64,000 nt of DNA from contig CAUVXB020000001.1 of assembly GCA_963555825.3 (NCBI GenBank), forward strand, positions 1,760,001 to 1,824,000. The letters run 5' to 3'. Position numbers and translations under genes: made by a program. Of the stretch, positions 1 to 64,000 are shown one piece after another (the first letter of the stretch is position 1; each line of letters opens with the position of its first letter). Source of the DNA: Alphaproteobacteria bacterium. GTDB lineage: Bacteria > Pseudomonadota > Alphaproteobacteria > JAAXGF01. The notes beneath the pieces were generated by a model, which was not told the origin of the DNA, did not search any database, and saw nothing but the letters and a program-made list of their open reading frames with translations.

Positions 1-111
1 TCAGAATCCTTGTCGTCGGCGGCGTCTTGGAATGTCTGGGCCAAAGACGATTTCATCACACCGTTGGGTGCATATATGGCATAGGCCCGCGTGTCGGAAT
101 AATCGAAATCT

Positions 112-1561
112 GGCGATGTCCCTATCTCTGTTGAAATTCGTGGGGCAGGCGTCGCTGGTTGATGATGCTATGCTGCCTTCATGATGGTTTCAATGGCACT
201 GTCGGCCTGAGCCTTTCTCAAGTGTTCCTGGAGAGCATTTCGGAGGATGGGCAGCTGGCGATAGGCCTTGAGGCGACGGAAGGTTTTCTGGGCCTCCAGC
301 AGGCCGGCGGCGGTCCATCTGAGCGCCATCTCGGCGTGTCTCCAGCGTTTGACGTTGCGGGTGACCTGGCGCACCGTGCCGAGCGCGTTCTCGACGATGT
401 TGGTGCAGGCGAGCGAGCGCCGGAGTTCGTGCGGCAGGCCGAGGCGGATGACGGTGAGGATCTCGTCCAGCCCCTCCAGGATGCTGCCCGAGACGCCCGG
501 TTCCTCATGCTCCAGACGCCGGACCAGGTTGCGCAAGAGCCGCTCGGCCTTGTTTGCGTCGTCCTGGTCCCAGGCCTGACGGAGCGCCTTCTTGACGCTC
601 GCGTGCAAATGTTGGGGCAGGCGCTCGATGATGTTACGGCCCTTGTGGACCTGGCAGCGCTGGATGGCGGCGGCCACACCGAAGGTGTTTCGGATCGCTT
701 TGCTGAGTGCCTTCGCGCCATCGACGATGAACAGCCGCGGCAGTGTCGGATCGAGCCCCCTGGCGAGGAGATTGTCGATCAAGGCCTGGACGACGACCGT
801 GTTCTCCGTCGCCCCCTCGACCACGGCCAGGACATGCTTGTCGCCGTTGCCATCGACGCCGATCGCCGCCATCAGGACATGGTCGCCGACATGCAGACCG
901 TCGATCTGGATGACTAGCAGGTCGAGTTCCGAGAGATCCGAGGCGAGCCAGGCCTTCATCTTCTTGCGTGACAGCGCCACAAAGCGCCGGGAAACGGCCG
1001 ACTTCGAGGTGCCGTCGCCACGCGCTTTCGCCAGGTCGCCCTCGGGCAGACGGACCGCGCGGTGGTACTTGCGGGTCGACACGTTCAGCACCATCAGGTT
1101 GAGCGCCCACTCGAGCAGCAGGTTGCCATCGCGTAGCGCCTGCCAACTCTCCAAGCTCACCTCTTTGCCCGCCCGGTCACGAACCCGTGGCCGGGCCACC
1201 TTCACTTTGCCGCCGTGGTAGCCGATCTCGCTATGTGTCCTGCCCCAGCGATAACCTCGACGGTCCCCATGGCGGCGATGTCGGGCCCCGCACACGGTCG
1301 TGGCGTCCTCCTCCATCATCTCGGCCAAGGCCTCGACCCCGGCCAGAAGACAAAACCGATCCACGCTGAGATGGACTGCGTCCATCGCGTCCGCCAGCGG
1401 CGGCATAGGAATCGAGGGGGCAAGGGCTTTCGGGCGGCTGGAACTACGGATATTATTTCCCATGGTGTCGTTCTCCCTTTTGGGTTTGCAGCACCCGGAG
1501 CCTAACGGCTCCAGGAGAGCGACACCTACCTCAACTTTTCAACATCGACCGGGACATCCCC
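112..1561 (-). mobile_element. IS256-family element (type A), complete
   Basis: Imperfect terminal IRs GGCGATGTCCCTATCTCTGTTGAAA / TTTCAACATCGACCGGGACATCCCC around a Mutator-type transposase; flanks show no TSD. Confidence 0.85.
168..1463 (-). CDS. IS256-family transposase
   Basis: 431 aa; IQIDG, FIVDGAKAL, QRCQVHK, TNIVEN motifs. Confidence 0.9.
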   Translation of the reverse strand: MGNNIRSSSRPKALAPSIPMPPLADAMDAVHLSVDRFCLLAGVEALAEMMEEDATTVCGARHRRHGDRRGYRWGRTHSEIGYHGGKVKVARPRVRDRAGKEVSLESWQALRDGNLLLEWALNLMVLNVSTRKYHRAVRLPEGDLAKARGDGTSKSAVSRRFVALSRKKMKAWLASDLSELDLLVIQIDGLHVGDHVLMAAIGVDGNGDKHVLAVVEGATENTVVVQALIDNLLARGLDPTLPRLFIVDGAKALSKAIRNTFGVAAAIQRCQVHKGRNIIERLPQHLHASVKKALRQAWDQDDANKAERLLRNLVRRLEHEEPGVSGSILEGLDEILTVIRLGLPHELRRSLACTNIVENALGTVRQVTRNVKRWRHAEMALRWTAAGLLEAQKTFRRLKAYRQLPILRNALQEHLRKAQADSAIETIMKAA

Positions 1562-2098
1562 GCGCCAGGTCGGCTGGTCTTCATCGATGAGACCTGGGTG
1601 AAGACGAACATGACGCGGCGCCATGGCCGCGCGCAACGGGGCCAGCGTTTGGTCGCCAAGGCGCCGTACGGGCGGTGGCGCACGCTGACCTTCCTGGCCG
1701 CCTTGCGCGTCGATCGGATCGACGCGCCCCTGGTGCTCGATGGGCCGATCAACGGCCGCGCCTTCACCGCCTATGTCGAGCAATTCCTGGTGCCGACCTT
1801 GGCGCCGGGCGACATCGTCATCATGGACAATCTCGGTTCCCACAAGGGAAAGGCCGTACGCCGCGCCATCCGCGCCGCCGGCGCCAAACTGCTGTTCCTA
1901 CCGCCTTACTCGCCCGACTTGAACCCCATCGAGCAGGTCTTCTCCAAGCTCAAGACCCTGATGCGAAAGGCCGCCGAACGAACCGTCGAGGACACCTGGC
2001 GACGCGTCGGCAAGCTGCTCGACCAGTTCACCGCCCGAGAATGCGCCAACTACATCAGCAACGCCGGATATGCTTCAATCTAAAACAGTCACGCTCTA
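1562..2098 (+). pseudogene. IS630-family element, 5'-truncated (DDE_3 half only)
   Basis: Nearly identical to the 3' half of the complete copy at 47193-48245; FIDET...MDNL...YSPDLNPIE; cut by the adjacent IS256. Confidence 0.85.
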
Positions 2099-2299
2099 AT
2101 CTGAATTCTGAGCATACCCCCAACCCGAGTGCTCGACCCTCGCCACCGGGAGTTATGGCGGGCTGTCGTCTGGCCTGCATGCCCGTCATCGTAACGCAAC
2201 CGGCCGGATTCCAACCCGGGTCCTCGATTGTCGGCAGTAGTCGGCATCCCGGTCAATATACCCGCTGGCGCACCGCCCCGCGGCGCCTGCCGGAAGCCT

Positions 2300-4609
2300 C
2301 TACAGCCATCCCCGTTCGCGAAACGCGGCAAGATCCACGCCGGGCGGCGCATACCAGCCGTCCGTCCCGTATCGGGCGCCCAGGCCGAACGCCAGTTCCT
2401 TGTTTCCGTATGGAATCCGAAGCGGCGTCCCCGACCCGGCAGCCGGCTGCGGGGTTCCTGACGACCCATCTGTTTCGTCGCGTCCGGATTTTCGCTGCCG
2501 CGGCGTCCCCGGCTGCATTGCCCTCTTGCCGGACCGGGCAGTTCCGGTGTTCCCGGGCTTTCCACCCGCTGAGGCGCCGGAAGCCGGCCCGCTCGCAGGA
2601 GACTCGGCTTTCTGTGGCCGGCTCTGCCCGGGTGCATGCCGGTCGAGGAATACCCGGCAGACTGCCGCCGATTTCGTGTAGCCCCTGGGTGGCTTGATGC
2701 CCTTCCGCTTCGCGATCGACGCCGCATATTTCCTCATCGCCGCCGTCGGCGGCCGGTCCCCGCCGCCCGGTGCGTCTCCCGGGACCAGCGTTTCACCGTC
2801 ATCGCCCCGCGCCGCGAGACTGCCGATGATGCGGCGGGCAGAGTCGCAGACCGCATCGATGGCGCCCATCATTTCCTGCCTGCCGGTCAGGACATCGTCG
2901 AGCAGGCACTCCATCTCCGCCGTCACGCCCGGATCGACCAGCGCCGGATCGGCGCGTTCGAGAACCCCGAACAGACCGAGCCCCCGTTCCGTCGGCACGA
3001 CGTTCTTGCCCTGCGCCGCCAGGAACCCCTGCTTCTTCAGCCCGGAGATGATTTCCGCCCGGGTCGCCGGCGTGCCGATCCCCTTCGCCTCCCGGAGCCG
3101 GTCGCGCAGGGCCTCGTCGTCTACGAACCGCCACGCGTTCTGCATTGCCTCGATCAGGGTGCCCTCCCCGTAGCGGGGCGGCGGCCGGGTCTCCTTGTCC
3201 TCGATCGCGGGATCGCGCAGCCGCGCGGTCTCGCCGTCGCCCAATGCCGGCAGCGCCTGCGCCGCCTCGCCCTTCTCCTCGTCAGGCCGCCAGTCCGGAA
3301 AGGCGTCGCGCCAGCCGGCGTCGATCGGCTGGCGTCCCGCCGCACGGAACTCGAAGCCGCGGACGTCCAGCGTCACCGTGGTCTGCCGGTAGCGATAGTC
3401 CGGCATCACCGCCGCCAGGTAGGACCGCGCGACCGCGTCGAACAGCTTCTTCTCGTCCGGCGTGAGACGGGGCCAGATTTCTCTCAGGCCGTCGATCGTG
3501 TTCACGTTGGGGACAATCGCGTGATGGCTTGCCCCCTCCAGTCCCTTGTCGTGGAAGGCGCCGTTCCGGCCCTTGCGGATCGCCGGCGGCGACGGCGCCG
3601 GAATGGCGGCGTAGGACCGGCCCACCCGCAGCCCGGCGACGATCTTCGGGACGTCCGCGATGGCGCTCTCGGGCAGATAGCGGACCTCGGCGCGCGGGTA
3701 GGTCAGGATCTTCTTGCCGTCGCCGTCATAGAGTTCCTGGGCGACGTCCAGCGTCTTCGTAGCCGGCCAGCCGAAGCGCGTGCTGCACAGCTTCTGCAGA
3801 GAGGGCAGGTCGTGCAGCCGCGGCGGGCGCTGCCGCCTGTCCTCGACCCGCACCGCGAGCGGACCCTCGAAATCCCGCGCCGCCTCGAGGACCGCCTGCG
3901 CCCTTGCGCGCTCGACGATCCGCCCCTTCGGCGCGTGCCGCATCCCGAACGCCCCGCCCTCGGCATGCGCCGTGGCCACCACCTCGAAATACCCGACCGG
4001 CACGAAGTCGCGGATCTCGATCTCGCGCCGGCACGCGATCGCCAGGGTCGGGGTCTTGACCCGGCCGATGCCGATCACGCCCTCTGCGCCCCGGCCGAGC
4101 GTCACCGTCGCCGTCCGGGTCAGCGACAGGTTGTAGATCTGGTCGGCCTGCCGGCGCGCCACCGCCGCCGCGTAGAGCCGGGCGTGCTCTTCGTTGGGCC
4201 GGGCGCGCCGAAACGCCATGCGGATGGTCTCCGGGTCCTGCGCCGTGAACAGCACCCGCATCGCCACGCCCCGGTAGCGGCAATGCTCCAGGATATCCTG
4301 GCCGATCAGCTGGCCCTCCCGGTCGCAGTCGGTGGCGAGCCAGACCCGGTCCGCCGTCTCCAGCGCCGCCCGGATCGCCTTCAGCTTCGCCGCCTTGTTG
4401 CCGCCCGTCGCCGGTTTGGTGCCGTACAGTCCGTCGGGCCGCAGCAGTTCCGTCGACCAGCGCTTCCATGCCGGGTTGACGTCCTCGGGCTCGCACAGGT
4501 CGAGCAGGTGCCCTTCCGCCGCAAGAACGGTTCCGTAGCGCGAGCCGACCGCGGCGCGCACATCCCTGGCCTGGCTCGCCTTCTCGGTAATCACGACCTG
4601 GCGGGTCAC
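2300..4609 (-). CDS. topB: Type IA DNA topoisomerase (topoisomerase III-like) with short C-terminal DUF5710-like domain
   Basis: TOPRIM ITEK...ATDCDREG, GRVKTPTL, active-site LTYPR, GIGTPATRA; C-terminal IPYGNKE..GARY...GWYAP. Confidence 0.88.
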   Translation of the reverse strand: MTRQVVITEKASQARDVRAAVGSRYGTVLAAEGHLLDLCEPEDVNPAWKRWSTELLRPDGLYGTKPATGGNKAAKLKAIRAALETADRVWLATDCDREGQLIGQDILEHCRYRGVAMRVLFTAQDPETIRMAFRRARPNEEHARLYAAAVARRQADQIYNLSLTRTATVTLGRGAEGVIGIGRVKTPTLAIACRREIEIRDFVPVGYFEVVATAHAEGGAFGMRHAPKGRIVERARAQAVLEAARDFEGPLAVRVEDRRQRPPRLHDLPSLQKLCSTRFGWPATKTLDVAQELYDGDGKKILTYPRAEVRYLPESAIADVPKIVAGLRVGRSYAAIPAPSPPAIRKGRNGAFHDKGLEGASHHAIVPNVNTIDGLREIWPRLTPDEKKLFDAVARSYLAAVMPDYRYRQTTVTLDVRGFEFRAAGRQPIDAGWRDAFPDWRPDEEKGEAAQALPALGDGETARLRDPAIEDKETRPPPRYGEGTLIEAMQNAWRFVDDEALRDRLREAKGIGTPATRAEIISGLKKQGFLAAQGKNVVPTERGLGLFGVLERADPALVDPGVTAEMECLLDDVLTGRQEMMGAIDAVCDSARRIIGSLAARGDDGETLVPGDAPGGGDRPPTAAMRKYAASIAKRKGIKPPRGYTKSAAVCRVFLDRHAPGQSRPQKAESPASGPASGASAGGKPGNTGTARSGKRAMQPGTPRQRKSGRDETDGSSGTPQPAAGSGTPLRIPYGNKELAFGLGARYGTDGWYAPPGVDLAAFRERGWL

Positions 4610-6465
4610 CGCGTGCCCTCCGCGGAGGGCACGCCGTCACCCGTATCGGGCAGGGCAGCCTCGATCGCGGCCAGGAACGGCCCTGCGAACCGCTTCAGCT
4701 TGGCCGCGCCGACGCCGTTGACCGCGGCGAACTCCGCCTCGCTGCGCGGCCGCCGCCGCGCCATGTCGATCAGGGCGCGGTCCGGAAACACGACATAGGC
4801 GGGCACCCCGCGTTCCCGCGCGAGGGCGAGCCGGAGCGCCTTCAGCACGGCCAGCAGCGCCGCCTCGCCGGCGTCCGGCGGCAGGTCCTCCGCCCGCTCC
4901 CCTTCCCAGGCCCGGGCCTCCCGTTTCGGCGCCTTCCTGCGCACGATCACGGTGTCTTCGCGGTACAGGAATACGCCCTCGCCGCGCAGCAGGTCGCGGC
5001 CCTTGTCGGTGATGCCGAGCCCGCCATAGCCCGCGATGTCGAGGCGCAGATCCCCGGTCGCCACCATCTGGCGGACCAGCGAGCGCCATTCGTTCTTGCC
5101 CCGGTCCGCGCCCACCCCGAAGGTCGGCAGGCGGTGATGCCCGAAGCGCGCGATCTTCTCCGTCTCCGCCCCCCGCAGGAGGTCGATCACGTGCGCCGCG
5201 CCGAAGCGTTCCCCGGACCGGTAAACCGCCGACAGGATCTTTCGGGCATCCTCCGTGCCGTCGATGCGCTCCGACGGGTCGAGGCAGACATCGCAGTTGC
5301 CGCAGGCCTCGATCGCCTCCCCGAAATACTCCAGCAGCGCCGTCCGCCGGCAGGCCGGCGCCTCGCAGTAGCCGAGCAGCGCATCCAGGCGCTTGTGCTC
5401 GCGCCTCTTGCGGTCCGGGCCCGCATCCTCGTCCTCGATGAACTGCCGGCGCATCCGGATGTCCGGCAGCCCGTAGAGCATGTGCGCCTCGGCCGGCGCC
5501 CCGTCGCGCCCGGCCCGGCCGATCTCCTGGTAGTAGGCCTCGACGCTGCCCGGCAGGTCGCTATGGAACACATAGCGCACGTCGGCCTTGTCGATCCCCA
5601 TGCCGAAGGCGATCGTGGCGACGATGACCACCCCCGGCTCGGTCATGAAGAGGTTCTGGTGCGCCTCCCGGTCCGCCGCATCCATGCCGGCGTGGTAGGG
5701 CAGCGCCCGGACCCCGTCCGCGGCCAGCAGCGCCGCCGCCTCTTCGGTCTTCCGGCGCGACAGGCAGTAGACGATGCCGCTCTTGCCGTCATGGCGGGCG
5801 ACGAAGTCGCGCAACTGCCGCTTCCAGTCCCGCTTCATCGCCACCGCGAGCCGGATGTTCGGGCGGTCGAACCCGAGCACGAACTGTTCGACCGCGCCGC
5901 CGAACAGCCTGTCCGCGATGTCGTCCCGGGTCACCTCGTCGGCGGTCGCCGTCAGCGCGGCGAGGGGAACGCCGGGAAAGAGGTCCCGCAGCCGGCACAG
6001 GTCGGCGTATTCCGGCCGGAAGGCCGGGCCCCATTGCGAGATGCAATGCGCCTCGTCGATGGCGAACAGCCTGACCGGCAAGCGCTTCAGCGCCCCCAGC
6101 ATGCGCTCGGTCATCAGCCGTTCCGGGGCCATGTAGAGCAGCCGCGTCCCGCCCGCCTCAACCCGGCGCCAGGCGGCCAGGTTCCGGTCGCGGCCGTTCC
6201 CCGAATGGATGCCGTCCGCCGCGACGCCCGCGAGCCTGAGCGCCGCCACCTGGTCCCGCATCAGCGCGACCAGCGGCGATACCACGACCGTCAGCCCGTC
6301 CATGATCAGTGCCGGGATCTGGAAGCACAGCGACTTGCCGGATCCCGTCGGCATCACCGCAAGCGCGTTGCCCCCCGCCAGCAGGGCCTCGATCACCCTC
6401 TCCTGACCCGGACGGAACGCCGCGAACCCGAACACTTCCGCCAGGATCCGGCGTGCGGCCGTCAT
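4606..6465 (-). CDS. recQ: ATP-dependent DNA helicase RecQ
   Basis: MPTGSGKS, DEAHCISQWG, ATIAFGMGIDK, QEIGRAGRDG, Zn CGNCDVC, RQC and HRDC regions; 4-bp overlap with topB. Confidence 0.95.
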   Translation of the reverse strand: MTAARRILAEVFGFAAFRPGQERVIEALLAGGNALAVMPTGSGKSLCFQIPALIMDGLTVVVSPLVALMRDQVAALRLAGVAADGIHSGNGRDRNLAAWRRVEAGGTRLLYMAPERLMTERMLGALKRLPVRLFAIDEAHCISQWGPAFRPEYADLCRLRDLFPGVPLAALTATADEVTRDDIADRLFGGAVEQFVLGFDRPNIRLAVAMKRDWKRQLRDFVARHDGKSGIVYCLSRRKTEEAAALLAADGVRALPYHAGMDAADREAHQNLFMTEPGVVIVATIAFGMGIDKADVRYVFHSDLPGSVEAYYQEIGRAGRDGAPAEAHMLYGLPDIRMRRQFIEDEDAGPDRKRREHKRLDALLGYCEAPACRRTALLEYFGEAIEACGNCDVCLDPSERIDGTEDARKILSAVYRSGERFGAAHVIDLLRGAETEKIARFGHHRLPTFGVGADRGKNEWRSLVRQMVATGDLRLDIAGYGGLGITDKGRDLLRGEGVFLYREDTVIVRRKAPKREARAWEGERAEDLPPDAGEAALLAVLKALRLALARERGVPAYVVFPDRALIDMARRRPRSEAEFAAVNGVGAAKLKRFAGPFLAAIEAALPDTGDGVPSAEGTR

Positions 6466-6514
6466 CGCGCCCTCCGGCGGCCGGGCCGGCGCGCGCCGGA
6501 GACCGGTTCGCGCG

Positions 6515-6832
6515 TCAAGCGACGGCCCCGAGACCGTAATTCGCGACCAGCGTCAGAAGCTTCAGCGAAGCGCCGCGCGGGCGTTTCTCGCCCCGTTCCC
6601 ACTGGCTCACCAGGCCCGTCGTCAGGTTGAGGTAACGGGCGAACACCGCCTGGCTCGCATTCTCCCGCATCCCAAGCGCGCGGATCTTCTCCGGCGTCAT
6701 CTCCTCGACCGGCGTCAGGCACATCTCGTCGAATGCCTTCATGGTCCGTTTCGCCATCGCACCGGCCTCCGCCAGGCCCCGCGCGGTCTCGTGCGCGGCT
6801 GCCAGCGCGCCGCTCCTGTACCGTTTACCCAT
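6515..6832 (-). CDS. XRE-family HTH regulator, HigA/YiaG-like antitoxin
   Basis: SQAVFARYLN...VSQWERGEKRP.GASLKLL HTH_3 signature; GGAG RBS upstream of ATG 6832. Confidence 0.8.
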   Translation of the reverse strand: MGKRYRSGALAAAHETARGLAEAGAMAKRTMKAFDEMCLTPVEEMTPEKIRALGMRENASQAVFARYLNLTTGLVSQWERGEKRPRGASLKLLTLVANYGLGAVA

Positions 6833-6877
6833 CGCGGATCGTCTCCCCTGACCGCATCGCACAATGTTGCATCCGGT

Positions 6878-7016
6878 TGGCCTGCCCCCATTCTATGTAC
6901 CAGTTTCTATGTTAGTCCTGGCACGGTTTCTGGGAAGGGCTGATCCGGCTGTAGCCCATCAATAGCGAAGGCCGGATCAGTCCGTTTGGGCACGATGGTC
7001 TGTGGTGCCGGGGGTG
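6878..7016 (-). mobile_element. IS3-family right-end remnant
   Basis: Reverse complement of the right end of the IS3 at 40063-41226 (TGGCCTGCCCCCATTC...), fused to an IS256 fragment. Confidence 0.85.
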
Positions 7017-8030
7017 CAACCTGCTGCTCGAGTGGGCGCTCAACCTGATGGTGCTGAACGTGTCGACCCGCAAGTACCACCGCGCGGTCCGTCTGCCCGA
7101 GGGCGACCTGGCGAAAGCGCGTGGCGACGGCACCTCGAAGTCGGCCGTTTCCCGGCGCTTTGTGGCGCTGTCACGCAAGAAGATGAAGGCCTGGCTCGCC
7201 TCGGATCTCTCGGAACTCGACCTGCTAGTCATCCAGATCGACGGTCTGCATGTCGGCGACCATGTCCTGATGGCGGCGATCGGCGTCGATGGCAACGGCG
7301 ACAAGCATGTCCTGGCCGTGGTCGAGGGGGCGACGGAGAACACGGTCGTCGTCCAGGCCTTGATCGACAATCTCCTCGCCAGGGGGCTCGATCCGACACT
7401 GCCGCGGCTGTTCATCGTCGATGGCGCGAAGGCACTCAGCAAAGCGATCCGAAACACCTTCGGTGTGGCCGCCGCCATCCAGCGCTGCCAGGTCCACAAG
7501 GGCCGTAACATCATCGAGCGCCTGCCCCAACATTTGCACGCGAGCGTCAAGAAGGCGCTCCGTCAGGCCTGGGACCAGGACGACGCAAACAAGGCCGAGC
7601 GGCTCTTGCGCAACCTGGTCCGGCGTCTGGAGCATGAGGAACCGGGCGTCTCGGGCAGCATCCTGGAGGGGCTGGACGAGATCCTCACCGTCATCCGCCT
7701 CGGCCTGCCGCACGAACTCCGGCGCTCGCTCGCCTGCACCAACATCGTCGAGAACGCGCTCGGCACGGTGCGCCAGGTCACCCGCAACGTCAAACGCTGG
7801 AGACACGCCGAGATGGCGCTCAGATGGACCGCCGCCGGCCTGCTGGAGGCCCAGAAAACCTTCCGTCGCCTCAAGGCCTATCGCCAGCTGCCCATCCTCC
7901 GAAATGCTCTCCAGGAACACTTGAGAAAGGCTCAGGCCGACAGTGCCATTGAAACCATCATGAAGGCAGCATAGCATCATCAACCAGCGACGCCTGCCCC
8001 ACGAATTTCAACAGAGATAGGGACATCGCC
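7017..8030 (+). pseudogene. IS256 type A, 5'-truncated copy
   Basis: Matches the 3' portion of 112-1561 in inverted orientation; ends at IR ...GGGACATCGCC. Confidence 0.9.
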
Positions 8031-8334
8031 ACGCCGCCTAACGGCGCGTCGTCACGCACATAGACCCTGGCCCGCCCCGTGTCGGTCTTGCCCCTGGCCA
8101 GAACCGCGAAGGCTGCGTGCATGGTGCCGTCTCCTTCGTGCCGAGTGCCCGGGAACAGCGGGGATGTCCTCTTCCGGACATCTATCCGCCGCCCCGCTCA
8201 CGGCCAAGCCCGTCCTCACGGCGGCGCACGGCGCGTCTGTGGAGGCCACGGCGAGGCACTTTGGTTACGGAAGACGGCGGCTCAGCGGGCGCAGTGCGCG
8301 CGCGTAGGCGCGGAAGCGGCTGGGGGTGGGTGCT

Positions 8335-9473
8335 GGTCGTGTCCCAGGACGTGGTGTAGGAGTTGTTGGAGCCTCTGGTAGCTGTGGGTAGGCGGCTTGC
8401 CGTAGCGACCGCCGAGAGTCTGGCGTAGGCAAGCCGGCTATCCACAGCGGAGGCCATCGCGGTTCCGGTTTAGGGTTGGGCTAGTGCGAACCAACCTGAC
8501 CCGAAGGAGAACCACGATGACCCAGGACATGATGACCCTACGCGCGCTTTTGGAGAAGAGCTCCGATGCCGATCTGCTTCGCGAGATGATCGGCTTCACG
8601 GCCGAGCGGCTGATGGCACTGGAGGTCGAGGGCCTGACCGGCGCCGCTCACGGCGAGAGCTCGGCGGATCGTATCACCCACCGCAACGGCTACCGCGACC
8701 GGTCCTGGGAGACCCGGGCCGGCACGGTCGAGCTGAAGATCCCGAAGCTGAGGAAGGGGAGCTACTTCCCGGGCTTCCTGGAGCCGCGGCGGATGGCCGA
8801 GAAGGCGCTGGCTGCGGTGATCCAGGAGGCCTACATCCAGGGCGTGTCGACCCGCTCGGTCGACGATCTGGTTCAGGCGATGGGGATGTCGGGCGTCTCC
8901 AAGAGCCAGGTCTCCAGGCTGTGCGGCGAGATCGACGATAAGGTCAACGGCTTCCTCGATCGATCGCTGGAGGGCGACTGGCCCTATCTGTGGCTGGATG
9001 CGACTTATGTGAAGGTGCGCCAGACCGGACGCATCGTCTCGGTCGCGGTGACCGTGGCTGTGGCCGTCAACGACCAAGGCCGCCGCGAGGTCCTGGGCAT
9101 GGCGATCGGCGCGTCGGAGGCCGAGACCTGCTGGACTGAGTTCCTGCGCTCGCTGGCCCGGCGCGGGCTGCGCGGCGTGAAGCTGGTGATCTCCGACGAC
9201 CACAAGGGCCTGAAGGCCGCCGCGACCCGGATCCTCGGCGCCACCTGGCAAAGATGCCGCGTGCACTTCGCCCGCAACCTGCTGGCCCATGCCGGCCGCC
9301 AGGGTCGGCGCGTCGTCTCCGCCTTCGTCGCCACCGCCTTCGCCCAGGAGGACGCCGACAGCGCGAAGGTCCAGTGGCGTCAGGTCGCCGACCAGCTCAG
9401 GCCCAAGGTCCCCAAGCTCGCCGCCCTGATGGACGAAGCCGAGCACGACGTCCTCGCCTACATGAGCTTCCCC
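8335..9473 (+). pseudogene. IS256-family element (type B), 3'-truncated transposase
   Basis: Left end GGTCGTGTCCCAGGACGTGGTGTAG; [20 protein letters not shown] motifs; homology stops at YMSFP before the final catalytic E. Confidence 0.8.
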
Positions 9474-9657
9474 AACCTCCGCCCCGCCTGCGATGCGCAT
9501 GTTCATGCTTCATTTGCTAGGACGGTCGCACACGGATGCAGAACGCCATCTAACCCATTAAAATTACATACTGCCTTGTACCGCAAGGCATCACCGCCCG
9601 ATGCCCCGTCATCGTACCGCAATCGGCCTGTTTCAATCTCAGGTCCCTAGTTGGCAT

Positions 9658-9717
9658 CTCCTGTCCGGCGCCTGTTTCGCCGACCATGGCCATTCCGTGA
9701 CGTGCGTCGACACGAAT
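9658..9717 (+). pseudogene. N-terminal fragment of UDP-glucose 6-dehydrogenase
   Basis: LLSGACFADHGHSVTCVDTN resembles the Ugd N-terminal SGACFAD.GH.V.CVD. Confidence 0.55.
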
Positions 9718-9814
9718 CACGTGAGGATAGGCACAGGTCGCGACCAGCACCTCGATCCCGCGTCGTTGCAGCACCGCGACCTCTGCACCGGGTGTGGGTC
9801 TGGTATGGAAAATC

Positions 9815-9827
9815 TAAGTCATTGATT
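9815..9827 (-). promoter_or_regulatory. IHF-consensus site in the ISKra4-like left end
   Basis: Minus strand AATCAATGACTTA matches WATCAANNNNTTR; also present in copy 2. Confidence 0.4.
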
Positions 9828-10002
9828 TAGTGCGTTTTTTGTGTCGAGACGAACGGCCGAAATCGGCTATTCGTGACAATGGGCCGCTCCAAGGCAGGAT
9901 TTTGTTACGACGGCAGGGTCGAGCAGGGGAAGGTGGGAACGCTCCGCACCGCCAGAAGCGGTACGATGCCGTGTCTCGAAACCCAACATCGGGAGCATTC
10001 CC

Positions 10003-11394
10003 ATGGCAGTATCCCCGCCTCCGGCGCCTTCGTCCATCGATCTTTCCGGCCTGCCTCCTCGGGTCGTCGAGGCGGCCGCCCGGGTGCTCGCACTGTGTCG
10101 CGAGGAGCTTCGTTCCGAGCCGCGCCCCGAGGCGCCCGAGGAGGTCGAGTTGCGGGTGCGTGAGGCCACGAACGAGTTCGCTCGCGATGTCATGGGCGCC
10201 GTCATCGAGAACCGGGACGATGGCGCTTCCCGGATCGAGCGGGACGGGCAGAGCTGGTTCCGGGTCGCGGTGACGCCGAAGACGATCATGACCTCGCTCG
10301 GTCCGGTGACCTACCGGCGAGCGCGTTACCGCAGCGGCGCGAGCGGGGCATCGCCGGTGCCGGTCGACGAGAGCCTGGGCCTCGTCGACGATTACCTGAC
10401 GCGGCCGGCGGCCGAGCTCGGTCTGCTGATGATGGGTCACTGCACGGCCCGGGAAGCGGCGGCGTTCTTTGCGAAGACCGGCGCCATGACGCCGTCGGTG
10501 AGCACCCTGCAGCGCCTGACCCTGAGCATGCACGAATGCTGGGAGAGCCTCGGCCCGGAGACGCTGGGCAGCATCCGTGAGGCCGAGGGCATACCGCAGG
10601 ACGCGACCACCGCCTCGGTCTCCCTCGACGGCGTCATGGTGCCGCTGAGACCCGGCGAGGACGGTCGCGCCAAGGCCTCCTGGCGCGAGGCTGCCTGCGG
10701 CACGGTCTCCTTCCACGACGCCGAGGGCAAGCGCCTGAAGACCCTCTATCTCGGCCGCATGCCGGAGAGCGGCAAGCTCACGCTGAAGGCGCAGCTTGCA
10801 AGCGAAGTCGCACACATCAGGCGAGCACGCCCCGAGATCGGGATCGTCGCTATCGCCGATGGCGCCGCCGACAACTGGACCTTCCTGGAGACCCTGTCGC
10901 CCGAAACCGAGGTGATCGACTTCTGGCATGCTTGCGAACATCTGCAAACCGCGTCCGACCATGCCGTGGCGCCCGGCTGGTTCGAGAAGTACCGCGAGAT
11001 CCTCCGTCACGATCCCCGTGGCGTCGCCAAGGTGATCCGGGCGCTGCGCCACCTTCGCGATGCCGCCGCTGCGCCGGACCGGGCCGAGACCGAGCGGGAA
11101 CTCGCCTTCTTCCGCAAGCATCGCCATCGCATGCGCTACCACGCCCTGAAGGAAGAGGGCATCGCCATCGGCTCAGGCGTGGTCGAAGCTGCCAACAAGA
11201 CCCTGGTGACACAGCGCATGAAGCGCTCCGGCATGCGCTGGCGGATCGTCGGCGGACAGGCTGTTCTGACCTTCCGCGCCCTGATCAAATCCGGCCGCTT
11301 CGAGCGGGCATGGAAGGCCCTGATCAGCGCAACCGACACACCGGCCAACGACAACATCAGTCCACGTGCAGCAGCCATGGCAATCGCTGCCTGA
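10003..11394 (+). CDS. ISKra4-like transposase
   Basis: 463 aa; SLDG, ADGAADNW, DFWHACEHL, IGSGVVEAANK...RMKRSGMRW. Confidence 0.85.
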   Translation: MAVSPPPAPSSIDLSGLPPRVVEAAARVLALCREELRSEPRPEAPEEVELRVREATNEFARDVMGAVIENRDDGASRIERDGQSWFRVAVTPKTIMTSLGPVTYRRARYRSGASGASPVPVDESLGLVDDYLTRPAAELGLLMMGHCTAREAAAFFAKTGAMTPSVSTLQRLTLSMHECWESLGPETLGSIREAEGIPQDATTASVSLDGVMVPLRPGEDGRAKASWREAACGTVSFHDAEGKRLKTLYLGRMPESGKLTLKAQLASEVAHIRRARPEIGIVAIADGAADNWTFLETLSPETEVIDFWHACEHLQTASDHAVAPGWFEKYREILRHDPRGVAKVIRALRHLRDAAAAPDRAETERELAFFRKHRHRMRYHALKEEGIAIGSGVVEAANKTLVTQRMKRSGMRWRIVGGQAVLTFRALIKSGRFERAWKALISATDTPANDNISPRAAAMAIAA

Positions 11395-11948
11395 ACTCAA
11401 CGAACCAAGCCGCAGACATCACTGCCATGCGAGACTCGCACCCTCTGCACCCTTCGCATACCCCTAGTCGGCCAGCACCGTCTCGAGCATCCGCAGCGCA
11501 GGCAGAATCGCGTCGACGCTCGCCACCCACTCGTTGCGGCCGCTGGCGTTGCAGGCAATCCTGGCCCCGTGGACCCATTGGGCCCCTCGCTATCCACCGC
11601 CGCTTTCGCGTTGAAGCACTGCCCGACCTCGTGTGAGTCGTTCCTCTTCATCAACCCGCTGTCGGGGTCGGTGAGATTGCTCTGCTCCTTGTCTCGCGGC
11701 GCACTCCGCAATTCGTAAGATCAGGAAGGGGCTCGCCGCGACGTTTCAATTTCCGGCACTCGACCAGACGCACTTGGCGCGTCAGCGATCAGAGTATACG
11801 GTTTGGCACTAATACCCGCGAAGCCACGACGGGCTATGGGCCCCATCAGGGCGCACCGAACCTTTACTTCCGGTGCCGCTATGCCGCATACCGTTACGGC
11901 ATCCGAAAGCCGTGTTTTCCGACAACCCGCTTCGGTTGTCACCCGGCA

Positions 11949-12755
11949 TTACGGGGTACATCCCAGATCCGGCAGCAAGTTACCAAGTCCAGTCTCAAGT
12001 TTATTTTGTTCAGCACGTGTTAAGGCATGAAAGAAGTTCAGACCCGTCTTGCGCTCGATTATCCGAGCGTTCGAAATGAACCTCTCTTCACAAAACGACG
12101 CCCCCCGCTCGGTTTCCTGGTCGAAATGAAAAGTCGCGATCTTTACCCTGCCATTCTCTTCCGTTGCGACCATTTTCCAATAACCGCTCGGGACCTGATG
12201 AGTTTCGTCGGCACCTGGCATGGCCGGCATTTCTCGTTCGTACAGAGGACCCGTCGTGACGTAAACTGCAGAGGTTTCGGGCCTTTTTGCCAAGGCACGC
12301 ACCGCATTTTCTAATTTAACCCATGCCCCTTGGTTTAACGCGCTTTTCTGTGGGGTAATATTGGAAAGATAATTGGTCGCCTCCCAATTGGACGTGCCCG
12401 TGAAACTCGCCAGGGGTGCTTGATGGCCGCGGTCTGTCTTCAATTCCGCAAATGCTCCCTTGTAATCCCCTGGTTCCAGCGTTTCATCGTCTGCCAACCT
12501 CGGGTCTGCTTTCCAACGTCGCTTCGCCGTCTTACCAATTGTCATTTTTGTGATTCGGTATGCAACCCAGTCGGCAAACTTGGTCGTATCGTTAGAACTC
12601 AGGATATAGATATCGCGAATAACAATATCATTGGTCGCAGGGGATCCGGCCGGGCAACCATGAAGACACAGGGTAGAGTGTATCTCCTGCGCAACGACAG
12701 GAATGGCACTAGCCACTACGAACAACACGGCACTCATAACAAGCCGAAAAAGCAT
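11949..12755 (-). CDS. Secreted DNA/RNA non-specific endonuclease (NucA/EndoG-like)
   Basis: Signal peptide, DRGH catalytic motif, NYLSNITPQ..LNQGAW..LE, VPSGYWK. Confidence 0.9.
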   Translation of the reverse strand: MLFRLVMSAVLFVVASAIPVVAQEIHSTLCLHGCPAGSPATNDIVIRDIYILSSNDTTKFADWVAYRITKMTIGKTAKRRWKADPRLADDETLEPGDYKGAFAELKTDRGHQAPLASFTGTSNWEATNYLSNITPQKSALNQGAWVKLENAVRALAKRPETSAVYVTTGPLYEREMPAMPGADETHQVPSGYWKMVATEENGRVKIATFHFDQETERGASFCEERFISNARIIERKTGLNFFHALTRAEQNKLETGLGNLLPDLGCTP

Positions 12756-12953
12756 AAGGCGCCTCCAAACAAGTTAGATCGATACTCTGGGAGCAAGCGT
12801 CACTTTACCCAAAGTCAGCGCCGCGGGGCGCCCGTCTCGAAGGACATCGGCAATACCGTTGCCCTGACCGCAGCCGCGGCCGACCGTGGACCGTATCGGT
12901 GCTGTCGTCCACCCGACGATCATCGGCTATTGAGTGTCTTGGATGCAATCAAT

Positions 12954-13508
12954 TCAATCTTCGTTCGCGCGTTTCCGACTCTTCTTCAAGAAATCGTCAA
13001 TTAACGCCATCAGCTCGTGAATTGTTGATGATCCTCCGGCAATCAGCCCAGCCGTCACAATTATATCGGTAAACTGAAACAACCCCATTTGGAATGCCGA
13101 CGCTCCGGCACTATCTGACTCAAATATGGGTCCCAGTAGTCGAACACCCGACAGAGACACCAGAATTCCCAACGTTAGGCCAGCGAGGAGTGCCCGTCTT
13201 TGGGTGCCTACCTTATATTCCTTTAAATTATTTTCTGGCTCTGCACGAGCATCCTCTTGCGTTGTGCTTATCACCCTTTCAAGATGGACTTTGCCTCCTT
13301 GACGCCACGCCTTTATCAGAACTTCTAGCGCTCGTTCGACGAATAGGGCGACTATGTACAATATTCCTAACTGTGTAAGTGCGATTAGAAACGGTTCATC
13401 ACCTGGTTTTGTTGGAAGCGCCTTTAAGGAGCCACCTTGCCACCAGATGACAATCACGAGTACCGCGATCGCCAGTGAAATCCATATTCGGCCAATGTTC
13501 TTTTCCAT
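12954..13508 (-). CDS. Hypothetical multi-pass membrane protein
   Basis: 184 aa, about 4 hydrophobic segments, GGAGAG RBS, low GC. Confidence 0.75.
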   Translation of the reverse strand: MEKNIGRIWISLAIAVLVIVIWWQGGSLKALPTKPGDEPFLIALTQLGILYIVALFVERALEVLIKAWRQGGKVHLERVISTTQEDARAEPENNLKEYKVGTQRRALLAGLTLGILVSLSGVRLLGPIFESDSAGASAFQMGLFQFTDIIVTAGLIAGGSSTIHELMALIDDFLKKSRKRANED

Positions 13509-13589
13509 ACTCTCTCTCCCGTACTACGTGCAGCGTTAGCCTGATAATCACAAGCCATTTCAGGTCCGCACCTCACCCGAACGCCCGTC

Positions 13590-15454
13590 TCACCTCATAG
13601 CTGCTAACACTTCTTTCCGGTTCACAAGCACAATCTGCTGATCTTGTGGTAGTTTGTGTTCCGGATCTCCATCGAGTCCCATGTGCTTCAGGAAATAGTA
13701 GAGGAAAGCACTCGATACGGTGATCGCGCGCACTCCCTCAGGCATGCCGTAGTCCAGTTCAATCGCCTTTGATTGGCTCTCTGAAAGCCTTGGATGAGGG
13801 GCGATTATCATGGTCACCGAATCAATCCAGGATTTGTCAGCACCTGAATCTATCGCGTGCGGTTTGGATTCGCCGATATCGTAAATTCGCGCGAAAACGA
13901 AATCCTTGAAGGTGTCGTCATTGTGACAGAGAGCCCGCACGTGCCATCGGAACCCATCGAAGCCTAGCGCGTGCGGTGTGATCCACCGCCAATGCGGTTC
14001 GGGTTTCGACATCGACTGATACTGAATTCGAAGCGCGTGGCGATCTCGAATTCCGCGCAAGATGGCCTTGAGACTCCGACTATCCACGGTCCTGCCAGGA
14101 GTCGGCACGATCTGAAAATCGGGTATCTCAGCCAACCATGCCTCTTCCTCCACAAGTGTGCCATTCGCGAGGGAGTTCAACTGCGCCAGATAACGGTCTA
14201 ATACCAGTGAGCCTATGAAATCACCTTCATGATCCATGGATAGGCGCAGAGGGTTCGCATACGATCCGGTTCTGCGATGAGGTCGATCCATGCTTGGCAA
14301 CAGGCGTCGATGATGGCCTCGGTGTCGTCGAGGACGCGGAGCGATAGGAAGCGTTCGCGTAGGTAGAGCCAAACCCGCTCGACGGGGTTGAGTTCGGGAC
14401 TGTAAGGCGGCAACAGCGCCAAGGTGACGTTGTCGGGGACGGTGAGGGCGCGCTCGTCGTGCCAACCGGCGCCGTCGCACATCATGACGGCGTGCGCATC
14501 CTGGTCCAGGGTATCGGCGAAGTGTGCGAGAAACAGGTCCATGACCTTGGCGTTGACGCTCGGCATCACCAGGGTGACGTCGTCGCCGGTGTCCGGGCGC
14601 ACGGCGGAGAAGATGTAGGCCCACTGGTAGCCGATTTGACGCGTCCCGGGGGCACGCTCGCCCCTGCGCCACCACCGGTGACACACCCGGCCCTTGTTGC
14701 CGACGCGCGCTTCATCCTGAAACCACAGCTGTAGGCGCTTGTCGGGATGCGCCGCGGCGGTCGCCTTCAGGATGTCGCGAAGCCCCCTTTTTTGAAGCGC
14801 TCCTGCGCTTCGGCGTCCCTTCGCGGGTGGCTCGGGCGCGCCTTCTGGCGGGAAAATCCCATCCGCCGTAGAACCCGGGTCATGCTCGAGGGGTGGTAGG
14901 TCTTGGCGAAGCGCTCCTCCAGCCAGCGGCACAGATCGGCCCGGGTCCAGGCGCAAACCCCGTCGCGCTCAGGCTCCGGCCCGGCGATGATGACCGCCGC
15001 CAGCGCCGCTTCCTCGTCTGCCGTCAGCCGCCGCGGCGAGTAGCCCTTTGGACGGTCGTGAAGCCCCTCCAATCCCTTTGCATTGTAACGAACAACCGCG
15101 TCGCGAAGCGTTTGGCGATCCATCCCCGCAAGCCGCGCGGCATCAGCCCGGGGCATCTCCTCCAAAGCATTCGCGATCCCATAGGCCCGCGCCGCCGCTC
15201 GACCGTACGATTCCACGCGAGCCCAGCGCCGAAGCTCCAAAGGCGTCAAATCATCCCGTATCTTGAGTGCTGATCCCATGACATCCCCCACATCTGGTGG
15301 GAGACCATAGAATCACAATCCGCCATCATCCGCCATCAATGAATATCCCGAGAGTCAATTCAGGCGCTCACTGGTATGAATCCTCGACCTCGAACACTGC
15401 CCGGTATGTTGCCGCCGCCAGATAGCATTTGAGACTCGGGTCGTAGGCGAGGTT
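13590..15454 (-). pseudogene. WYL-domain transcriptional regulator (CapW/BrxR-like), split by IS630 and 5'-deleted
   Basis: YQSMS..WRWITPHAL.FDGFRWHVRA.C...FKDFVFARI; upstream piece NLAYDPSLKCY...EDS (15377-15454) is in frame with LDRYLAQL once the IS is removed. Confidence 0.85.
14202..15376 (-). mobile_element. IS630-family element (type B), copy 1; two ORFs joined by a -1 frameshift
   Basis: IRs TACCAGTGAGC; orfA 14767-15291 (HTH), orfB FQDEAR...DGAGWH...YSPELNPVE; slippery AAAAAAGGGG. Confidence 0.9.
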
Positions 15455-15913
15455 GGCTATATCAGGCGCTTGCTCGTGCATGGTGCGCGAACCGTGCTGC
15501 GCTGGCGCCGCGCCAAGCCGGGCACGGGGCCTGGCTGGACCGACCGGCTCCTGGCGCGGCGGCCGACAAACGTGGTGCTGGTCGCCATGGCCAATAAGAC
15601 AGCTCGTGTCGCCTGGGCACTGCTCAGGTACGAGCGTATCTACCGACCGACGCCGGCATAGCCAGCTGGCAAACCGGGATCAAATTGCGAGGGTAACGAC
15701 GATTTGATGGCGAAACAGGGTTCCACCCGAGATCGGCCAAACCCGAGGCATTGTCCGAGCATCAAGCTCGTTAGTCTGACTGGGCGTCGATCTTTCGGAT
15801 TCCATCAGGGCCAGCGGTCAGCGTACCGCAGAGAAAAGGCCGGATACATGACTGCAAGCTCTACCGCCGATTCAAATCAGTTTTCCCCTTGCAACACCGG
15901 GGGCGTCCATACA
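15455..15913 (+). mobile_element. IS110/IS1111-type right-end remnant: recombinase C-terminus plus 3' non-coding region
   Basis: YIRRLLVHGARTV...VAMANKTARVAWALL; ~250-nt non-coding tail with GGCCGGATACATGACTGCA and terminal CTTGCA...GCGTCCATACA. Confidence 0.8.
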
Positions 15914-15987
15914 TGAATGCCACTTGGCCAGACTTGATAAAGAACGACCCCAAGTTCTTACGCCACCCGAATTCAGGAGAGGTATGA

Positions 15988-16695
15988 ATGGCCAAAGAAC
16001 GGGAACCGCGCCTTCTCTCAATCGGGTCGGCCGTCCGGTTCACCCATAACGGTGTGACGATCCACGGGCATCTCCTCCAGCGGCAGGGACGGCGACGCTT
16101 CGCGAAGGTGATCGACAATGAAGAGCGAACCTGGAGAGTCCCAGAGTCGGCATTGAAGGACACGGGAGGCGGGAGGCGGACCACGATGGTCACTCCACAC
16201 GACGAGGCGAGAGCATATTACCGCCTAGGCGATCGAGTGGCGTTCCTCGGTCTCGACGGCCCGATGCGCGGCGAGATTGTCAAACTCAACCCGAAGAGAG
16301 CGAGAGTGCGCTGTGGGGAGGCATGCTGGAACGTCCCCTATGGCCTGCTCGGTGTCGCCGAGGGGCAAGCTGCGAGGAACGGCCCGGAGCGGTTGAACTG
16401 CATCGCGGGGATGGCCAGACGGTTGATGGATGAGCATGGGCTCACCGGCTGGACACTCGCTTTTGTCGAATCCCGGAGCCGCCTCGGCGACTGCGATTTC
16501 AGTGACCGCCAGATTCGGATCGGCCGCGGCCATGCCCTGGAGAGCAACGAGGAGGAGATCCGGGACACCGTTTTGCACGAAATTGCACACGCGATCGCGG
16601 GGCCCGACGCAGGCCATGGGCCGCTGTGGAAGGCGACGGCGCAGCGAATCGGAGCCACGCCGCGGGCGAAGATGTACGATGACCAATCGGGCTGA
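15988..16695 (+). CDS. SprT-like zinc metalloprotease with N-terminal SH3-like repeats
   Basis: [20 protein letters not shown]...IGA; AGGAGAGG RBS. Confidence 0.85.
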
Positions 16696-16810
16696 GCCTG
16701 GGATCATATCCATCCCGGCCACGATCATGTCCGTCGCGCACGCCCACCGGCGCAGCGCTGGCTTTACAGCGTCCGGGAGCGTGCGGATATCTTCACGCCT
16801 GCCGAAACGG

Positions 16811-16825
16811 GTCCTATGATTGTTC
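16811..16825 (+). promoter_or_regulatory. Candidate alphaproteobacterial LexA (SOS) box
   Basis: GTCC-TATGATT-GTTC, one mismatch to GTTC-N7-GTTC, immediately before the dinB GTG. Confidence 0.5.
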
Positions 16826-16826
16826 C

Positions 16827-18968
16827 GTGAAAACCTTGTGCCGCGACTGCGGCCGCCGGCCGCACCTTGACGCCGAGGCTTGCCCGGCCTGCGGCTCGGT
16901 GCGGGTTGCACGACACCAGGAACTCCATGATCTCGCTATCGCCCATCTCGACTGCGACGCCTTCTACGCTGCCATCGAGAAACGAGACCGGCCGGAGCTG
17001 CGTGATGTCCCGGTGATCGGCGGCGGTCGCCACCGTGGCGTGGTCGCCGCCTGCTGCTACATCGCCCGCACCTACGGTGTCCGCTCTGCCATGCCAATGT
17101 TCAAGGCCCTGAAGGCCTGTCCCGACGCCACCGTCATCAAACCCGACATGAAGAAGTACACAGCCGTGGGCCGCGAGGTCGGCGCGATGATGCTGGGCCT
17201 GACACCCCTGGTGGAGCCGCTCTCCATCGACGAGGCATTCATGGACCTCGCGAACACGGAGTCCCTCCATGGCGCCAGCCCGGCCGCGACCCTGGCTGCG
17301 CTGGCACGCCGGGTGGAAGATGAACTTGCAATTACCGTGTCCATCGGGTTCAGCTATAACAAGTTCTGTATCGCACCCGGTTCCTTGGACACAAGTTTGT
17401 CTCATGCGGCGGGCCTGAGTGACATCGCGGTGTGCCACGCCTGACGAGCTTGAGCGGGGCTCAGGTAGCCGTTCTTCTCCACGATCCACTGGGCATTGTA
17501 CTGTTCGACGAACCCGCGGACGGCGTTCCGCAGCTCCGCGATGTTGCGGTAGATGCGGCCATGGATGATCTGTTCCTTGAGCGTGCGATTGAACCTCTCG
17601 GCGACGCCGTTGGTCTGGGGCTGTTCGACGAAGGCGTAGGACGGCTGGATGCCCCAGAACTTGATCTGGTTGGTGAAGTGGTCCGACAGATACTGGGAGC
17701 CGTGATCCATCCGCAAGGCCAGCCCCCGCGCCGCACCGGCGGAGGTCGAGGCATACAGCCTCGCAAGCCCCATGGAGATCGGCTGAAGGGCGGCGAAGCG
17801 GTCGCCTCGCTTGCACACATGCCAGCCGACGCACTCGGCGTTCCAATGCTCGATGGCGGTGAATATCCAGCCCCAGCCGTCGTCCACCGTGAACACCCGA
17901 ACGCCGTCCGTGCCCCACATGAGGTTGGGGGCATGGGTGATGATCTCACCGACATGGGGATTTCCGCCACGGCGGCGGCAGCGATGGGGCGAGAGCAGGT
18001 TGTTCTCGCGCATCACCCGGAGCCCCCGCTTGCGGGAAACACGGATGCCACGACAGACCCGAAGCCGAGCCCAGACCTTGCGGTGTCCCTCGCCCTCCCA
18101 GGGGGATGCCTCCAGGTCGGCCTCGATGGCCACCAGCAGAGCCTCGTCCGAGATCGAGGGCTTCGGTCCCCGGCGCTTTGCTGGTGGGCGCTCAGCGGTG
18201 GCCTGCTGCCGGGATTTCATGGCGTAGAACGAGGAACGGGCAAAACCCCAGGCCGCACAGACCCGCTGGAGGCCGTAGGCCAAACCCGTGCCGGGAGAGG
18301 TGGCGGCACTCATCGCCGCGACCTCCGCCGCCCCAAAGGGCCGGACGTCTCCGTCTTGGCCTCCAGCAGTTCCACCTGCATGATCAACTCCCCGATCCGC
18401 TTCATGGCGATGTCCAGTTCCGCCTTCACCGGATCGCCCTTGCGTTCCTTGAGCGAGGCATCGATCCCGGCGATCGCCTTCTCACGCCACTGCTCGAGCC
18501 GGAAAATCTCCACGCCCAACTGCCGCGACAAAAGTTCCACCGGCTCGCCACGCAAAAGCCGCAGGGCAACCTCACGCTTGCGCGTCACCGTCCACCGCTG
18601 GCCAAGTCCCAGCGGGCCTGCCGGCGAAACCTGGCCCGGGGAAAACGTGGACGAGCCAAGCTCGCCCTCGTTTACCACAGGCCCATCAACAGCAACTTTG
18701 TTCTCAAAATTGTCGGTCATGTTCCGGTCCTCCTTGGACACTTCGATTAAGCCAATTCTGTGTCCAAGGAAATCGGGTCCGACTCAGCTATAACAAGTTC
18801 TTGGCCAAGATCGCCTCGGACTTGGACAAGCCGCGCGGCTTCGCCGTGATCGGCCGGGCCGAGGCCAAGTCCTTTCTTTCAGACAAGCCGGTCGGGATGT
18901 TGTGGGGAGTGGGTCCAGCTATGCGGCAGCGCCTCGCTGGGGACGGCATCACGCTGATCGGCGAACTC
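16827..18968 (+). pseudogene. dinB: DNA polymerase IV, interrupted by IS3 and 3'-truncated by an IS21 remnant
   Basis: N-terminal [28 protein letters not shown]|[18 protein letters not shown] across the insertion. Confidence 0.92.
17367..18786 (-). mobile_element. IS3-like element with a 14-bp flanking direct repeat
   Basis: TG...CA ends, IR core CCTTGGACACA; orfA 18310-18741, orfB 17402-18313 (rve WGTDG, DHGSQY, NGVAERF); DR GCTATAACAAGTTC. Confidence 0.85.
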
Positions 18969-19525
18969 GACCACCCCCTCCACATTGCCTTTGTCGTTGC
19001 CCTTGCCGGGACGACCATAGCGATCCTCGAAGAGGTAATGGGATTGAAGCCCGCTGAAGGACCGCGTCCGTTGCCGCGTGCCGTCCGGCAGGATCCGTGA
19101 CACCAAGCACTTGTCGTTGTCGTACAGGATCGATTGTGGCACCCCGCCGAAAAAGGCGAATGCTCTGTTGTGGCCGTCCAGCCAAGCTTCCACTGTTGCC
19201 GACGGGTAAGCCGCAATAAAGCAGGCGTCGCTCTGGGGAAGGGTCATAACGAAAAAATGTGCCCGGCACTTGACGCCGGCGATGATCGCATCCGCCTCGC
19301 CAAAGTCCGCCCGGGCATGACCCGGAGGGTGCGCCAGCGGTATGAACATCTCCCGTAGACGACGGCGCCGTTCGCGAACGTAATCCTTGACGATAGTTCG
19401 CCCGCCTGTGAAGCCATGTTCGTCGCGAAGACGATCGAAGATCCGCTTCGCCGTGTGGCGCTGCTTGCGGTGGACCGTTCGGTCCTCTTCCAGAATACGG
19501 TCGATGATATCCGTGAAGGGGTCTA

Positions 19526-20704
19526 GTGTCCTGATCGATAGATTGATATGATTATGTCTCTATTTGTTTTTAGGAGGCGCGATTGATGGCGAGAGTGGCG
19601 GTGACGATCTCTTTGAGCGATGACGAGCGCGCCGAATTGGAGGCGCTGTCTCGTCGTCGCAAGACGTCGCAGGGGCTTGCGCGGCGGGCTCGGATCGTCT
19701 TGGCGGCGGCGGAAGGGTTGGAGAACAAGGAGATCGCCGTTCGTCTCGAGGCGAGCGCGGACACCGTGGGCAAGTGGCGTCGCCGCTATGCGGCGGAGGG
19801 CCTCGACGGTCTGTACGACGAACCCCGCCCCGGCGCGCCGCGTCAAATCGGCGATGACGCCATCGCGGAAGCGGTCCGGCTGACGCTGGAAGAGACGCCG
19901 CCGGACGCGACCCATTGGAGCCTTCGCTCGATGGCGCGGGCGAGCGGCCACGCGCCCTCGACCATTCATCGCATCTGGCGGGCCTTCGGCTTGCAGCCGC
20001 ATCGCTCGGAGACCTTCAAGCTGTCGAGCGATCCCTTCTTCGTGGAGAAGGTCCGCGACATCGTCGGTCTGTATTTGGCGCCGCCGGATCGTGCCCTGGT
20101 TCTCTGTGTCGACGAAAAGAGCCAGATCCAGGCCCTGGACCGTTCCCAGCCCCTCTTGCCGATGCGCCCCGGGCAGGCGGAGCGGCGCAGCCACGACTAC
20201 AAGCGCCACGGCACGACCTCTCTCTTCGCGGCCCTCGACATCGCCACGGGAGAGATCATCGGCAAATGTTTCCCGCGCCATCGGGCCCGAGAGTTCCGCA
20301 AATTCCTCGACCTCGTCGAGGCGAACGTCCCTGCTGATCTCGACATCCACATCGTCATGGACAACTACGGGACCCACAAGACCAAGGCGATCCGCGACTG
20401 GTTCGCCAAACGGCCGCGCTGGCAGGCCCATTTCACACCCACCAGCGCCTCCTGGCTGAACCAGGTCGAGCGCTGGTTCGGGCTGCTGACCGACAAGCAG
20501 ATCAGGCGCGGCGTCCATCGCTCCACCAAGGAGTTGGAGCGCACCATCCTCGACTACATCGACACGACAAACCAGAACCCCAAACCCTTCAAATGGACCA
20601 AATCCGCCGATGACATCCTCGGCGCCATCCAGCGCTTCTGCCTCCGAACAATCGAAATCGCTGAACAGCAGGCGAAAATCATGCGAACTTCGGAATCGGG
20701 ACAC
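19526..20704 (+). mobile_element. IS630-family element (type C), complete
   Basis: IRs GTGTCCTGAT / ATCGGGACAC, TA duplication within CTAG. Confidence 0.9.
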
Positions 20705-20707
20705 TAG
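19583..20707 (+). CDS. IS630-family transposase
   Basis: 374 aa; [23 protein letters not shown]. Confidence 0.9.
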
Positions 20708-20994
20708 CTTCGGGCGCTTCGGTGGTTGGCGGCGGCGGTAGCCAGGCGGTTCTGAATGCCGCAGCATCTTTCGCACCGTATCTCGCGCAATGCCAAACCG
20801 ACTTGCCGCCTCTCGCTGGCTCAGCCCTTCAACATGGCACGCCAGTCGAACACGCAGATAAAGCTCCACGGTGTACATCCTCCGGCCTTCCATCCCCTAA
20901 AAGATCGAAGGCTACAGGTGGCGGCCTTTTGCTCCGCCCCGCAGTCGGGATTAGCCCGCCGCTTCCGTGGTCTAGTTTGTCACCGGCGCACTCA

Positions 20995-22631
20995 ACTGGA
21001 AACGCACACTCAATCGCTGATCGCTCGATGGCGCGACGCGGCAACCCCTACGACAACGCCAGGATGGAGAGCTTCATGAAGACGCTGAAGGTCGAGGGGG
21101 GCTATCCCATGGCCTTCGAGAGCGAGGAAGACGTCGCGCGCCATCTGATGTTCTGAGGTGGTCCCAGAAAATCGGACAGGGAGCTAAGGTGTATTCCACC
21201 GGATAACGGAGGAATACGAGATGACGAATCGACGCCGGTTTACGGCGGAATTCAAGGCCCGGGTGGCGCTGGAAGCGCTGCGGGGCGACAAGACGATCCA
21301 GCAGATCGCGGCCAAGCACAAGGTGCATCCGAACCAGGTGAGCGCCTGGAAGCGCCAGGCGGTGGACGGTCTGGGCGAAGTGTTTTCGAACGGCGCCAAC
21401 CGCGCTTGCCGGGATCATGAATCCGAGGTCCGCGACCTTCACGCCAAGATCGGCGAGCTGACGGTGGAACGGGATTTTTTAGCCAGAGGGCTCAAGCGAT
21501 GAGCCGGGGGGAGCGCAAGGCGATGATCACACGCGACGCCCCCGAGCTGAGCTTGAGCCGTCAATGCCGCCTGCTTTCGATCGGCCGGTCCTCGTTCTAT
21601 TATGCGCCCAGGGGGGAGAGCCCTTCGAGTCTGGCGCTGATGCGTCGGATCGACGAGTTGTTCATGAAGTACCCGTTCTACGGCAGCCGCCAGATGGTCC
21701 GCCAGTTGCGGCGGGACGGCGTTTGCGTCGGCCGTCACCGGGTTCGCAGGTTGATGCGATTGATAGGCCTGGAGGCGATCTATCAGGCGCCGAGAACCAG
21801 CGTGCCGCATCCCATGCACCGGATTTATCCTTATCTTCTCAAAGGGATGGCTATCGACCAGCCCAATCGGGTCTGGTGCGCCGACATCACCTATATCCCC
21901 GTCCAGCGTGGCTTTCTGTACCTGGTAGCGATCATGGACTGGGCGACGCGCCACGTTTTATCCTGGCGGCTGTCGAACACCATGGACGCTGGATTCTGCG
22001 CCGAGGCCTTGGGCGACGCGCTGGCCCGCTACGGCCAGCCGGAGATATTCAATACGGATCAGGGCAGCCAGTTCACCAGCCTCGACTTCACCGGCGTGCT
22101 CAAGAACGCGAGCATCCGCATCTCCATGGACGGTCGGGGCCGCTGCATGGACAACATCTTCATCGAGCGCCTGTGGCGGTCTCTCAAGTATGAGGCGGTC
22201 TACCTACACGAGCTCACCGACGGCTTCCACGCCGAACGGGTCATCGGCGAGTGGATCGGCTTCTACAACACCGAGCGGCCCCATTCGTCCCTCGACGGTC
22301 AAACGCCGGCCGAGGCCTACGGGGCCGGTCAACCTGTGGATATGATGGACAAGGCTCGCGCCTTGCCCACATCCCCACAGGCTCAACAACAGCAACAGGA
22401 TGTGATAAAAAGGATTTTGGCAGCATGATCAAACAACGGAATACACCTTAACCGCGCTGCCAAACTGTCCAACAAAGTGGGACCACCTCAGTTCTTCATC
22501 GACAGCTACAACGAGAGGCGCCTACACTCGGTCCTCGGCTACCTTAGCCCCAACCGCTTTGAGGAGGAACAGCCCCGCAAGCCGGTTAAATCGGCCGCCT
22601 GAATCTGTCGGCCCCAAGGGGCCAACTCCAG
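20995..22631 (+). pseudogene. Old IS3-family 3' remnant, interrupted by a younger IS3
   Basis: RRGNPYDNARMESFMKTLKVE...|FFIDSYNERRLHSVLGYLSP. Confidence 0.7.
21154..22490 (+). mobile_element. IS3-family element, complete (orfA 21221-21502, orfB 21499-22428)
   Basis: IRs TGAGGTGGTCCCA / TGGGACCACCTCA, 4-bp TSD GTTC; WCADITY, TDQGSQF, DNIFIERLW. Confidence 0.92.
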
Positions 22632-22744
22632 ATAGGGGGTCAATATTGAAAGCCGATTGACAACTTGGGGTCTCGCAAGATGGCTAAACGGCTTTCGCCG
22701 CCGCATTCCTCACTGGGAGTGGGAGCTGAAGAAAGTTACTTAAG

Positions 22745-24387
22745 CCGACATTCCCCATATACCATCCAAATTCGTGGAAATCGTACCACTTTCCCACCGC
22801 CAAGGGAACTGTATCCCCTATGCAGCCATCCGATGGCATGATTTTGGTAATCGGCCCGCGCTTGGAAGGCCACTCGGTCATTTTTCTCGCCATCCAGACA
22901 CACCTCTCCTGTCGCTTTCTCCTCGCCGTCGATTCCCTCGGCCTACGCCGGAGCGGGTCTTCGTCGCAGATCATCAATCAAGCTCAGGATTTTCCGGAAC
23001 AGGTCCCTCGGCACCGCCACCTCAGCCAATTGGAACGTAACGTAGCGGCCATGTCGGACAACCTTGGCCCCGATCTTCACCAGCTTGTCGCGCAACGTCG
23101 TCATCGACCAGTGCTCCACCTCCTTCGGCAAAGCCAGTGTCCTCATGAAGTTGCCCAGATTGTAGGCCAGGGCGTGAAGCTGGAGCCGAACGGCATTGTT
23201 GCGGAACTTGCGACATGACAGACGGGTCCAGTTGATGGCGTTCTTGCCTTCCTTGATGTGCTGCTCCGCCGTGCCACGGTGATTATAGAACGCCACCACC
23301 CGCTTGGTAGGGCGCGACAGATTAGTGACGATGAAACCGACGCGAGGAACCAGCTCGCCGGGGTGCCACTCCACTTTGGCCACGACACGGCGCTTCTTGT
23401 TCCACGATCCGGCCTGATAGCTGAAGCTGGCGTGGAAACGGCGAACATGGTCGGGCGGGCGACCGACAGGTCGCGTAAGCAGATGGGCAATGTTCCGCTG
23501 GAGAATCGCGTTCGCTTTGAGGCGGATGACGTAGAGTAATCCCTCGGCTTCGAGATATTCGTATATCTCCGGTGAGGCGAAGGCGGCATCGCCACGAAAA
23601 TACAGCCGCACCTTCCTTTCCTTATAGCGCATCACCACCGGCTCCAGAACATTCCGCCATCCGTCGGCACTGTGAACATTACCGGGGCGCAGGGAACATC
23701 TCTCCAAGTCGCCGAACTGGTTGAACAGGAATAGCGGATGCTAGCAGGTACAGCCGAAGTGACCATTGTACGCTGTTCCCTCTTGTTCGCCATGGGTCGG
23801 GCTGACGCTGCTGTCCATGTCGAGAATGATCATCTTCGGCGGATGGCGGTCATGAACCTTGTCGATCCACACCCCGTTCATGTCGACCAAGGCTTCAACG
23901 TTCTCGTCGGTGGCCAATAGCTCCGTCTCGAAGCGTCCCATCTGGCTGGTGGAAGCGGCCTGTCTTTCGATGGCCTTGCCGCCAACAATCCAGCGCATGG
24001 CGGGATCGCGTCCCAGACGGTCGGCGTCGTTCACATCGTCATAGCCGCCAAGGCGCCCGAAAACGGACTGGCGAAACTGACCCGTCATGCCGTGCCATCC
24101 GTTCTTGCCGGTACGGCTATCCTGGAAAACACCCTCGGCCATCTCAGTCAGGCCGAGGGCATCGTCAAGCTCCCGGTAGGCGAGCAACCCGGCATCAGAG
24201 GTGATCTTGGAACCGTGGAATTCAAGCTTCAATCGACGGTCAAAAACGACCCGAAGGCACCCCGGTTTCGATTCACCCATCGGGTGTGCCATATCCGCCG
24301 CTCCATGTATGCTACAACTTCATGATTCTTATAGCAGAATCGCCTTCTCGCCGCACTGAATATCGACGATACTTGGGAAATGCGGGG
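22745..24387 (-). mobile_element. IS1380-family element; transposase pseudogene with an in-frame TAG
   Basis: ITSDAGLL, LDMDSS, RGDAAF, RGTAEQHIKEGK; HFGCTC*HPL stop at 23741-23743; IRs CCGACATTCCCCA / TGGGAAATGCGGG. Confidence 0.88.
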
Positions 24388-24390
24388 TAA

Positions 24391-25418
24391 GGCTTATGCC
24401 TGAGCGTCCGGGACCACGAAATGTGGTGATGTGGGGCGAGGTTAGTGATAGAACATAATATGAACATCACCAGATCGGGATGCCCAGAAATGTCCGACTC
24501 CCCCCATTCCCTGTTGGAGTTCCAACAGCGTTTTCCAGACGAGGATGCCTGCGCCGCCTATCTAACCGCCTTGCGCTGGCCGGCAGGCTTCGTCTGTCCG
24601 GCCTGTGGCGGCAGCCGGGGAAGGGCGCTTGCGACCAAGGCCCACACCCATGAATGCGCCGACTGTCGCAAGCAGACCTCGGTGACGGCCGGCACGGTGA
24701 TGCACGGCTCCAAGCTGGCGCTGACCGCGTGGTTCTGGACCGCCTATCTAATGGCCATGCACTCCATCGGGATCTCGGCGCCGCAACTCCAGAAGCAGCT
24801 CGGCCTGGGCTCTTACAAGACCGCATGGTTGCTCGCCACCAAGCTGCGCCGCGCCTTGGTCGCACCGGGGCGCATGCCGCTGGCGGGCCTGGTCGAGGTG
24901 GACGAAAGCCTGATCTCTTGCCGCTCCAAGGACGACCCGCCGAGCGGTGGCGGCAGGCGTACCCGCCAAGGCAAACTATTGGTCGCCGACGCTGTCGAGG
25001 TTGGCGAGGGTGGGGCCGGCCGGATCCGCCTGGCGCAACTCGAAGACTTCTCCGCCGACGGCCTGCACGCATTCCTGGGCGCCAACCTCGCCACCGGCGT
25101 CACCGCCAGGACCGACGGCTGGGTCGGCTACCCCGCTACGTCCGGCCCCACACACGATCCGCACGTCGTCGAAAACATGGCCTTCCATATCGTCCTGCCT
25201 GGCATCATCGCGTCTTCGCCGACTTCAAGATCTGGGCGCTGGGCGTTTACCACGGCCTCCGACGCCAACACCTGCAATCCTACCTCGACGAGTTCGTCTT
25301 CTGCTTCACCCGGCGCCGGTCCCGCCACGCCGCCTTCCGCTCCATCCTCGGCATCGGCGTCGCAATCGAGCCAGCAACCTACAAAATGTTGATCGCACCG
25401 GAGCTAATGGGATAAGCC
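24391..25418 (+). mobile_element. IS1595-family element, frameshifted transposase
   Basis: GGCTTAT...ATAAGCC ends; Zn ribbon CPACG..ECADC, VEVDE, TDGW, HLQSYLDEF in a second frame. Confidence 0.85.
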
Positions 25419-25421
25419 TTA

Positions 25422-26596
25422 TACCAGTGAGCGCCTGAATTGACTCTCGGGATATTCATTGATGGCGGATGATGGCGGATTGTGATTCTATGGTCTCCCA
25501 CCAGATGTGGGGGATGTCATGGGATCAGCACTCAAGATACGGGATGATTTGACGCCTTTGGAGCTTCGGCGCTGGGCTCGCGTGGAATCGTACGGTCGAG
25601 CGGCGGCGCGGGCCTATGGGATCGCGAATGCTTTGGAGGAGATGCCCCGGGCTGATGCCGCGCGGCTTGCGGGGATGGATCGCCAAACGCTTCGCGACGC
25701 GGTTGTTCGTTACAATGCAAAGGGATTGGAGGGGCTTCACGACCGTCCAAAGGGCTACTCGCCGCGGCGGCTGACGGCAGACGAGGAAGCGGCGCTGGCG
25801 GCGGTCATCATCGCCGGGCCGGAGCCTGAGCGCGACGGGGTTTGCGCCTGGACCCGGGCCGATCTGTGCCGCTGGCTGGAGGAGCGCTTCGCCAAGACCT
25901 ACCACCCCTCGAGCATGACCCGGGTTCTACGGCGGATGGGATTTTCCCGCCAGAAGGCGCGCCCGAGCCACCCGCGAAGGGACGCCGAAGCGCAGGAGCG
26001 CTTCAAAAAAGGGGGCTTCGCGACATCCTGAAGGCGACCGCCGCGGCGCATCCCGACAAGCGCCTACAGCTGTGGTTTCAGGATGAAGCGCGCGTCGGCA
26101 ACAAGGGCCGGGTGTGTCACCGGTGGTGGCGCAGGGGCGAGCGTGCCCCCGGGACGCGTCAAATCGGCTACCAGTGGGCCTACATCTTCTCCGCCGTGCG
26201 CCCGGACACCGGCGACGACGTCACCCTGGTGATGCCGAGCGTCAACGCCAAGGTCATGGACCTGTTTCTCGCACACTTCGCCGATACCCTGGACCAGGAT
26301 GCGCACGCCGTCATGATGTGCGACGGCGCCGGTTGGCACGACGAGCGCGCCCTCACCGTCCCCGACAACGTCACCTTGGCGCTGTTGCCGCCTTACAGTC
26401 CCGAACTCAACCCCGTCGAGCGGGTTTGGCTCTACCTACGCGAACGCTTCCTATCGCTCCGCGTCCTCGACGACACCGAGGCCATCATCGACGCCTGTTG
26501 CCAAGCATGGATCGACCTCATCGCAGAACCGGATCGTATGCGAACCCTCTGCGCCTATCCATGGATCATGAAGGCGATTTCATAGGCTCACTGGTA
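25422..26596 (+). mobile_element. IS630-family element (type B), copy 2
   Basis: Near-identical inverted copy of 14202-15376; flanked by TTA/TTA. Confidence 0.9.
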
Positions 26597-26655
26597 TTAG
26601 ACACTCAATCAACGGCCTGTTAACGAGTAAAGATAGAGAGGGAAATCTGAGTGAA

Positions 26656-27162
26656 ATGAAGTTTTTGTCTTACATCGTCATAGCACTGTGCAGTTCAGCA
26701 TTTACAGCATTTATACTATATGGTGGGCATTTTGTTGGTCCATCTAAGTCGTTGACCTCGCCCAGCTTTGATATCACTTATTCTGATTTTGTTTCATTCT
26801 TGTTAACGGTCTTGGCCGTCATCCTCACTGCGCTCGCCCTTGTCATCGGTCTGATAGCATTTCGGACTTTTGGTGAGATCAAGCTGGAGGCTAGGCGCAT
26901 AGCAGAGGAGCACTCAAAGTCCGAAGTAGAGCTATCCCTCGCGACCGTCCCAGATAGGGTTAAGAAGGCCGTCGAGCAGGTAGTCAGTGAGCGCCTTCCC
27001 GATGCGATTGACGAGGCCGTCGAGAACGCAGGAAAGGCTGGACGTCTTGACCATGCTCTGCAGAAAGCAATCATGCAGATTTCTAGTGGTGGCGGAGCCA
27101 CAAATACGGAACTACAGCCAGACTTCGAAACTCAAACAAGAAAGGAGGAAAATGATGCCTAG
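26656..27162 (+). CDS. Hypothetical membrane protein (2 TM segments plus helical C-terminus)
   Basis: 168 aa, two hydrophobic stretches, low GC, overlaps the next gene. Confidence 0.75.
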   Translation: MKFLSYIVIALCSSAFTAFILYGGHFVGPSKSLTSPSFDITYSDFVSFLLTVLAVILTALALVIGLIAFRTFGEIKLEARRIAEEHSKSEVELSLATVPDRVKKAVEQVVSERLPDAIDEAVENAGKAGRLDHALQKAIMQISSGGGATNTELQPDFETQTRKEENDA

Positions 27163-27661
27163 CAGCAATAGTTTCCACCGAATCGATGATGAACACAAAC
27201 AAATCGTCGAGAAGTATATTTCTGTCAGGCCCGTACCACTTGGTGCGATTGCAAGAGATCTTGGACTCAATGTTAAAATCTCTGCACTTGAACGTGGTCA
27301 GTCGGGTCTCATCGAGTACCGTGATGGGGCATACACGATAAAGATTAACAGACACGAGACACGGGAGCGTCAGAGGTTTACACTTGCGCACGAAATCGCT
27401 CACTTTCTTCTTCACCACGACATTATCGCCACAACCGGGCAAATTGCGGACAATGTCCTCTACCGGTCCGGCCAGTCTGAGCAAATAGAATACGAGGCCA
27501 ATCGGCTTGCAGCCGATCTGATCATGCCGAATGATCTCCTATTCTCTGATCTGTCAGAAATGGGAGTTCCCGTCACAGATGAGGTAATTGAGCGTCTCGC
27601 GCAGGAATGGCAGGTATCAAAAGCAGCGATGGAGATCAGGCTGTCATCATATGCAGCCTGA
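27152..27661 (+). CDS. ImmA/IrrE-family (Peptidase M78) metalloprotease without HTH
   Basis: AAGGAGG RBS; RQRFTLAHEIAHF, EYEANRLAADLIMP, VSKAAMEIRL. Confidence 0.9.
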   Translation: MMPSSNSFHRIDDEHKQIVEKYISVRPVPLGAIARDLGLNVKISALERGQSGLIEYRDGAYTIKINRHETRERQRFTLAHEIAHFLLHHDIIATTGQIADNVLYRSGQSEQIEYEANRLAADLIMPNDLLFSDLSEMGVPVTDEVIERLAQEWQVSKAAMEIRLSSYAA

Positions 27662-28165
27662 ATCATAGGTAATCACATGCCACCTAGCAACGGCACATAC
27701 ATCCCTACGTTGGCTGTTCGACCCAGTGAAATGAACGGTATGGAGTTCCTCCCGGGGATATCAAAGGACAGAATGGTCCCAGTGTTCCTGCTTGCGCCGT
27801 GGGCAAACTCCCGCTCACTGGAGAAGACAATTGAACGCATCGAAAGGGCGTTCCCACGACGTAGGTATTTCCTGGATTTTGACCGTGACTATCTCCCGAC
27901 AGACCTCGATAACGCAGCTCAGGCAGAGTGGCTTGAACTACGTGATTCATCCAATGGGTTTGGTGCGTGGCGAGACTTCTGGGTTAAGTACTCGATGGTG
28001 ATGCCCTGCTTGCAGCTCGACGGGCAAAGTCAAGATATATTACGGGACCAAATAGAACACATCCAGGTCCAGGACAGAGAGTTTTGCCTACGTCTTGAAT
28101 TGAAGAGGATGCCGGGAAACCTCCGATCTACCGTCGAAACACTGGTCGATGTTGGGACTTCAGAC

Positions 28166-29819
28166 GGGTGTGGGTCTGGTATGGAAAATCTAAGTCATTG
28201 ATTTAGTGCGTTTTTTGTATCGAGACGAACGGCCGAAATCGGCTATTCGTGACAATGGGCCGCTCCAAGGCAGGATTTTGTCACGACGGCAGGGTCGAGC
28301 AGGGGAAGGTGGGAACGCTCCGCACCGCCAGAAGCGGTACGATGCCGTGTCTCGAAACCCAACATCGGGAGCATTCCCATGGCAGTATCCCCGCCTCCGG
28401 CGCCTTCGTCCATCGATCTTTCCGGCCTGCCTCCTCGGGTCGTCGAGGCGGCCGCCCGGGTGCTCGCACTGTGTCGCGAGGAGCTTCGTTCCGAGCCGCG
28501 CCCCGAGGCGCCCGAGGAGGTCGAGTTGCGGGTGCGTGAGGCCACGAACGAGTTCGCTCGCGATGTCATGGGCGCCGTCATCGAGAACCGGGACGATGGC
28601 GCTTCCCGGATCGAGCGGGACGGGCAGAGCTGGTTCCGGGTCGCGGTGACGCCGAAGACGATCATGACCTCGCTCGGTCCGGTGACCTACCGGCGAGCGC
28701 GTTACCGCAGCGGCGCGAGCGGGGCATCGCCGGTGCCGGTCGACGAGAGCCTGGGCCTCGTCGACGATTACCTGACGCGGCCGGCGGCCGAGCTCGGTCT
28801 GCTGATGATGGGTCACTGCACGGCCCGGGAAGCGGCGGCGTTCTTTGCGAAGACCGGCGCCATGACGCCGTCGGTGAGCACCCTGCAGCGCCTGACCCTG
28901 AGCATGCACGAATGCTGGGAGAGCCTCGGCCCGGAGACGCTGGGCAGCATCCGTGAGGCCGAGGGCATACCGCAGGACGCGACCACCGCCTCGGTCTCCC
29001 TCGACGGCGTCATGGTGCCGCTGAGACCCGGCGAGGACGGTCGCGCCAAGGCCTCCTGGCGCGAGGCTGCCTGCGGCACGGTCTCCTTCCACGACGCCGA
29101 GGGCAAGCGCCTGAAGACCCTCTATCTCGGCCGCATGCCGGAGAGCGGCAAGCTCACGCTGAAGGCGCAGCTTGCAAGCGAAGTCGCACACATCAGGCGA
29201 GCACGCCCCGAGATCGGGATCGTCGCTATCGCCGATGGCGCCGCCGACAACTGGACCTTCCTGGAGACCCTGTCGCCCGAAACCGAGGTGATCGACTTCT
29301 GGCATGCTTGCGAACATCTGCAAACCGCGTCCGACCATGCCGTGGCGCCCGGCTGGTTCGAGAAGTACCGCGAGATCCTCCGTCACGATCCCCGTGGCGT
29401 CGCCAAGGTGATCCGGGCGCTGCGCCACCTTCGCGATGCCGCCGCTGCGCCGGACCGGGCCGAGACCGAGCGGGAACTCGCCTTCTTCCGCAAGCATCGC
29501 CATCGCATGCGCTACCACGCCCTGAAGGAAGAGGGCATCGCCATCGGCTCAGGCGTGGTCGAAGCTGCCAACAAGACCCTGGTGACACAGCGCATGAAGC
29601 GCTCCGGCATGCGCTGGCGGATCGTCGGCGGACAGGCTGTTCTGACCTTCCGCGCCCTGATCAAATCCGGCCGCTTCGAGCGGGCATGGAAGGCCCTGAT
29701 CAGCGCAACCGACACACCGGCCAACGACAACATCAGTCCACGTGCAGCAGCCATGGCAATCGCTGCCTGAACTCAACGAACCAAGCCGCAGACATCACTG
29801 CCATGCGAGACTCGCACCC
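28166..29819 (+). mobile_element. ISKra4-like element, copy 2 (transposase 28379-29770)
   Basis: Near-identical to 9790-11443; 8-bp TSD CTTCAGAC. Confidence 0.88.
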
Positions 29820-30192
29820 CTTCAGACTTCACAGTTGTGATTGAGGGAGGGTGGATCAGTGATCCTCTGACGGTGTTTGCCCAAGTTCATGGACTAATAA
29901 CGGGTGTCCTCGCAATTCTGGATGGTCGTATCCCCATCGCTGTGTCTTGCACGTCGATGTTAAGGGGTTTCTCCGACATAGAAGGCCTCGTGGTGTCTAG
30001 TTTCTCCAACCATGAATTGCTAGATCAGCTGAGACGGAACTCAAACAGGGACACTCTGCTCTATGGGGACTGGGGGAGTACAAAGCCCAGAGACGATGGT
30101 TTTGGACGTAGACCATTCCCCAGGATCGATTACGCCACTGATAGGTCATGGCACTTCGCAAGGAACAAAGAACAGAGCTATAGCTGAATCTT

Positions 30193-31993
30193 GACGGGGC
30201 GGTAAAAAGTCGATTCCTCATGAGAGTCGGCTGGGTTATAATTGTGCATGTTTACTTTACGCGACCGACGGACCGGAGAATTGTTTGATCGCTGGTCCGA
30301 TTTCGGGGACAAACGTCGGCGCCTGATGGAGCAATCCTGGGCCGGGGTTTTTCGGAACCATCTGCTTGTCGAACTTCCGGTTGACGATCTTTGCCGTCAC
30401 CTTGATGAACGCATGGGCCGACCATCGAAGGATCTACACGTTGTCATCGGGGTCTTGCTTTTGCAGCAGCTGCACGATCTGAGCGATGCAGAGACCGTCG
30501 AGGCCCTGGCCTTCAATATGGCGTGGCACTATGCCTTGGACGTGCGCAGCGAAGCGGACAGCTATTTCTGTGAGAAAACCCTGCGCAACTATCGCCGTCT
30601 GTTTATCGAACAAGGTCTCGATGAATTGCTGTTCCGGTGTTTGACGGATCGGCTGGTGCAGGGGTTCTCTGTCGATACCAGCCACCAACGCATGGATTCG
30701 ACGGCCCTTCGTTCGGCAATGCGGGCGCTGACACGACTTGGTATCGTTGTTGAGAGCATCTCGAAGTTTGCCCGTGAGCTTGAGCGATATCATCCCGGTC
30801 TGCACGAGCAGATCAGCAAGGAGGTGATCCGCCGCTATGTCGATCGCGAGGGTAATGGCGCGTTCGCGAATACGGCGCCGAGTGTTTCAAAACGGCGCCT
30901 CGGCGAAGCGGGTCAGTATCTCCTAGCCCTGGTGCTGCAATTCCGTGACACGGCGGCGGCAAAGCTTTCCAGTTTTGCGATCCTGGAGAGGGTTCTGCGC
31001 GATCAGTTCGAGATCGTTGATGATGAGTATGGCGATCGTGACGCAACGCGCGCCGCGATTCGAGATCCAAAGGATGTGCCGTGCGATACCGTCGGCAATC
31101 CGGCCGACCCGGACGCGAGCTACAACGCGCACAAGGGTCAAGGATACATGGCGCAGATCGTCGAAACCTATTGTGAAGATGTCAGTAACGAGGCGGTTGC
31201 CGCGACACCGGACCTCATCACCCACGTGGAGGTCCACAAGATGACGGTGCATGACGGCCATCGCTTAGCCGATGCGCTGGATGATCTGAGCGAGCGCGCG
31301 CTGACGCCGGCGGTGATGCTGGGTGATTCACATTACGGTTCCAGTGACAACATGGCTCTGACGCGCGAACAGAACATCAATCTCGTGGCGCCCGCACGAC
31401 CGCCGAAAGGCGCCGTCTCGGGACGGTTGACGTTGGAGGATTTCACTCTCAACGAAGAAGGCTTGGTCTTGCGCTGTCCCAATAACGTCGAACCGGTTTC
31501 AGCCTCGCTCGCCAAAGCCAAGCTGCAGGCCCGTTTCGACCTCTCCATCTGCCAAAAATGTCCCGATATACTGCGATGTCCCGTGCAGGCGGCCAAGCGT
31601 GACGGCCAATTTTCCCGCTTTCAATATACCCCGGCCAGGGCTGCCAACCAAAAGCGCCGGCTTTATGAACAAAGCGATGCCTTCCGCGACGTCTACAGAT
31701 GGCGGGCCGGCATAGAAGCGACCATGTCGCGATTAAAGTACCAGATGAACCTGGCTCACCTACGCATTCGCGGCATGCCGGCCATGCGCTACGTGGTCAA
31801 TCTGCGTGCCCTCGGCCTCAATATCCGACGCTGCGCGGCAATCGCACCATAAAAAACGAAGCCAAGGAGAAGCCAAGGGTAGGTAATATCAGGTTTTATC
31901 CACCAGCAACGCGGAGACAGGCAAATATTCTTCACCGAACCGCAAAGACCTGTACAAGCACGCCATCGGCCAACAACTTTTTACCGCCCCGTC
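30193..31993 (+). mobile_element. IS1182-like element, copy A
   Basis: 18-bp IRs GACGGGGCGGTAAAAAGT; 7-bp TSD GAATCTT. Confidence 0.88.
30242..31852 (+). CDS. IS1182-like DDE transposase
   Basis: 536 aa; GRPS..., DST, GDSHYG, Cys-rich insertion, YRWRAGIEATMSRLK. Confidence 0.8.
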   Translation: MCMFTLRDRRTGELFDRWSDFGDKRRRLMEQSWAGVFRNHLLVELPVDDLCRHLDERMGRPSKDLHVVIGVLLLQQLHDLSDAETVEALAFNMAWHYALDVRSEADSYFCEKTLRNYRRLFIEQGLDELLFRCLTDRLVQGFSVDTSHQRMDSTALRSAMRALTRLGIVVESISKFARELERYHPGLHEQISKEVIRRYVDREGNGAFANTAPSVSKRRLGEAGQYLLALVLQFRDTAAAKLSSFAILERVLRDQFEIVDDEYGDRDATRAAIRDPKDVPCDTVGNPADPDASYNAHKGQGYMAQIVETYCEDVSNEAVAATPDLITHVEVHKMTVHDGHRLADALDDLSERALTPAVMLGDSHYGSSDNMALTREQNINLVAPARPPKGAVSGRLTLEDFTLNEEGLVLRCPNNVEPVSASLAKAKLQARFDLSICQKCPDILRCPVQAAKRDGQFSRFQYTPARAANQKRRLYEQSDAFRDVYRWRAGIEATMSRLKYQMNLAHLRIRGMPAMRYVVNLRALGLNIRRCAAIAP

Positions 31994-32033
31994 GAATCTT
32001 GGTGATGGAGAATGAAGGCGGCGTATCCTGGCG

Positions 32034-33329
32034 TTGATGAAGACGCCAATTTTCCGAAGAAAGGGATACGCCATGAAAGACGATACAGTTGTTGCGTTGC
32101 GCCAGCCAGAGTCATTTTCCGACGATCCGCTGACGGAGATATTGCGCGCCGGCGCCCGGCAGTTGCTTGGCCAGGCGATTGAAGCGGAAGTTGCCGCCCA
32201 TATTGAAGCCCATGCCGATTTGACCGACGCTTCGGGCCGGCGCCGTATTGTCCGTCACGGGCACATGCCGGAACGCGAGGTTCAGACCGGGATCGGAGCT
32301 GTGACGGTGAAGCGGCCAAGAGTGCGAGACCGAGATCCACAGGCCACGGGCGGGCGCATCCGTTTCACGTCATCGATCCTGCCGCCTTATCTCAGGCGCG
32401 CCAAGTCGGTCGAGGCGCTTCTGCCCTGGCTTTATCTGAAGGGCATCTCCAGCGGCGACTTTTCGGAGGCCCTGGCGGCGCTGCTGGGACCGGACGCGCC
32501 GGGCCTGACGGCCAGCACCATTGGCCGGCTGAAAGCGGTCTGGTGGGACGAATACGAAGCCTGGCAAAAGCGCGACCTTTCGGCTCGGCGCTACGTCTAT
32601 TTTTGGGCCGACGGGGTCTACTTCTCGCCTCGCATGGACCATGACAAACAGTGTGTTCTGGTGATCATCGGCGCCGACGCCATGGGCAACAAGGACATCG
32701 TCGGCATGGTCGACGGTTATCGAGAGAGCGCGCAAAGCTGGAAGGAACTGCTGCTTGATCTCAAGCGCCGGGGCTTGGAGACCGGCCCCGAGTTGGCCGT
32801 CGGCGACGGCGCCTTGGGCTTCTGGAAGGCGCTACGCGAGGTTTACGGAGAGACCAGGGTGCAGCGTTGCTGGGTCCACAAGACCGCCAACGTGCTCAAC
32901 CAGATGCCCAAATCCCTGCAGGCCAAAGCCAAGGGCCATCTGCACGACATCTGGATGGCCGAGACTAGGGCCGACGCCGAAGCCGCCTTCGACTTCTTCA
33001 TCGCAGCCTACGGCGCAAAATACCACAAGGCCGCAGAGCGCCTGGTCAAGGACCGTGAACGCCTGCTGAGCTTCTACGACTTCCCGGCCGAGCACTGGAA
33101 GCACATCCGCACCACCAACCCCATCGAAAGCACCTTCGCCACGGTGCGCCTGAGGACCGTGAAGACCAAGGGGTGCCTGAGCCGCAAGACGGCGCTCGCC
33201 ATGGCCTTCAAACTGATCTTGAGTGCCAGGCGGAAATGGCGGAAGCTGGACGGATCAAATCAACTCGCCGAACTCGTCGAAGGAGTGCCGTTCAAGGACG
33301 GAATCAAGATAACCAAACACGCCGCCTGA
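32034..33329 (+). CDS. IS256-family transposase
   Basis: WADGVY, VGDGALGFW, QRCWVHK, TTNPIES. Confidence 0.92.
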   Translation: MMKTPIFRRKGYAMKDDTVVALRQPESFSDDPLTEILRAGARQLLGQAIEAEVAAHIEAHADLTDASGRRRIVRHGHMPEREVQTGIGAVTVKRPRVRDRDPQATGGRIRFTSSILPPYLRRAKSVEALLPWLYLKGISSGDFSEALAALLGPDAPGLTASTIGRLKAVWWDEYEAWQKRDLSARRYVYFWADGVYFSPRMDHDKQCVLVIIGADAMGNKDIVGMVDGYRESAQSWKELLLDLKRRGLETGPELAVGDGALGFWKALREVYGETRVQRCWVHKTANVLNQMPKSLQAKAKGHLHDIWMAETRADAEAAFDFFIAAYGAKYHKAAERLVKDRERLLSFYDFPAEHWKHIRTTNPIESTFATVRLRTVKTKGCLSRKTALAMAFKLILSARRKWRKLDGSNQLAELVEGVPFKDGIKITKHAA

Positions 33330-33608
33330 TAGCTCCGTCACCAACTTTCGGACATAGCTCACTACCGCAGGGCGGCCGAGGCTATTGTGGGTAGCCCTGC
33401 TTGGAATGGTCAACTTGGTATCTGGGGCGAAGAGATGATCAAGGACACGGCGATTAATCCGTCATTCGCAATTGACACGCCACAGAAAAATGTAGCCGCT
33501 CGGGTAAACATCCACCTCCACCGGCAGGCCCTTCACGGCGAAGATTTCAGTGGTATAGACTTGGACGAAGATTGGGTTGACTAGCCACTCGAGGTCCTTC
33601 CACCGTAA

Positions 33609-33716
33609 GAGCCGATCCAAGAAGTTGTTGGATCGGATGAATCGGTTGTAATTCATTGTTGGGCACTCGAAACATTTCGGAGGGTTGCGCGATGTGGACG
33701 CCCGAAAACCGGCAAG
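33609..33716 (+). mobile_element. IS5-family left-end remnant
   Basis: TAA|GAGCCGATCC end followed by RBS and an MWTPENR transposase start. Confidence 0.45.
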
Positions 33717-34223
33717 CTATCAGCCTGATAGCGCGCTCAGCAAGTGGTTCAACGAGCGCACTGTGGGGTCCCGCGGGCGGATCCGCCGGGTGATGATCGT
33801 GGCGCTCGCCCGCAAGCTGCTCATCGCGCTCTGGCGGTTCTCCGAGACCGGCCTCGTGCCGACTGGCGCCAAGCTCGCCTGATCGCAAGACCGCGCTGTT
33901 CCAGACCGGCCGGACGCGGCCGGGGCTGGGTCGGGTGGCGAGTGGCCGAGGCTCTTGCGGGCTGAAACACGCCGACCGAGAGATGGGCCCCGCCTCCGGA
34001 ACGCTGCGTCCGCAGCAAGCGGGATCGAGGGACGGTTCCGGCGCTCCGTCGCCGAAAAACCTCCCGCATAAGAGTTGGGTATGCGCACAAGCGCGACCGA
34101 TGCGAAAAGCGTTCCGACCTGGCTACAAAGGCAAACCAACCGTCAATCCGACCAACCCAGAAAACGAGTTCGCCATGCAGTAAACCCAACCAACTTCTCC
34201 GCTTGACTGCGTCTGCCCTCATA
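33717..34223 (+). mobile_element. IS110-family right-end remnant with a long 3' non-coding region
   Basis: YQPDSALSKWF...IVALARKLLIALWR C-terminus; ~340-nt tail ending CTTGAC...CCCTCATA. Confidence 0.75.
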
Positions 34224-34726
34224 AGAGCGAGAGCTTTAGCCGCAGGCGGGCGAGGGCGGATGCCGAAGAGGGTGTCTCCGCCCGGTTCCGCATTCACGCA
34301 ATCCCGGAGACTGAGAACGGCAGAGCAATAATCCCCCACTGAAGCGGCCGGTCGATCCGGCTGCGGCGGACCAAAATGGGACCGCGTATAGCCTTCTGTC
34401 AGGGTTGCTCTGACTGGAAGGCGGGGGGGATGTATCGGGTGGAGTTGTACGCACGGGTTCGGCGGGCGTGTCATGTCGAGGGGATGAGCACCCGCGAGGC
34501 CTCGCGGGTGTTTGGTGTAGACCGCAAGACGGTCCGTAAGATGCTGTCGTTCTCGGTGCCGCCAGGGTATCGCCGAAGCGCGCCGCCGAGGCGGCCAAAG
34601 CTGGGTCCGTTCACGGGAATCATCGATCGGATCTTGGAAGACGATCGGACCAGCCACCGCAAGCAACGGCACACTGCGAAGCGCATCTTCGACCGGAGCT
34701 ATGTCCGAAAGTTGGTGACGGAGCTA

Positions 34727-36022
34727 TCAGGCGGCGTGTTTGGTTATCTTGATTCCGTCCTTGAACGGCACTCCTTCGACGAGTTCGGCGAGTTGATTTG
34801 ATCCGTCCAGCTTCCGCCATTTCCGCCTGGCACTCAAGATCAGTTTGAAGGCCATGGCGAGCGCCGTCTTGCGGCTCAGGCACCCCTTGGTCTTCACGGT
34901 CCTCAGGCGCACCGTGGCGAAGGTGCTTTCGATGGGGTTGGTGGTGCGGATGTGCTTCCAGTGCTCGGCCGGGAAGTCGTAGAAGCTCAGCAGGCGTTCA
35001 CGGTCCTTGACCAGGCGCTCTGCGGCCTTGTGGTATTTTGCGCCGTAGGCTGCGATGAAGAAGTCGAAGGCGGCTTCGGCGTCGGCCCTAGTCTCGGCCA
35101 TCCAGATGTCGTGCAGATGGCCCTTGGCTTTGGCCTGCAGGGATTTGGGCATCTGGTTGAGCACGTTGGCGGTCTTGTGGACCCAGCAACGCTGCACCCT
35201 GGTCTCTCCGTAAACCTCGCGTAGCGCCTTCCAGAAGCCCAAGGCGCCGTCGCCGACGGCCAACTCGGGGCCGGTCTCCAAGCCCCGGCGCTTGAGATCA
35301 AGCAGCAGTTCCTTCCAGCTTTGCGCGCTCTCTCGATAACCGTCGACCATGCCGACGATGTCCTTGTTGCCCATGGCGTCGGCGCCGATGATCACCAGAA
35401 CACACTGTTTGTCATGGTCCATGCGAGGCGAGAAGTAGACCCCGTCGGCCCAAAAATAGACGTAGCGCCGAGCCGAAAGGTCGCGCTTTTGCCAGGCTTC
35501 GTATTCGTCCCACCAGACCGCTTTCAGCCGGCCAATGGTGCTGGCCGTCAGGCCCGGCGCGTCCGGTCCCAGCAGCGCCGCCAGGGCCTCCGAAAAGTCG
35601 CCGCTGGAGATGCCCTTCAGATAAAGCCAGGGCAGAAGCGCCTCGACCGACTTGGCGCGCCTGAGATAAGGCGGCAGGATCGATGACGTGAAACGGATGC
35701 GCCCGCCCGTGGCCTGTGGATCTCGGTCTCGCACTCTTGGCCGCTTCACCGTCACAGCTCCGATCCCGGTCTGAACCTCGCGTTCCGGCATGTGCCCGTG
35801 ACGGACAATACGGCGCCGGCCCGAAGCGTCGGTCAAATCGGCATGGGCTTCAATATGGGCGGCAACTTCCGCTTCAATCGCCTGGCCAAGCAACTGCCGG
35901 GCGCCGGCGCGCAATATCTCCGTCAGCGGATCGTCGGAAAATGACTCTGGCTGGCGCAACGCAACAACTGTATCGTCTTTCATGGCGTATCCCTTTCTTC
36001 GGAAAATTGGCGTCTTCATCAA
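34727..36022 (-). CDS. IS256-family transposase
   Basis: Same protein as 32034-33329. Confidence 0.92.
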   Translation of the reverse strand: MMKTPIFRRKGYAMKDDTVVALRQPESFSDDPLTEILRAGARQLLGQAIEAEVAAHIEAHADLTDASGRRRIVRHGHMPEREVQTGIGAVTVKRPRVRDRDPQATGGRIRFTSSILPPYLRRAKSVEALLPWLYLKGISSGDFSEALAALLGPDAPGLTASTIGRLKAVWWDEYEAWQKRDLSARRYVYFWADGVYFSPRMDHDKQCVLVIIGADAMGNKDIVGMVDGYRESAQSWKELLLDLKRRGLETGPELAVGDGALGFWKALREVYGETRVQRCWVHKTANVLNQMPKSLQAKAKGHLHDIWMAETRADAEAAFDFFIAAYGAKYHKAAERLVKDRERLLSFYDFPAEHWKHIRTTNPIESTFATVRLRTVKTKGCLSRKTALAMAFKLILSARRKWRKLDGSNQLAELVEGVPFKDGIKITKHAA

Positions 36023-36062
36023 CGCCAGGATACGCCGCCTTCATTCTCCATCACCAAGATTC

Positions 36063-37850
36063 GACGGGGCGGTAAAAAGTCGATTCCTCATGAGAGTCGG
36101 CTGGATTATAATTGTGCATGTTTACTTTACGCGACCGACGGACTGGGGAATTGTTTGATCGCTGGTCCGATTTCGGGGACAAACGTCGGCGCCTGATGGA
36201 GCAATCCTGGGCCGGGGTTTTTCGGAACCATCTGCTTGTCGAACTTCCGGTTGACGATCTTTGCCGTCACCTTGATGAACGCATGGGCCGACCATCGAAG
36301 GATCTACACGTTGTCATCGGGGTCTTGCTTTTGCAGCAGCTGCACGATCTGAGCGATGCAGAGACCGTCGAGGCCCTGGCCTTCAATATGGCGTGGCACT
36401 ATGCCTTGGACGTGCGCAGCGAAGCGGACAGCTATTTCTGTGAGAAAACCCTGCGCAACTATCGCCGTCTGTTTATCGAACAAGGTCTCGATGAATTGCT
36501 GTTCCGGTGTTTGACGGATCGGCTGGTGCAGGGGTTCTCTGTCGATACCAGCCACCAACGCATGGATTCGACGGCCCTTCGTTCGGCAATGCGGGCGCTG
36601 ACACGACTTGGTATCGTTGTTGAGAGCATCTCGAAGTTTGCCCGTGAGCTTGAGCGATATCATCCCGGTCTGCACGAGCAGATCAGCAAGGAGGTGATCC
36701 GCCGCTATGTCGATCGCGAGGGTAATGGCGCGTTCGCGAATACGGCGCCGAGTGTTTCAAAACGGCGCCTCGGCGAAGCGGGTCAGTATCTCCTAGCCCT
36801 GGTGCTGCAATTCCGTGACACGGCGGCGGCAAAGCTTTTCAGTTTTGCGATCCTGGAGAGGGTTCTGCGCGATCAGTTCGAGATCGTTGATGATGAGTAT
36901 GGCGATCGTGACGCAACGCGCGCCGCGATTCGAGATCCAAAGGATGTGCCGTGCGATACCGTCGGCAATCCGGCCGACCCGGACGCGAGCTACAACGCGC
37001 ACAAGGGTCAAGGATACATGGCGCAGATCGTCGAAACCTATTGTGAAGATGTCAGTAACGAGGCGGTTGCCGCGACACCGGACCTCATCACCCACGTGGA
37101 GGTCCACAAGATGACGGTGCATGACGGCCATCGCTTGGCCGATGCGCTGGATGATCTGAGCGAGCGCGCGCTGACGCCGGCGGTGATGCTGGGTGATTCA
37201 CATTACGGTTCCAGTGACAACATGGCTCTGACGCGCGAACAGAACATCAATCTCGTGGCGCCCGCACGACCGCCGAAAGGCGCCGTCTCGGGACGGTTGA
37301 CGTTGGAGGATTTCACTCTCAACGAAGAAGGCTTGGTCTTGCGCTGTCCCAATAACGTCGAACCGGTTTCAGCCTCGCTCGCCAAAGCCAAGCTGCAGGC
37401 CCGTTTCGACCTCTCCATCTGCCAAAAATGTCCCGATATACTGCGATGTCCCGTGCAGGCGGCCAAGCGTGACGGCCAATTTTCCCGCTTTCAATATACC
37501 CCGGCCAGGGCTGCCAACCAAAAGCGCCGGCTTTATGAACAAAGCGATGCCTTCCGCAACGTCTACAGATGGCGGGCCGGCATAGAAGCGACCATGTCGC
37601 GATTAAAGTACCAGATGAACCTGGCTCACCTACGCATTCGCGGCATGCCGGCCATGCGCTACGTGGTCAATCTGCGTGCCCTCGGCCTCAATATCCGACG
37701 CTGCGCGGCAATCGCACCATAAAAAACGAAGCCAAGGAGAAGCCATCGTAATATCAGGTTTTTCCACCAGCAACGCGGATCGGCAAATATTCTTCACCGA
37801 ACCGCAAAGACCGTACAAGCAATCGGCCAACAACTTTTTACCGCCCCGTC
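36063..37850 (+). mobile_element. IS1182-like element, copy B
   Basis: Same IRs as copy A; TSD AAGATTC (GAATCTT on the IS256 strand). Confidence 0.88.
36112..37722 (+). CDS. IS1182-like DDE transposase
   Basis: 536 aa; differs from copy A by S>F and D>N. Confidence 0.8.
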   Translation: MCMFTLRDRRTGELFDRWSDFGDKRRRLMEQSWAGVFRNHLLVELPVDDLCRHLDERMGRPSKDLHVVIGVLLLQQLHDLSDAETVEALAFNMAWHYALDVRSEADSYFCEKTLRNYRRLFIEQGLDELLFRCLTDRLVQGFSVDTSHQRMDSTALRSAMRALTRLGIVVESISKFARELERYHPGLHEQISKEVIRRYVDREGNGAFANTAPSVSKRRLGEAGQYLLALVLQFRDTAAAKLFSFAILERVLRDQFEIVDDEYGDRDATRAAIRDPKDVPCDTVGNPADPDASYNAHKGQGYMAQIVETYCEDVSNEAVAATPDLITHVEVHKMTVHDGHRLADALDDLSERALTPAVMLGDSHYGSSDNMALTREQNINLVAPARPPKGAVSGRLTLEDFTLNEEGLVLRCPNNVEPVSASLAKAKLQARFDLSICQKCPDILRCPVQAAKRDGQFSRFQYTPARAANQKRRLYEQSDAFRNVYRWRAGIEATMSRLKYQMNLAHLRIRGMPAMRYVVNLRALGLNIRRCAAIAP

Positions 37851-39106
37851 AAGATTCAGCTATAGCTCTTCGACCGCCTCCGGGACGAGTACGGTTTCAC
37901 GGGCGGCTACACCATCGTGAAGGACTACGTTCGTGAGCAGGGGCTTCGGTCGCGTGAGGTGTTCGTGCCACTCTCCCATTCCCCCGGTCACGCCCAGGCG
38001 GACTTCGGCGAAGCGATGGCGGTGATCGGCGGCGCGTTACGGAAGATCCACTTCCTTGCCTTCGACCTTCCCCACAGTGATGGTTGCTTTGTTGCGGCCT
38101 ATCCGGCGGAGACGACCGAAGCATTCTGCGATGGCCACAACGCGGCGTTTGCCTTCTTCGGCGGCGTCCCCCGATCCATCCTGTACGACAACACCAAGCT
38201 GGCGGTTGCCCGGATCCTGGGCGATGGGAAGCGGCAGCGAACGCGCGTCTTCACGGAGCTTCAGTCCCACTATCTGTTCGAGGACAGGTTCGGCCGGCCG
38301 GGCAAGGGCAACGACAAGGGCAAGGTCGAGGGACTGGTCGGCTTCATCCGGCGGAACTTCCTGGTCCCCGTCCCGCGTGCCGAGAGCTTCGCGGCCCTCA
38401 ACGATGCTCTCGCCGAACAGTGCCGCCGGCGCCAGGCGGCGCGGCTGCGGGGCCACAAGGAGACCATCGGCGAGCGTCTCGAGCGGGATCGTCAAGTTCT
38501 CTTGCCATTGCCGCCTGCTCCCTATGATGCCTGCGATAAGCGCCCTGGACGGGCGAGTTCGCTGTCGCTGGTGCGTTACCGCAGCAACGACTATTCCGTG
38601 CCCGTGGCCTACGGCCACCGTGAGGTGCTCATCCGGGGCTACGTCGATGAGGTGGTGATCAGCTGCGGGGCCGAGGTGATCGCCCGGCACCGCCGGTCCT
38701 ACGACAGCGAGGACCTGATCTTCGACCCGCTGCATTACCTGCCCTTGATCGAGCAGAAGATCGGCGCCCTCGACCAGGCCGCGCCATTGGCGGGCTGGGA
38801 CCTGCCCGAGGCCTTCATCACTCTGCGGCGGCTCCTCGAAGCTCGTATGGGCAAGGCAGGCAAGCGCGAGTACGTCCAGGTGCTCCGTCTACTGGAGACC
38901 TTCCGGCTCGAGGAGGTCGAGGGTGCGGTCGGCGACGCCCTGCGGCTCGGCGCAATCGGCTTTGATGCGGTGAAGCACCTGGTACTGTGCCGCATCGAGC
39001 GGCGGCCGCCCAGGCTCAACCTCGACGTCTATCCGTATCTGCCGCGCGCCCGGGTCGCGATGACGTCCGCCAAGTCGTACATGAGCCTGCTGTCGGGGCT
39101 CGGCGC

Positions 39107-39871
39107 ATGACCGACACACCGCAAGTGCTGCTCGCCCACCACCTCAAGACGCTGAAGCTGCCGACCTTCCTGCGCGAGTACGACAAGATCGCCCGGCAGT
39201 GCGCCTCGGAAGGCGTCGATCACGTCCGCTACCTGTTGAGACTCGCCGAGCTCGAGCTGATCGACCGCGAGCGCCGCATGGTCGAGCGGCGCATCAAGGC
39301 GGCGCGCTTCCCCGTGGTCAAGAGCCTCGACAGCTTCGACTTCAAGGTCATCCCCTCGCTCAACAAGGCGCTGGTCCTGGAGCTGGCCCGCTGCGAGTAC
39401 ATCGAGCGCCGCGAGAACCTCATCGCGCTCGGCAACAGTGGGACCGGCAAGACCCACATCGCCCTCGGTCTCGGCCTGGCGGCCTGCCAGAAGGGCCTCT
39501 CGGTCGGCTTCATCACCGCCGCCGCGCTGGTCCACGAACTCATCGAGGCCCGCGATGACAAGCAGCTGCTGAGGTTCCAGAAGAAGCTCGCCACCTACAA
39601 GCTTCTGATCGTCGACGAACTCGGCTTCGTGCCGCTGTCGAAGACCGGCGCCGAGCTGTTGTTCGAGGTGTTCAGCCAACGCTACGAGCGGGGCTCGACC
39701 CTGGTCACCACCAATCTGCCCTTCGACGAATGGACCGAGGTGTTCGGCTCCGAGCGCCTCACCGGCGCGCTCCTCGATCGCCTCACCCACCACGTCAACA
39801 TCCTCGAGATGAACGGTGACAGCTACAGGCTCAACCAGAGCCGCAGGCGTCAAACCCCGACTGCTAACTGA
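39107..39871 (+). CDS. istB: IS21 helper ATPase
   Basis: GNSGTGKT, LLIVDELG, ALLDRLTHH. Confidence 0.93.
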   Translation: MTDTPQVLLAHHLKTLKLPTFLREYDKIARQCASEGVDHVRYLLRLAELELIDRERRMVERRIKAARFPVVKSLDSFDFKVIPSLNKALVLELARCEYIERRENLIALGNSGTGKTHIALGLGLAACQKGLSVGFITAAALVHELIEARDDKQLLRFQKKLATYKLLIVDELGFVPLSKTGAELLFEVFSQRYERGSTLVTTNLPFDEWTEVFGSERLTGALLDRLTHHVNILEMNGDSYRLNQSRRRQTPTAN

Positions 39872-40062
39872 ACCGACCACCCAGCCCACGCTTGACCCCG
39901 TGGGCCCACAGGTCCCTCCCGCGCGCGCCGCCGCGTCAGCCTGTTGAGGGCACGCCGCGTCGCGCGCGGGGCCCTCCCGTGGACTACGGGGACAAGCCCG
40001 CAGCCGCCAAGCGGTCCCTTCTTACACCGCCGAGGTGGTCCCTTTTTGCTCCGCCATTGACA

Positions 40063-41226
40063 GTGAGGCTGAAGTCGGCCTGGCGAGCGGTCACACGGTG
40101 CCCGAAGTGTGCCGGACCTTGGGCATCGCCGAGCAGACGTACTATCGGTGGCGCAAGGAGTACGGCGGCCTGAAGGTTGGGCAGGCCCGACGCTTCAAGG
40201 AGCTCGAGCGGGAGAACACACATCTCAGGCGAGCCGTCGCCGATCTGACGCTGGATAAACTGATCCTGAAGGAAGCCGCCGAGGGAAACTTCTAAGCCCC
40301 GAGCGTCGCCGGCGCTGTGTTGAGCATGTCTGCACACGATATGGATTACCCGAGCGCCGGGTGTGCCAGGTCATCGGACAGCCACGCTCGACGCAACGCT
40401 ATCGACGTGTCGGGGCTGACGATGAGGCGGCGCTCACCGAGGCGATCGTGCGGCTAGCCAGTGAGTATGGCCGCTACGGCTATCGCCGGGTCACGGCGCT
40501 GCTCCGCGGAGAGGGTTGGCACGTGAACCACAAGCGGGTCGAACGCATCTGGCGACGGGAGGGGCTGAAGGTGCCTGTAAAGCAACCCAAGAGAGGCCGA
40601 CTGTGGCTCAACGACGGGTCCTGCATCCGTCTGCGGCCGAGCTGGCCGAACCATGTCTGGGCCTATGACTTCGTCATGGCCCGCACACACGATGGCAGGA
40701 CGTTCCGCATGCTGACGATCATCGACGAGTGGACCAGGGAGTGCCTGGCGATCGACGTCGCCCGGCACCTGCGATCCGACGACGTGCTGTATCGCCTGGC
40801 GGCACTGTTCGTCGACCGGGGGCCACCGGACCACATCCGCTCGGACAACGGCAGCGAGTTCACCGCCAAGGCCGTCCGTGACTGGCTGGCGAGAGTCGGT
40901 GTGACGACGCTCTACATCGCGCCGGGGAGTCCCTGGGAGAACGGCTACAACGAATCATTCAACGGCAAGCTCGGAGACGAGCTGCTCGACGGTGAGATAT
41001 TCTACTCGCTCAAGGAGGCTCAGGTGTTGATCGAGCGATGGCGGCATCACTACAACACGGTCAGGCCGCACAGTGCGCTGGGCTATACACCCCCGGCACC
41101 ACAGACCATCGTGCCCAAATGGACTGATCCGGCCTTCGCTATTGATGGGCTACAGCCGGATCAGCCCTTCCCAGAAACCGTGCCAGGACTAACATAGGAA
41201 CTGGTACATAGAATGGGGGCAGGCCA
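40063..41226 (+). mobile_element. IS3-family (IS407-like) element, 5' end deleted; orfB 40361-41197
   Basis: Matches the copy starting at 63617; GAGGGAAAC frameshift window; [21 protein letters not shown]; end GGGGCAGGCCA. Confidence 0.88.
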
Positions 41227-41306
41227 AGTCCATAACTACGAGATATTTCCTCTACTTAGCATGTTTATGCCTTATTTATAAAGCTCCGTAATACCCATGC
41301 AAGCAA

Positions 41307-41352
41307 ACTCTTAATCAGCGGGTCGCAGGTTCGAATCCTGCTGCGCCCACCA
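41307..41352 (+). tRNA. 3' half of tRNA-Lys(CTT); probable att site, not a full gene
   Basis: ACTCTTAA anticodon loop, GCAGG-TTCGAAT-CCTGC T-arm, acceptor strand ending ACCA; no D-arm or 5' strand upstream. Confidence 0.85.
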
Positions 41353-41486
41353 CCTAAGCCATTGGGATTTAACGGCGATATGTGCCTGCCGTGCATGTGT
41401 CGCGGAAACGGCGTACAGGTCAGCGGCCTATGCGGCTCCCGACGGTTTGGCAGAAGCGTCGAAGCGCTTCGCTCCGATAAGACCCT

Positions 41487-42272
41487 CTAATTTGGTTTCG
41501 CCCCGCGTAGGCGGCCGGCACGCAGCTCGCCGGCCTCGAACAGACCGGCCAGCGCGCGCCACTGGGTCAGGAAGCCTTCGTGCCGCGCCGCGCCGATCGC
41601 CGCGATCATCGGCCCGCGCAGGCGCCCCGCCATGGCGTCGCAACACGCGCGCGGCTGGCCGCGGCGCACGTCCGAGGTGTCGGCAACCGTAATGTCCGTG
41701 AAGCCGGCCGCGCGCAGCATGGCATCGTAGGATCCAGCCGTCTCGAGGTGATAGGCCATGCCGCGCAGTTCGAAATAGGCTTCCATGTCGGCGCTGGGCG
41801 GGGCGCCGTCGCCCATCCATTCGCTCGCCGCGATGCTGCCGCCGGGCCTGAGAACGCGGTGCAGCTCGGCGAATAAGGCCGGCTTGTCGTCGATCAGCAG
41901 CCAGCTGTCCTTGCCGAAGACGACATCGAAGGCGGCGTCGTCGAAGGGCAGCGGGCCGGGCTCGACGAGGCGCAGATCGACCCGGTCGGCGAGGCCGGCG
42001 GCCTCGATGCGCTTGCGCCCGATGTCGACCAATCCGGGCTCGATGTCGACGCCGACGACGCGGCAGTCGAACTCGGTGGCGAGCTGGACGTCGATGCCGC
42101 CGATTGCGCAGCCGATGTCGAGCACAGTCTCGCCGGCGAGATCGAGGCCTTCGACGATCGCGCGCAGGCTCTCGGGCCCGCCGGGCGACATGTGACCGGC
42201 GCCGAAGATCATCTCGGAGACGATCACCACCGAGTCGTCGTAGCGGCCGTAGAGCCTGTCCTCGTCGGCCAC
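41487..42272 (-). CDS. Class I SAM-dependent methyltransferase (phosphoethanolamine/sarcosine N-methyltransferase-like)
   Basis: FGAGHMSPGG, VLDIGCAIGG, LPFDDAAFDVV, RVLRPGG; GTG start inferred. Confidence 0.85.
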   Translation of the reverse strand: MADEDRLYGRYDDSVVIVSEMIFGAGHMSPGGPESLRAIVEGLDLAGETVLDIGCAIGGIDVQLATEFDCRVVGVDIEPGLVDIGRKRIEAAGLADRVDLRLVEPGPLPFDDAAFDVVFGKDSWLLIDDKPALFAELHRVLRPGGSIAASEWMGDGAPPSADMEAYFELRGMAYHLETAGSYDAMLRAAGFTDITVADTSDVRRGQPRACCDAMAGRLRGPMIAAIGAARHEGFLTQWRALAGLFEAGELRAGRLRGAKPN

Positions 42273-42283
42273 GGGGCTTCCCT

Positions 42284-43276
42284 TTAGGAGGCCGCGCCAC
42301 GGCGCAGCCGCAGGAGCCAGCCCTTGAGCTTGGCGGGCAGCGTCTCGAGGCCGTCGGGCAGGAAAAGCATGGTGAAAATCAGGATGAAGCCATAGATCAG
42401 CGGGCGGTGTTCGCCGACCGCCGGCAGGCCGCGCAGCGACGTGTCGACGATGGTCAGCACGGCGACCCCGATGATCGGCCCGGCGAAGCTCGCGGCGCCG
42501 CCGACGATGACCCAGACCAGCACGTAGAGCATGATCGAGAGCGAGAACTGGTTGGGGTTGATGGTGCCCAGGTGATGGGCCAAGAGGGCGCCCGCGATGC
42601 CGGCGAAGAACGACGCGGTAACAAAGGCGAGCGTGCGGTAGTGCCGGGTGTCGACGCCGACCGATTCGGCGAGCGCGTCCTGCCAGTGGATGGCGTGCAG
42701 CGTCAGCCCGACGCGCGAGCGCTCGAGCCGGTACATGAGCAAGAGCGAGACCACGGTGACCGCCAGGGTGAGCTGGTAATAGGGGATGTCTTCGAGCAGG
42801 TCGATCTCGCCGAGGCCGGGCACCTCGAGGAGCGGCGGGAACAGGTTGTTCAGGCCGCCGGCGCCGCCGAACGGGTCGCGGAAACGCTGCCAGGTCAGTC
42901 GGATCGCCTCGCCCGCCGCGAACGAGCCGATCAGGAAGTAGAAGCCCTTCATGCGGAACAGCGGGAAGCTCAACAGATAAGCCATCAGCGCCGAGATCGC
43001 CCCACCCGCCGGCACGCTGGCCCAAAACGTCCAGCCGAACTGCTTCATCAGCAGCGCGCTGGCGTAGCCGCCGACGCCCATCATGACGACATGGCCGAGC
43101 GACCATTCGCCGGTCGTCGTGATCAGCCGGTAGCTGACGACGACGATGACGTTGACCAGGAGCCCGATCAGCACGCTGTGCAGGTAGGGCCTGACCAAGA
43201 AGGGCAGCGCGATCATCAGGGCGATCAGCGCGACGACGCCGGCGGTTCTGACGAGCCTGGCATCGAGGCTGCCCAT
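42284..43276 (-). CDS. Branched-chain-type ABC permease (LivM-like)
   Basis: GEWSLGH, FGGAGG, LAESVGVD, IVGG..SFAGPIIG, FLPDGL. Confidence 0.88.
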   Translation of the reverse strand: MGSLDARLVRTAGVVALIALMIALPFLVRPYLHSVLIGLLVNVIVVVSYRLITTTGEWSLGHVVMMGVGGYASALLMKQFGWTFWASVPAGGAISALMAYLLSFPLFRMKGFYFLIGSFAAGEAIRLTWQRFRDPFGGAGGLNNLFPPLLEVPGLGEIDLLEDIPYYQLTLAVTVVSLLLMYRLERSRVGLTLHAIHWQDALAESVGVDTRHYRTLAFVTASFFAGIAGALLAHHLGTINPNQFSLSIMLYVLVWVIVGGAASFAGPIIGVAVLTIVDTSLRGLPAVGEHRPLIYGFILIFTMLFLPDGLETLPAKLKGWLLRLRRGAAS

Positions 43277-44154
43277 CAGACCTTCTCGCGCGTGCCCAAG
43301 AGGCCCTGGGGCCGGATCACGAGCACGAGCAGCATCAGTACCAGCCCGAGGATGCTGGCGATGGTGCCGTCGAAATAGGTCGTCACGAAGGTGTGGAAGA
43401 ACATGTAGACGAAGGCCGCGACGACGGCGCCCTCGAGACTGCCGATGCCGCCGACGATGATGACGATGAAGGCGGTGATGATGGCGCCGTGGCCCATGTA
43501 GGGATCGACCTGCACCAAGGGCGACATGATGCCACCCGCGGCGCCCGCCAGCCCGCCGCCGATCGCCATCGCCAACAGCGAGGTCTTGTCGATGCCGATG
43601 CCCTGCAGCGCGGCGGCCTCGGGGTCCTGGGCGCAGGCGCGCAACGCCCAGCCAGTCCGCGTGCGGTGCAGGAACAACCACAGCCCGCCAAGGATGAGCG
43701 GCGCGGCGGCGATCACCACGATGCGCTGCCAGGGCACCGCGACGCCCGCCATGCCGAACGGCTCGACGGTGCCCGGATAGGCCGGCGGGATGTGCTTCAT
43801 CAGGCCGACGCCGAACAAGTCGGCGGCCAGCACCTGGAGGATGAACAGCGCGCCGACCGACATGATCAGCCCGCCCAGCGGGTTACCGCGCATCGGCCGG
43901 AACAGGGCGCGTTCCATCATCATGCCGATCACCGAGACCAGGATGATCGCGGCGGCGACCGCGACGAGGAACGGCCAGCCCTGCGTCGCGTAGAGGTACC
44001 AGACCGAATAGGCGCCGACCATGTAGAGCTCGCCATGGGCGAAGTTGATGACCTTCATGACGCCGAAGATCAGCACCAGCCCGACCGCCATGACGGCGGC
44101 GAAGCTGCTCGCGACGAGCGCGTTGGCGATGGTCTGTAAGACGAGATCGGACAC
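43276..44154 (-). CDS. Branched-chain-type ABC permease (LivH-like)
   Basis: GLVLIFGVMKVINFAHGE, RACAQDPEAAALQGI, IVGGIGS, IRPQGLLG. Confidence 0.9.
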   Translation of the reverse strand: MSDLVLQTIANALVASSFAAVMAVGLVLIFGVMKVINFAHGELYMVGAYSVWYLYATQGWPFLVAVAAAIILVSVIGMMMERALFRPMRGNPLGGLIMSVGALFILQVLAADLFGVGLMKHIPPAYPGTVEPFGMAGVAVPWQRIVVIAAAPLILGGLWLFLHRTRTGWALRACAQDPEAAALQGIGIDKTSLLAMAIGGGLAGAAGGIMSPLVQVDPYMGHGAIITAFIVIIVGGIGSLEGAVVAAFVYMFFHTFVTTYFDGTIASILGLVLMLLVLVIRPQGLLGTREKV

Positions 44155-44179
44155 GTTTTTGTCACCGCCTTGTATGAAA

Positions 44180-44208
44180 AGAACCGGAGCGCACGGCGCC
44201 CCGGTTCT
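44180..44208 (-). other. Intercistronic stem-loop after the binding-protein gene
   Basis: AGAACCGG-N13-CCGGTTCT inverted repeat; likely mRNA stabiliser or attenuator. Confidence 0.5.
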
Positions 44209-44258
44209 CGTCACTTCGACGCTCGAGACGGACCAGGCTCGGACGCCGGCCCTCAGGG

Positions 44259-45533
44259 CTAGCTGCGCTGGTACCACATCTCGCCGAGCGCCTCGAAGTG
44301 CTTGATCATGATGTCCTTGTTCTTGTCCCACCACGCCGGGATGCTCTTGAACGCGACGATCTTGGCCTTGCCGTTCTGGATCTGCACGACCGGCCAGTCG
44401 CCGACCAACGCGTTGTCGACGCCGAACAGCTCCTTGCCCCACCAGTTGGACTTGCCGAACGCGTGGTCGCCGGTGCCGTCTTGCTTCATCGCCGCGAGGA
44501 CGTCCAGCGGCTCGACGCTGCCCGCCGTCTCGGCGGCGATCTTCCACAGATCGAGGATCGAGACGTATTCCCACGAGACCGCCGACCAGGTGCCCGGATA
44601 GCGCTCGCTGTAGGTCTTGAAGAATGCGCCGGGGTTCTTGAAGGTGATCTTGGGATCGTTGAGCGCGGCGTCGTCGAAATCGGGGAACTGGAAGACGAAG
44701 CCCTCGCAGAATTCCGCGCTCGTCTTCTCGATGACCTGCGGATAGAAATCGAAGGTGCAGGAGATGATCTGCCCTTTGAAGCCCTGCAGGAAGGCCTGTT
44801 CGGTGATCAGGTTGACGAAGTCGGCGTAAGCCGTATCGAGGCACAGGATGTCGGGCTTGGTCGCCAGCATCGCGGTGACGATCGGCGCGAAGTCGGCGGT
44901 GTCGATGCCGAAGAACTTGTCGTAGACGACGTCGATGCCGGCCGCTTCGAAGGCCGCGCGGTAGGTCGCCACCGAGGGCCGGCCGAGTTCGTCGTCCTGG
45001 GCGCAGATCGCCGCGGTCTTGAGGCCCGGGTTGTTCTCGGCGAGCCACTCGACGCCGGTCACGTTGTAGATCGGGTGCACCTCGCAGGGCGCCAGGTGAT
45101 ACTTGGTGTCGGGCGACAGGTCGGAAGGCAACAGCGTCGTCGACAGAATCTTCTTGCGCGTCAGCCAGGGCACCGCGCCGGCGGCGTCGGTGCCGCCCAG
45201 CATGAGGATCATCTTGACGTCGTCCTCGAGCACCTGCTTCTTGGCGCCCTGCAGCGCCTTGTCGCTGAGGTATTCGTTGTCGAACGACACCAGCTCGACC
45301 ATATGCGCTTCGCCGCCGATGTCGACACCGCCCGCCGCGTTGACCTGCTCGACCCAGATCTCGCAGCCGTTGAGGCCGGGCAGGCCCCAGGCCGCGACCT
45401 CGCCGGTCAGCGGCGCGTTGAAGCCGATCTTGACCGTTTTGGCGCCGAAGCCGGGCTTCGGCGCGACGCTCGCCGCCGCGACGCCTGCGGCGGTCGTGGC
45501 GATGAATTTCCTGCGGCTCAGTCGTGTCGTCAT
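44259..45533 (-). CDS. ABC substrate-binding protein (Leu/Ile/Val-binding family), Tat-exported
   Basis: SRRKFI twin-arginine leader; VKIG..APLTG..A.WG, VNAAGG. Confidence 0.9.
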   Translation of the reverse strand: MTTRLSRRKFIATTAAGVAAASVAPKPGFGAKTVKIGFNAPLTGEVAAWGLPGLNGCEIWVEQVNAAGGVDIGGEAHMVELVSFDNEYLSDKALQGAKKQVLEDDVKMILMLGGTDAAGAVPWLTRKKILSTTLLPSDLSPDTKYHLAPCEVHPIYNVTGVEWLAENNPGLKTAAICAQDDELGRPSVATYRAAFEAAGIDVVYDKFFGIDTADFAPIVTAMLATKPDILCLDTAYADFVNLITEQAFLQGFKGQIISCTFDFYPQVIEKTSAEFCEGFVFQFPDFDDAALNDPKITFKNPGAFFKTYSERYPGTWSAVSWEYVSILDLWKIAAETAGSVEPLDVLAAMKQDGTGDHAFGKSNWWGKELFGVDNALVGDWPVVQIQNGKAKIVAFKSIPAWWDKNKDIMIKHFEALGEMWYQRS

Positions 45534-45773
45534 ATCGGTTCCCTCCCTGGTCCGATGATCCGCTCCCCACGGCTTGGCGCGGATAAGCGGGCGGCCGCGT
45601 TACGCGCGGTCGATTTTCATTGCTTCAACGGATATCGGCTGGCCCGGAGGCTGTCAAGCGGACTCTGGGAAGGTGGCGACGCGCTTGCTCCGGTCCTTTG
45701 GCATGCTCTAACATCCCGCCCTTGAGACAACGCCGCCGATCGGCGGCCAGAACAAGCAGATTCAGGGGAGACC

Positions 45774-47168
45774 ATGACTGATACCAAGATGTGGGGGTCC
45801 GAGGAGTTCTGGGGACTGGGGTTCGAATACGATCCGCAGTGGTTGCTCACCCCGGCGCAGCAGGAGCTGCAGGCCAAGCTGATCAAGCTCTGCCAGACCA
45901 CGCTCCGCGACAACGCGGTCGAGAGCGACAAGAACCTGATCTTTCCGCGCAAGAACTTCGAGGCGCTCGCCTCGCTCGGTCTCCTAGGGCTCCTGGTGCC
46001 CAAGGAATGGGGCGGCCTCGGCGAGAACCACGTCTGCGCCACCATGGCGGTCGAGACCATCGCGCGCTACGGCTGCGCCTCGACCGCGATGTGCTACACC
46101 ATGCACATCGGCGCGGTCGCCGCCGCCATGCTGCGCGCCCATGGCAACCCGACCATTCAGGACGTCATGAAGCGGCTCGACAAGGACGTCTTCATCGGCA
46201 CGCTGTCGTACTCCGACCCCGAGACCGGCGGCCACTTCTGGTATCCCTTCTCGTCGGGCGCCGAGCGTGTCGAGGACGGCTGGAAGGTGCTCAAGAAGTC
46301 GTCGTGGACGACCTCGGGCGGCTTCGCCGACTGGTACATCGTACAGACCACCAGCCCCGACTTCGACGGCGATTATTCGAACCTGTCGTGCTTCATGATC
46401 ATGGGCGGCGAGGTCAAGGCCGAGCCCACCAAGTGGGATGGCATGGGGCTGCGCGGCAACCAGTCGGGCACGCTGCTGGTCGACAACATCGTCATCCCCG
46501 CCGACCGCATGGTCGGCCCCGTCGGCGACGGCGCGTCGTCGAACGACGAGGCGGTCGACCCGTTCTTCCTGATGTGCTCGTCGGCCTGCTGGAACGGCAT
46601 CTCGCTCGGCATGATCGACATCACCAAGCGCCACACCACGGCCAAGAAGCACGTCGACGTCGGCATGCGGGTGTGCGACTACCCGACGATTCAGGACTAC
46701 GTCGGCGAGGCGATCATCGATACCAACGCCGCGCGCGCCATGAACTACCAGATGGCCAAGGCGATGGACGACCTGACCAACGGCTGCGACTGGTCGATCC
46801 ATGCGGACGACGTCGGCAACCTGCCGCGCGCGGGCGTGCTGCATTGGATGTGGATGCTCAAGTTCACCGCCGCCAAAACGGTGGCCAACGTCTCGGACAA
46901 GATGCTGCACGCCTGCGGCGGCACCGGTTACAAGCCCGGTCTCGGCATCGAGCGCTACCTGCGCGACGCCAAGGCGGGCTGGGTCATGGGCCCGTCGAAC
47001 GAGGTGCTGCGCCAGTTCGTCGGCAAGTCGGCGCTCTTGGGCTTCGATTCGCTCGATTATTGGAACACTTCCGTGAACCAGCGCGTGCTCGACAACGAGA
47101 TCAAGAAGCTCGACGCCGACGCCAAGAAGGCGCTCGCCGAGAAGCTCATGGCCGACGCCGGCGACTGA
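45774..47168 (+). CDS. Acyl-CoA dehydrogenase-family flavoprotein
   Basis: VPKEWGGLG, SDPETG, WDGMGLRGNQS, CGGTGY...IERYLRDA. Confidence 0.9.
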   Translation: MTDTKMWGSEEFWGLGFEYDPQWLLTPAQQELQAKLIKLCQTTLRDNAVESDKNLIFPRKNFEALASLGLLGLLVPKEWGGLGENHVCATMAVETIARYGCASTAMCYTMHIGAVAAAMLRAHGNPTIQDVMKRLDKDVFIGTLSYSDPETGGHFWYPFSSGAERVEDGWKVLKKSSWTTSGGFADWYIVQTTSPDFDGDYSNLSCFMIMGGEVKAEPTKWDGMGLRGNQSGTLLVDNIVIPADRMVGPVGDGASSNDEAVDPFFLMCSSACWNGISLGMIDITKRHTTAKKHVDVGMRVCDYPTIQDYVGEAIIDTNAARAMNYQMAKAMDDLTNGCDWSIHADDVGNLPRAGVLHWMWMLKFTAAKTVANVSDKMLHACGGTGYKPGLGIERYLRDAKAGWVMGPSNEVLRQFVGKSALLGFDSLDYWNTSVNQRVLDNEIKKLDADAKKALAEKLMADAGD

Positions 47169-47192
47169 GTCGCGTTACACCGCGCAAACCAC

Positions 47193-48245
47193 TAGAGCGT
47201 GACTGTTTTAGATTGAAGCATATCCGGCGTTGCTGATGTAGTTGGCGCATTCTTGGGCGGTGAACTGGTCGAGCAGCCTGCCGACGCGTCGCCAGGTGTC
47301 CTCGACGGTTCGTTCGGCGGCCTTTCGCATCAGGGTCTTGAGCTTGGAGAAGACCTGCTCGATGGGGTTCAAGTCGGGCGAGTAAGGCGGTAGGAACAGC
47401 AGTTTGGCGCCGGCGGCGCGGATGGCGCGGCGTACGGCCTTTCCCTTGTGGGAACCGAGATTGTCCATGATGACGATGTCGCCCGGCGCCAAGGTCGGCA
47501 CCAGGAATTGCTCGACGTAAGCCGTGAAGGCGCGGCCGTTGATCGGCCCATCGAGCACCAGGGGCGCGTCGATCCGATCGACGCGCAAGGCGGCCAGGAA
47601 GGTCAGCGTGCGCCACCGCCCGTACGGCGCCTTGGCGACCAAACGCTGGCCCCGTTGCGCGCGGCCATGGCGCCGCGTCATGTTCGTCTTCACCCAGGTC
47701 TCATCGATGAAGACCAGCCGACCTGGCGCCAGCCGGCCCTGATACTTCTTCCAGCGCGCACGCCGGCGGGCCACGTCAGGCCGGTCTTGCTCGGCTGCGT
47801 GCAGGCTTTTTTTTGAACGTGATGCCTTGTGCCTTTAGGAAGTGCCAGACCGCGTAGTTGCTGACCACGATGCCGCGCGCCGCCAGCTCCGCCCGCAGCG
47901 CCCGCAACGTCAGGTCCGGCTTCTCGGCAAGCCGCGATAGAACCCAACCGCGATGCGCCGCCAGGGCAAACGGCCGACGGCCACCCATCGGCAACGTCGC
48001 CGCACTGCCCGTCGCCCGATAGCGCTGCGACCACTTCACGACGCTCGACACCGAAACACCAAAGCTCGATGCAACGTCGCGAACCGTACGACCGCTCTCA
48101 ACCGCCGCGACAACCCGCTCGCGCAAGTCCAGGGAATAAGGTCGTGCCATACATGCTGGCCTCCTTCTCCAGCCAGCATCTTGAATCACATCTTCACGAC
48201 CCTGGGAATCCCCTTTACGATTCCATCACGAAAAACCACGCTCTA
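47193..48245 (-). mobile_element. IS630-family element (type A), complete, -1 frameshift
   Basis: TA-GAGCGTG ends on both sides; orfA from 48150 (MARPYSLDLRERV), A7G slippery site, orfB to 47208. Confidence 0.9.
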
Positions 48246-48329
48246 ATACGCTATGGACACTCTTTACCATCCGCTAGAAGGCCGCGTAGTGGTGGGCAAC
48301 ATCAACCAACGACAGCAGACGAAAATCAA

Positions 48330-48447
48330 ATGAGCCAGAAATACGACAAGCTGAAAACCCTGCTGAAGGAATTCTTCCAGATGGACCAGTCCGACCTGGA
48401 TTTCGGCCTCTACCGCGTCATGCATACGAAGAGTGCCGAGTTGTCGC
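48330..48447 (+). pseudogene. N-terminal fragment resembling a type III R-M Mod subunit
   Basis: MSQKYDKLKTLLKEFFQMDQSDLDFGLYRVM recalls Mod N-termini; homology then breaks off. Confidence 0.55.
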
Positions 48448-51400
48448 AGATCGCCCGCCGGTGGTCCAGACCCGCCGAATCCAGGCAACGACAGCGCCGA
48501 AAGCGAAGGTTTCGGCGCCGCGGTCGCTGCAGCCGAGCCCGGGGCCTCAAGCTCGAACCGCCAGGTCTTCAACTGTGTTGGCGTGACGCCGGACTCTGCA
48601 GCCGCACTGCTATGCCTCGCACCCAGTTCCGACAGGCGGACAACCGACTGTTCCTTGTATCCCAGCGAAAATCGCGCCGCCCTGGCATCCCTTCCGCCAT
48701 CGGTGCGTCGGCCCAGAAGGGCGAGACCGGCCCGTCGTCGGCGAACGCCTCCTCCCAGGCAAGAAGCCCCCAGGGCGCGGCCTCCAGGCCGGCCTCGGTC
48801 TGCCTGCGAATCGGGATGGGCTCGCCTTCCGGGCCGGACGTGCGATCCGCCGCGGCAAGCGACACCGGACGAGCCCGAACCCTGCCGGGCGCGCGCCACC
48901 TGCCCGTGGCGATCCCCAAAGAGGGCGCCCGGTGCCGGCATTCTCAGACGTGCCGCCGGTCGGGCGCATCTCCCCTGCCCGGCCAATGCCACCCGGACCG
49001 GCGGACAAGGACAACCGCGCCGCGTCCCCGCCTGCCCTACCAGCGCGCCGTGACCCTGAGACCGATCTCGTTATCGGGCTCGCGATCGTCGTTCGCAGGC
49101 TCCCGCCGGGTCGCGTTGAGCGAGACGTCGAACTTCACCCGGTCGCTCCGCGCGAGTGCGAGCCGCCAGCCCACCCTGTAATCGCGGTCCGCATTGGACA
49201 GCCCGACGCCAACCTCCAGCGTGCCCGTGAACCGGTCGCCGAACAGCGGAAACCCGTAGCCGAGAGTCGCCTCGAGACGGCGCCGCTGCAGATCGCCGCC
49301 GCCGTCGTTGGCCGCAAGACCCTCCAGCGTGCGCCGCGACAGAAATGCATTCATCCCGCCCGTTGCCGACCCGCCCACCGTCTGGCGCAGCCTGAAGGCG
49401 AAGCCCCGCTCCGACGCCGGGTCGGGATCCCAGGCGAGCGAGCCCGCGATGCCGCGTTCGCGCAAGCCCCCCGCCTCATGGGTGAGCAGCCCGCGGGCCT
49501 GCACCTCCGCCTCGACCCCGGAGCTCGGGTCCGACCAGGCGAGACCCGCCCCGATATCCGCGCCGTAGCCGGTCTCCGCGTCGCCGCCGTCATGGCGCAC
49601 GCCGATCTCGAAGCTCGGCACCAGCCGCCCGCCGCCGAGCCCGAGCTCCAGCGATCCCTCAAGCCCCAACCGCAGCCGCGTGACCTCCGCCTTGGCCGCC
49701 GCCATCGCACCCGGAACCGCCTCCGAGCTCGTGCGCACGATGAAGCCGTCGGAGACGAGCGCAAGCTCCGCACCGCCGCCCTCCGCCGGGCTCAGGAGCT
49801 CGCCGCGCAGCCCCGCTCCCGCCATCGTCAGATCCATGTCAGCGTCGATCCGGGGTTCCGCCTCGGGCTTCAGCATGAGCTCCCCCGACCCGTAGCCGAG
49901 CGTGCCCCACAACGACAGGCGTTCGCTCACCCGATAGCGCCCGTAGGGATAGACCCCGGTCAGGGTCGATTCCACCTCGCCCCTGCTGCGCGGGCTGCGG
50001 TACCCCCCTTCGCCCCACGAATGCGACACCAGCAGCCCCACCGTTGCCCGCTCGCGCGTCCAGTCGGCCCCCACCATGGCGCTCGTCACCTCGCCGTCGA
50101 GCGAGAGATCGCCCTCGCGGCCGTCGAAGCGCGAGACCGCGGCCCGGCCCCACAGCGCACCGAAGCCGCCCTGCTGCGTCCCGGCCGTCAGCGCAAAGGA
50201 GCTCCCGACCAGAAGGTCGCGCTCCGTCACCGCCCGCGAGCGGAAGCCGGCGCCGTCTTCCTCATCGTCCTCGCCGCGCAACCAGCCGGAGAGCGCCTCC
50301 AGCCGCGTCTCCGCCTCCCGCGCCTCCGACCCGCCCGGCGGCGCCACGCCGCCAATCCGCTCGCCCGCCAGGCTCACCTCGACTCCCGGACGCCGTGCCG
50401 CCTCGAGACGGTTCTCCACCGCCCCCATCACCTGCTCCGCGACCGTGCGCCCAAAGCGCGCGATCCATGCCTTGGGTAGCGGATCGCTGTTCTTGATGGT
50501 CCCGGTCGCCGTGCCGTCCGCGATCCGCACGTACTCCGACGGCGACGGATTGGTAAGCGTCAGCGTCAGCGTCTCCGAGTCTTCGTCGTGCGAATCGTCC
50601 AGCACCGGCACCGAAACCGTCTTGCTGGTCTCCAGCGCCGCGAAGCTCAGCCTCCCCGACGTCTCCGTGTAGTCCGAACCCGCCCTGGCCGTGCCGTCCG
50701 AGGTCGCATACTCCACCGCCGTCTCGTCGAACCGTGCTCTGCTCAGCCTCACGGTGAACTCAAGCGTCGCATCCGCCCCTTCCTCGACCTCCGCGTCCGC
50801 CACCGAGAGCGTCGCCAGCCCCTGGATCGACACGCTCGCCGTCCCTTCGATCTTCCGCCCGGCCGCGGTGCACACCGCGCCCGGTCTCCCCGCAGGCCGG
50901 CAGCGCCGAGGCCAGCGACAGGCTCACCGCGCCGTCGCCAGCCGGTTTCACGACGATGTCGAACTCGAGGTCGGCCGGCGGGTCGACCCTTCGTGCTCCG
51001 GTGATGGTGCCGCCTTTCACCGTGAACATCGTGTCGCGCACCGTCTTGTAGCTCACGTCCGGTTCCATGTTGAACGTGAGCCGCACTTCGAACGTGCCGC
51101 TTCCCTTGTGCTCGGCCGGGCCGCTGAGGGACGCGGTGAGCGCTTTGCCCGCTATCGTTGCCGATGCCGGTCGCGAGAGCGGCCGCCCGCCGATGCACAC
51201 CGCGGCCGTCTCGCTGCACGCATGCGCGGGCAGCGTGAGCGTGATGTCGTAGCCCTGCGAGGGCTTGACCGTCACATTCCATTCGCGGTCGCTTGCGTCC
51301 GTCACCCGCAATGCCTTGGTCACCGTCCCGCCGGTCACCTCGAGCAGCGAGTCGCGCACCGTCTTGTCGCTCAAGCCCCGGGGCTCGGCGCTGAAGCTCA

Positions 51401-52262
51401 ACTTCACCGTGAACGGCTTTTCCCCGTCATGCGACGACGGCATCCCGCTGAAATACGCCGTGGGTCCGTCCGCCACACCGCGCGTCGCCCGCGCCGGCAC
51501 CGGCTCCGGCACCGCCGACTCGGCCACCCCGTCGTGCGCGAGATCCGCATCGATGGTGCTGTCCGCCGTCGACACGATGGTGCCGCCGTTCAGCGCCAGG
51601 CTGTCGCCCGTCACCTGCATCGTGTCGTGCGGGCCCTCGCCGTCGGCCAGCGTGTAGCCGAACACCAGCTTCGCCGTCCCCGAGCCGCTCGCGTAGGCCG
51701 CGCTCTGCGCCTGCGTGCCCAACAGCAGGCCGATCGACGGCGTACCGCCGGCGGTTTCCACGCTCACCGGCTCGCTGAAGGTGAGCTGCACCTCCACCGT
51801 CTCGCCCGCCGTCCACAAGCCGTCCGTGCCCGCCTCGCTCAGAACCGGCACTCCCACGACCACCGGCGCCGCCACGACCACCGGCGCCTCGAGCTGGTTG
51901 TTCACTATCGTGCCGTGCGCGAGGTCCGCATCGACGCCATTGTCCGTCTTCCACACGATGGCGCCGCCGCGCACCCGCAGCGTGTCGGGGAGCACCTTCA
52001 CCGACTCGAACGAGTCCCCGCCCGCCAGCCTGTGCTCGAACACCAGCGCCGCCGTCCCCGAGCCGCTCGCGTACACCGCGTCACGTTCCTCAATCACGCC
52101 CCCGGTGTCGTACCCCACCACCAGCTTCGGCGCGAGCCCGCCCGCCGGGGTCGTCACCACCACCGGCTGGTTCCACTCCACCGTCACCTGGAGCGTCCCG
52201 CCCGCCGTGTAGGGCCCCGACGCCGGGCTCACCGCGACCAACTCCACCTGCGGCATGATGCG

Positions 52263-52610
52263 GCACTGCACCCCCACGGCTTCGCGCGGGCGGCAATTGT
52301 GCACCCCCACGGCCAGGTTTCCTTGGCGCGGGCAAGCGAGCAGACTCGTCTCGTTGCCTTCGCAGTTGACATTGTCCAGCCACATCCGCATGCCGGCGGG
52401 CGTCGGGCCGAAGTACGGAGGCAAGGAGCGGCCCTGTTCGTCCCGGGTGCGTCCCCTGTTGTCCACCGCGCCCAGTTTCCACTCGAGGATACTGCACACC
52501 ACGCCCGCCTCCACGTCCGTCCAGTAGTCGTCGCAGACCGTCCCCCACTGGCCTTCGTGGCGTATCTCCAGGCGGCCCTCGTGGTCTCCCGTGCCGTCCA
52601 CCAGGCGAAG
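52263..52610 (-). other. SRCR (scavenger receptor cysteine-rich) domain, 6-Cys group A pattern
   Basis: LRLVDG...EGRLEIRHEGQWGTVCDDYW...VVC...WLDNVNCEGNETSLLAC...HNC...EAVGVQC. Confidence 0.9.
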
Positions 52611-53210
52611 CTCCGCGCCGAGGGGCTCGTCGTCGTCCCGGATGGTCAAACGCTCGGCGTACGGGTGCCAAACGAGCCCGGACTCCTCCATTCCCACCAC
52701 GTCCACCGTCCCTGTCACGACCAGATTTTTGTCTGGACCGTCGACGTCATCGTCCACCGCGCTAATGGTCACGGTTCCCGTGCTGGCCTTCTCTCCCGCT
52801 GGGATCGTCAACACCGTGCCGATCTGGGTGAAGTCACCGGATGCCGTCGTCGTCCCGACCGGCGCCGCCGATATCGTCACCTCGACCGCTTGAGCCACCT
52901 TGTCCTTGGCTACCTTCGTGTTCAGCCTCGCCGTCACCGTGCTCTGACCACCGTTCTCAGAGATGCTGGCCGGGGTAACCTCCAGCGTCACCCGGGGTAC
53001 GGCCTCGTCCTCGAAGATGTTCCAGTCGCTGTGCTTGCCGACCCGATTCCGGTCTATGCCGGTTACCGACGCGATGTCGAGGACGACCCTTCTGTGGAAG
53101 AGCGGCCCGTAGTACTCGTCGTTCGAGGACGCAAGCGTGACATCACCCGTGCTGCGCATCTCGCCGGCGCTTATGGTCAATGTGCGGTTGGCGCTCAACG
53201 TGTAATCGTC

Positions 53211-54588
53211 GAGCTATAGCTGAATCTTGGTGATGGAGAATGAAGGCGGCGTATCCTGGCGTTGATGAAGACGCCAATTTTCCGAAGAAAGGGATACGCC
53301 ATGAAAGACGATACAGTTGTTGCGTTGCGCCAGCCAGAGTCATTTTCCGACGATCCGCTGACGGAGATATTGCGCGCCGGCGCCCGGCAGTTGCTTGGCC
53401 AGGCGATTGAAGCGGAAGTTGCCGCCCATATTGAAGCCCATGCCGATTTGACCGACGCTTCGGGCCGGCGCCGTATTGTCCGTCACGGGCACATGCCGGA
53501 ACGCGAGGTTCAGACCGGGATCGGAGCTGTGACGGTGAAGCGGCCAAGAGTGCGAGACCGAGATCCACAGGCCACGGGCGGGCGCATCCGTTTCACGTCA
53601 TCGATCCTGCCGCCTTATCTCAGGCGCGCCAAGTCGGTCGAGGCGCTTCTGCCCTGGCTTTATCTGAAGGGCATCTCCAGCGGCGACTTTTCGGAGGCCC
53701 TGGCGGCGCTGCTGGGACCGGACGCGCCGGGCCTGACGGCCAGCACCATTGGCCGGCTGAAAGCGGTCTGGTGGGACGAATACGAAGCCTGGCAAAAGCG
53801 CGACCTTTCGGCTCGGCGCTACGTCTATTTTTGGGCCGACGGGGTCTACTTCTCGCCTCGCATGGACCATGACAAACAGTGTGTTCTGGTGATCATCGGC
53901 GCCGACGCCATGGGCAACAAGGACATCGTCGGCATGGTCGACGGTTATCGAGAGAGCGCGCAAAGCTGGAAGGAACTGCTGCTTGATCTCAAGCGCCGGG
54001 GCTTGGAGACCGGCCCCGAGTTGGCCGTCGGCGACGGCGCCTTGGGCTTCTGGAAGGCGCTACGCGAGGTTTACGGAGAGACCAGGGTGCAGCGTTGCTG
54101 GGTCCACAAGACCGCCAACGTGCTCAACCAGATGCCCAAATCCCTGCAGGCCAAAGCCAAGGGCCATCTGCACGACATCTGGATGGCCGAGACTAGGGCC
54201 GACGCCGAAGCCGCCTTCGACTTCTTCATCGCAGCCTACGGCGCAAAATACCACAAGGCCGCAGAGCGCCTGGTCAAGGACCGTGAACGCCTGCTGAGCT
54301 TCTACGACTTCCCGGCCGAGCACTGGAAGCACATCCGCACCACCAACCCCATCGAAAGCACCTTCGCCACGGTGCGCCTGAGGACCGTGAAGACCAAGGG
54401 GTGCCTGAGCCGCAAGACGGCGCTCGCCATGGCCTTCAAACTGATCTTGAGTGCCAGGCGGAAATGGCGGAAGCTGGACGGATCAAATCAACTCGCCGAA
54501 CTCGTCGAAGGAGTGCCGTTCAAGGACGGAATCAAGATAACCAAACACGCCGCCTGATAGCTCCGTCACCAACTTTCGGACATAGCTC
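53211..54588 (+). mobile_element. IS256 type C, copy 3, intact left IR
   Basis: 9-bp TSD GTAATCGTC; uninterrupted GAGCTATAGCTGAATCTTGGTGATGGAG. Confidence 0.92.
53262..54557 (+). CDS. IS256-family transposase
   Basis: Same protein as 32034-33329. Confidence 0.92.
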   Translation: MMKTPIFRRKGYAMKDDTVVALRQPESFSDDPLTEILRAGARQLLGQAIEAEVAAHIEAHADLTDASGRRRIVRHGHMPEREVQTGIGAVTVKRPRVRDRDPQATGGRIRFTSSILPPYLRRAKSVEALLPWLYLKGISSGDFSEALAALLGPDAPGLTASTIGRLKAVWWDEYEAWQKRDLSARRYVYFWADGVYFSPRMDHDKQCVLVIIGADAMGNKDIVGMVDGYRESAQSWKELLLDLKRRGLETGPELAVGDGALGFWKALREVYGETRVQRCWVHKTANVLNQMPKSLQAKAKGHLHDIWMAETRADAEAAFDFFIAAYGAKYHKAAERLVKDRERLLSFYDFPAEHWKHIRTTNPIESTFATVRLRTVKTKGCLSRKTALAMAFKLILSARRKWRKLDGSNQLAELVEGVPFKDGIKITKHAA

Positions 54589-54840
54589 GTAATCGTCGGC
54601 CCTCACCGTGTGGTCCACGTGCGCTTCGTCAACACCGATCGTTACCGTCACGTCGTCGGACAACGGCTGGCTCAGGTGCGCGATGACCTTGCTGGTCTCG
54701 CCCTCGACCACATGTGCCGGCACCGGCGAGACCGTCAGCCGCGCACTGGTGGTATCGTCATCGAGGGTGTAGACGAAGATGGGGTCGTTGAATCGCACGA
54801 AGGCGTTGTCAGTAGACGGGACGAGCCTCACCAGGACTAA

Positions 54841-56310
54841 CAGCCCGTTGACGAAGTCTTCCCTGGACGAAGTCGGCATGGTCTGATTCTCTGGTGTCCT
54901 GGCCTGAAGGGGGGTTCGCTGATGGCGATGGGACAGCAGAAGGATCGTCAGGGGGACTTGATGGTGAGCTGGTCGGAGATGCCGCGCTCGCCAGGTCATG
55001 TATTTTACGACCGCCTGCAGTTGGTACTGATCGAGGGCGGCTTCGACGGCTTCGCCGAGGCGGTCTGCCAGCCCTATTACGCGGCCAGGATGGGGGCGCC
55101 TTCGGTGCCACCCGGGCGCTACTTCCGTATGCACCTGGTGGGCTACTTCGAGGGTATCGACTCTGAGCGTGGGCTGGAGTGGCGGTGCTCGGATTCCCTG
55201 TCGCTACGGGAGTTCCTGCTGTTGGAGAGGCGGGGACGGGTGCCGGACCATTCCTGGCTGTCACGGACCCGCGCGCGCCTGCCCCATGAAGTCCACACGG
55301 CGGTGTTTGACTGGGTCCTGGCGCTGATCGCCGAGGCGGGTCTGGTGAAGGGCGAGCGCATCGGGGTGGATGCCTCGACCATGGAGGCCAACGCGGCGCT
55401 GCGCAACATCGTGCGGAGGGACACGGGCGAGGGTTACCGGGGGATGCTGGAGCGCTTGGCCCAGGAGAGCGGTATCGAGACACCCACGGCTGAGGACCTG
55501 GCGCGTCTGGACCGCAAGCGCAAGGGCAAGAAGCTCTCGAACCAGGACTGGGTTTCCAGGAGCGACCCCGAGGCCAAGATCGCCAAGATGAAGGACGGCA
55601 CCACGCACCTGGCCTACAAGCCCGAGCACGCGGTGGATCTGGACACCGGCGCGGTGGTGGCGGCGGAGCTGCACCCGGCCGACGAGGGCGATACGACAAC
55701 GCTTCCCAAGACCCTGGCGGCGGCCGAGGCAAACCTCGAGGCGGTGGATGTGGCGCCGACGGCCGAAGATCCGGCCGAATGTGTGACCGATAAGGGCTAC
55801 CACTCACGGTTGGTCTTGAAGGCGCTCGACGACGGCCCCTGGAAGAGCCGGATCTCCGAGCCCAAGCAGAAGGGTTTTGCGCGCTGGCACGGAGATGATG
55901 CGGCTCGCCGGGCGGTCACCAACAACCGGACCCGGCTGTTATCGGGGGTGGCCAGGGAAGCCTTCAAGCTGCGCGCCGAGATCGTCGAGCGCTCCTTTGC
56001 CCACAACCTCGATCGCGGCGGCATGCGCCGGACCTGGCTTCGGGGCCGCGAGAACGTGCACAAGCGATACCTGCTTCACGTCGCCGGCCACAACCTATCG
56101 TTGCTGATGCGCCAACTCATCGGCGCCGGCACCCCGAAGGAGGCCGTGGCGGGCGGAATTGGCGCCTTGTTCGTGCTTGTTACGCCCGCTGGAGCCGTCC
56201 TGGTCGTTCAGATCGTCCTCATCGTCTCGGAGGATGGCGAAACCGCCTTCGCCGCGATATGCTTCGCCGTGGCGTGAAACCCGGTCAATGACGCCTTTTT
56301 CAACGGGCTG
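54841..56310 (+). mobile_element. IS1182/IS5-superfamily element, complete
   Basis: IRs CAGCCCGTTGA / TCAACGGGCTG; 4-bp TSD CTAA. Confidence 0.88.
54922..56277 (+). CDS. IS1182-family transposase
   Basis: PDHSWLS, VDASTMEANA, DPEA, TDKGYH, VERSFAH. Confidence 0.82.
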   Translation: MAMGQQKDRQGDLMVSWSEMPRSPGHVFYDRLQLVLIEGGFDGFAEAVCQPYYAARMGAPSVPPGRYFRMHLVGYFEGIDSERGLEWRCSDSLSLREFLLLERRGRVPDHSWLSRTRARLPHEVHTAVFDWVLALIAEAGLVKGERIGVDASTMEANAALRNIVRRDTGEGYRGMLERLAQESGIETPTAEDLARLDRKRKGKKLSNQDWVSRSDPEAKIAKMKDGTTHLAYKPEHAVDLDTGAVVAAELHPADEGDTTTLPKTLAAAEANLEAVDVAPTAEDPAECVTDKGYHSRLVLKALDDGPWKSRISEPKQKGFARWHGDDAARRAVTNNRTRLLSGVAREAFKLRAEIVERSFAHNLDRGGMRRTWLRGRENVHKRYLLHVAGHNLSLLMRQLIGAGTPKEAVAGGIGALFVLVTPAGAVLVVQIVLIVSEDGETAFAAICFAVA

Positions 56311-58015
56311 CTAACTCGTTCCTCATGTTGTCGTCATCGACCGCCGTGAGGGTCACGACGCCCGTGCTCTCGGTCTCTCCCGCGGCGATCATCAGGACCG
56401 GATCGGCGCTCAGTTCCGCCGCGTCCGAATCCTCGCTGAGGGTCACCGTCACGTTGGCCGGCATCGGCCCCTGCAGCGAGCGCATGGTGATCGTGCTGAC
56501 CTCGCCCTCCGCTATCGTCGCCGGTGTCGCTCTCAGAGAGACCCGGACTCGCTCGTCGTCTTCCAGTATGGTCAGCGTCTGATTCGCGGGGTCGGCTACG
56601 CCGCCGCCGGTCACCGTCCCCGAGACCGTGACCACCCGTCTTCGGGTTCCGACACTAAACTGGTCGTCGACCGTTGCGATGGTGACCGTCCCCGTGCTCC
56701 TTGTTCCGCCCGACGGAATCGTCAGCACCGTATTGGCGCTCAGCACGTAGTCGTCCGTGCGGGTGTCGGCGTGACCAGGCGACGCGGACACCGTGATCGT
56801 CGCCTCGGCGCTCAGAGGGCCGCTCGCTACGGCAGTGACCGTGCTGGCCAGTCCTTCCCTGACCCGCGGCGGCGTGAACACGAGGGCCACCTCCGGAGAC
56901 ATATCGTCGTCGTACACGATCGTCAGTTGCAATGGTCCGGGCGTCCGGATGCTGCGCCCCTCGGTCACCGTCGCCGAAATCGCGATCGTCTGGTCCGGCT
57001 CGTCGTCAGCGTTGTCCACGGCTGTGATGGTCAGGGTCTCGGTGGCGTCGGTCGCTCCCGGCTGGAAGGTCAACGTGGTGCCGCTCAGCGTGGCCCGGTC
57101 GCTCGGCTCCAGCGATACCGTCATCTTCACCACGCCCTCGTGCAATGCGTACTTGAACGCGAGCAGCGTAGCTTCGCCGCCGTTCTCGAAGATCGTCGAC
57201 GGGGTGACACTCCACCCAGTGAGGGTGTTGTCGTCGTCGACAACGGCGAATGACTCGATGTCCGCACCCACGCGGGGATGGTCCGAAGTCAGCGTCGCGG
57301 TGAAGTAGCGGATGCCCGTGTAGGTGAAGTCGTCCAGGGAGGTGAACTCCACGGTCCCGGTGCTCTCCATCGTCCCGGCGGCAATCGTCAACGTCGTGTT
57401 GGCGCTCAGTTCGTACTCGTCGTCCCTGCCGCCATTCGGGGCTACTGTGACGGTGATGCTGACATCGTCGTCCAGGGGCATGGGGAGCCTCGCCCGGATC
57501 GGTTTGCTCGTGCCCTCGGTGACGGTCTTCTCGACCACAGCCTCCACCCGCATGGTTGTGGTGTCGGTCACAGTGACCGCCAGATCGGCGGACACCGTGC
57601 CGTAGTCGCCGCCCGTTGCGGTGTGGGTCAGGGTGGCGCTGTCGTGTGTCGCGTCCGAGTCCCGCGCCGCCAACACGGTCACCATCTGCGCCGTGTCCCA
57701 ATTCGACGTCGTGAACGTCAGACTCATCCTGCTCAGCGACAGGTCTGTGCCCGACGTCCCGCCTATCGACACCGTCACCTCCGCGGTGGGCAGCGTGGCG
57801 AGCTTCACCGTGTAGCTGGCGGAACCCGCCTCGGGCACGTCCAGGGAAGTCGGAGAGAGCACCAATGGCGATGGCTCCTCGGCCAGCGTGCTGAATGTGA
57901 GAACGGCAGAGCAATAATCCCCCACTGAAGCGGCCGGTCGATCCGGCTGCGGCGGACCAAAATGGGACCGCGTATAGCCTTCTGTCAGGGTTGCTCTGAC
58001 TGGAAGGCGGGGGGG

Positions 58016-59515
58016 ATGTATCGGGTGGAGTTGTACGCACGGGTTCGGCGGGCGTGTCATGTCGAGGGGATGAGCACCCGCGAGGCCTCGCGGGTGTTTG
58101 GTGTAGACCGCAAGACGGTCCGTAAGATGCTGTCGTTCTCGGTGCCGCCAGGGTATCGCCGAAGCGCGCCGCCGAGGCGGCCAAAGCTGGGTCCGTTCAC
58201 GGGAATCATCGATCGGATCTTGGAAGACGATCGGACCAGCCACCGCAAGCAACGGCACACTGCGAAGCGCATCTTCGACCGCCTCCGGGACGAGTACGGT
58301 TTCACGGGCGGCTACACCATCGTGAAGGACTACGTTCGTGAGCAGGGGCTTCGGTCGCGTGAGGTGTTCGTGCCACTCTCCCATTCCCCCGGTCACGCCC
58401 AGGCGGACTTCGGCGAAGCGATGGCGGTGATCGGCGGCGCGTTACGGAAGATCCACTTCCTTGCCTTCGACCTTCCCCACAGTGATGGTTGCTTTGTTGC
58501 GGCCTATCCGGCGGAGACGACCGAAGCATTCTGCGATGGCCACAACGCGGCGTTTGCCTTCTTCGGCGGCGTCCCCCGATCCATCCTGTACGACAACACC
58601 AAGCTGGCGGTTGCCCGGATCCTGGGCGATGGGAAGCGGCAGCGAACGCGCGTCTTCACGGAGCTTCAGTCCCACTATCTGTTCGAGGACAGGTTCGGCC
58701 GGCCGGGCAAGGGCAACGACAAGGGCAAGGTCGAGGGACTGGTCGGCTTCATCCGGCGGAACTTCCTGGTCCCCGTCCCGCGTGCCGAGAGCTTCGCGGC
58801 CCTCAACGATGCTCTCGCCGAACAGTGCCGCCGGCGCCAGGCGGCGCGGCTGCGGGGCCACAAGGAGACCATCGGCGAGCGTCTCGAGCGGGATCGTCAA
58901 GTTCTCTTGCCATTGCCGCCTGCTCCCTATGATGCCTGCGATAAGCGCCCTGGACGGGCGAGTTCGCTGTCGCTGGTGCGTTACCGCAGCAACGACTATT
59001 CCGTGCCCGTGGCCTACGGCCACCGTGAGGTGCTCATCCGGGGCTACGTCGATGAGGTGGTGATCAGCTGCGGGGCCGAGGTGATCGCCCGGCACCGCCG
59101 GTCCTACGACAGCGAGGACCTGATCTTCGACCCGCTGCATTACCTGCCCTTGATCGAGCAGAAGATCGGCGCCCTCGACCAGGCCGCGCCATTGGCGGGC
59201 TGGGACCTGCCCGAGGCCTTCATCACTCTGCGGCGGCTCCTCGAAGCTCGTATGGGCAAGGCAGGCAAGCGCGAGTACGTCCAGGTGCTCCGTCTACTGG
59301 AGACCTTCCGGCTCGAGGAGGTCGAGGGTGCGGTCGGCGACGCCCTGCGGCTCGGCGCAATCGGCTTTGATGCGGTGAAGCACCTGGTACTGTGCCGCAT
59401 CGAGCGGCGGCCGCCCAGGCTCAACCTCGACGTCTATCCGTATCTGCCGCGCGCCCGGGTCGCGATGACGTCCGCCAAGTCGTACATGAGCCTGCTGTCG
59501 GGGCTCGGCGCATGA
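58016..59515 (+). CDS. istA: IS21 transposase
   Basis: QADFGE, YDNTK, KGKVE, NDYSVP. Confidence 0.92.
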   Translation: MYRVELYARVRRACHVEGMSTREASRVFGVDRKTVRKMLSFSVPPGYRRSAPPRRPKLGPFTGIIDRILEDDRTSHRKQRHTAKRIFDRLRDEYGFTGGYTIVKDYVREQGLRSREVFVPLSHSPGHAQADFGEAMAVIGGALRKIHFLAFDLPHSDGCFVAAYPAETTEAFCDGHNAAFAFFGGVPRSILYDNTKLAVARILGDGKRQRTRVFTELQSHYLFEDRFGRPGKGNDKGKVEGLVGFIRRNFLVPVPRAESFAALNDALAEQCRRRQAARLRGHKETIGERLERDRQVLLPLPPAPYDACDKRPGRASSLSLVRYRSNDYSVPVAYGHREVLIRGYVDEVVISCGAEVIARHRRSYDSEDLIFDPLHYLPLIEQKIGALDQAAPLAGWDLPEAFITLRRLLEARMGKAGKREYVQVLRLLETFRLEEVEGAVGDALRLGAIGFDAVKHLVLCRIERRPPRLNLDVYPYLPRARVAMTSAKSYMSLLSGLGA

Positions 59516-60276
59516 CCGACACACCGCAAGTGCTGCTCGCCCACCACCTCAAGACGCTGAAGCTGCCGACCTTCCTGCGCGAGTACGACAAGATCGCCCG
59601 GCAGTGCGCCTCGGAAGGCGTCGATCACGTCCGCTACCTGTTGAGACTCGCCGAGCTCGAGCTGATCGACCGCGAGCGCCGCATGGTCGAGCGGCGCATC
59701 AAGGCGGCGCGCTTCCCCGTGGTCAAGAGCCTCGACAGCTTCGACTTCAAGGTCATCCCCTCGCTCAACAAGGCGCTGGTCCTGGAGCTGGCCCGCTGCG
59801 AGTACATCGAGCGCCGCGAGAACCTCATCGCGCTCGGCAACAGTGGGACCGGCAAGACCCACATCGCCCTCGGTCTCGGCCTGGCGGCCTGCCAGAAGGG
59901 CCTCTCGGTCGGCTTCATCACCGCCGCCGCGCTGGTCCACGAACTCATCGAGGCCCGCGATGACAAGCAGCTGCTGAGGTTCCAGAAGAAGCTCGCCACC
60001 TACAAGCTTCTGATCGTCGACGAACTCGGCTTCGTGCCGCTGTCGAAGACCGGCGCCGAGCTGTTGTTCGAGGTGTTCAGCCAACGCTACGAGCGGGGCT
60101 CGACCCTGGTCACCACCAATCTGCCCTTCGACGAATGGACCGAGGTGTTCGGCTCCGAGCGCCTCACCGGCGCGCTCCTCGATCGCCTCACCCACCACGT
60201 CAACATCCTCGAGATGAACGGTGACAGCTACAGGCTCAACCAGAGCCGCAGGCGTCAAACCCCGACTGCTAACTGA
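59512..60276 (+). CDS. istB: IS21 helper ATPase
   Basis: Walker A/B; ATGA overlap with istA. Confidence 0.93.
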   Translation: MTDTPQVLLAHHLKTLKLPTFLREYDKIARQCASEGVDHVRYLLRLAELELIDRERRMVERRIKAARFPVVKSLDSFDFKVIPSLNKALVLELARCEYIERRENLIALGNSGTGKTHIALGLGLAACQKGLSVGFITAAALVHELIEARDDKQLLRFQKKLATYKLLIVDELGFVPLSKTGAELLFEVFSQRYERGSTLVTTNLPFDEWTEVFGSERLTGALLDRLTHHVNILEMNGDSYRLNQSRRRQTPTAN

Positions 60277-60467
60277 ACCGACCACCCAGCCCACGCTTGA
60301 CCCCGTGGGCCCACAGGTCCCTCCCGCGCGCGCCGCCGCGTCAGCCTGTTGAGGGCACGCCGCGTCGCGCGCGGGGCCCTCCCGTGGACTACGGGGACAA
60401 GCCCGCAGCCGCCAAGCGGTCCCTTCTTACACCGCCGAGGTGGTCCCTTTTTGCTCCGCCATTGACA

Positions 60468-61139
60468 CGCGCTGTTGAGTTAGGACATCAAGTCGGCTGG
60501 GACGCATTTCATACTCATGGTGCGCGTCAGATTCAACTTCAAGAAACGCTGAAGCATCTGGTGATGCGCCTTAAACCCTTCTGGTCGCAGGTTTCGCATC
60601 TCGGACGCAAACGCGTCTTGCAGGTCTTATCTGGTGATCAGCGCCAATGTTTGGAATTTGCCGGGCTGCTGGCAACACCGCCATCGGATGGTGTTGTCAT
60701 CTGGTGGGATGAAATTAGCGCTTTTTCCCGCGCCGAAGAAGAACAACGGAACATAGAAATTGGTCGCGAGGGAGAGCGCCGGACAATGGCGCATGAGACA
60801 CAGCGTCTGGAAGACCAAGGTATACTAACATATCCGATTTGGATTGCGCTTGAAGACAACCGTGCCGGATATGATGTGCTCTCATTTCAGCAGACGAGAG
60901 GCGGAAACGTTGACGACCTGCGCATTGAAGTGAAAACCGCGTCCTATTCCCCCACCCATTTCATCCTGACGCGCCCTGAGTGGGATACGGCCTTACAACA
61001 ACCCGAGTTACACCTCTTCCATATCTGGAACCTTGAGACTAAAGAGCTTCTCAAGCTGTCCGTTTCCGACATGGCGGCCCATATGCCGTTGGATTCAGGT
61101 AAAGGACTTTGGCGTGAGGTGAGAGTGACGCTCGCCTAA
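60468..61139 (+). pseudogene. 5'-truncated DUF3883 (NO VEIN C-terminal) PD-(D/E)xK nuclease-like gene
   Basis: IGREGE, AGYDVLS, IEVKT, FILTRPEW; low GC; starts at the IS21 end. Confidence 0.75.
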
Positions 61140-61324
61140 TTCAAAGTTCCTGTTTCATTAAATTCTGAATACCATCCAGCAGTACCCGTGTTGGTTGGAG
61201 ATATTGCGCATTGTTGTTCGCCGCAGCTGAATTGTCGACCGTTAAAGGGCCGTTTTCAGTGCTGAGTTTTGTGATAGGTCGGCCAGTAGGTTTTGGACAA
61301 TTTTGCGCAAAAGACGCGTCAGCC

Positions 61325-63616
61325 TGAGAACGGCGGTGACAAATTAGTCCACGGAAGCGGCGGGATTTCCCAGCCGCGGGCGGAGTAAAACTCTGCCACC
61401 TGTAGCCTTCGATCTTTTTTGAGATGGAAGGCGGGAGGATGTACACCGTGGACCTATATCTGCGCGTTCGGCTGGCCTGCCATGTTGATGGTCTGAGCCA
61501 GCGAGAGGCGGCAAGTCGGTTTGGCATTGCGCGCGAGACGGTGAGGAAGATGCTGCGGCATTCGGAACCGCCGGGATATCGGCGACGCCAGCCACCGAAA
61601 CGCCCGAAACTGGCCCCCTTCACGGATATCATCGACCGTATTCTGGAGGAGGACCGACCGGTTCACCGTAAGCAGCACCACACGGCGAAGCGTATATTCG
61701 AGCGCCTTCGCGACGAACATGGCTTCACGGGCAAAGAGACCATCGTGAAGGATTACGTTCGGGAACGGCGCCTTCGTCGGCGTGAGATGTTTGTGCCGTT
61801 GTCACATCCTCCGGGCCATGCTCAAGCGGACTTTGGCGAGGCGGATGCGATCATCGCCGGCGTCAAGTATCGGGCGCATTTTTTCGTCATGACACTTCCC
61901 CACAGCGATGCCTGCTTCGTTGCGGCCTACCCGGCGGCGACGACGGAGGCCTGGCTGGACGGGCACAACAGAGCCTTTGTTTTTTTCGGCGGCGTTCCCC
62001 AATCGATTCTTTACGACAACGACAAGTGTCTGGTGTCGCGCATCTTGTCAGATGGCACGCGGCAACGAACGCGGGCGTTCAGCGGGCTGCAGTCCCATTA
62101 CCTCTTCGAGGACCGCTACGGCCGTCCCGGCAAGGGTAACGACAAAGGCAATGTGGAGGGGGTGGTCGGCTATGCCCGGCGGAACTTCATGACGCCGCTT
62201 CCCCGGTTCGCGAGCTGGGACGCCTTCAATGGCCACCTGGAAGAGCAATGCCGCAACCGGCAAGGCAACGTCCTGCGCGGCCACCGCGAGAGCATCGGCG
62301 AACGGTTTGTGCGTGACCGCGAAGCGTTGAAGAGGCCACTGCCGGCACCGTTCGACGCGTGCGACAAGCAGGGCACGCGGGTCAACTCGCTGTCCCTGGT
62401 GCGCTACCGGACGAATGACTATTCCGTGCCCGTCGCCTACGGCCATCAGGAAGTCTGGATCCGTGGCTATGTCCACGAGGTGGTTATCGGTTGCGGCGCC
62501 GGGATCATTGCCCGACACCCCCGTTCCTACGACCGGGAAGATATGGTCTTCGATCCGATCCACTACCTGCCTTTGCTGGAGCACAAGATCGGTGCCCTGG
62601 ATCAGGCCGCGCCGCTAGCCGGATGGGAACTGCCTGATGCCTTCCCAACCCTGCGCCGTCTCCTGGAGGCGCGCATGGGCAAGGCCGGCAAGCGGGAATA
62701 CGTCCAGGTCCTTCGGCTTCTGGAGACCTTCGATCTCGAGGTGCTTCACGGCGCGGTGAAGGACGCCCTGCGCCTGGGTGCGATCGGCTACGACGCCGTC
62801 AAACACCTTGTGCTGTGCCGTATCGAGCGACGCCCGCCCAAACTCGACCTGGATATCTATCCCTACCTGCCTCGGGCCAACGTGGCGACCACGGCCGCCG
62901 CCAGTTATATGAGCTTGTTGGGTGGAGGCGCGTCATGACCGATACGCCGCAAGTGTTGCTGGCCCATCACCTCAAGACCCTGAAACTGCCGACGTTCCTG
63001 CGCGAATACGACAAGCTGGCCCGCCAATGCGCCACCGAGGGCGCCGACCATGTGCGGTATCTTGTCCGTCTGACCGAGTTGGAACTGATCGACCGTGAGC
63101 GCCGCATGGTCGAGCGGCGGATCAGACAGGCCAGGTTCCCCGCCGTCAAAAGCCTCGACAGCTTCGACTTCAAGGCCATCGCATCGCTCAACAAGATGCT
63201 GGTTCTGGAGTTGGCGCGATGCGAATACGTCGAGCGTCGTGAGAATATCATCGCGCTCGGCAACAGCGGAACCGGCAAGACCCATATCGCCCTCGGTCTC
63301 GGTCTGGCGGCCTGCCAAAAGGGGCTCTCCGTCGGCTTCCTCACGGCCGCTGCCCTGGTTCATGAACTGATGGAGGCCAGGGATGAAAAACGCCTGTTGC
63401 GCCTGCAGAAGCAACTGGCAAAGTATCACCTTCTGATCATCGACGAACTCGGCTTCGTGCCGCTCTCGAAGACCGGCGCCGAGCTGCTGTTCGAAGTCTT
63501 CAGCCAGCGCTACGAGCGGGGCTCGATCCTGGTGACCTCCAACTTGCCGTTCGATGAGTGGACGGAGATATTCGGCTCGGAACGCCTGACCGGGGCTTTG
63601 CTGGACCGCCTCACCC
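61325..63616 (+). mobile_element. IS21-family element (second variant), istB interrupted by IS3
   Basis: Left end TGAGAACGGCGGTGACAAA; istB 62935-63616 cut at LDRLT. Confidence 0.88.
61424..62938 (+). CDS. istA: IS21 transposase
   Basis: 504 aa, same motif set as 58016-59515. Confidence 0.9.
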   Translation: MEGGRMYTVDLYLRVRLACHVDGLSQREAASRFGIARETVRKMLRHSEPPGYRRRQPPKRPKLAPFTDIIDRILEEDRPVHRKQHHTAKRIFERLRDEHGFTGKETIVKDYVRERRLRRREMFVPLSHPPGHAQADFGEADAIIAGVKYRAHFFVMTLPHSDACFVAAYPAATTEAWLDGHNRAFVFFGGVPQSILYDNDKCLVSRILSDGTRQRTRAFSGLQSHYLFEDRYGRPGKGNDKGNVEGVVGYARRNFMTPLPRFASWDAFNGHLEEQCRNRQGNVLRGHRESIGERFVRDREALKRPLPAPFDACDKQGTRVNSLSLVRYRTNDYSVPVAYGHQEVWIRGYVHEVVIGCGAGIIARHPRSYDREDMVFDPIHYLPLLEHKIGALDQAAPLAGWELPDAFPTLRRLLEARMGKAGKREYVQVLRLLETFDLEVLHGAVKDALRLGAIGYDAVKHLVLCRIERRPPKLDLDIYPYLPRANVATTAAASYMSLLGGGAS

Positions 63617-64000
63617 TGACCTGCCCCCCAAAACCTGGCCCAGGCGGAATGTTAGTCTTGGGCCGTTGGAGAGGAGGTCAAGATGCCACGGAAGCGACAT
63701 ACCGCGGAACAGATCATCAGCAAGCTGCGTGAGGCTGAAGTCGGCCTGGCGAGCGGTCACACGGTGCCCGAAGTGTGCCGGACCTTGGGCATCGCCGAGC
63801 AGACGTACTATCGGTGGCGCAAGGAGTACGGCGGCCTGAAGGTTGGGCAGGCCCGACGCTTCAAGGAGCTCGAGCGGGAGAACACACATCTCAGGCGAGC
63901 CGTCGCCGATCTGACGCTGGATAAACTGATCCTGAAGGAAGCCGCCGAGGGAAACTTCTAAGCCCCGAGCGTCGCCGGCGCTGTGTTGAGCATGTCTGCA
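63617..64000 (+). mobile_element. IS3-family (IS407-like) element, left part; orfA 63683-63961
   Basis: TGACCTGCCCCC left IR; MPRKRHTAEQII...AEGNF; runs off the window. Confidence 0.88.

Follow-up and report, generated by a model that had tools for sequence, protein, structure and literature searches.

Results and Discussion

An IS1182-like insertion sequence (the passenger) is found, in both orientations and at one register, in the terminal inverted repeats (IRs) of IS256-type elements. The passenger is very probably an autonomous element from a clade of IS1182-like DDE ISs, with a target that is chosen by DNA sequence and a preference for the IR motif of one IS256 subgroup.

Passengers and hosts in the window

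The window, which is the whole 64,000-nucleotide stretch of DNA that was analysed, contains the following features.

30175..30192, + strand: IRL positions 1-18 of host element A, copy 1 (11-bp tip GAGCTATAGCT and the first GAATCTT duplication, 30186-30192)
30193-31993, + strand: passenger copy 1, 1801 bp, with perfect 17-bp IRs GACGGGGCGGTAAAAAG at 30193-30209 and 31977-31993
30242/30248-31852, + strand: transposase ORF of passenger copy 1, 534 aa counted from the ATG
31994..33360, + strand: host element A copy 1, positions 12-1378 (second duplication 31994-32000; IRR end 33360)
32034/32073-33329, + strand: IS256-family transposase ORF of host copy 1 (Pfam Transposase_mut, E=7.7e-59)
34688..34695, no strand: left 8-bp duplication TTCGACCG of host copy 2 (right copy 37869-37876)
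34696..36062, - strand: host element A copy 2, positions 1378 down to 12 (IRR tip 34696; duplication AAGATTC 36056-36062)
34727..36022, - strand: IS256-type transposase ORF of host copy 2
36063-37850, + strand: passenger copy 2 (1788 bp), opposite in orientation to its host, with an intact ORF at 36112..37722
37851..37868, - strand: IRL positions 18 down to 1 of host copy 2 (AAGATTC and AGCTATAGCTC)
37917..39110: ORF next to host copy 2, with rve and Mu-transpos_C_2 domains
53211..54588, + strand: unoccupied host element A, 1378 bp, with intact IRL and the 9-bp duplication GTAATCGTC on both sides

In both cases, one per orientation, the passenger has entered an IS256-type IR between its bases 11 and 19. 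At 53211, the unoccupied end has the sequence GAGCTATAGCT-GAATCTT-GGTGATGGAG, IRL positions 1-18 of host copy 1 match it exactly, and the sole differences between occupied and empty sites are the element and its 7-bp target-site duplication (TSD), which is GAATCTT at 30186-30192 and 31994-32000 for copy 1 and AAGATTC at 36056-36062 and 37851-37857 for copy 2. A sequence-only reading of this DNA had described an empty IS256 end with GAATCTT, together with two nested 1.8-kb IS1182-like copies and their 7-bp duplications, and all of this is confirmed in the sequence. The passenger is, as was also proposed, co-oriented with its host in copy 1 and inverted in copy 2, given that both passengers are on the + strand and the host transposases are on the + (32034..33329) and - (34727..36022) strands. 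Alignment likewise bears out the claim that the passengers differ by SNPs and indels while the IS256 proteins are identical: the two passengers share 98.8% identity, with 8 mismatches and 7 gap openings, the copy 2 indels being confined to the 3' non-coding part, whereas all copies of element A are mutually 100% identical over 1367 bp. Host copy 1 has no target duplication of its own, unlike copy 2 (8 bp, TTCGACCG), which interrupts an IS21-type istA gene.

The passenger encodes a single DDE transposase with the domain layout of the IS1182 family, namely an N-terminal DUF772 (PF05598, E=2e-12) and a C-terminal DDE_Tnp_1_6 (PF13751, E=2.3e-13), and DDE_Tnp_1 (PF01609, E=2.4e-08) is also matched. 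The best NCBIfam family is IS1182 (NF033551), with 173.5 bits over profile positions 31-487 of 488; because this score is under the curated cut-off of 270 bits for this equivalog, we use the label IS1182-like, for an element of a divergent clade rather than a certified member of the family. IS1182-family elements are about 1.3-2 kb long and have terminal IRs and a short TSD, ranges within which the passenger (1801 bp, 17-bp perfect IRs, 7-bp TSD) falls. The element has little non-coding sequence: about 55 bp lie at its 5' end, and a stretch of about 140 bp at its 3' end is the region that varies most between copies.

The host transposase exceeds the curated cut-offs for both PF00872 (199.9 bits vs 21) and NCBIfam IS256, NF033543 (310.1 vs 150). 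Element A (1378 bp) and a second IS256-type element (1375 bp), whose IRL and IRR we call ends B and C, resemble members of the IS256 family such as ISCth4 in these transposases, in their imperfect IRs of about 28 bp (aligned IRL/IRR pairs) and in their 8-9-bp TSDs. For this family, lengths of about 1.3-1.5 kb, imperfect IRs of about 25-30 bp and TSDs of 8-9 bp are typical, and both elements fall within these ranges. Host cores are identical whether occupied or empty (14 full-length A cores; 32 of 34 B/C cores identical) and provide no age signal.

Target use in the source genome

Passenger termini were located as exact 24-mers in the whole source genome (G000; 2 contigs, 6.04 Mb). There are 35 left and 35 right termini, and 68 of these 70 adjoin an IS256-type IR at the 18/12 register, a preference that is far above chance. 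The idea of a site-specific IS that uses IS256 ends as its insertion site therefore holds well beyond the two copies on which it was first based. The remaining two termini belong to one insertion, the only one in G000 outside IS256-type IRs, in unique look-alike DNA (single-copy GAACTATATCC-GATCATC); the nearest 10 kb contain no IS256 transposase.

Occupied and intact junctions number 10 vs 5 for A-IRL, 13 vs 25 for B (IRL) and 14 vs 27 for C (IRR), and the passenger end facing the tip is the left one in 19 cases and the right one in 21. By site, the TSDs are GAATCTT, AAAAGTT, GAAAGTT and GATCATC, and passenger haplotypes are common to different IR types and to both orientations (25 full-length copies). 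Since each of the three IR types holds both orientations, TSDs vary by IR type, and haplotypes cross types and orientations, the G000 insertions are repeated and independent, as had been suggested from the window, rather than one composite copied. The specificity for IRL that had been proposed does not survive, given the equal use of the second element's IRR. The perfect palindrome AGCTATAGCT, to which a role in targeting had been attributed, does adjoin the element A site but is limited to the IRL of that element, and the other used IRs are without it. The use of the B and C ends, with the palindrome present only in A-IRL, means that the site is neither IRL-only nor palindrome-dependent. Moreover, no passenger flank belongs to a third IS256-family group in G000, which measures 1450 bp, has the IR GGAGATGTCCC... 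and numbers 29 copies in its largest cluster. Family membership alone is therefore not the signal; the subgroup with GAGCTAT-type tips is the sole IS256-family subgroup used in this genome.

On the target-site matrix described below, element A's IRR (GAGCTATGTCC-GAAAGTT-GGTGACGGAG) reaches 21.8 bits, yet it is occupied in no case and intact in 16. Compared with the 10 vs 5 of A-IRL this gives a Fisher p=6.8e-5, a value that assumes independent events and is limited by the fact that only about 5 haplotype-by-orientation classes are separable in A-IRL. This asymmetry is left unexplained by a simple motif model. In addition, survivorship, that is, selection against insertions into genes, must contribute alongside targeting to the near-exclusive location of the passenger in IS256-type elements of G000. 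A by-eye tally of the 34 copies of the second element gives 17 unoccupied, 9 occupied in IRL only, 4 in IRR only and 4 in both, the last figure comparing with about 3 expected under independent hits. A passenger-end variant, ATCGCCCCGTC, is present in three rows of this tally. Among the Logan contigs of public runs that were listed, none spans the unique flank, tip and passenger at 30174-30193 and none contradicts this junction; in public-run contigs the passenger left end is preceded by other IS256-like tips, GAGCTATGGCC-GAGAGTG and GAGCTATGGAC-GAGAATA.

A genome with the passenger and no detected IS256

Another genome, G041, contains 34 matches to a 99%-identical passenger, about 31 of which are full-length copies. 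One Pfam search of this two-contig MAG returned no PF00872 (Transposase_mut) match at E<=1e-10, a miss that does not amount to proof of absence, and GAGCTAT-type IR patterns number 0 in G041 vs 21 in G000 and 46 in G045. Insertion sites were resolved for 29 copies, of which 12 keep an intact 7-bp TSD, and the flanks are unique, with no similar pairs in the 38 flanks compared (19 chromosome-C1 copies). We scored these sites with a weight matrix derived only from the five G000 target sites, the background of 88,689 positions being scored with the same best-of-two-orientations rule for the calculation of p-values. Above the 99th background percentile lie 22 of the 29 sites (Mann-Whitney p=1.8e-19) and 11 of the 12 with intact TSDs. 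Within these 12 the TSD has A2 and T6 without exception (12/12 each), G1 and T7 in 10/12 each, and C is present at position 11 in 10/12. The site consensus, GAGnTATAnCC-RAnnnTY, resembles the IR tip, although the apparent conservation at positions 1-18 is inflated because site orientation was picked by the matrix. Given that passenger copies in G041 chose unique, IR-tip-like sites with no IS256 detected, these comparisons favour targeting by sequence rather than recruitment by IS256 transposase.

Relatives of the passenger

The same register is seen in relatives with 55-88% protein identity from Alphaproteobacteria and Planctomycetota MAGs, several of which adjoin an IS256-type transposase. 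Among 80 of 397 relatives, the metagenome loci are IS256-IR-like in 12 of 13 readable cases at identities of at least 70% (9 at the tip, 3 on the inner side only), in 23 of 31 at 50-69% (17 tip, 6 inner only) and in 0 of 16 below 50%, where 17 of 33 loci have no readable flank; the absence below 50% is soft because the ends of such relatives are often undefinable. Judged from these flanks, the same-register habit is kept across the passenger clade, down to about 50% protein identity. A search of 40 other genomes, all relatives of the source, yielded no close match and one 37% relative, which says little because most of them are fragmented MAGs. In a plasmid collection, a relative (71.5%) occurs in 1 of 72,556 records, where it is unannotated, and no named IS was obtained.

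Proposed targeting mechanism and alternatives

In the mechanism that we propose, the preferred site would span about 18-19 bp with the asymmetric motif 5'-GAGCTATNNCC-RANNNTY-G-3', which corresponds to the outer part of the terminal IR in one IS256-family subgroup. Cuts staggered by 7 bp, after IR positions 11 and 18, would create the 7-bp duplication, and insertion could take place in either orientation because the 17-bp passenger ends are perfect inverted repeats. IS256-type IRs would be the best matches to the motif in the genome, as well as numerous and harmless targets, and for these reasons nearly all surviving copies would be located in them; where such IRs are missing, the passenger would fall back on weaker look-alike sites. 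The transposase protein itself probably recognises the target motif, and an IR split between its terminal and subterminal transposase-binding parts would be expected to cripple that IS256 end.

Recruitment of the passenger by IS256 transposase bound at the ends or circle junction, rather than by DNA sequence as such, had been raised as an option in the sequence-only reading and would be compatible with the finding of nearly all G000 copies within IS256-type IRs. The insertion site also falls between the two IR parts contacted by the ISCth4 transposase, bp 7-11 and 14-25 (PMC7780238), and the difference between A-IRL and A-IRR could mirror unequal roles of the ends in the transpososome. Recruitment is nevertheless unlikely when G041 is considered, where the passenger has multiplied (34 matches, 12 TSD-flanked insertions into unique DNA) with no Transposase_mut match and no IS256-type IR pattern found, and where its sites resemble the IR tip in sequence. 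One unique look-alike site is occupied in G000 too, the two ends of the second element are equally used, and no insertions are seen in the co-resident IS256-family group that has other ends. Recognition of hairpins or palindromes rather than sequence, to which we assign a slighter chance than to recruitment, has a parallel in the IS1182 family itself, given that IS1272 and TnSha1 enter hairpin stems in both orientations with little primary-sequence specificity (PMC4923244 and PMC5678879). Against it, the register is unchanged at the G041 sites and at ends B and C, none of which has a palindrome like that within the element A IRL. The TSD consensus RANNNTY does show two-fold symmetry, but conserved positions are confined to one side of the cut. 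In addition, a clean 7-bp TSD is the rule here, whereas IS1272 has no TSD and deletes part of its target (PMC4923244).

Least probable of all, and very improbable in our view, is that one or a few ancestral insertions were followed by multiplication of an IS256::passenger composite, the orientations arising via inversion between the 17-bp IRs or recombination. Against such copying stand the three IR types with distinct TSDs and both orientations in each, identical passenger haplotypes across IR types, the 4 doubly occupied second-element copies when independent end hits predict about 3, TSD-flanked insertions into unique DNA in G041 and G000, and the presence of relatives of 50-88% identity in different IS256-type hosts in other phyla. 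In its favour, two A-IRL pairs share haplotype and orientation (C1_1686161/C2_2760690; C2_438014/C2_665003), and hybrid flanks (C1 1654569; tip-passenger-tip loci) reveal recombination between passenger copies. According to PMC7780238, an ISCth4 circle junction still integrates in vitro when one of its TIRs is shortened to 14 bp, so that an occupied IS256 might still move.

Comparison with known systems

In the literature covered, outside which subscription journals and TnPedia/ISfinder notes largely lie, we found no report of IS1182-type insertion into IS256 IRs. IS231A (IS4 family) is similar in being a DDE element whose target is defined by sequence and shape and which has historically been found with the ends of another transposon, the Tn4430 IR reportedly being its hot spot; it differs from the passenger in IS family and in target, and we know of no clade-wide association across phyla for IS231A. 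IS4321 and IS5075 (IS1111 family) share with the passenger a fixed natural site within another mobile element's terminal IR, which is said to be the 38-bp terminal IR of Tn21-family transposons, with IS4321 reportedly inserting in one orientation. These elements have no TSD of the passenger's kind, whereas the passenger has a DDE transposase, a 7-bp TSD and both orientations. A target logo for IS4321 is described in PMC11187229, which, like PMC11208160, presents elements of the IS4321/IS5075 type as having a DEDD transposase guided by a seekRNA or bridge RNA. With its DDE transposase and short non-coding parts, the passenger does not match RNA-guided IS1111/IS110 elements, which combine a DEDD transposase with a guide RNA region. 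Closest in transposase family are IS1272/TnSha1 (IS1182 family), with which the passenger shares a non-random target and the use of both orientations at the same target. For IS1272, PMC4923244 describes a hairpin-stem target with no primary-sequence consensus, blunt cuts, no TSD and partial deletion of the target. The passenger differs in its primary-sequence consensus and its 7-bp TSD, which is clean at IS256 IRs and at the 12 unique G041 sites.

To our knowledge, DDE-type ISs are generally held to have weak target preferences, and most known cases of strict site choice come from systems that are RNA-guided (IS110/IS1111, CAST) or use accessory proteins. The passenger, as a plain DDE IS that almost always occupies one position of an 18-19-bp motif, offers a natural model for the reading of long targets by a DDE transposase, for which the IS256-free genome G041 is a ready natural control. 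One IS family can evidently serve as the ecological niche of another, which bears on models of IS burst and decay in IS-rich genomes. In such genomes, the nesting of IS1182-like elements in IS256 also accounts for one kind of assembly break and nested annotation. More speculatively, and less probably than not, the passenger might represent an old, protein-only DDE clade that reads a ~18-bp target with no guide RNA and has long been specialised as a parasite of IS256 ends in at least two phyla; it could then disable IS256 and damp its bursts, and tip-passenger-tip units could be movable by IS256 transposase, making up a parasite/hyperparasite system.

Tandem passenger-7 bp-passenger junctions are present in L043 and L066 and, from a reading of the flanks, in three metagenome loci. 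These junctions are insertions, or dimer formation, in which a passenger end replaces the tip side, and they do not fit tip-side recognition. Tip-passenger-tip derivatives also exist, and the one in L093 bears a 9-bp IS256-type duplication.

Host elements and passengers in the window

The sequence-only reading of this window, in which an IS1182-like passenger lies within the inverted repeat (IR) of an IS256-type element, agrees base for base with the sequence. The host, element A (1378 bp), encodes a transposase that matches Transposase_mut and the NCBIfam IS256 model and is present in three copies within the window. Copies 1 (+ strand) and 2 (- strand) carry a passenger between positions 11 and 19 of the left IR (IRL), a copy of positions 12-18 flanking it on each side; both passengers read on the + strand, so that the passenger is co-oriented with its host in copy 1 and inverted in copy 2.

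30193-31993, + strand: passenger 1, 1801 bp
36063-37850, + strand: passenger 2, 1788 bp
53211-54588: element A copy 3, intact; IRL GAGCTATAGCT-GAATCTT-GGTGATGGAG; 9-bp duplication GTAATCGTC

The passenger is bounded by perfect 17-bp terminal inverted repeats and contains a single ORF of 534 aa (from the ATG at 30248) with DUF772, DDE_Tnp_1 and DDE_Tnp_1_6 domains. We call it IS1182-like because its score against the top NCBIfam model, IS1182, is 173.5 bits, which is under the curated cut-off of 270. Host copy 2, together with its passenger, interrupts an istA gene of the IS21 type and is flanked by 8 duplicated bp (TTCGACCG). Host copy 1 lacks a target duplication of its own, its left flank being ...CAAAGAACA (to 30174) and its right flank ACTACCGCA... 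(from 33361). In a contig from run X19, the stretch 29904-30174 is followed by 8 different letters (AGACTGGG) and then by the sequence seen at 33361; both flanks are therefore joined in an empty-site allele that exists in public data. These 8 letters are missing from the occupied allele rather than duplicated in it. An ORF of 463 aa just upstream (28379-29770) shows a weak UPF0236 match and probably represents a further transposase-like gene. Both the window and the genome are extremely IS-rich, containing IS21, at least three kinds of IS256 and the IS1182-like element.

Insertion sites across the genome

The whole genome, G000, is assembled in two contigs totaling 6.04 Mb. A blastn search with passenger 1 identified approximately 30 full-length and 20 partial copies at 97-100% identity, and exact 24-mer searches located 35 left and 35 right termini. 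When the flanks of these copies were checked for IS256 ends, as had been proposed, an IS256-type IR was found to adjoin 68 of the 70 termini in one constant register. The other two termini are both ends of one insertion, with target duplication (TSD) GATCATC, in single-copy DNA (GAACTATATCC-GATCATC-TCACATC), and no IS256-type transposase is present within 10 kb of it. The tip (the outer 11 bp of the IR) is faced by the passenger left end 19 times and by the right end 21 times, showing no orientation bias. Flank types B and C are the IRL and the right IR (IRR) of one second IS256-type element (1375 bp, 72% DNA identity to element A). Targeting of the IRL only, as first supposed, does not hold, since the IRR of this second element is occupied 14 times, alongside 13 for its IRL.

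Passenger flank types and occupancy of IS256-type ends in G000
A-IRL, GAGCTATAGCT-GAATCTT: occupied 10, intact 5
A-IRR: occupied 0, intact 16
B (IRL, second element), GAGCTATAACC-GAATCTT: occupied 13, intact 25
C (IRR, second element), GAGCTATTGTC-AAAAGTT: occupied 14, intact 27
Solo tip, GAGCTATACCC-GAAAGTT: one case

A third IS256-family group (IR GGAGATGTCCC..., 1450 bp, 29 copies in its largest cluster) is never seen among the passenger flanks of G000. Nesting is also reciprocal: outside the window, a copy of element A (C2 179549-180926) lies inside the passenger at C2:179225-180994, whose first piece stops at position 324 and whose second restarts at 316. This is a 9-bp duplication, and IS256 therefore also inserts into its parasite.

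Independent insertions and possible composite movement

The proposal that the passengers were inserted independently, rather than copied as one composite, is borne out by haplotypes that span IR types and orientations. Among 25 full-length passenger copies (43 variable alignment columns), the consensus haplotype is found at B, in both orientations, and at C, and a single-T variant is found at A-IRL, B and C, in both orientations; moreover, TSD sequence varies by IR type. All host cores, occupied or empty, are identical. In the second element, 17 of 34 full-length cores have at least one passenger, and 4 have one at each end compared to approximately 3 expected if the ends were hit independently, in a tally that includes by-eye correction for a passenger-end variant. 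Whole composites may nevertheless have moved occasionally, because two pairs of A-IRL copies share both passenger haplotype and orientation. Recombination between passenger copies also occurs, as revealed by a copy flanked by a C tip and, at its other end, by the inner part of B.

Targeting by sequence or by transposase recruitment

When one genome per species was scanned, several further MAGs proved to contain the passenger, with 97-99% protein identity (loci L031-L061, L063, L066, L075, L094 and L100). One of these genomes, G041 (loci titled 'MAG: Amylibacter sp.'), has 34 passenger matches, about 31 of them full-length. Profile searching for Transposase_mut at E<=1e-10 gave 0 matches in G041, and the GAGCTAT-type IR pattern also gave 0, compared to 21 in G000 and 46 in G045, another genome with the passenger; the reversed pattern, used as a control, gave 0 matches. 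Of the G041 insertions, 29 could be resolved to a site, and the 7-bp duplication is intact at 12 of these. The flanks are unique, there being no similar pair among 38 flanks of 600 bp from 19 resolved copies on chromosome C1.

We scored these sites with a position weight matrix trained on five G000 target sites only, taking the better of two orientations for the sites and for a background of 88,689 positions from the same G041 loci. Scores exceed the 99th background percentile at 22 of the 29 sites (Mann-Whitney p=1.8e-19) and at 11 of the 12 with intact TSDs. The target consensus is GAGnTATAnCC-RAnnnTY-G, TSD positions 2 and 6 being A and T, respectively, in all 12 TSD-intact sites. Many passenger transpositions in G041 have thus been into look-alikes of the IR tip, with IS256 transposase and IR undetected. 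The sequence-only reading had allowed for targeting either by sequence or through recruitment by IS256 transposase; the G041 sites support the former, while the latter loses ground since none was detected in that genome. Mainly for this reason, we prefer sequence-directed targeting. The spared A-IRR does not fit a matrix-based target model, scoring 21.8 bits, on par with used sites, and yet being occupied 0 times.

The passenger is present at 98-99% DNA identity in at least five other genomes (G041-G045 among them), the locus titles of which differ (Amylibacter, Paracoccaceae, Rhodospirillales, Alphaproteobacteria). Near-identity under titles of different groups is indicative of recent horizontal spread. 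In G045, only 3 passenger copies are present despite 46 intact GAGCTAT-type IRs.

Relatives of the passenger

Relatives at 55-88% protein identity on genome contigs have the same kind of 17-20-bp IR (GAYGGGGCGGYAAAAAG) and are located 11+7 bp from IS256-like tips. Titles of the source MAGs are Alphaproteobacteria, Rhodobacterales, Hyphomonas, Cypionkella and Planctomycetota, and a Microvirga plasmid is a further source. An IS256-type transposase adjoins the relative at L059, L063, L064, L067, L068, L075, L076, L080 and L096. Metagenome contigs were scanned independently; of 397 confirmed relatives, we took 80 and classed their flanks, those with at least 8 bits being IS256-tip-like.

Flanks of 80 of 397 relatives by protein identity to the passenger
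At least 70%: readable 13; tip-like 9; inner side only 3; IS256-IR-like 12
50-69%: readable 31; tip-like 17; inner side only 6; IS256-IR-like 23
Below 50%: readable 16; tip-like 0; inner side only 0; IS256-IR-like 0

On the evidence of both sets of relatives, the habit of inserting into IS256 ends is common to a clade, with a lower identity boundary that is only approximate because a further 17 loci below 50% identity had no terminus readable by the search pattern.

Two kinds of structure do not fit the favored picture. Head-to-tail junctions, in which passenger right and left ends are joined through a 7-bp spacer, occur at L043 (2435) and L066 (2953) and, from by-eye reading of flanks, at L123, L138 and L139; none was found in G000. 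They are similar to the IS-dimer or circle junctions of copy-out/paste-in elements. At nine loci outside G000 (L062, L065, L071, L079, L090, L093, L095, L097 and L098), inverted 18-bp IS256 tips lie on both sides of a passenger. Such structures could originate by deletion between two passengers at both ends of one host, or could be units moved by IS256 transposase; at the Microvirga plasmid locus (L093), the tips are in turn flanked by a 9-bp direct repeat (ATGGAGTGG), a duplication of the IS256 kind.

Comparison with known systems and probable effect on IS256 ends

Targeting of other transposons' IRs by insertion sequences has precedents. IS231A is associated with Tn4430 ends. The cited reports describe IS4321/IS5075 as likewise targeting transposon IRs (Tn21 family) (PMC11187229), with an RNA-guided DEDD enzyme (PMC11187229, PMC11208160) in contrast to the DDE enzyme of the passenger, and IS1272, of the IS1182 family, as using hairpin targets with no TSD (PMC4923244, PMC5678879). 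What distinguishes the passenger from these three systems is a DDE enzyme with a long asymmetric primary-sequence target and a 7-bp TSD, the use of both orientations, a niche in IS256-family IRs and a clade-wide habit. No report of an IS1182-like/IS256-IR pairing was found in the literature searched, ISfinder and TnPedia being outside its scope.

Passages of a study on ISCth4 (IS256 family) report that the transposase contacts bp 7-11 and 14-25 of the terminal IR and that integration persists, more slowly, from a circle junction with one IR cut to 14 bp (PMC7780238). Passenger insertion leaves IR positions 1-18 at the outer junction and displaces positions 12 onward by 1.8 kb; an occupied end therefore lacks a contiguous bipartite site. 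By analogy, such an end is probably a poor donor, with residual activity being conceivable. The passenger terminus GACGGGG (window 30193-30202) is similar, with a 3-bp shift, to the subterminal GGTGACGG(G/A)G of several IS256-type IRs (positions 19-28), examples being A-IRR and the right flank of L043. This likeness may be chance; alternatively, an IR like that of IS256 may be partly restored at the outer passenger junction.
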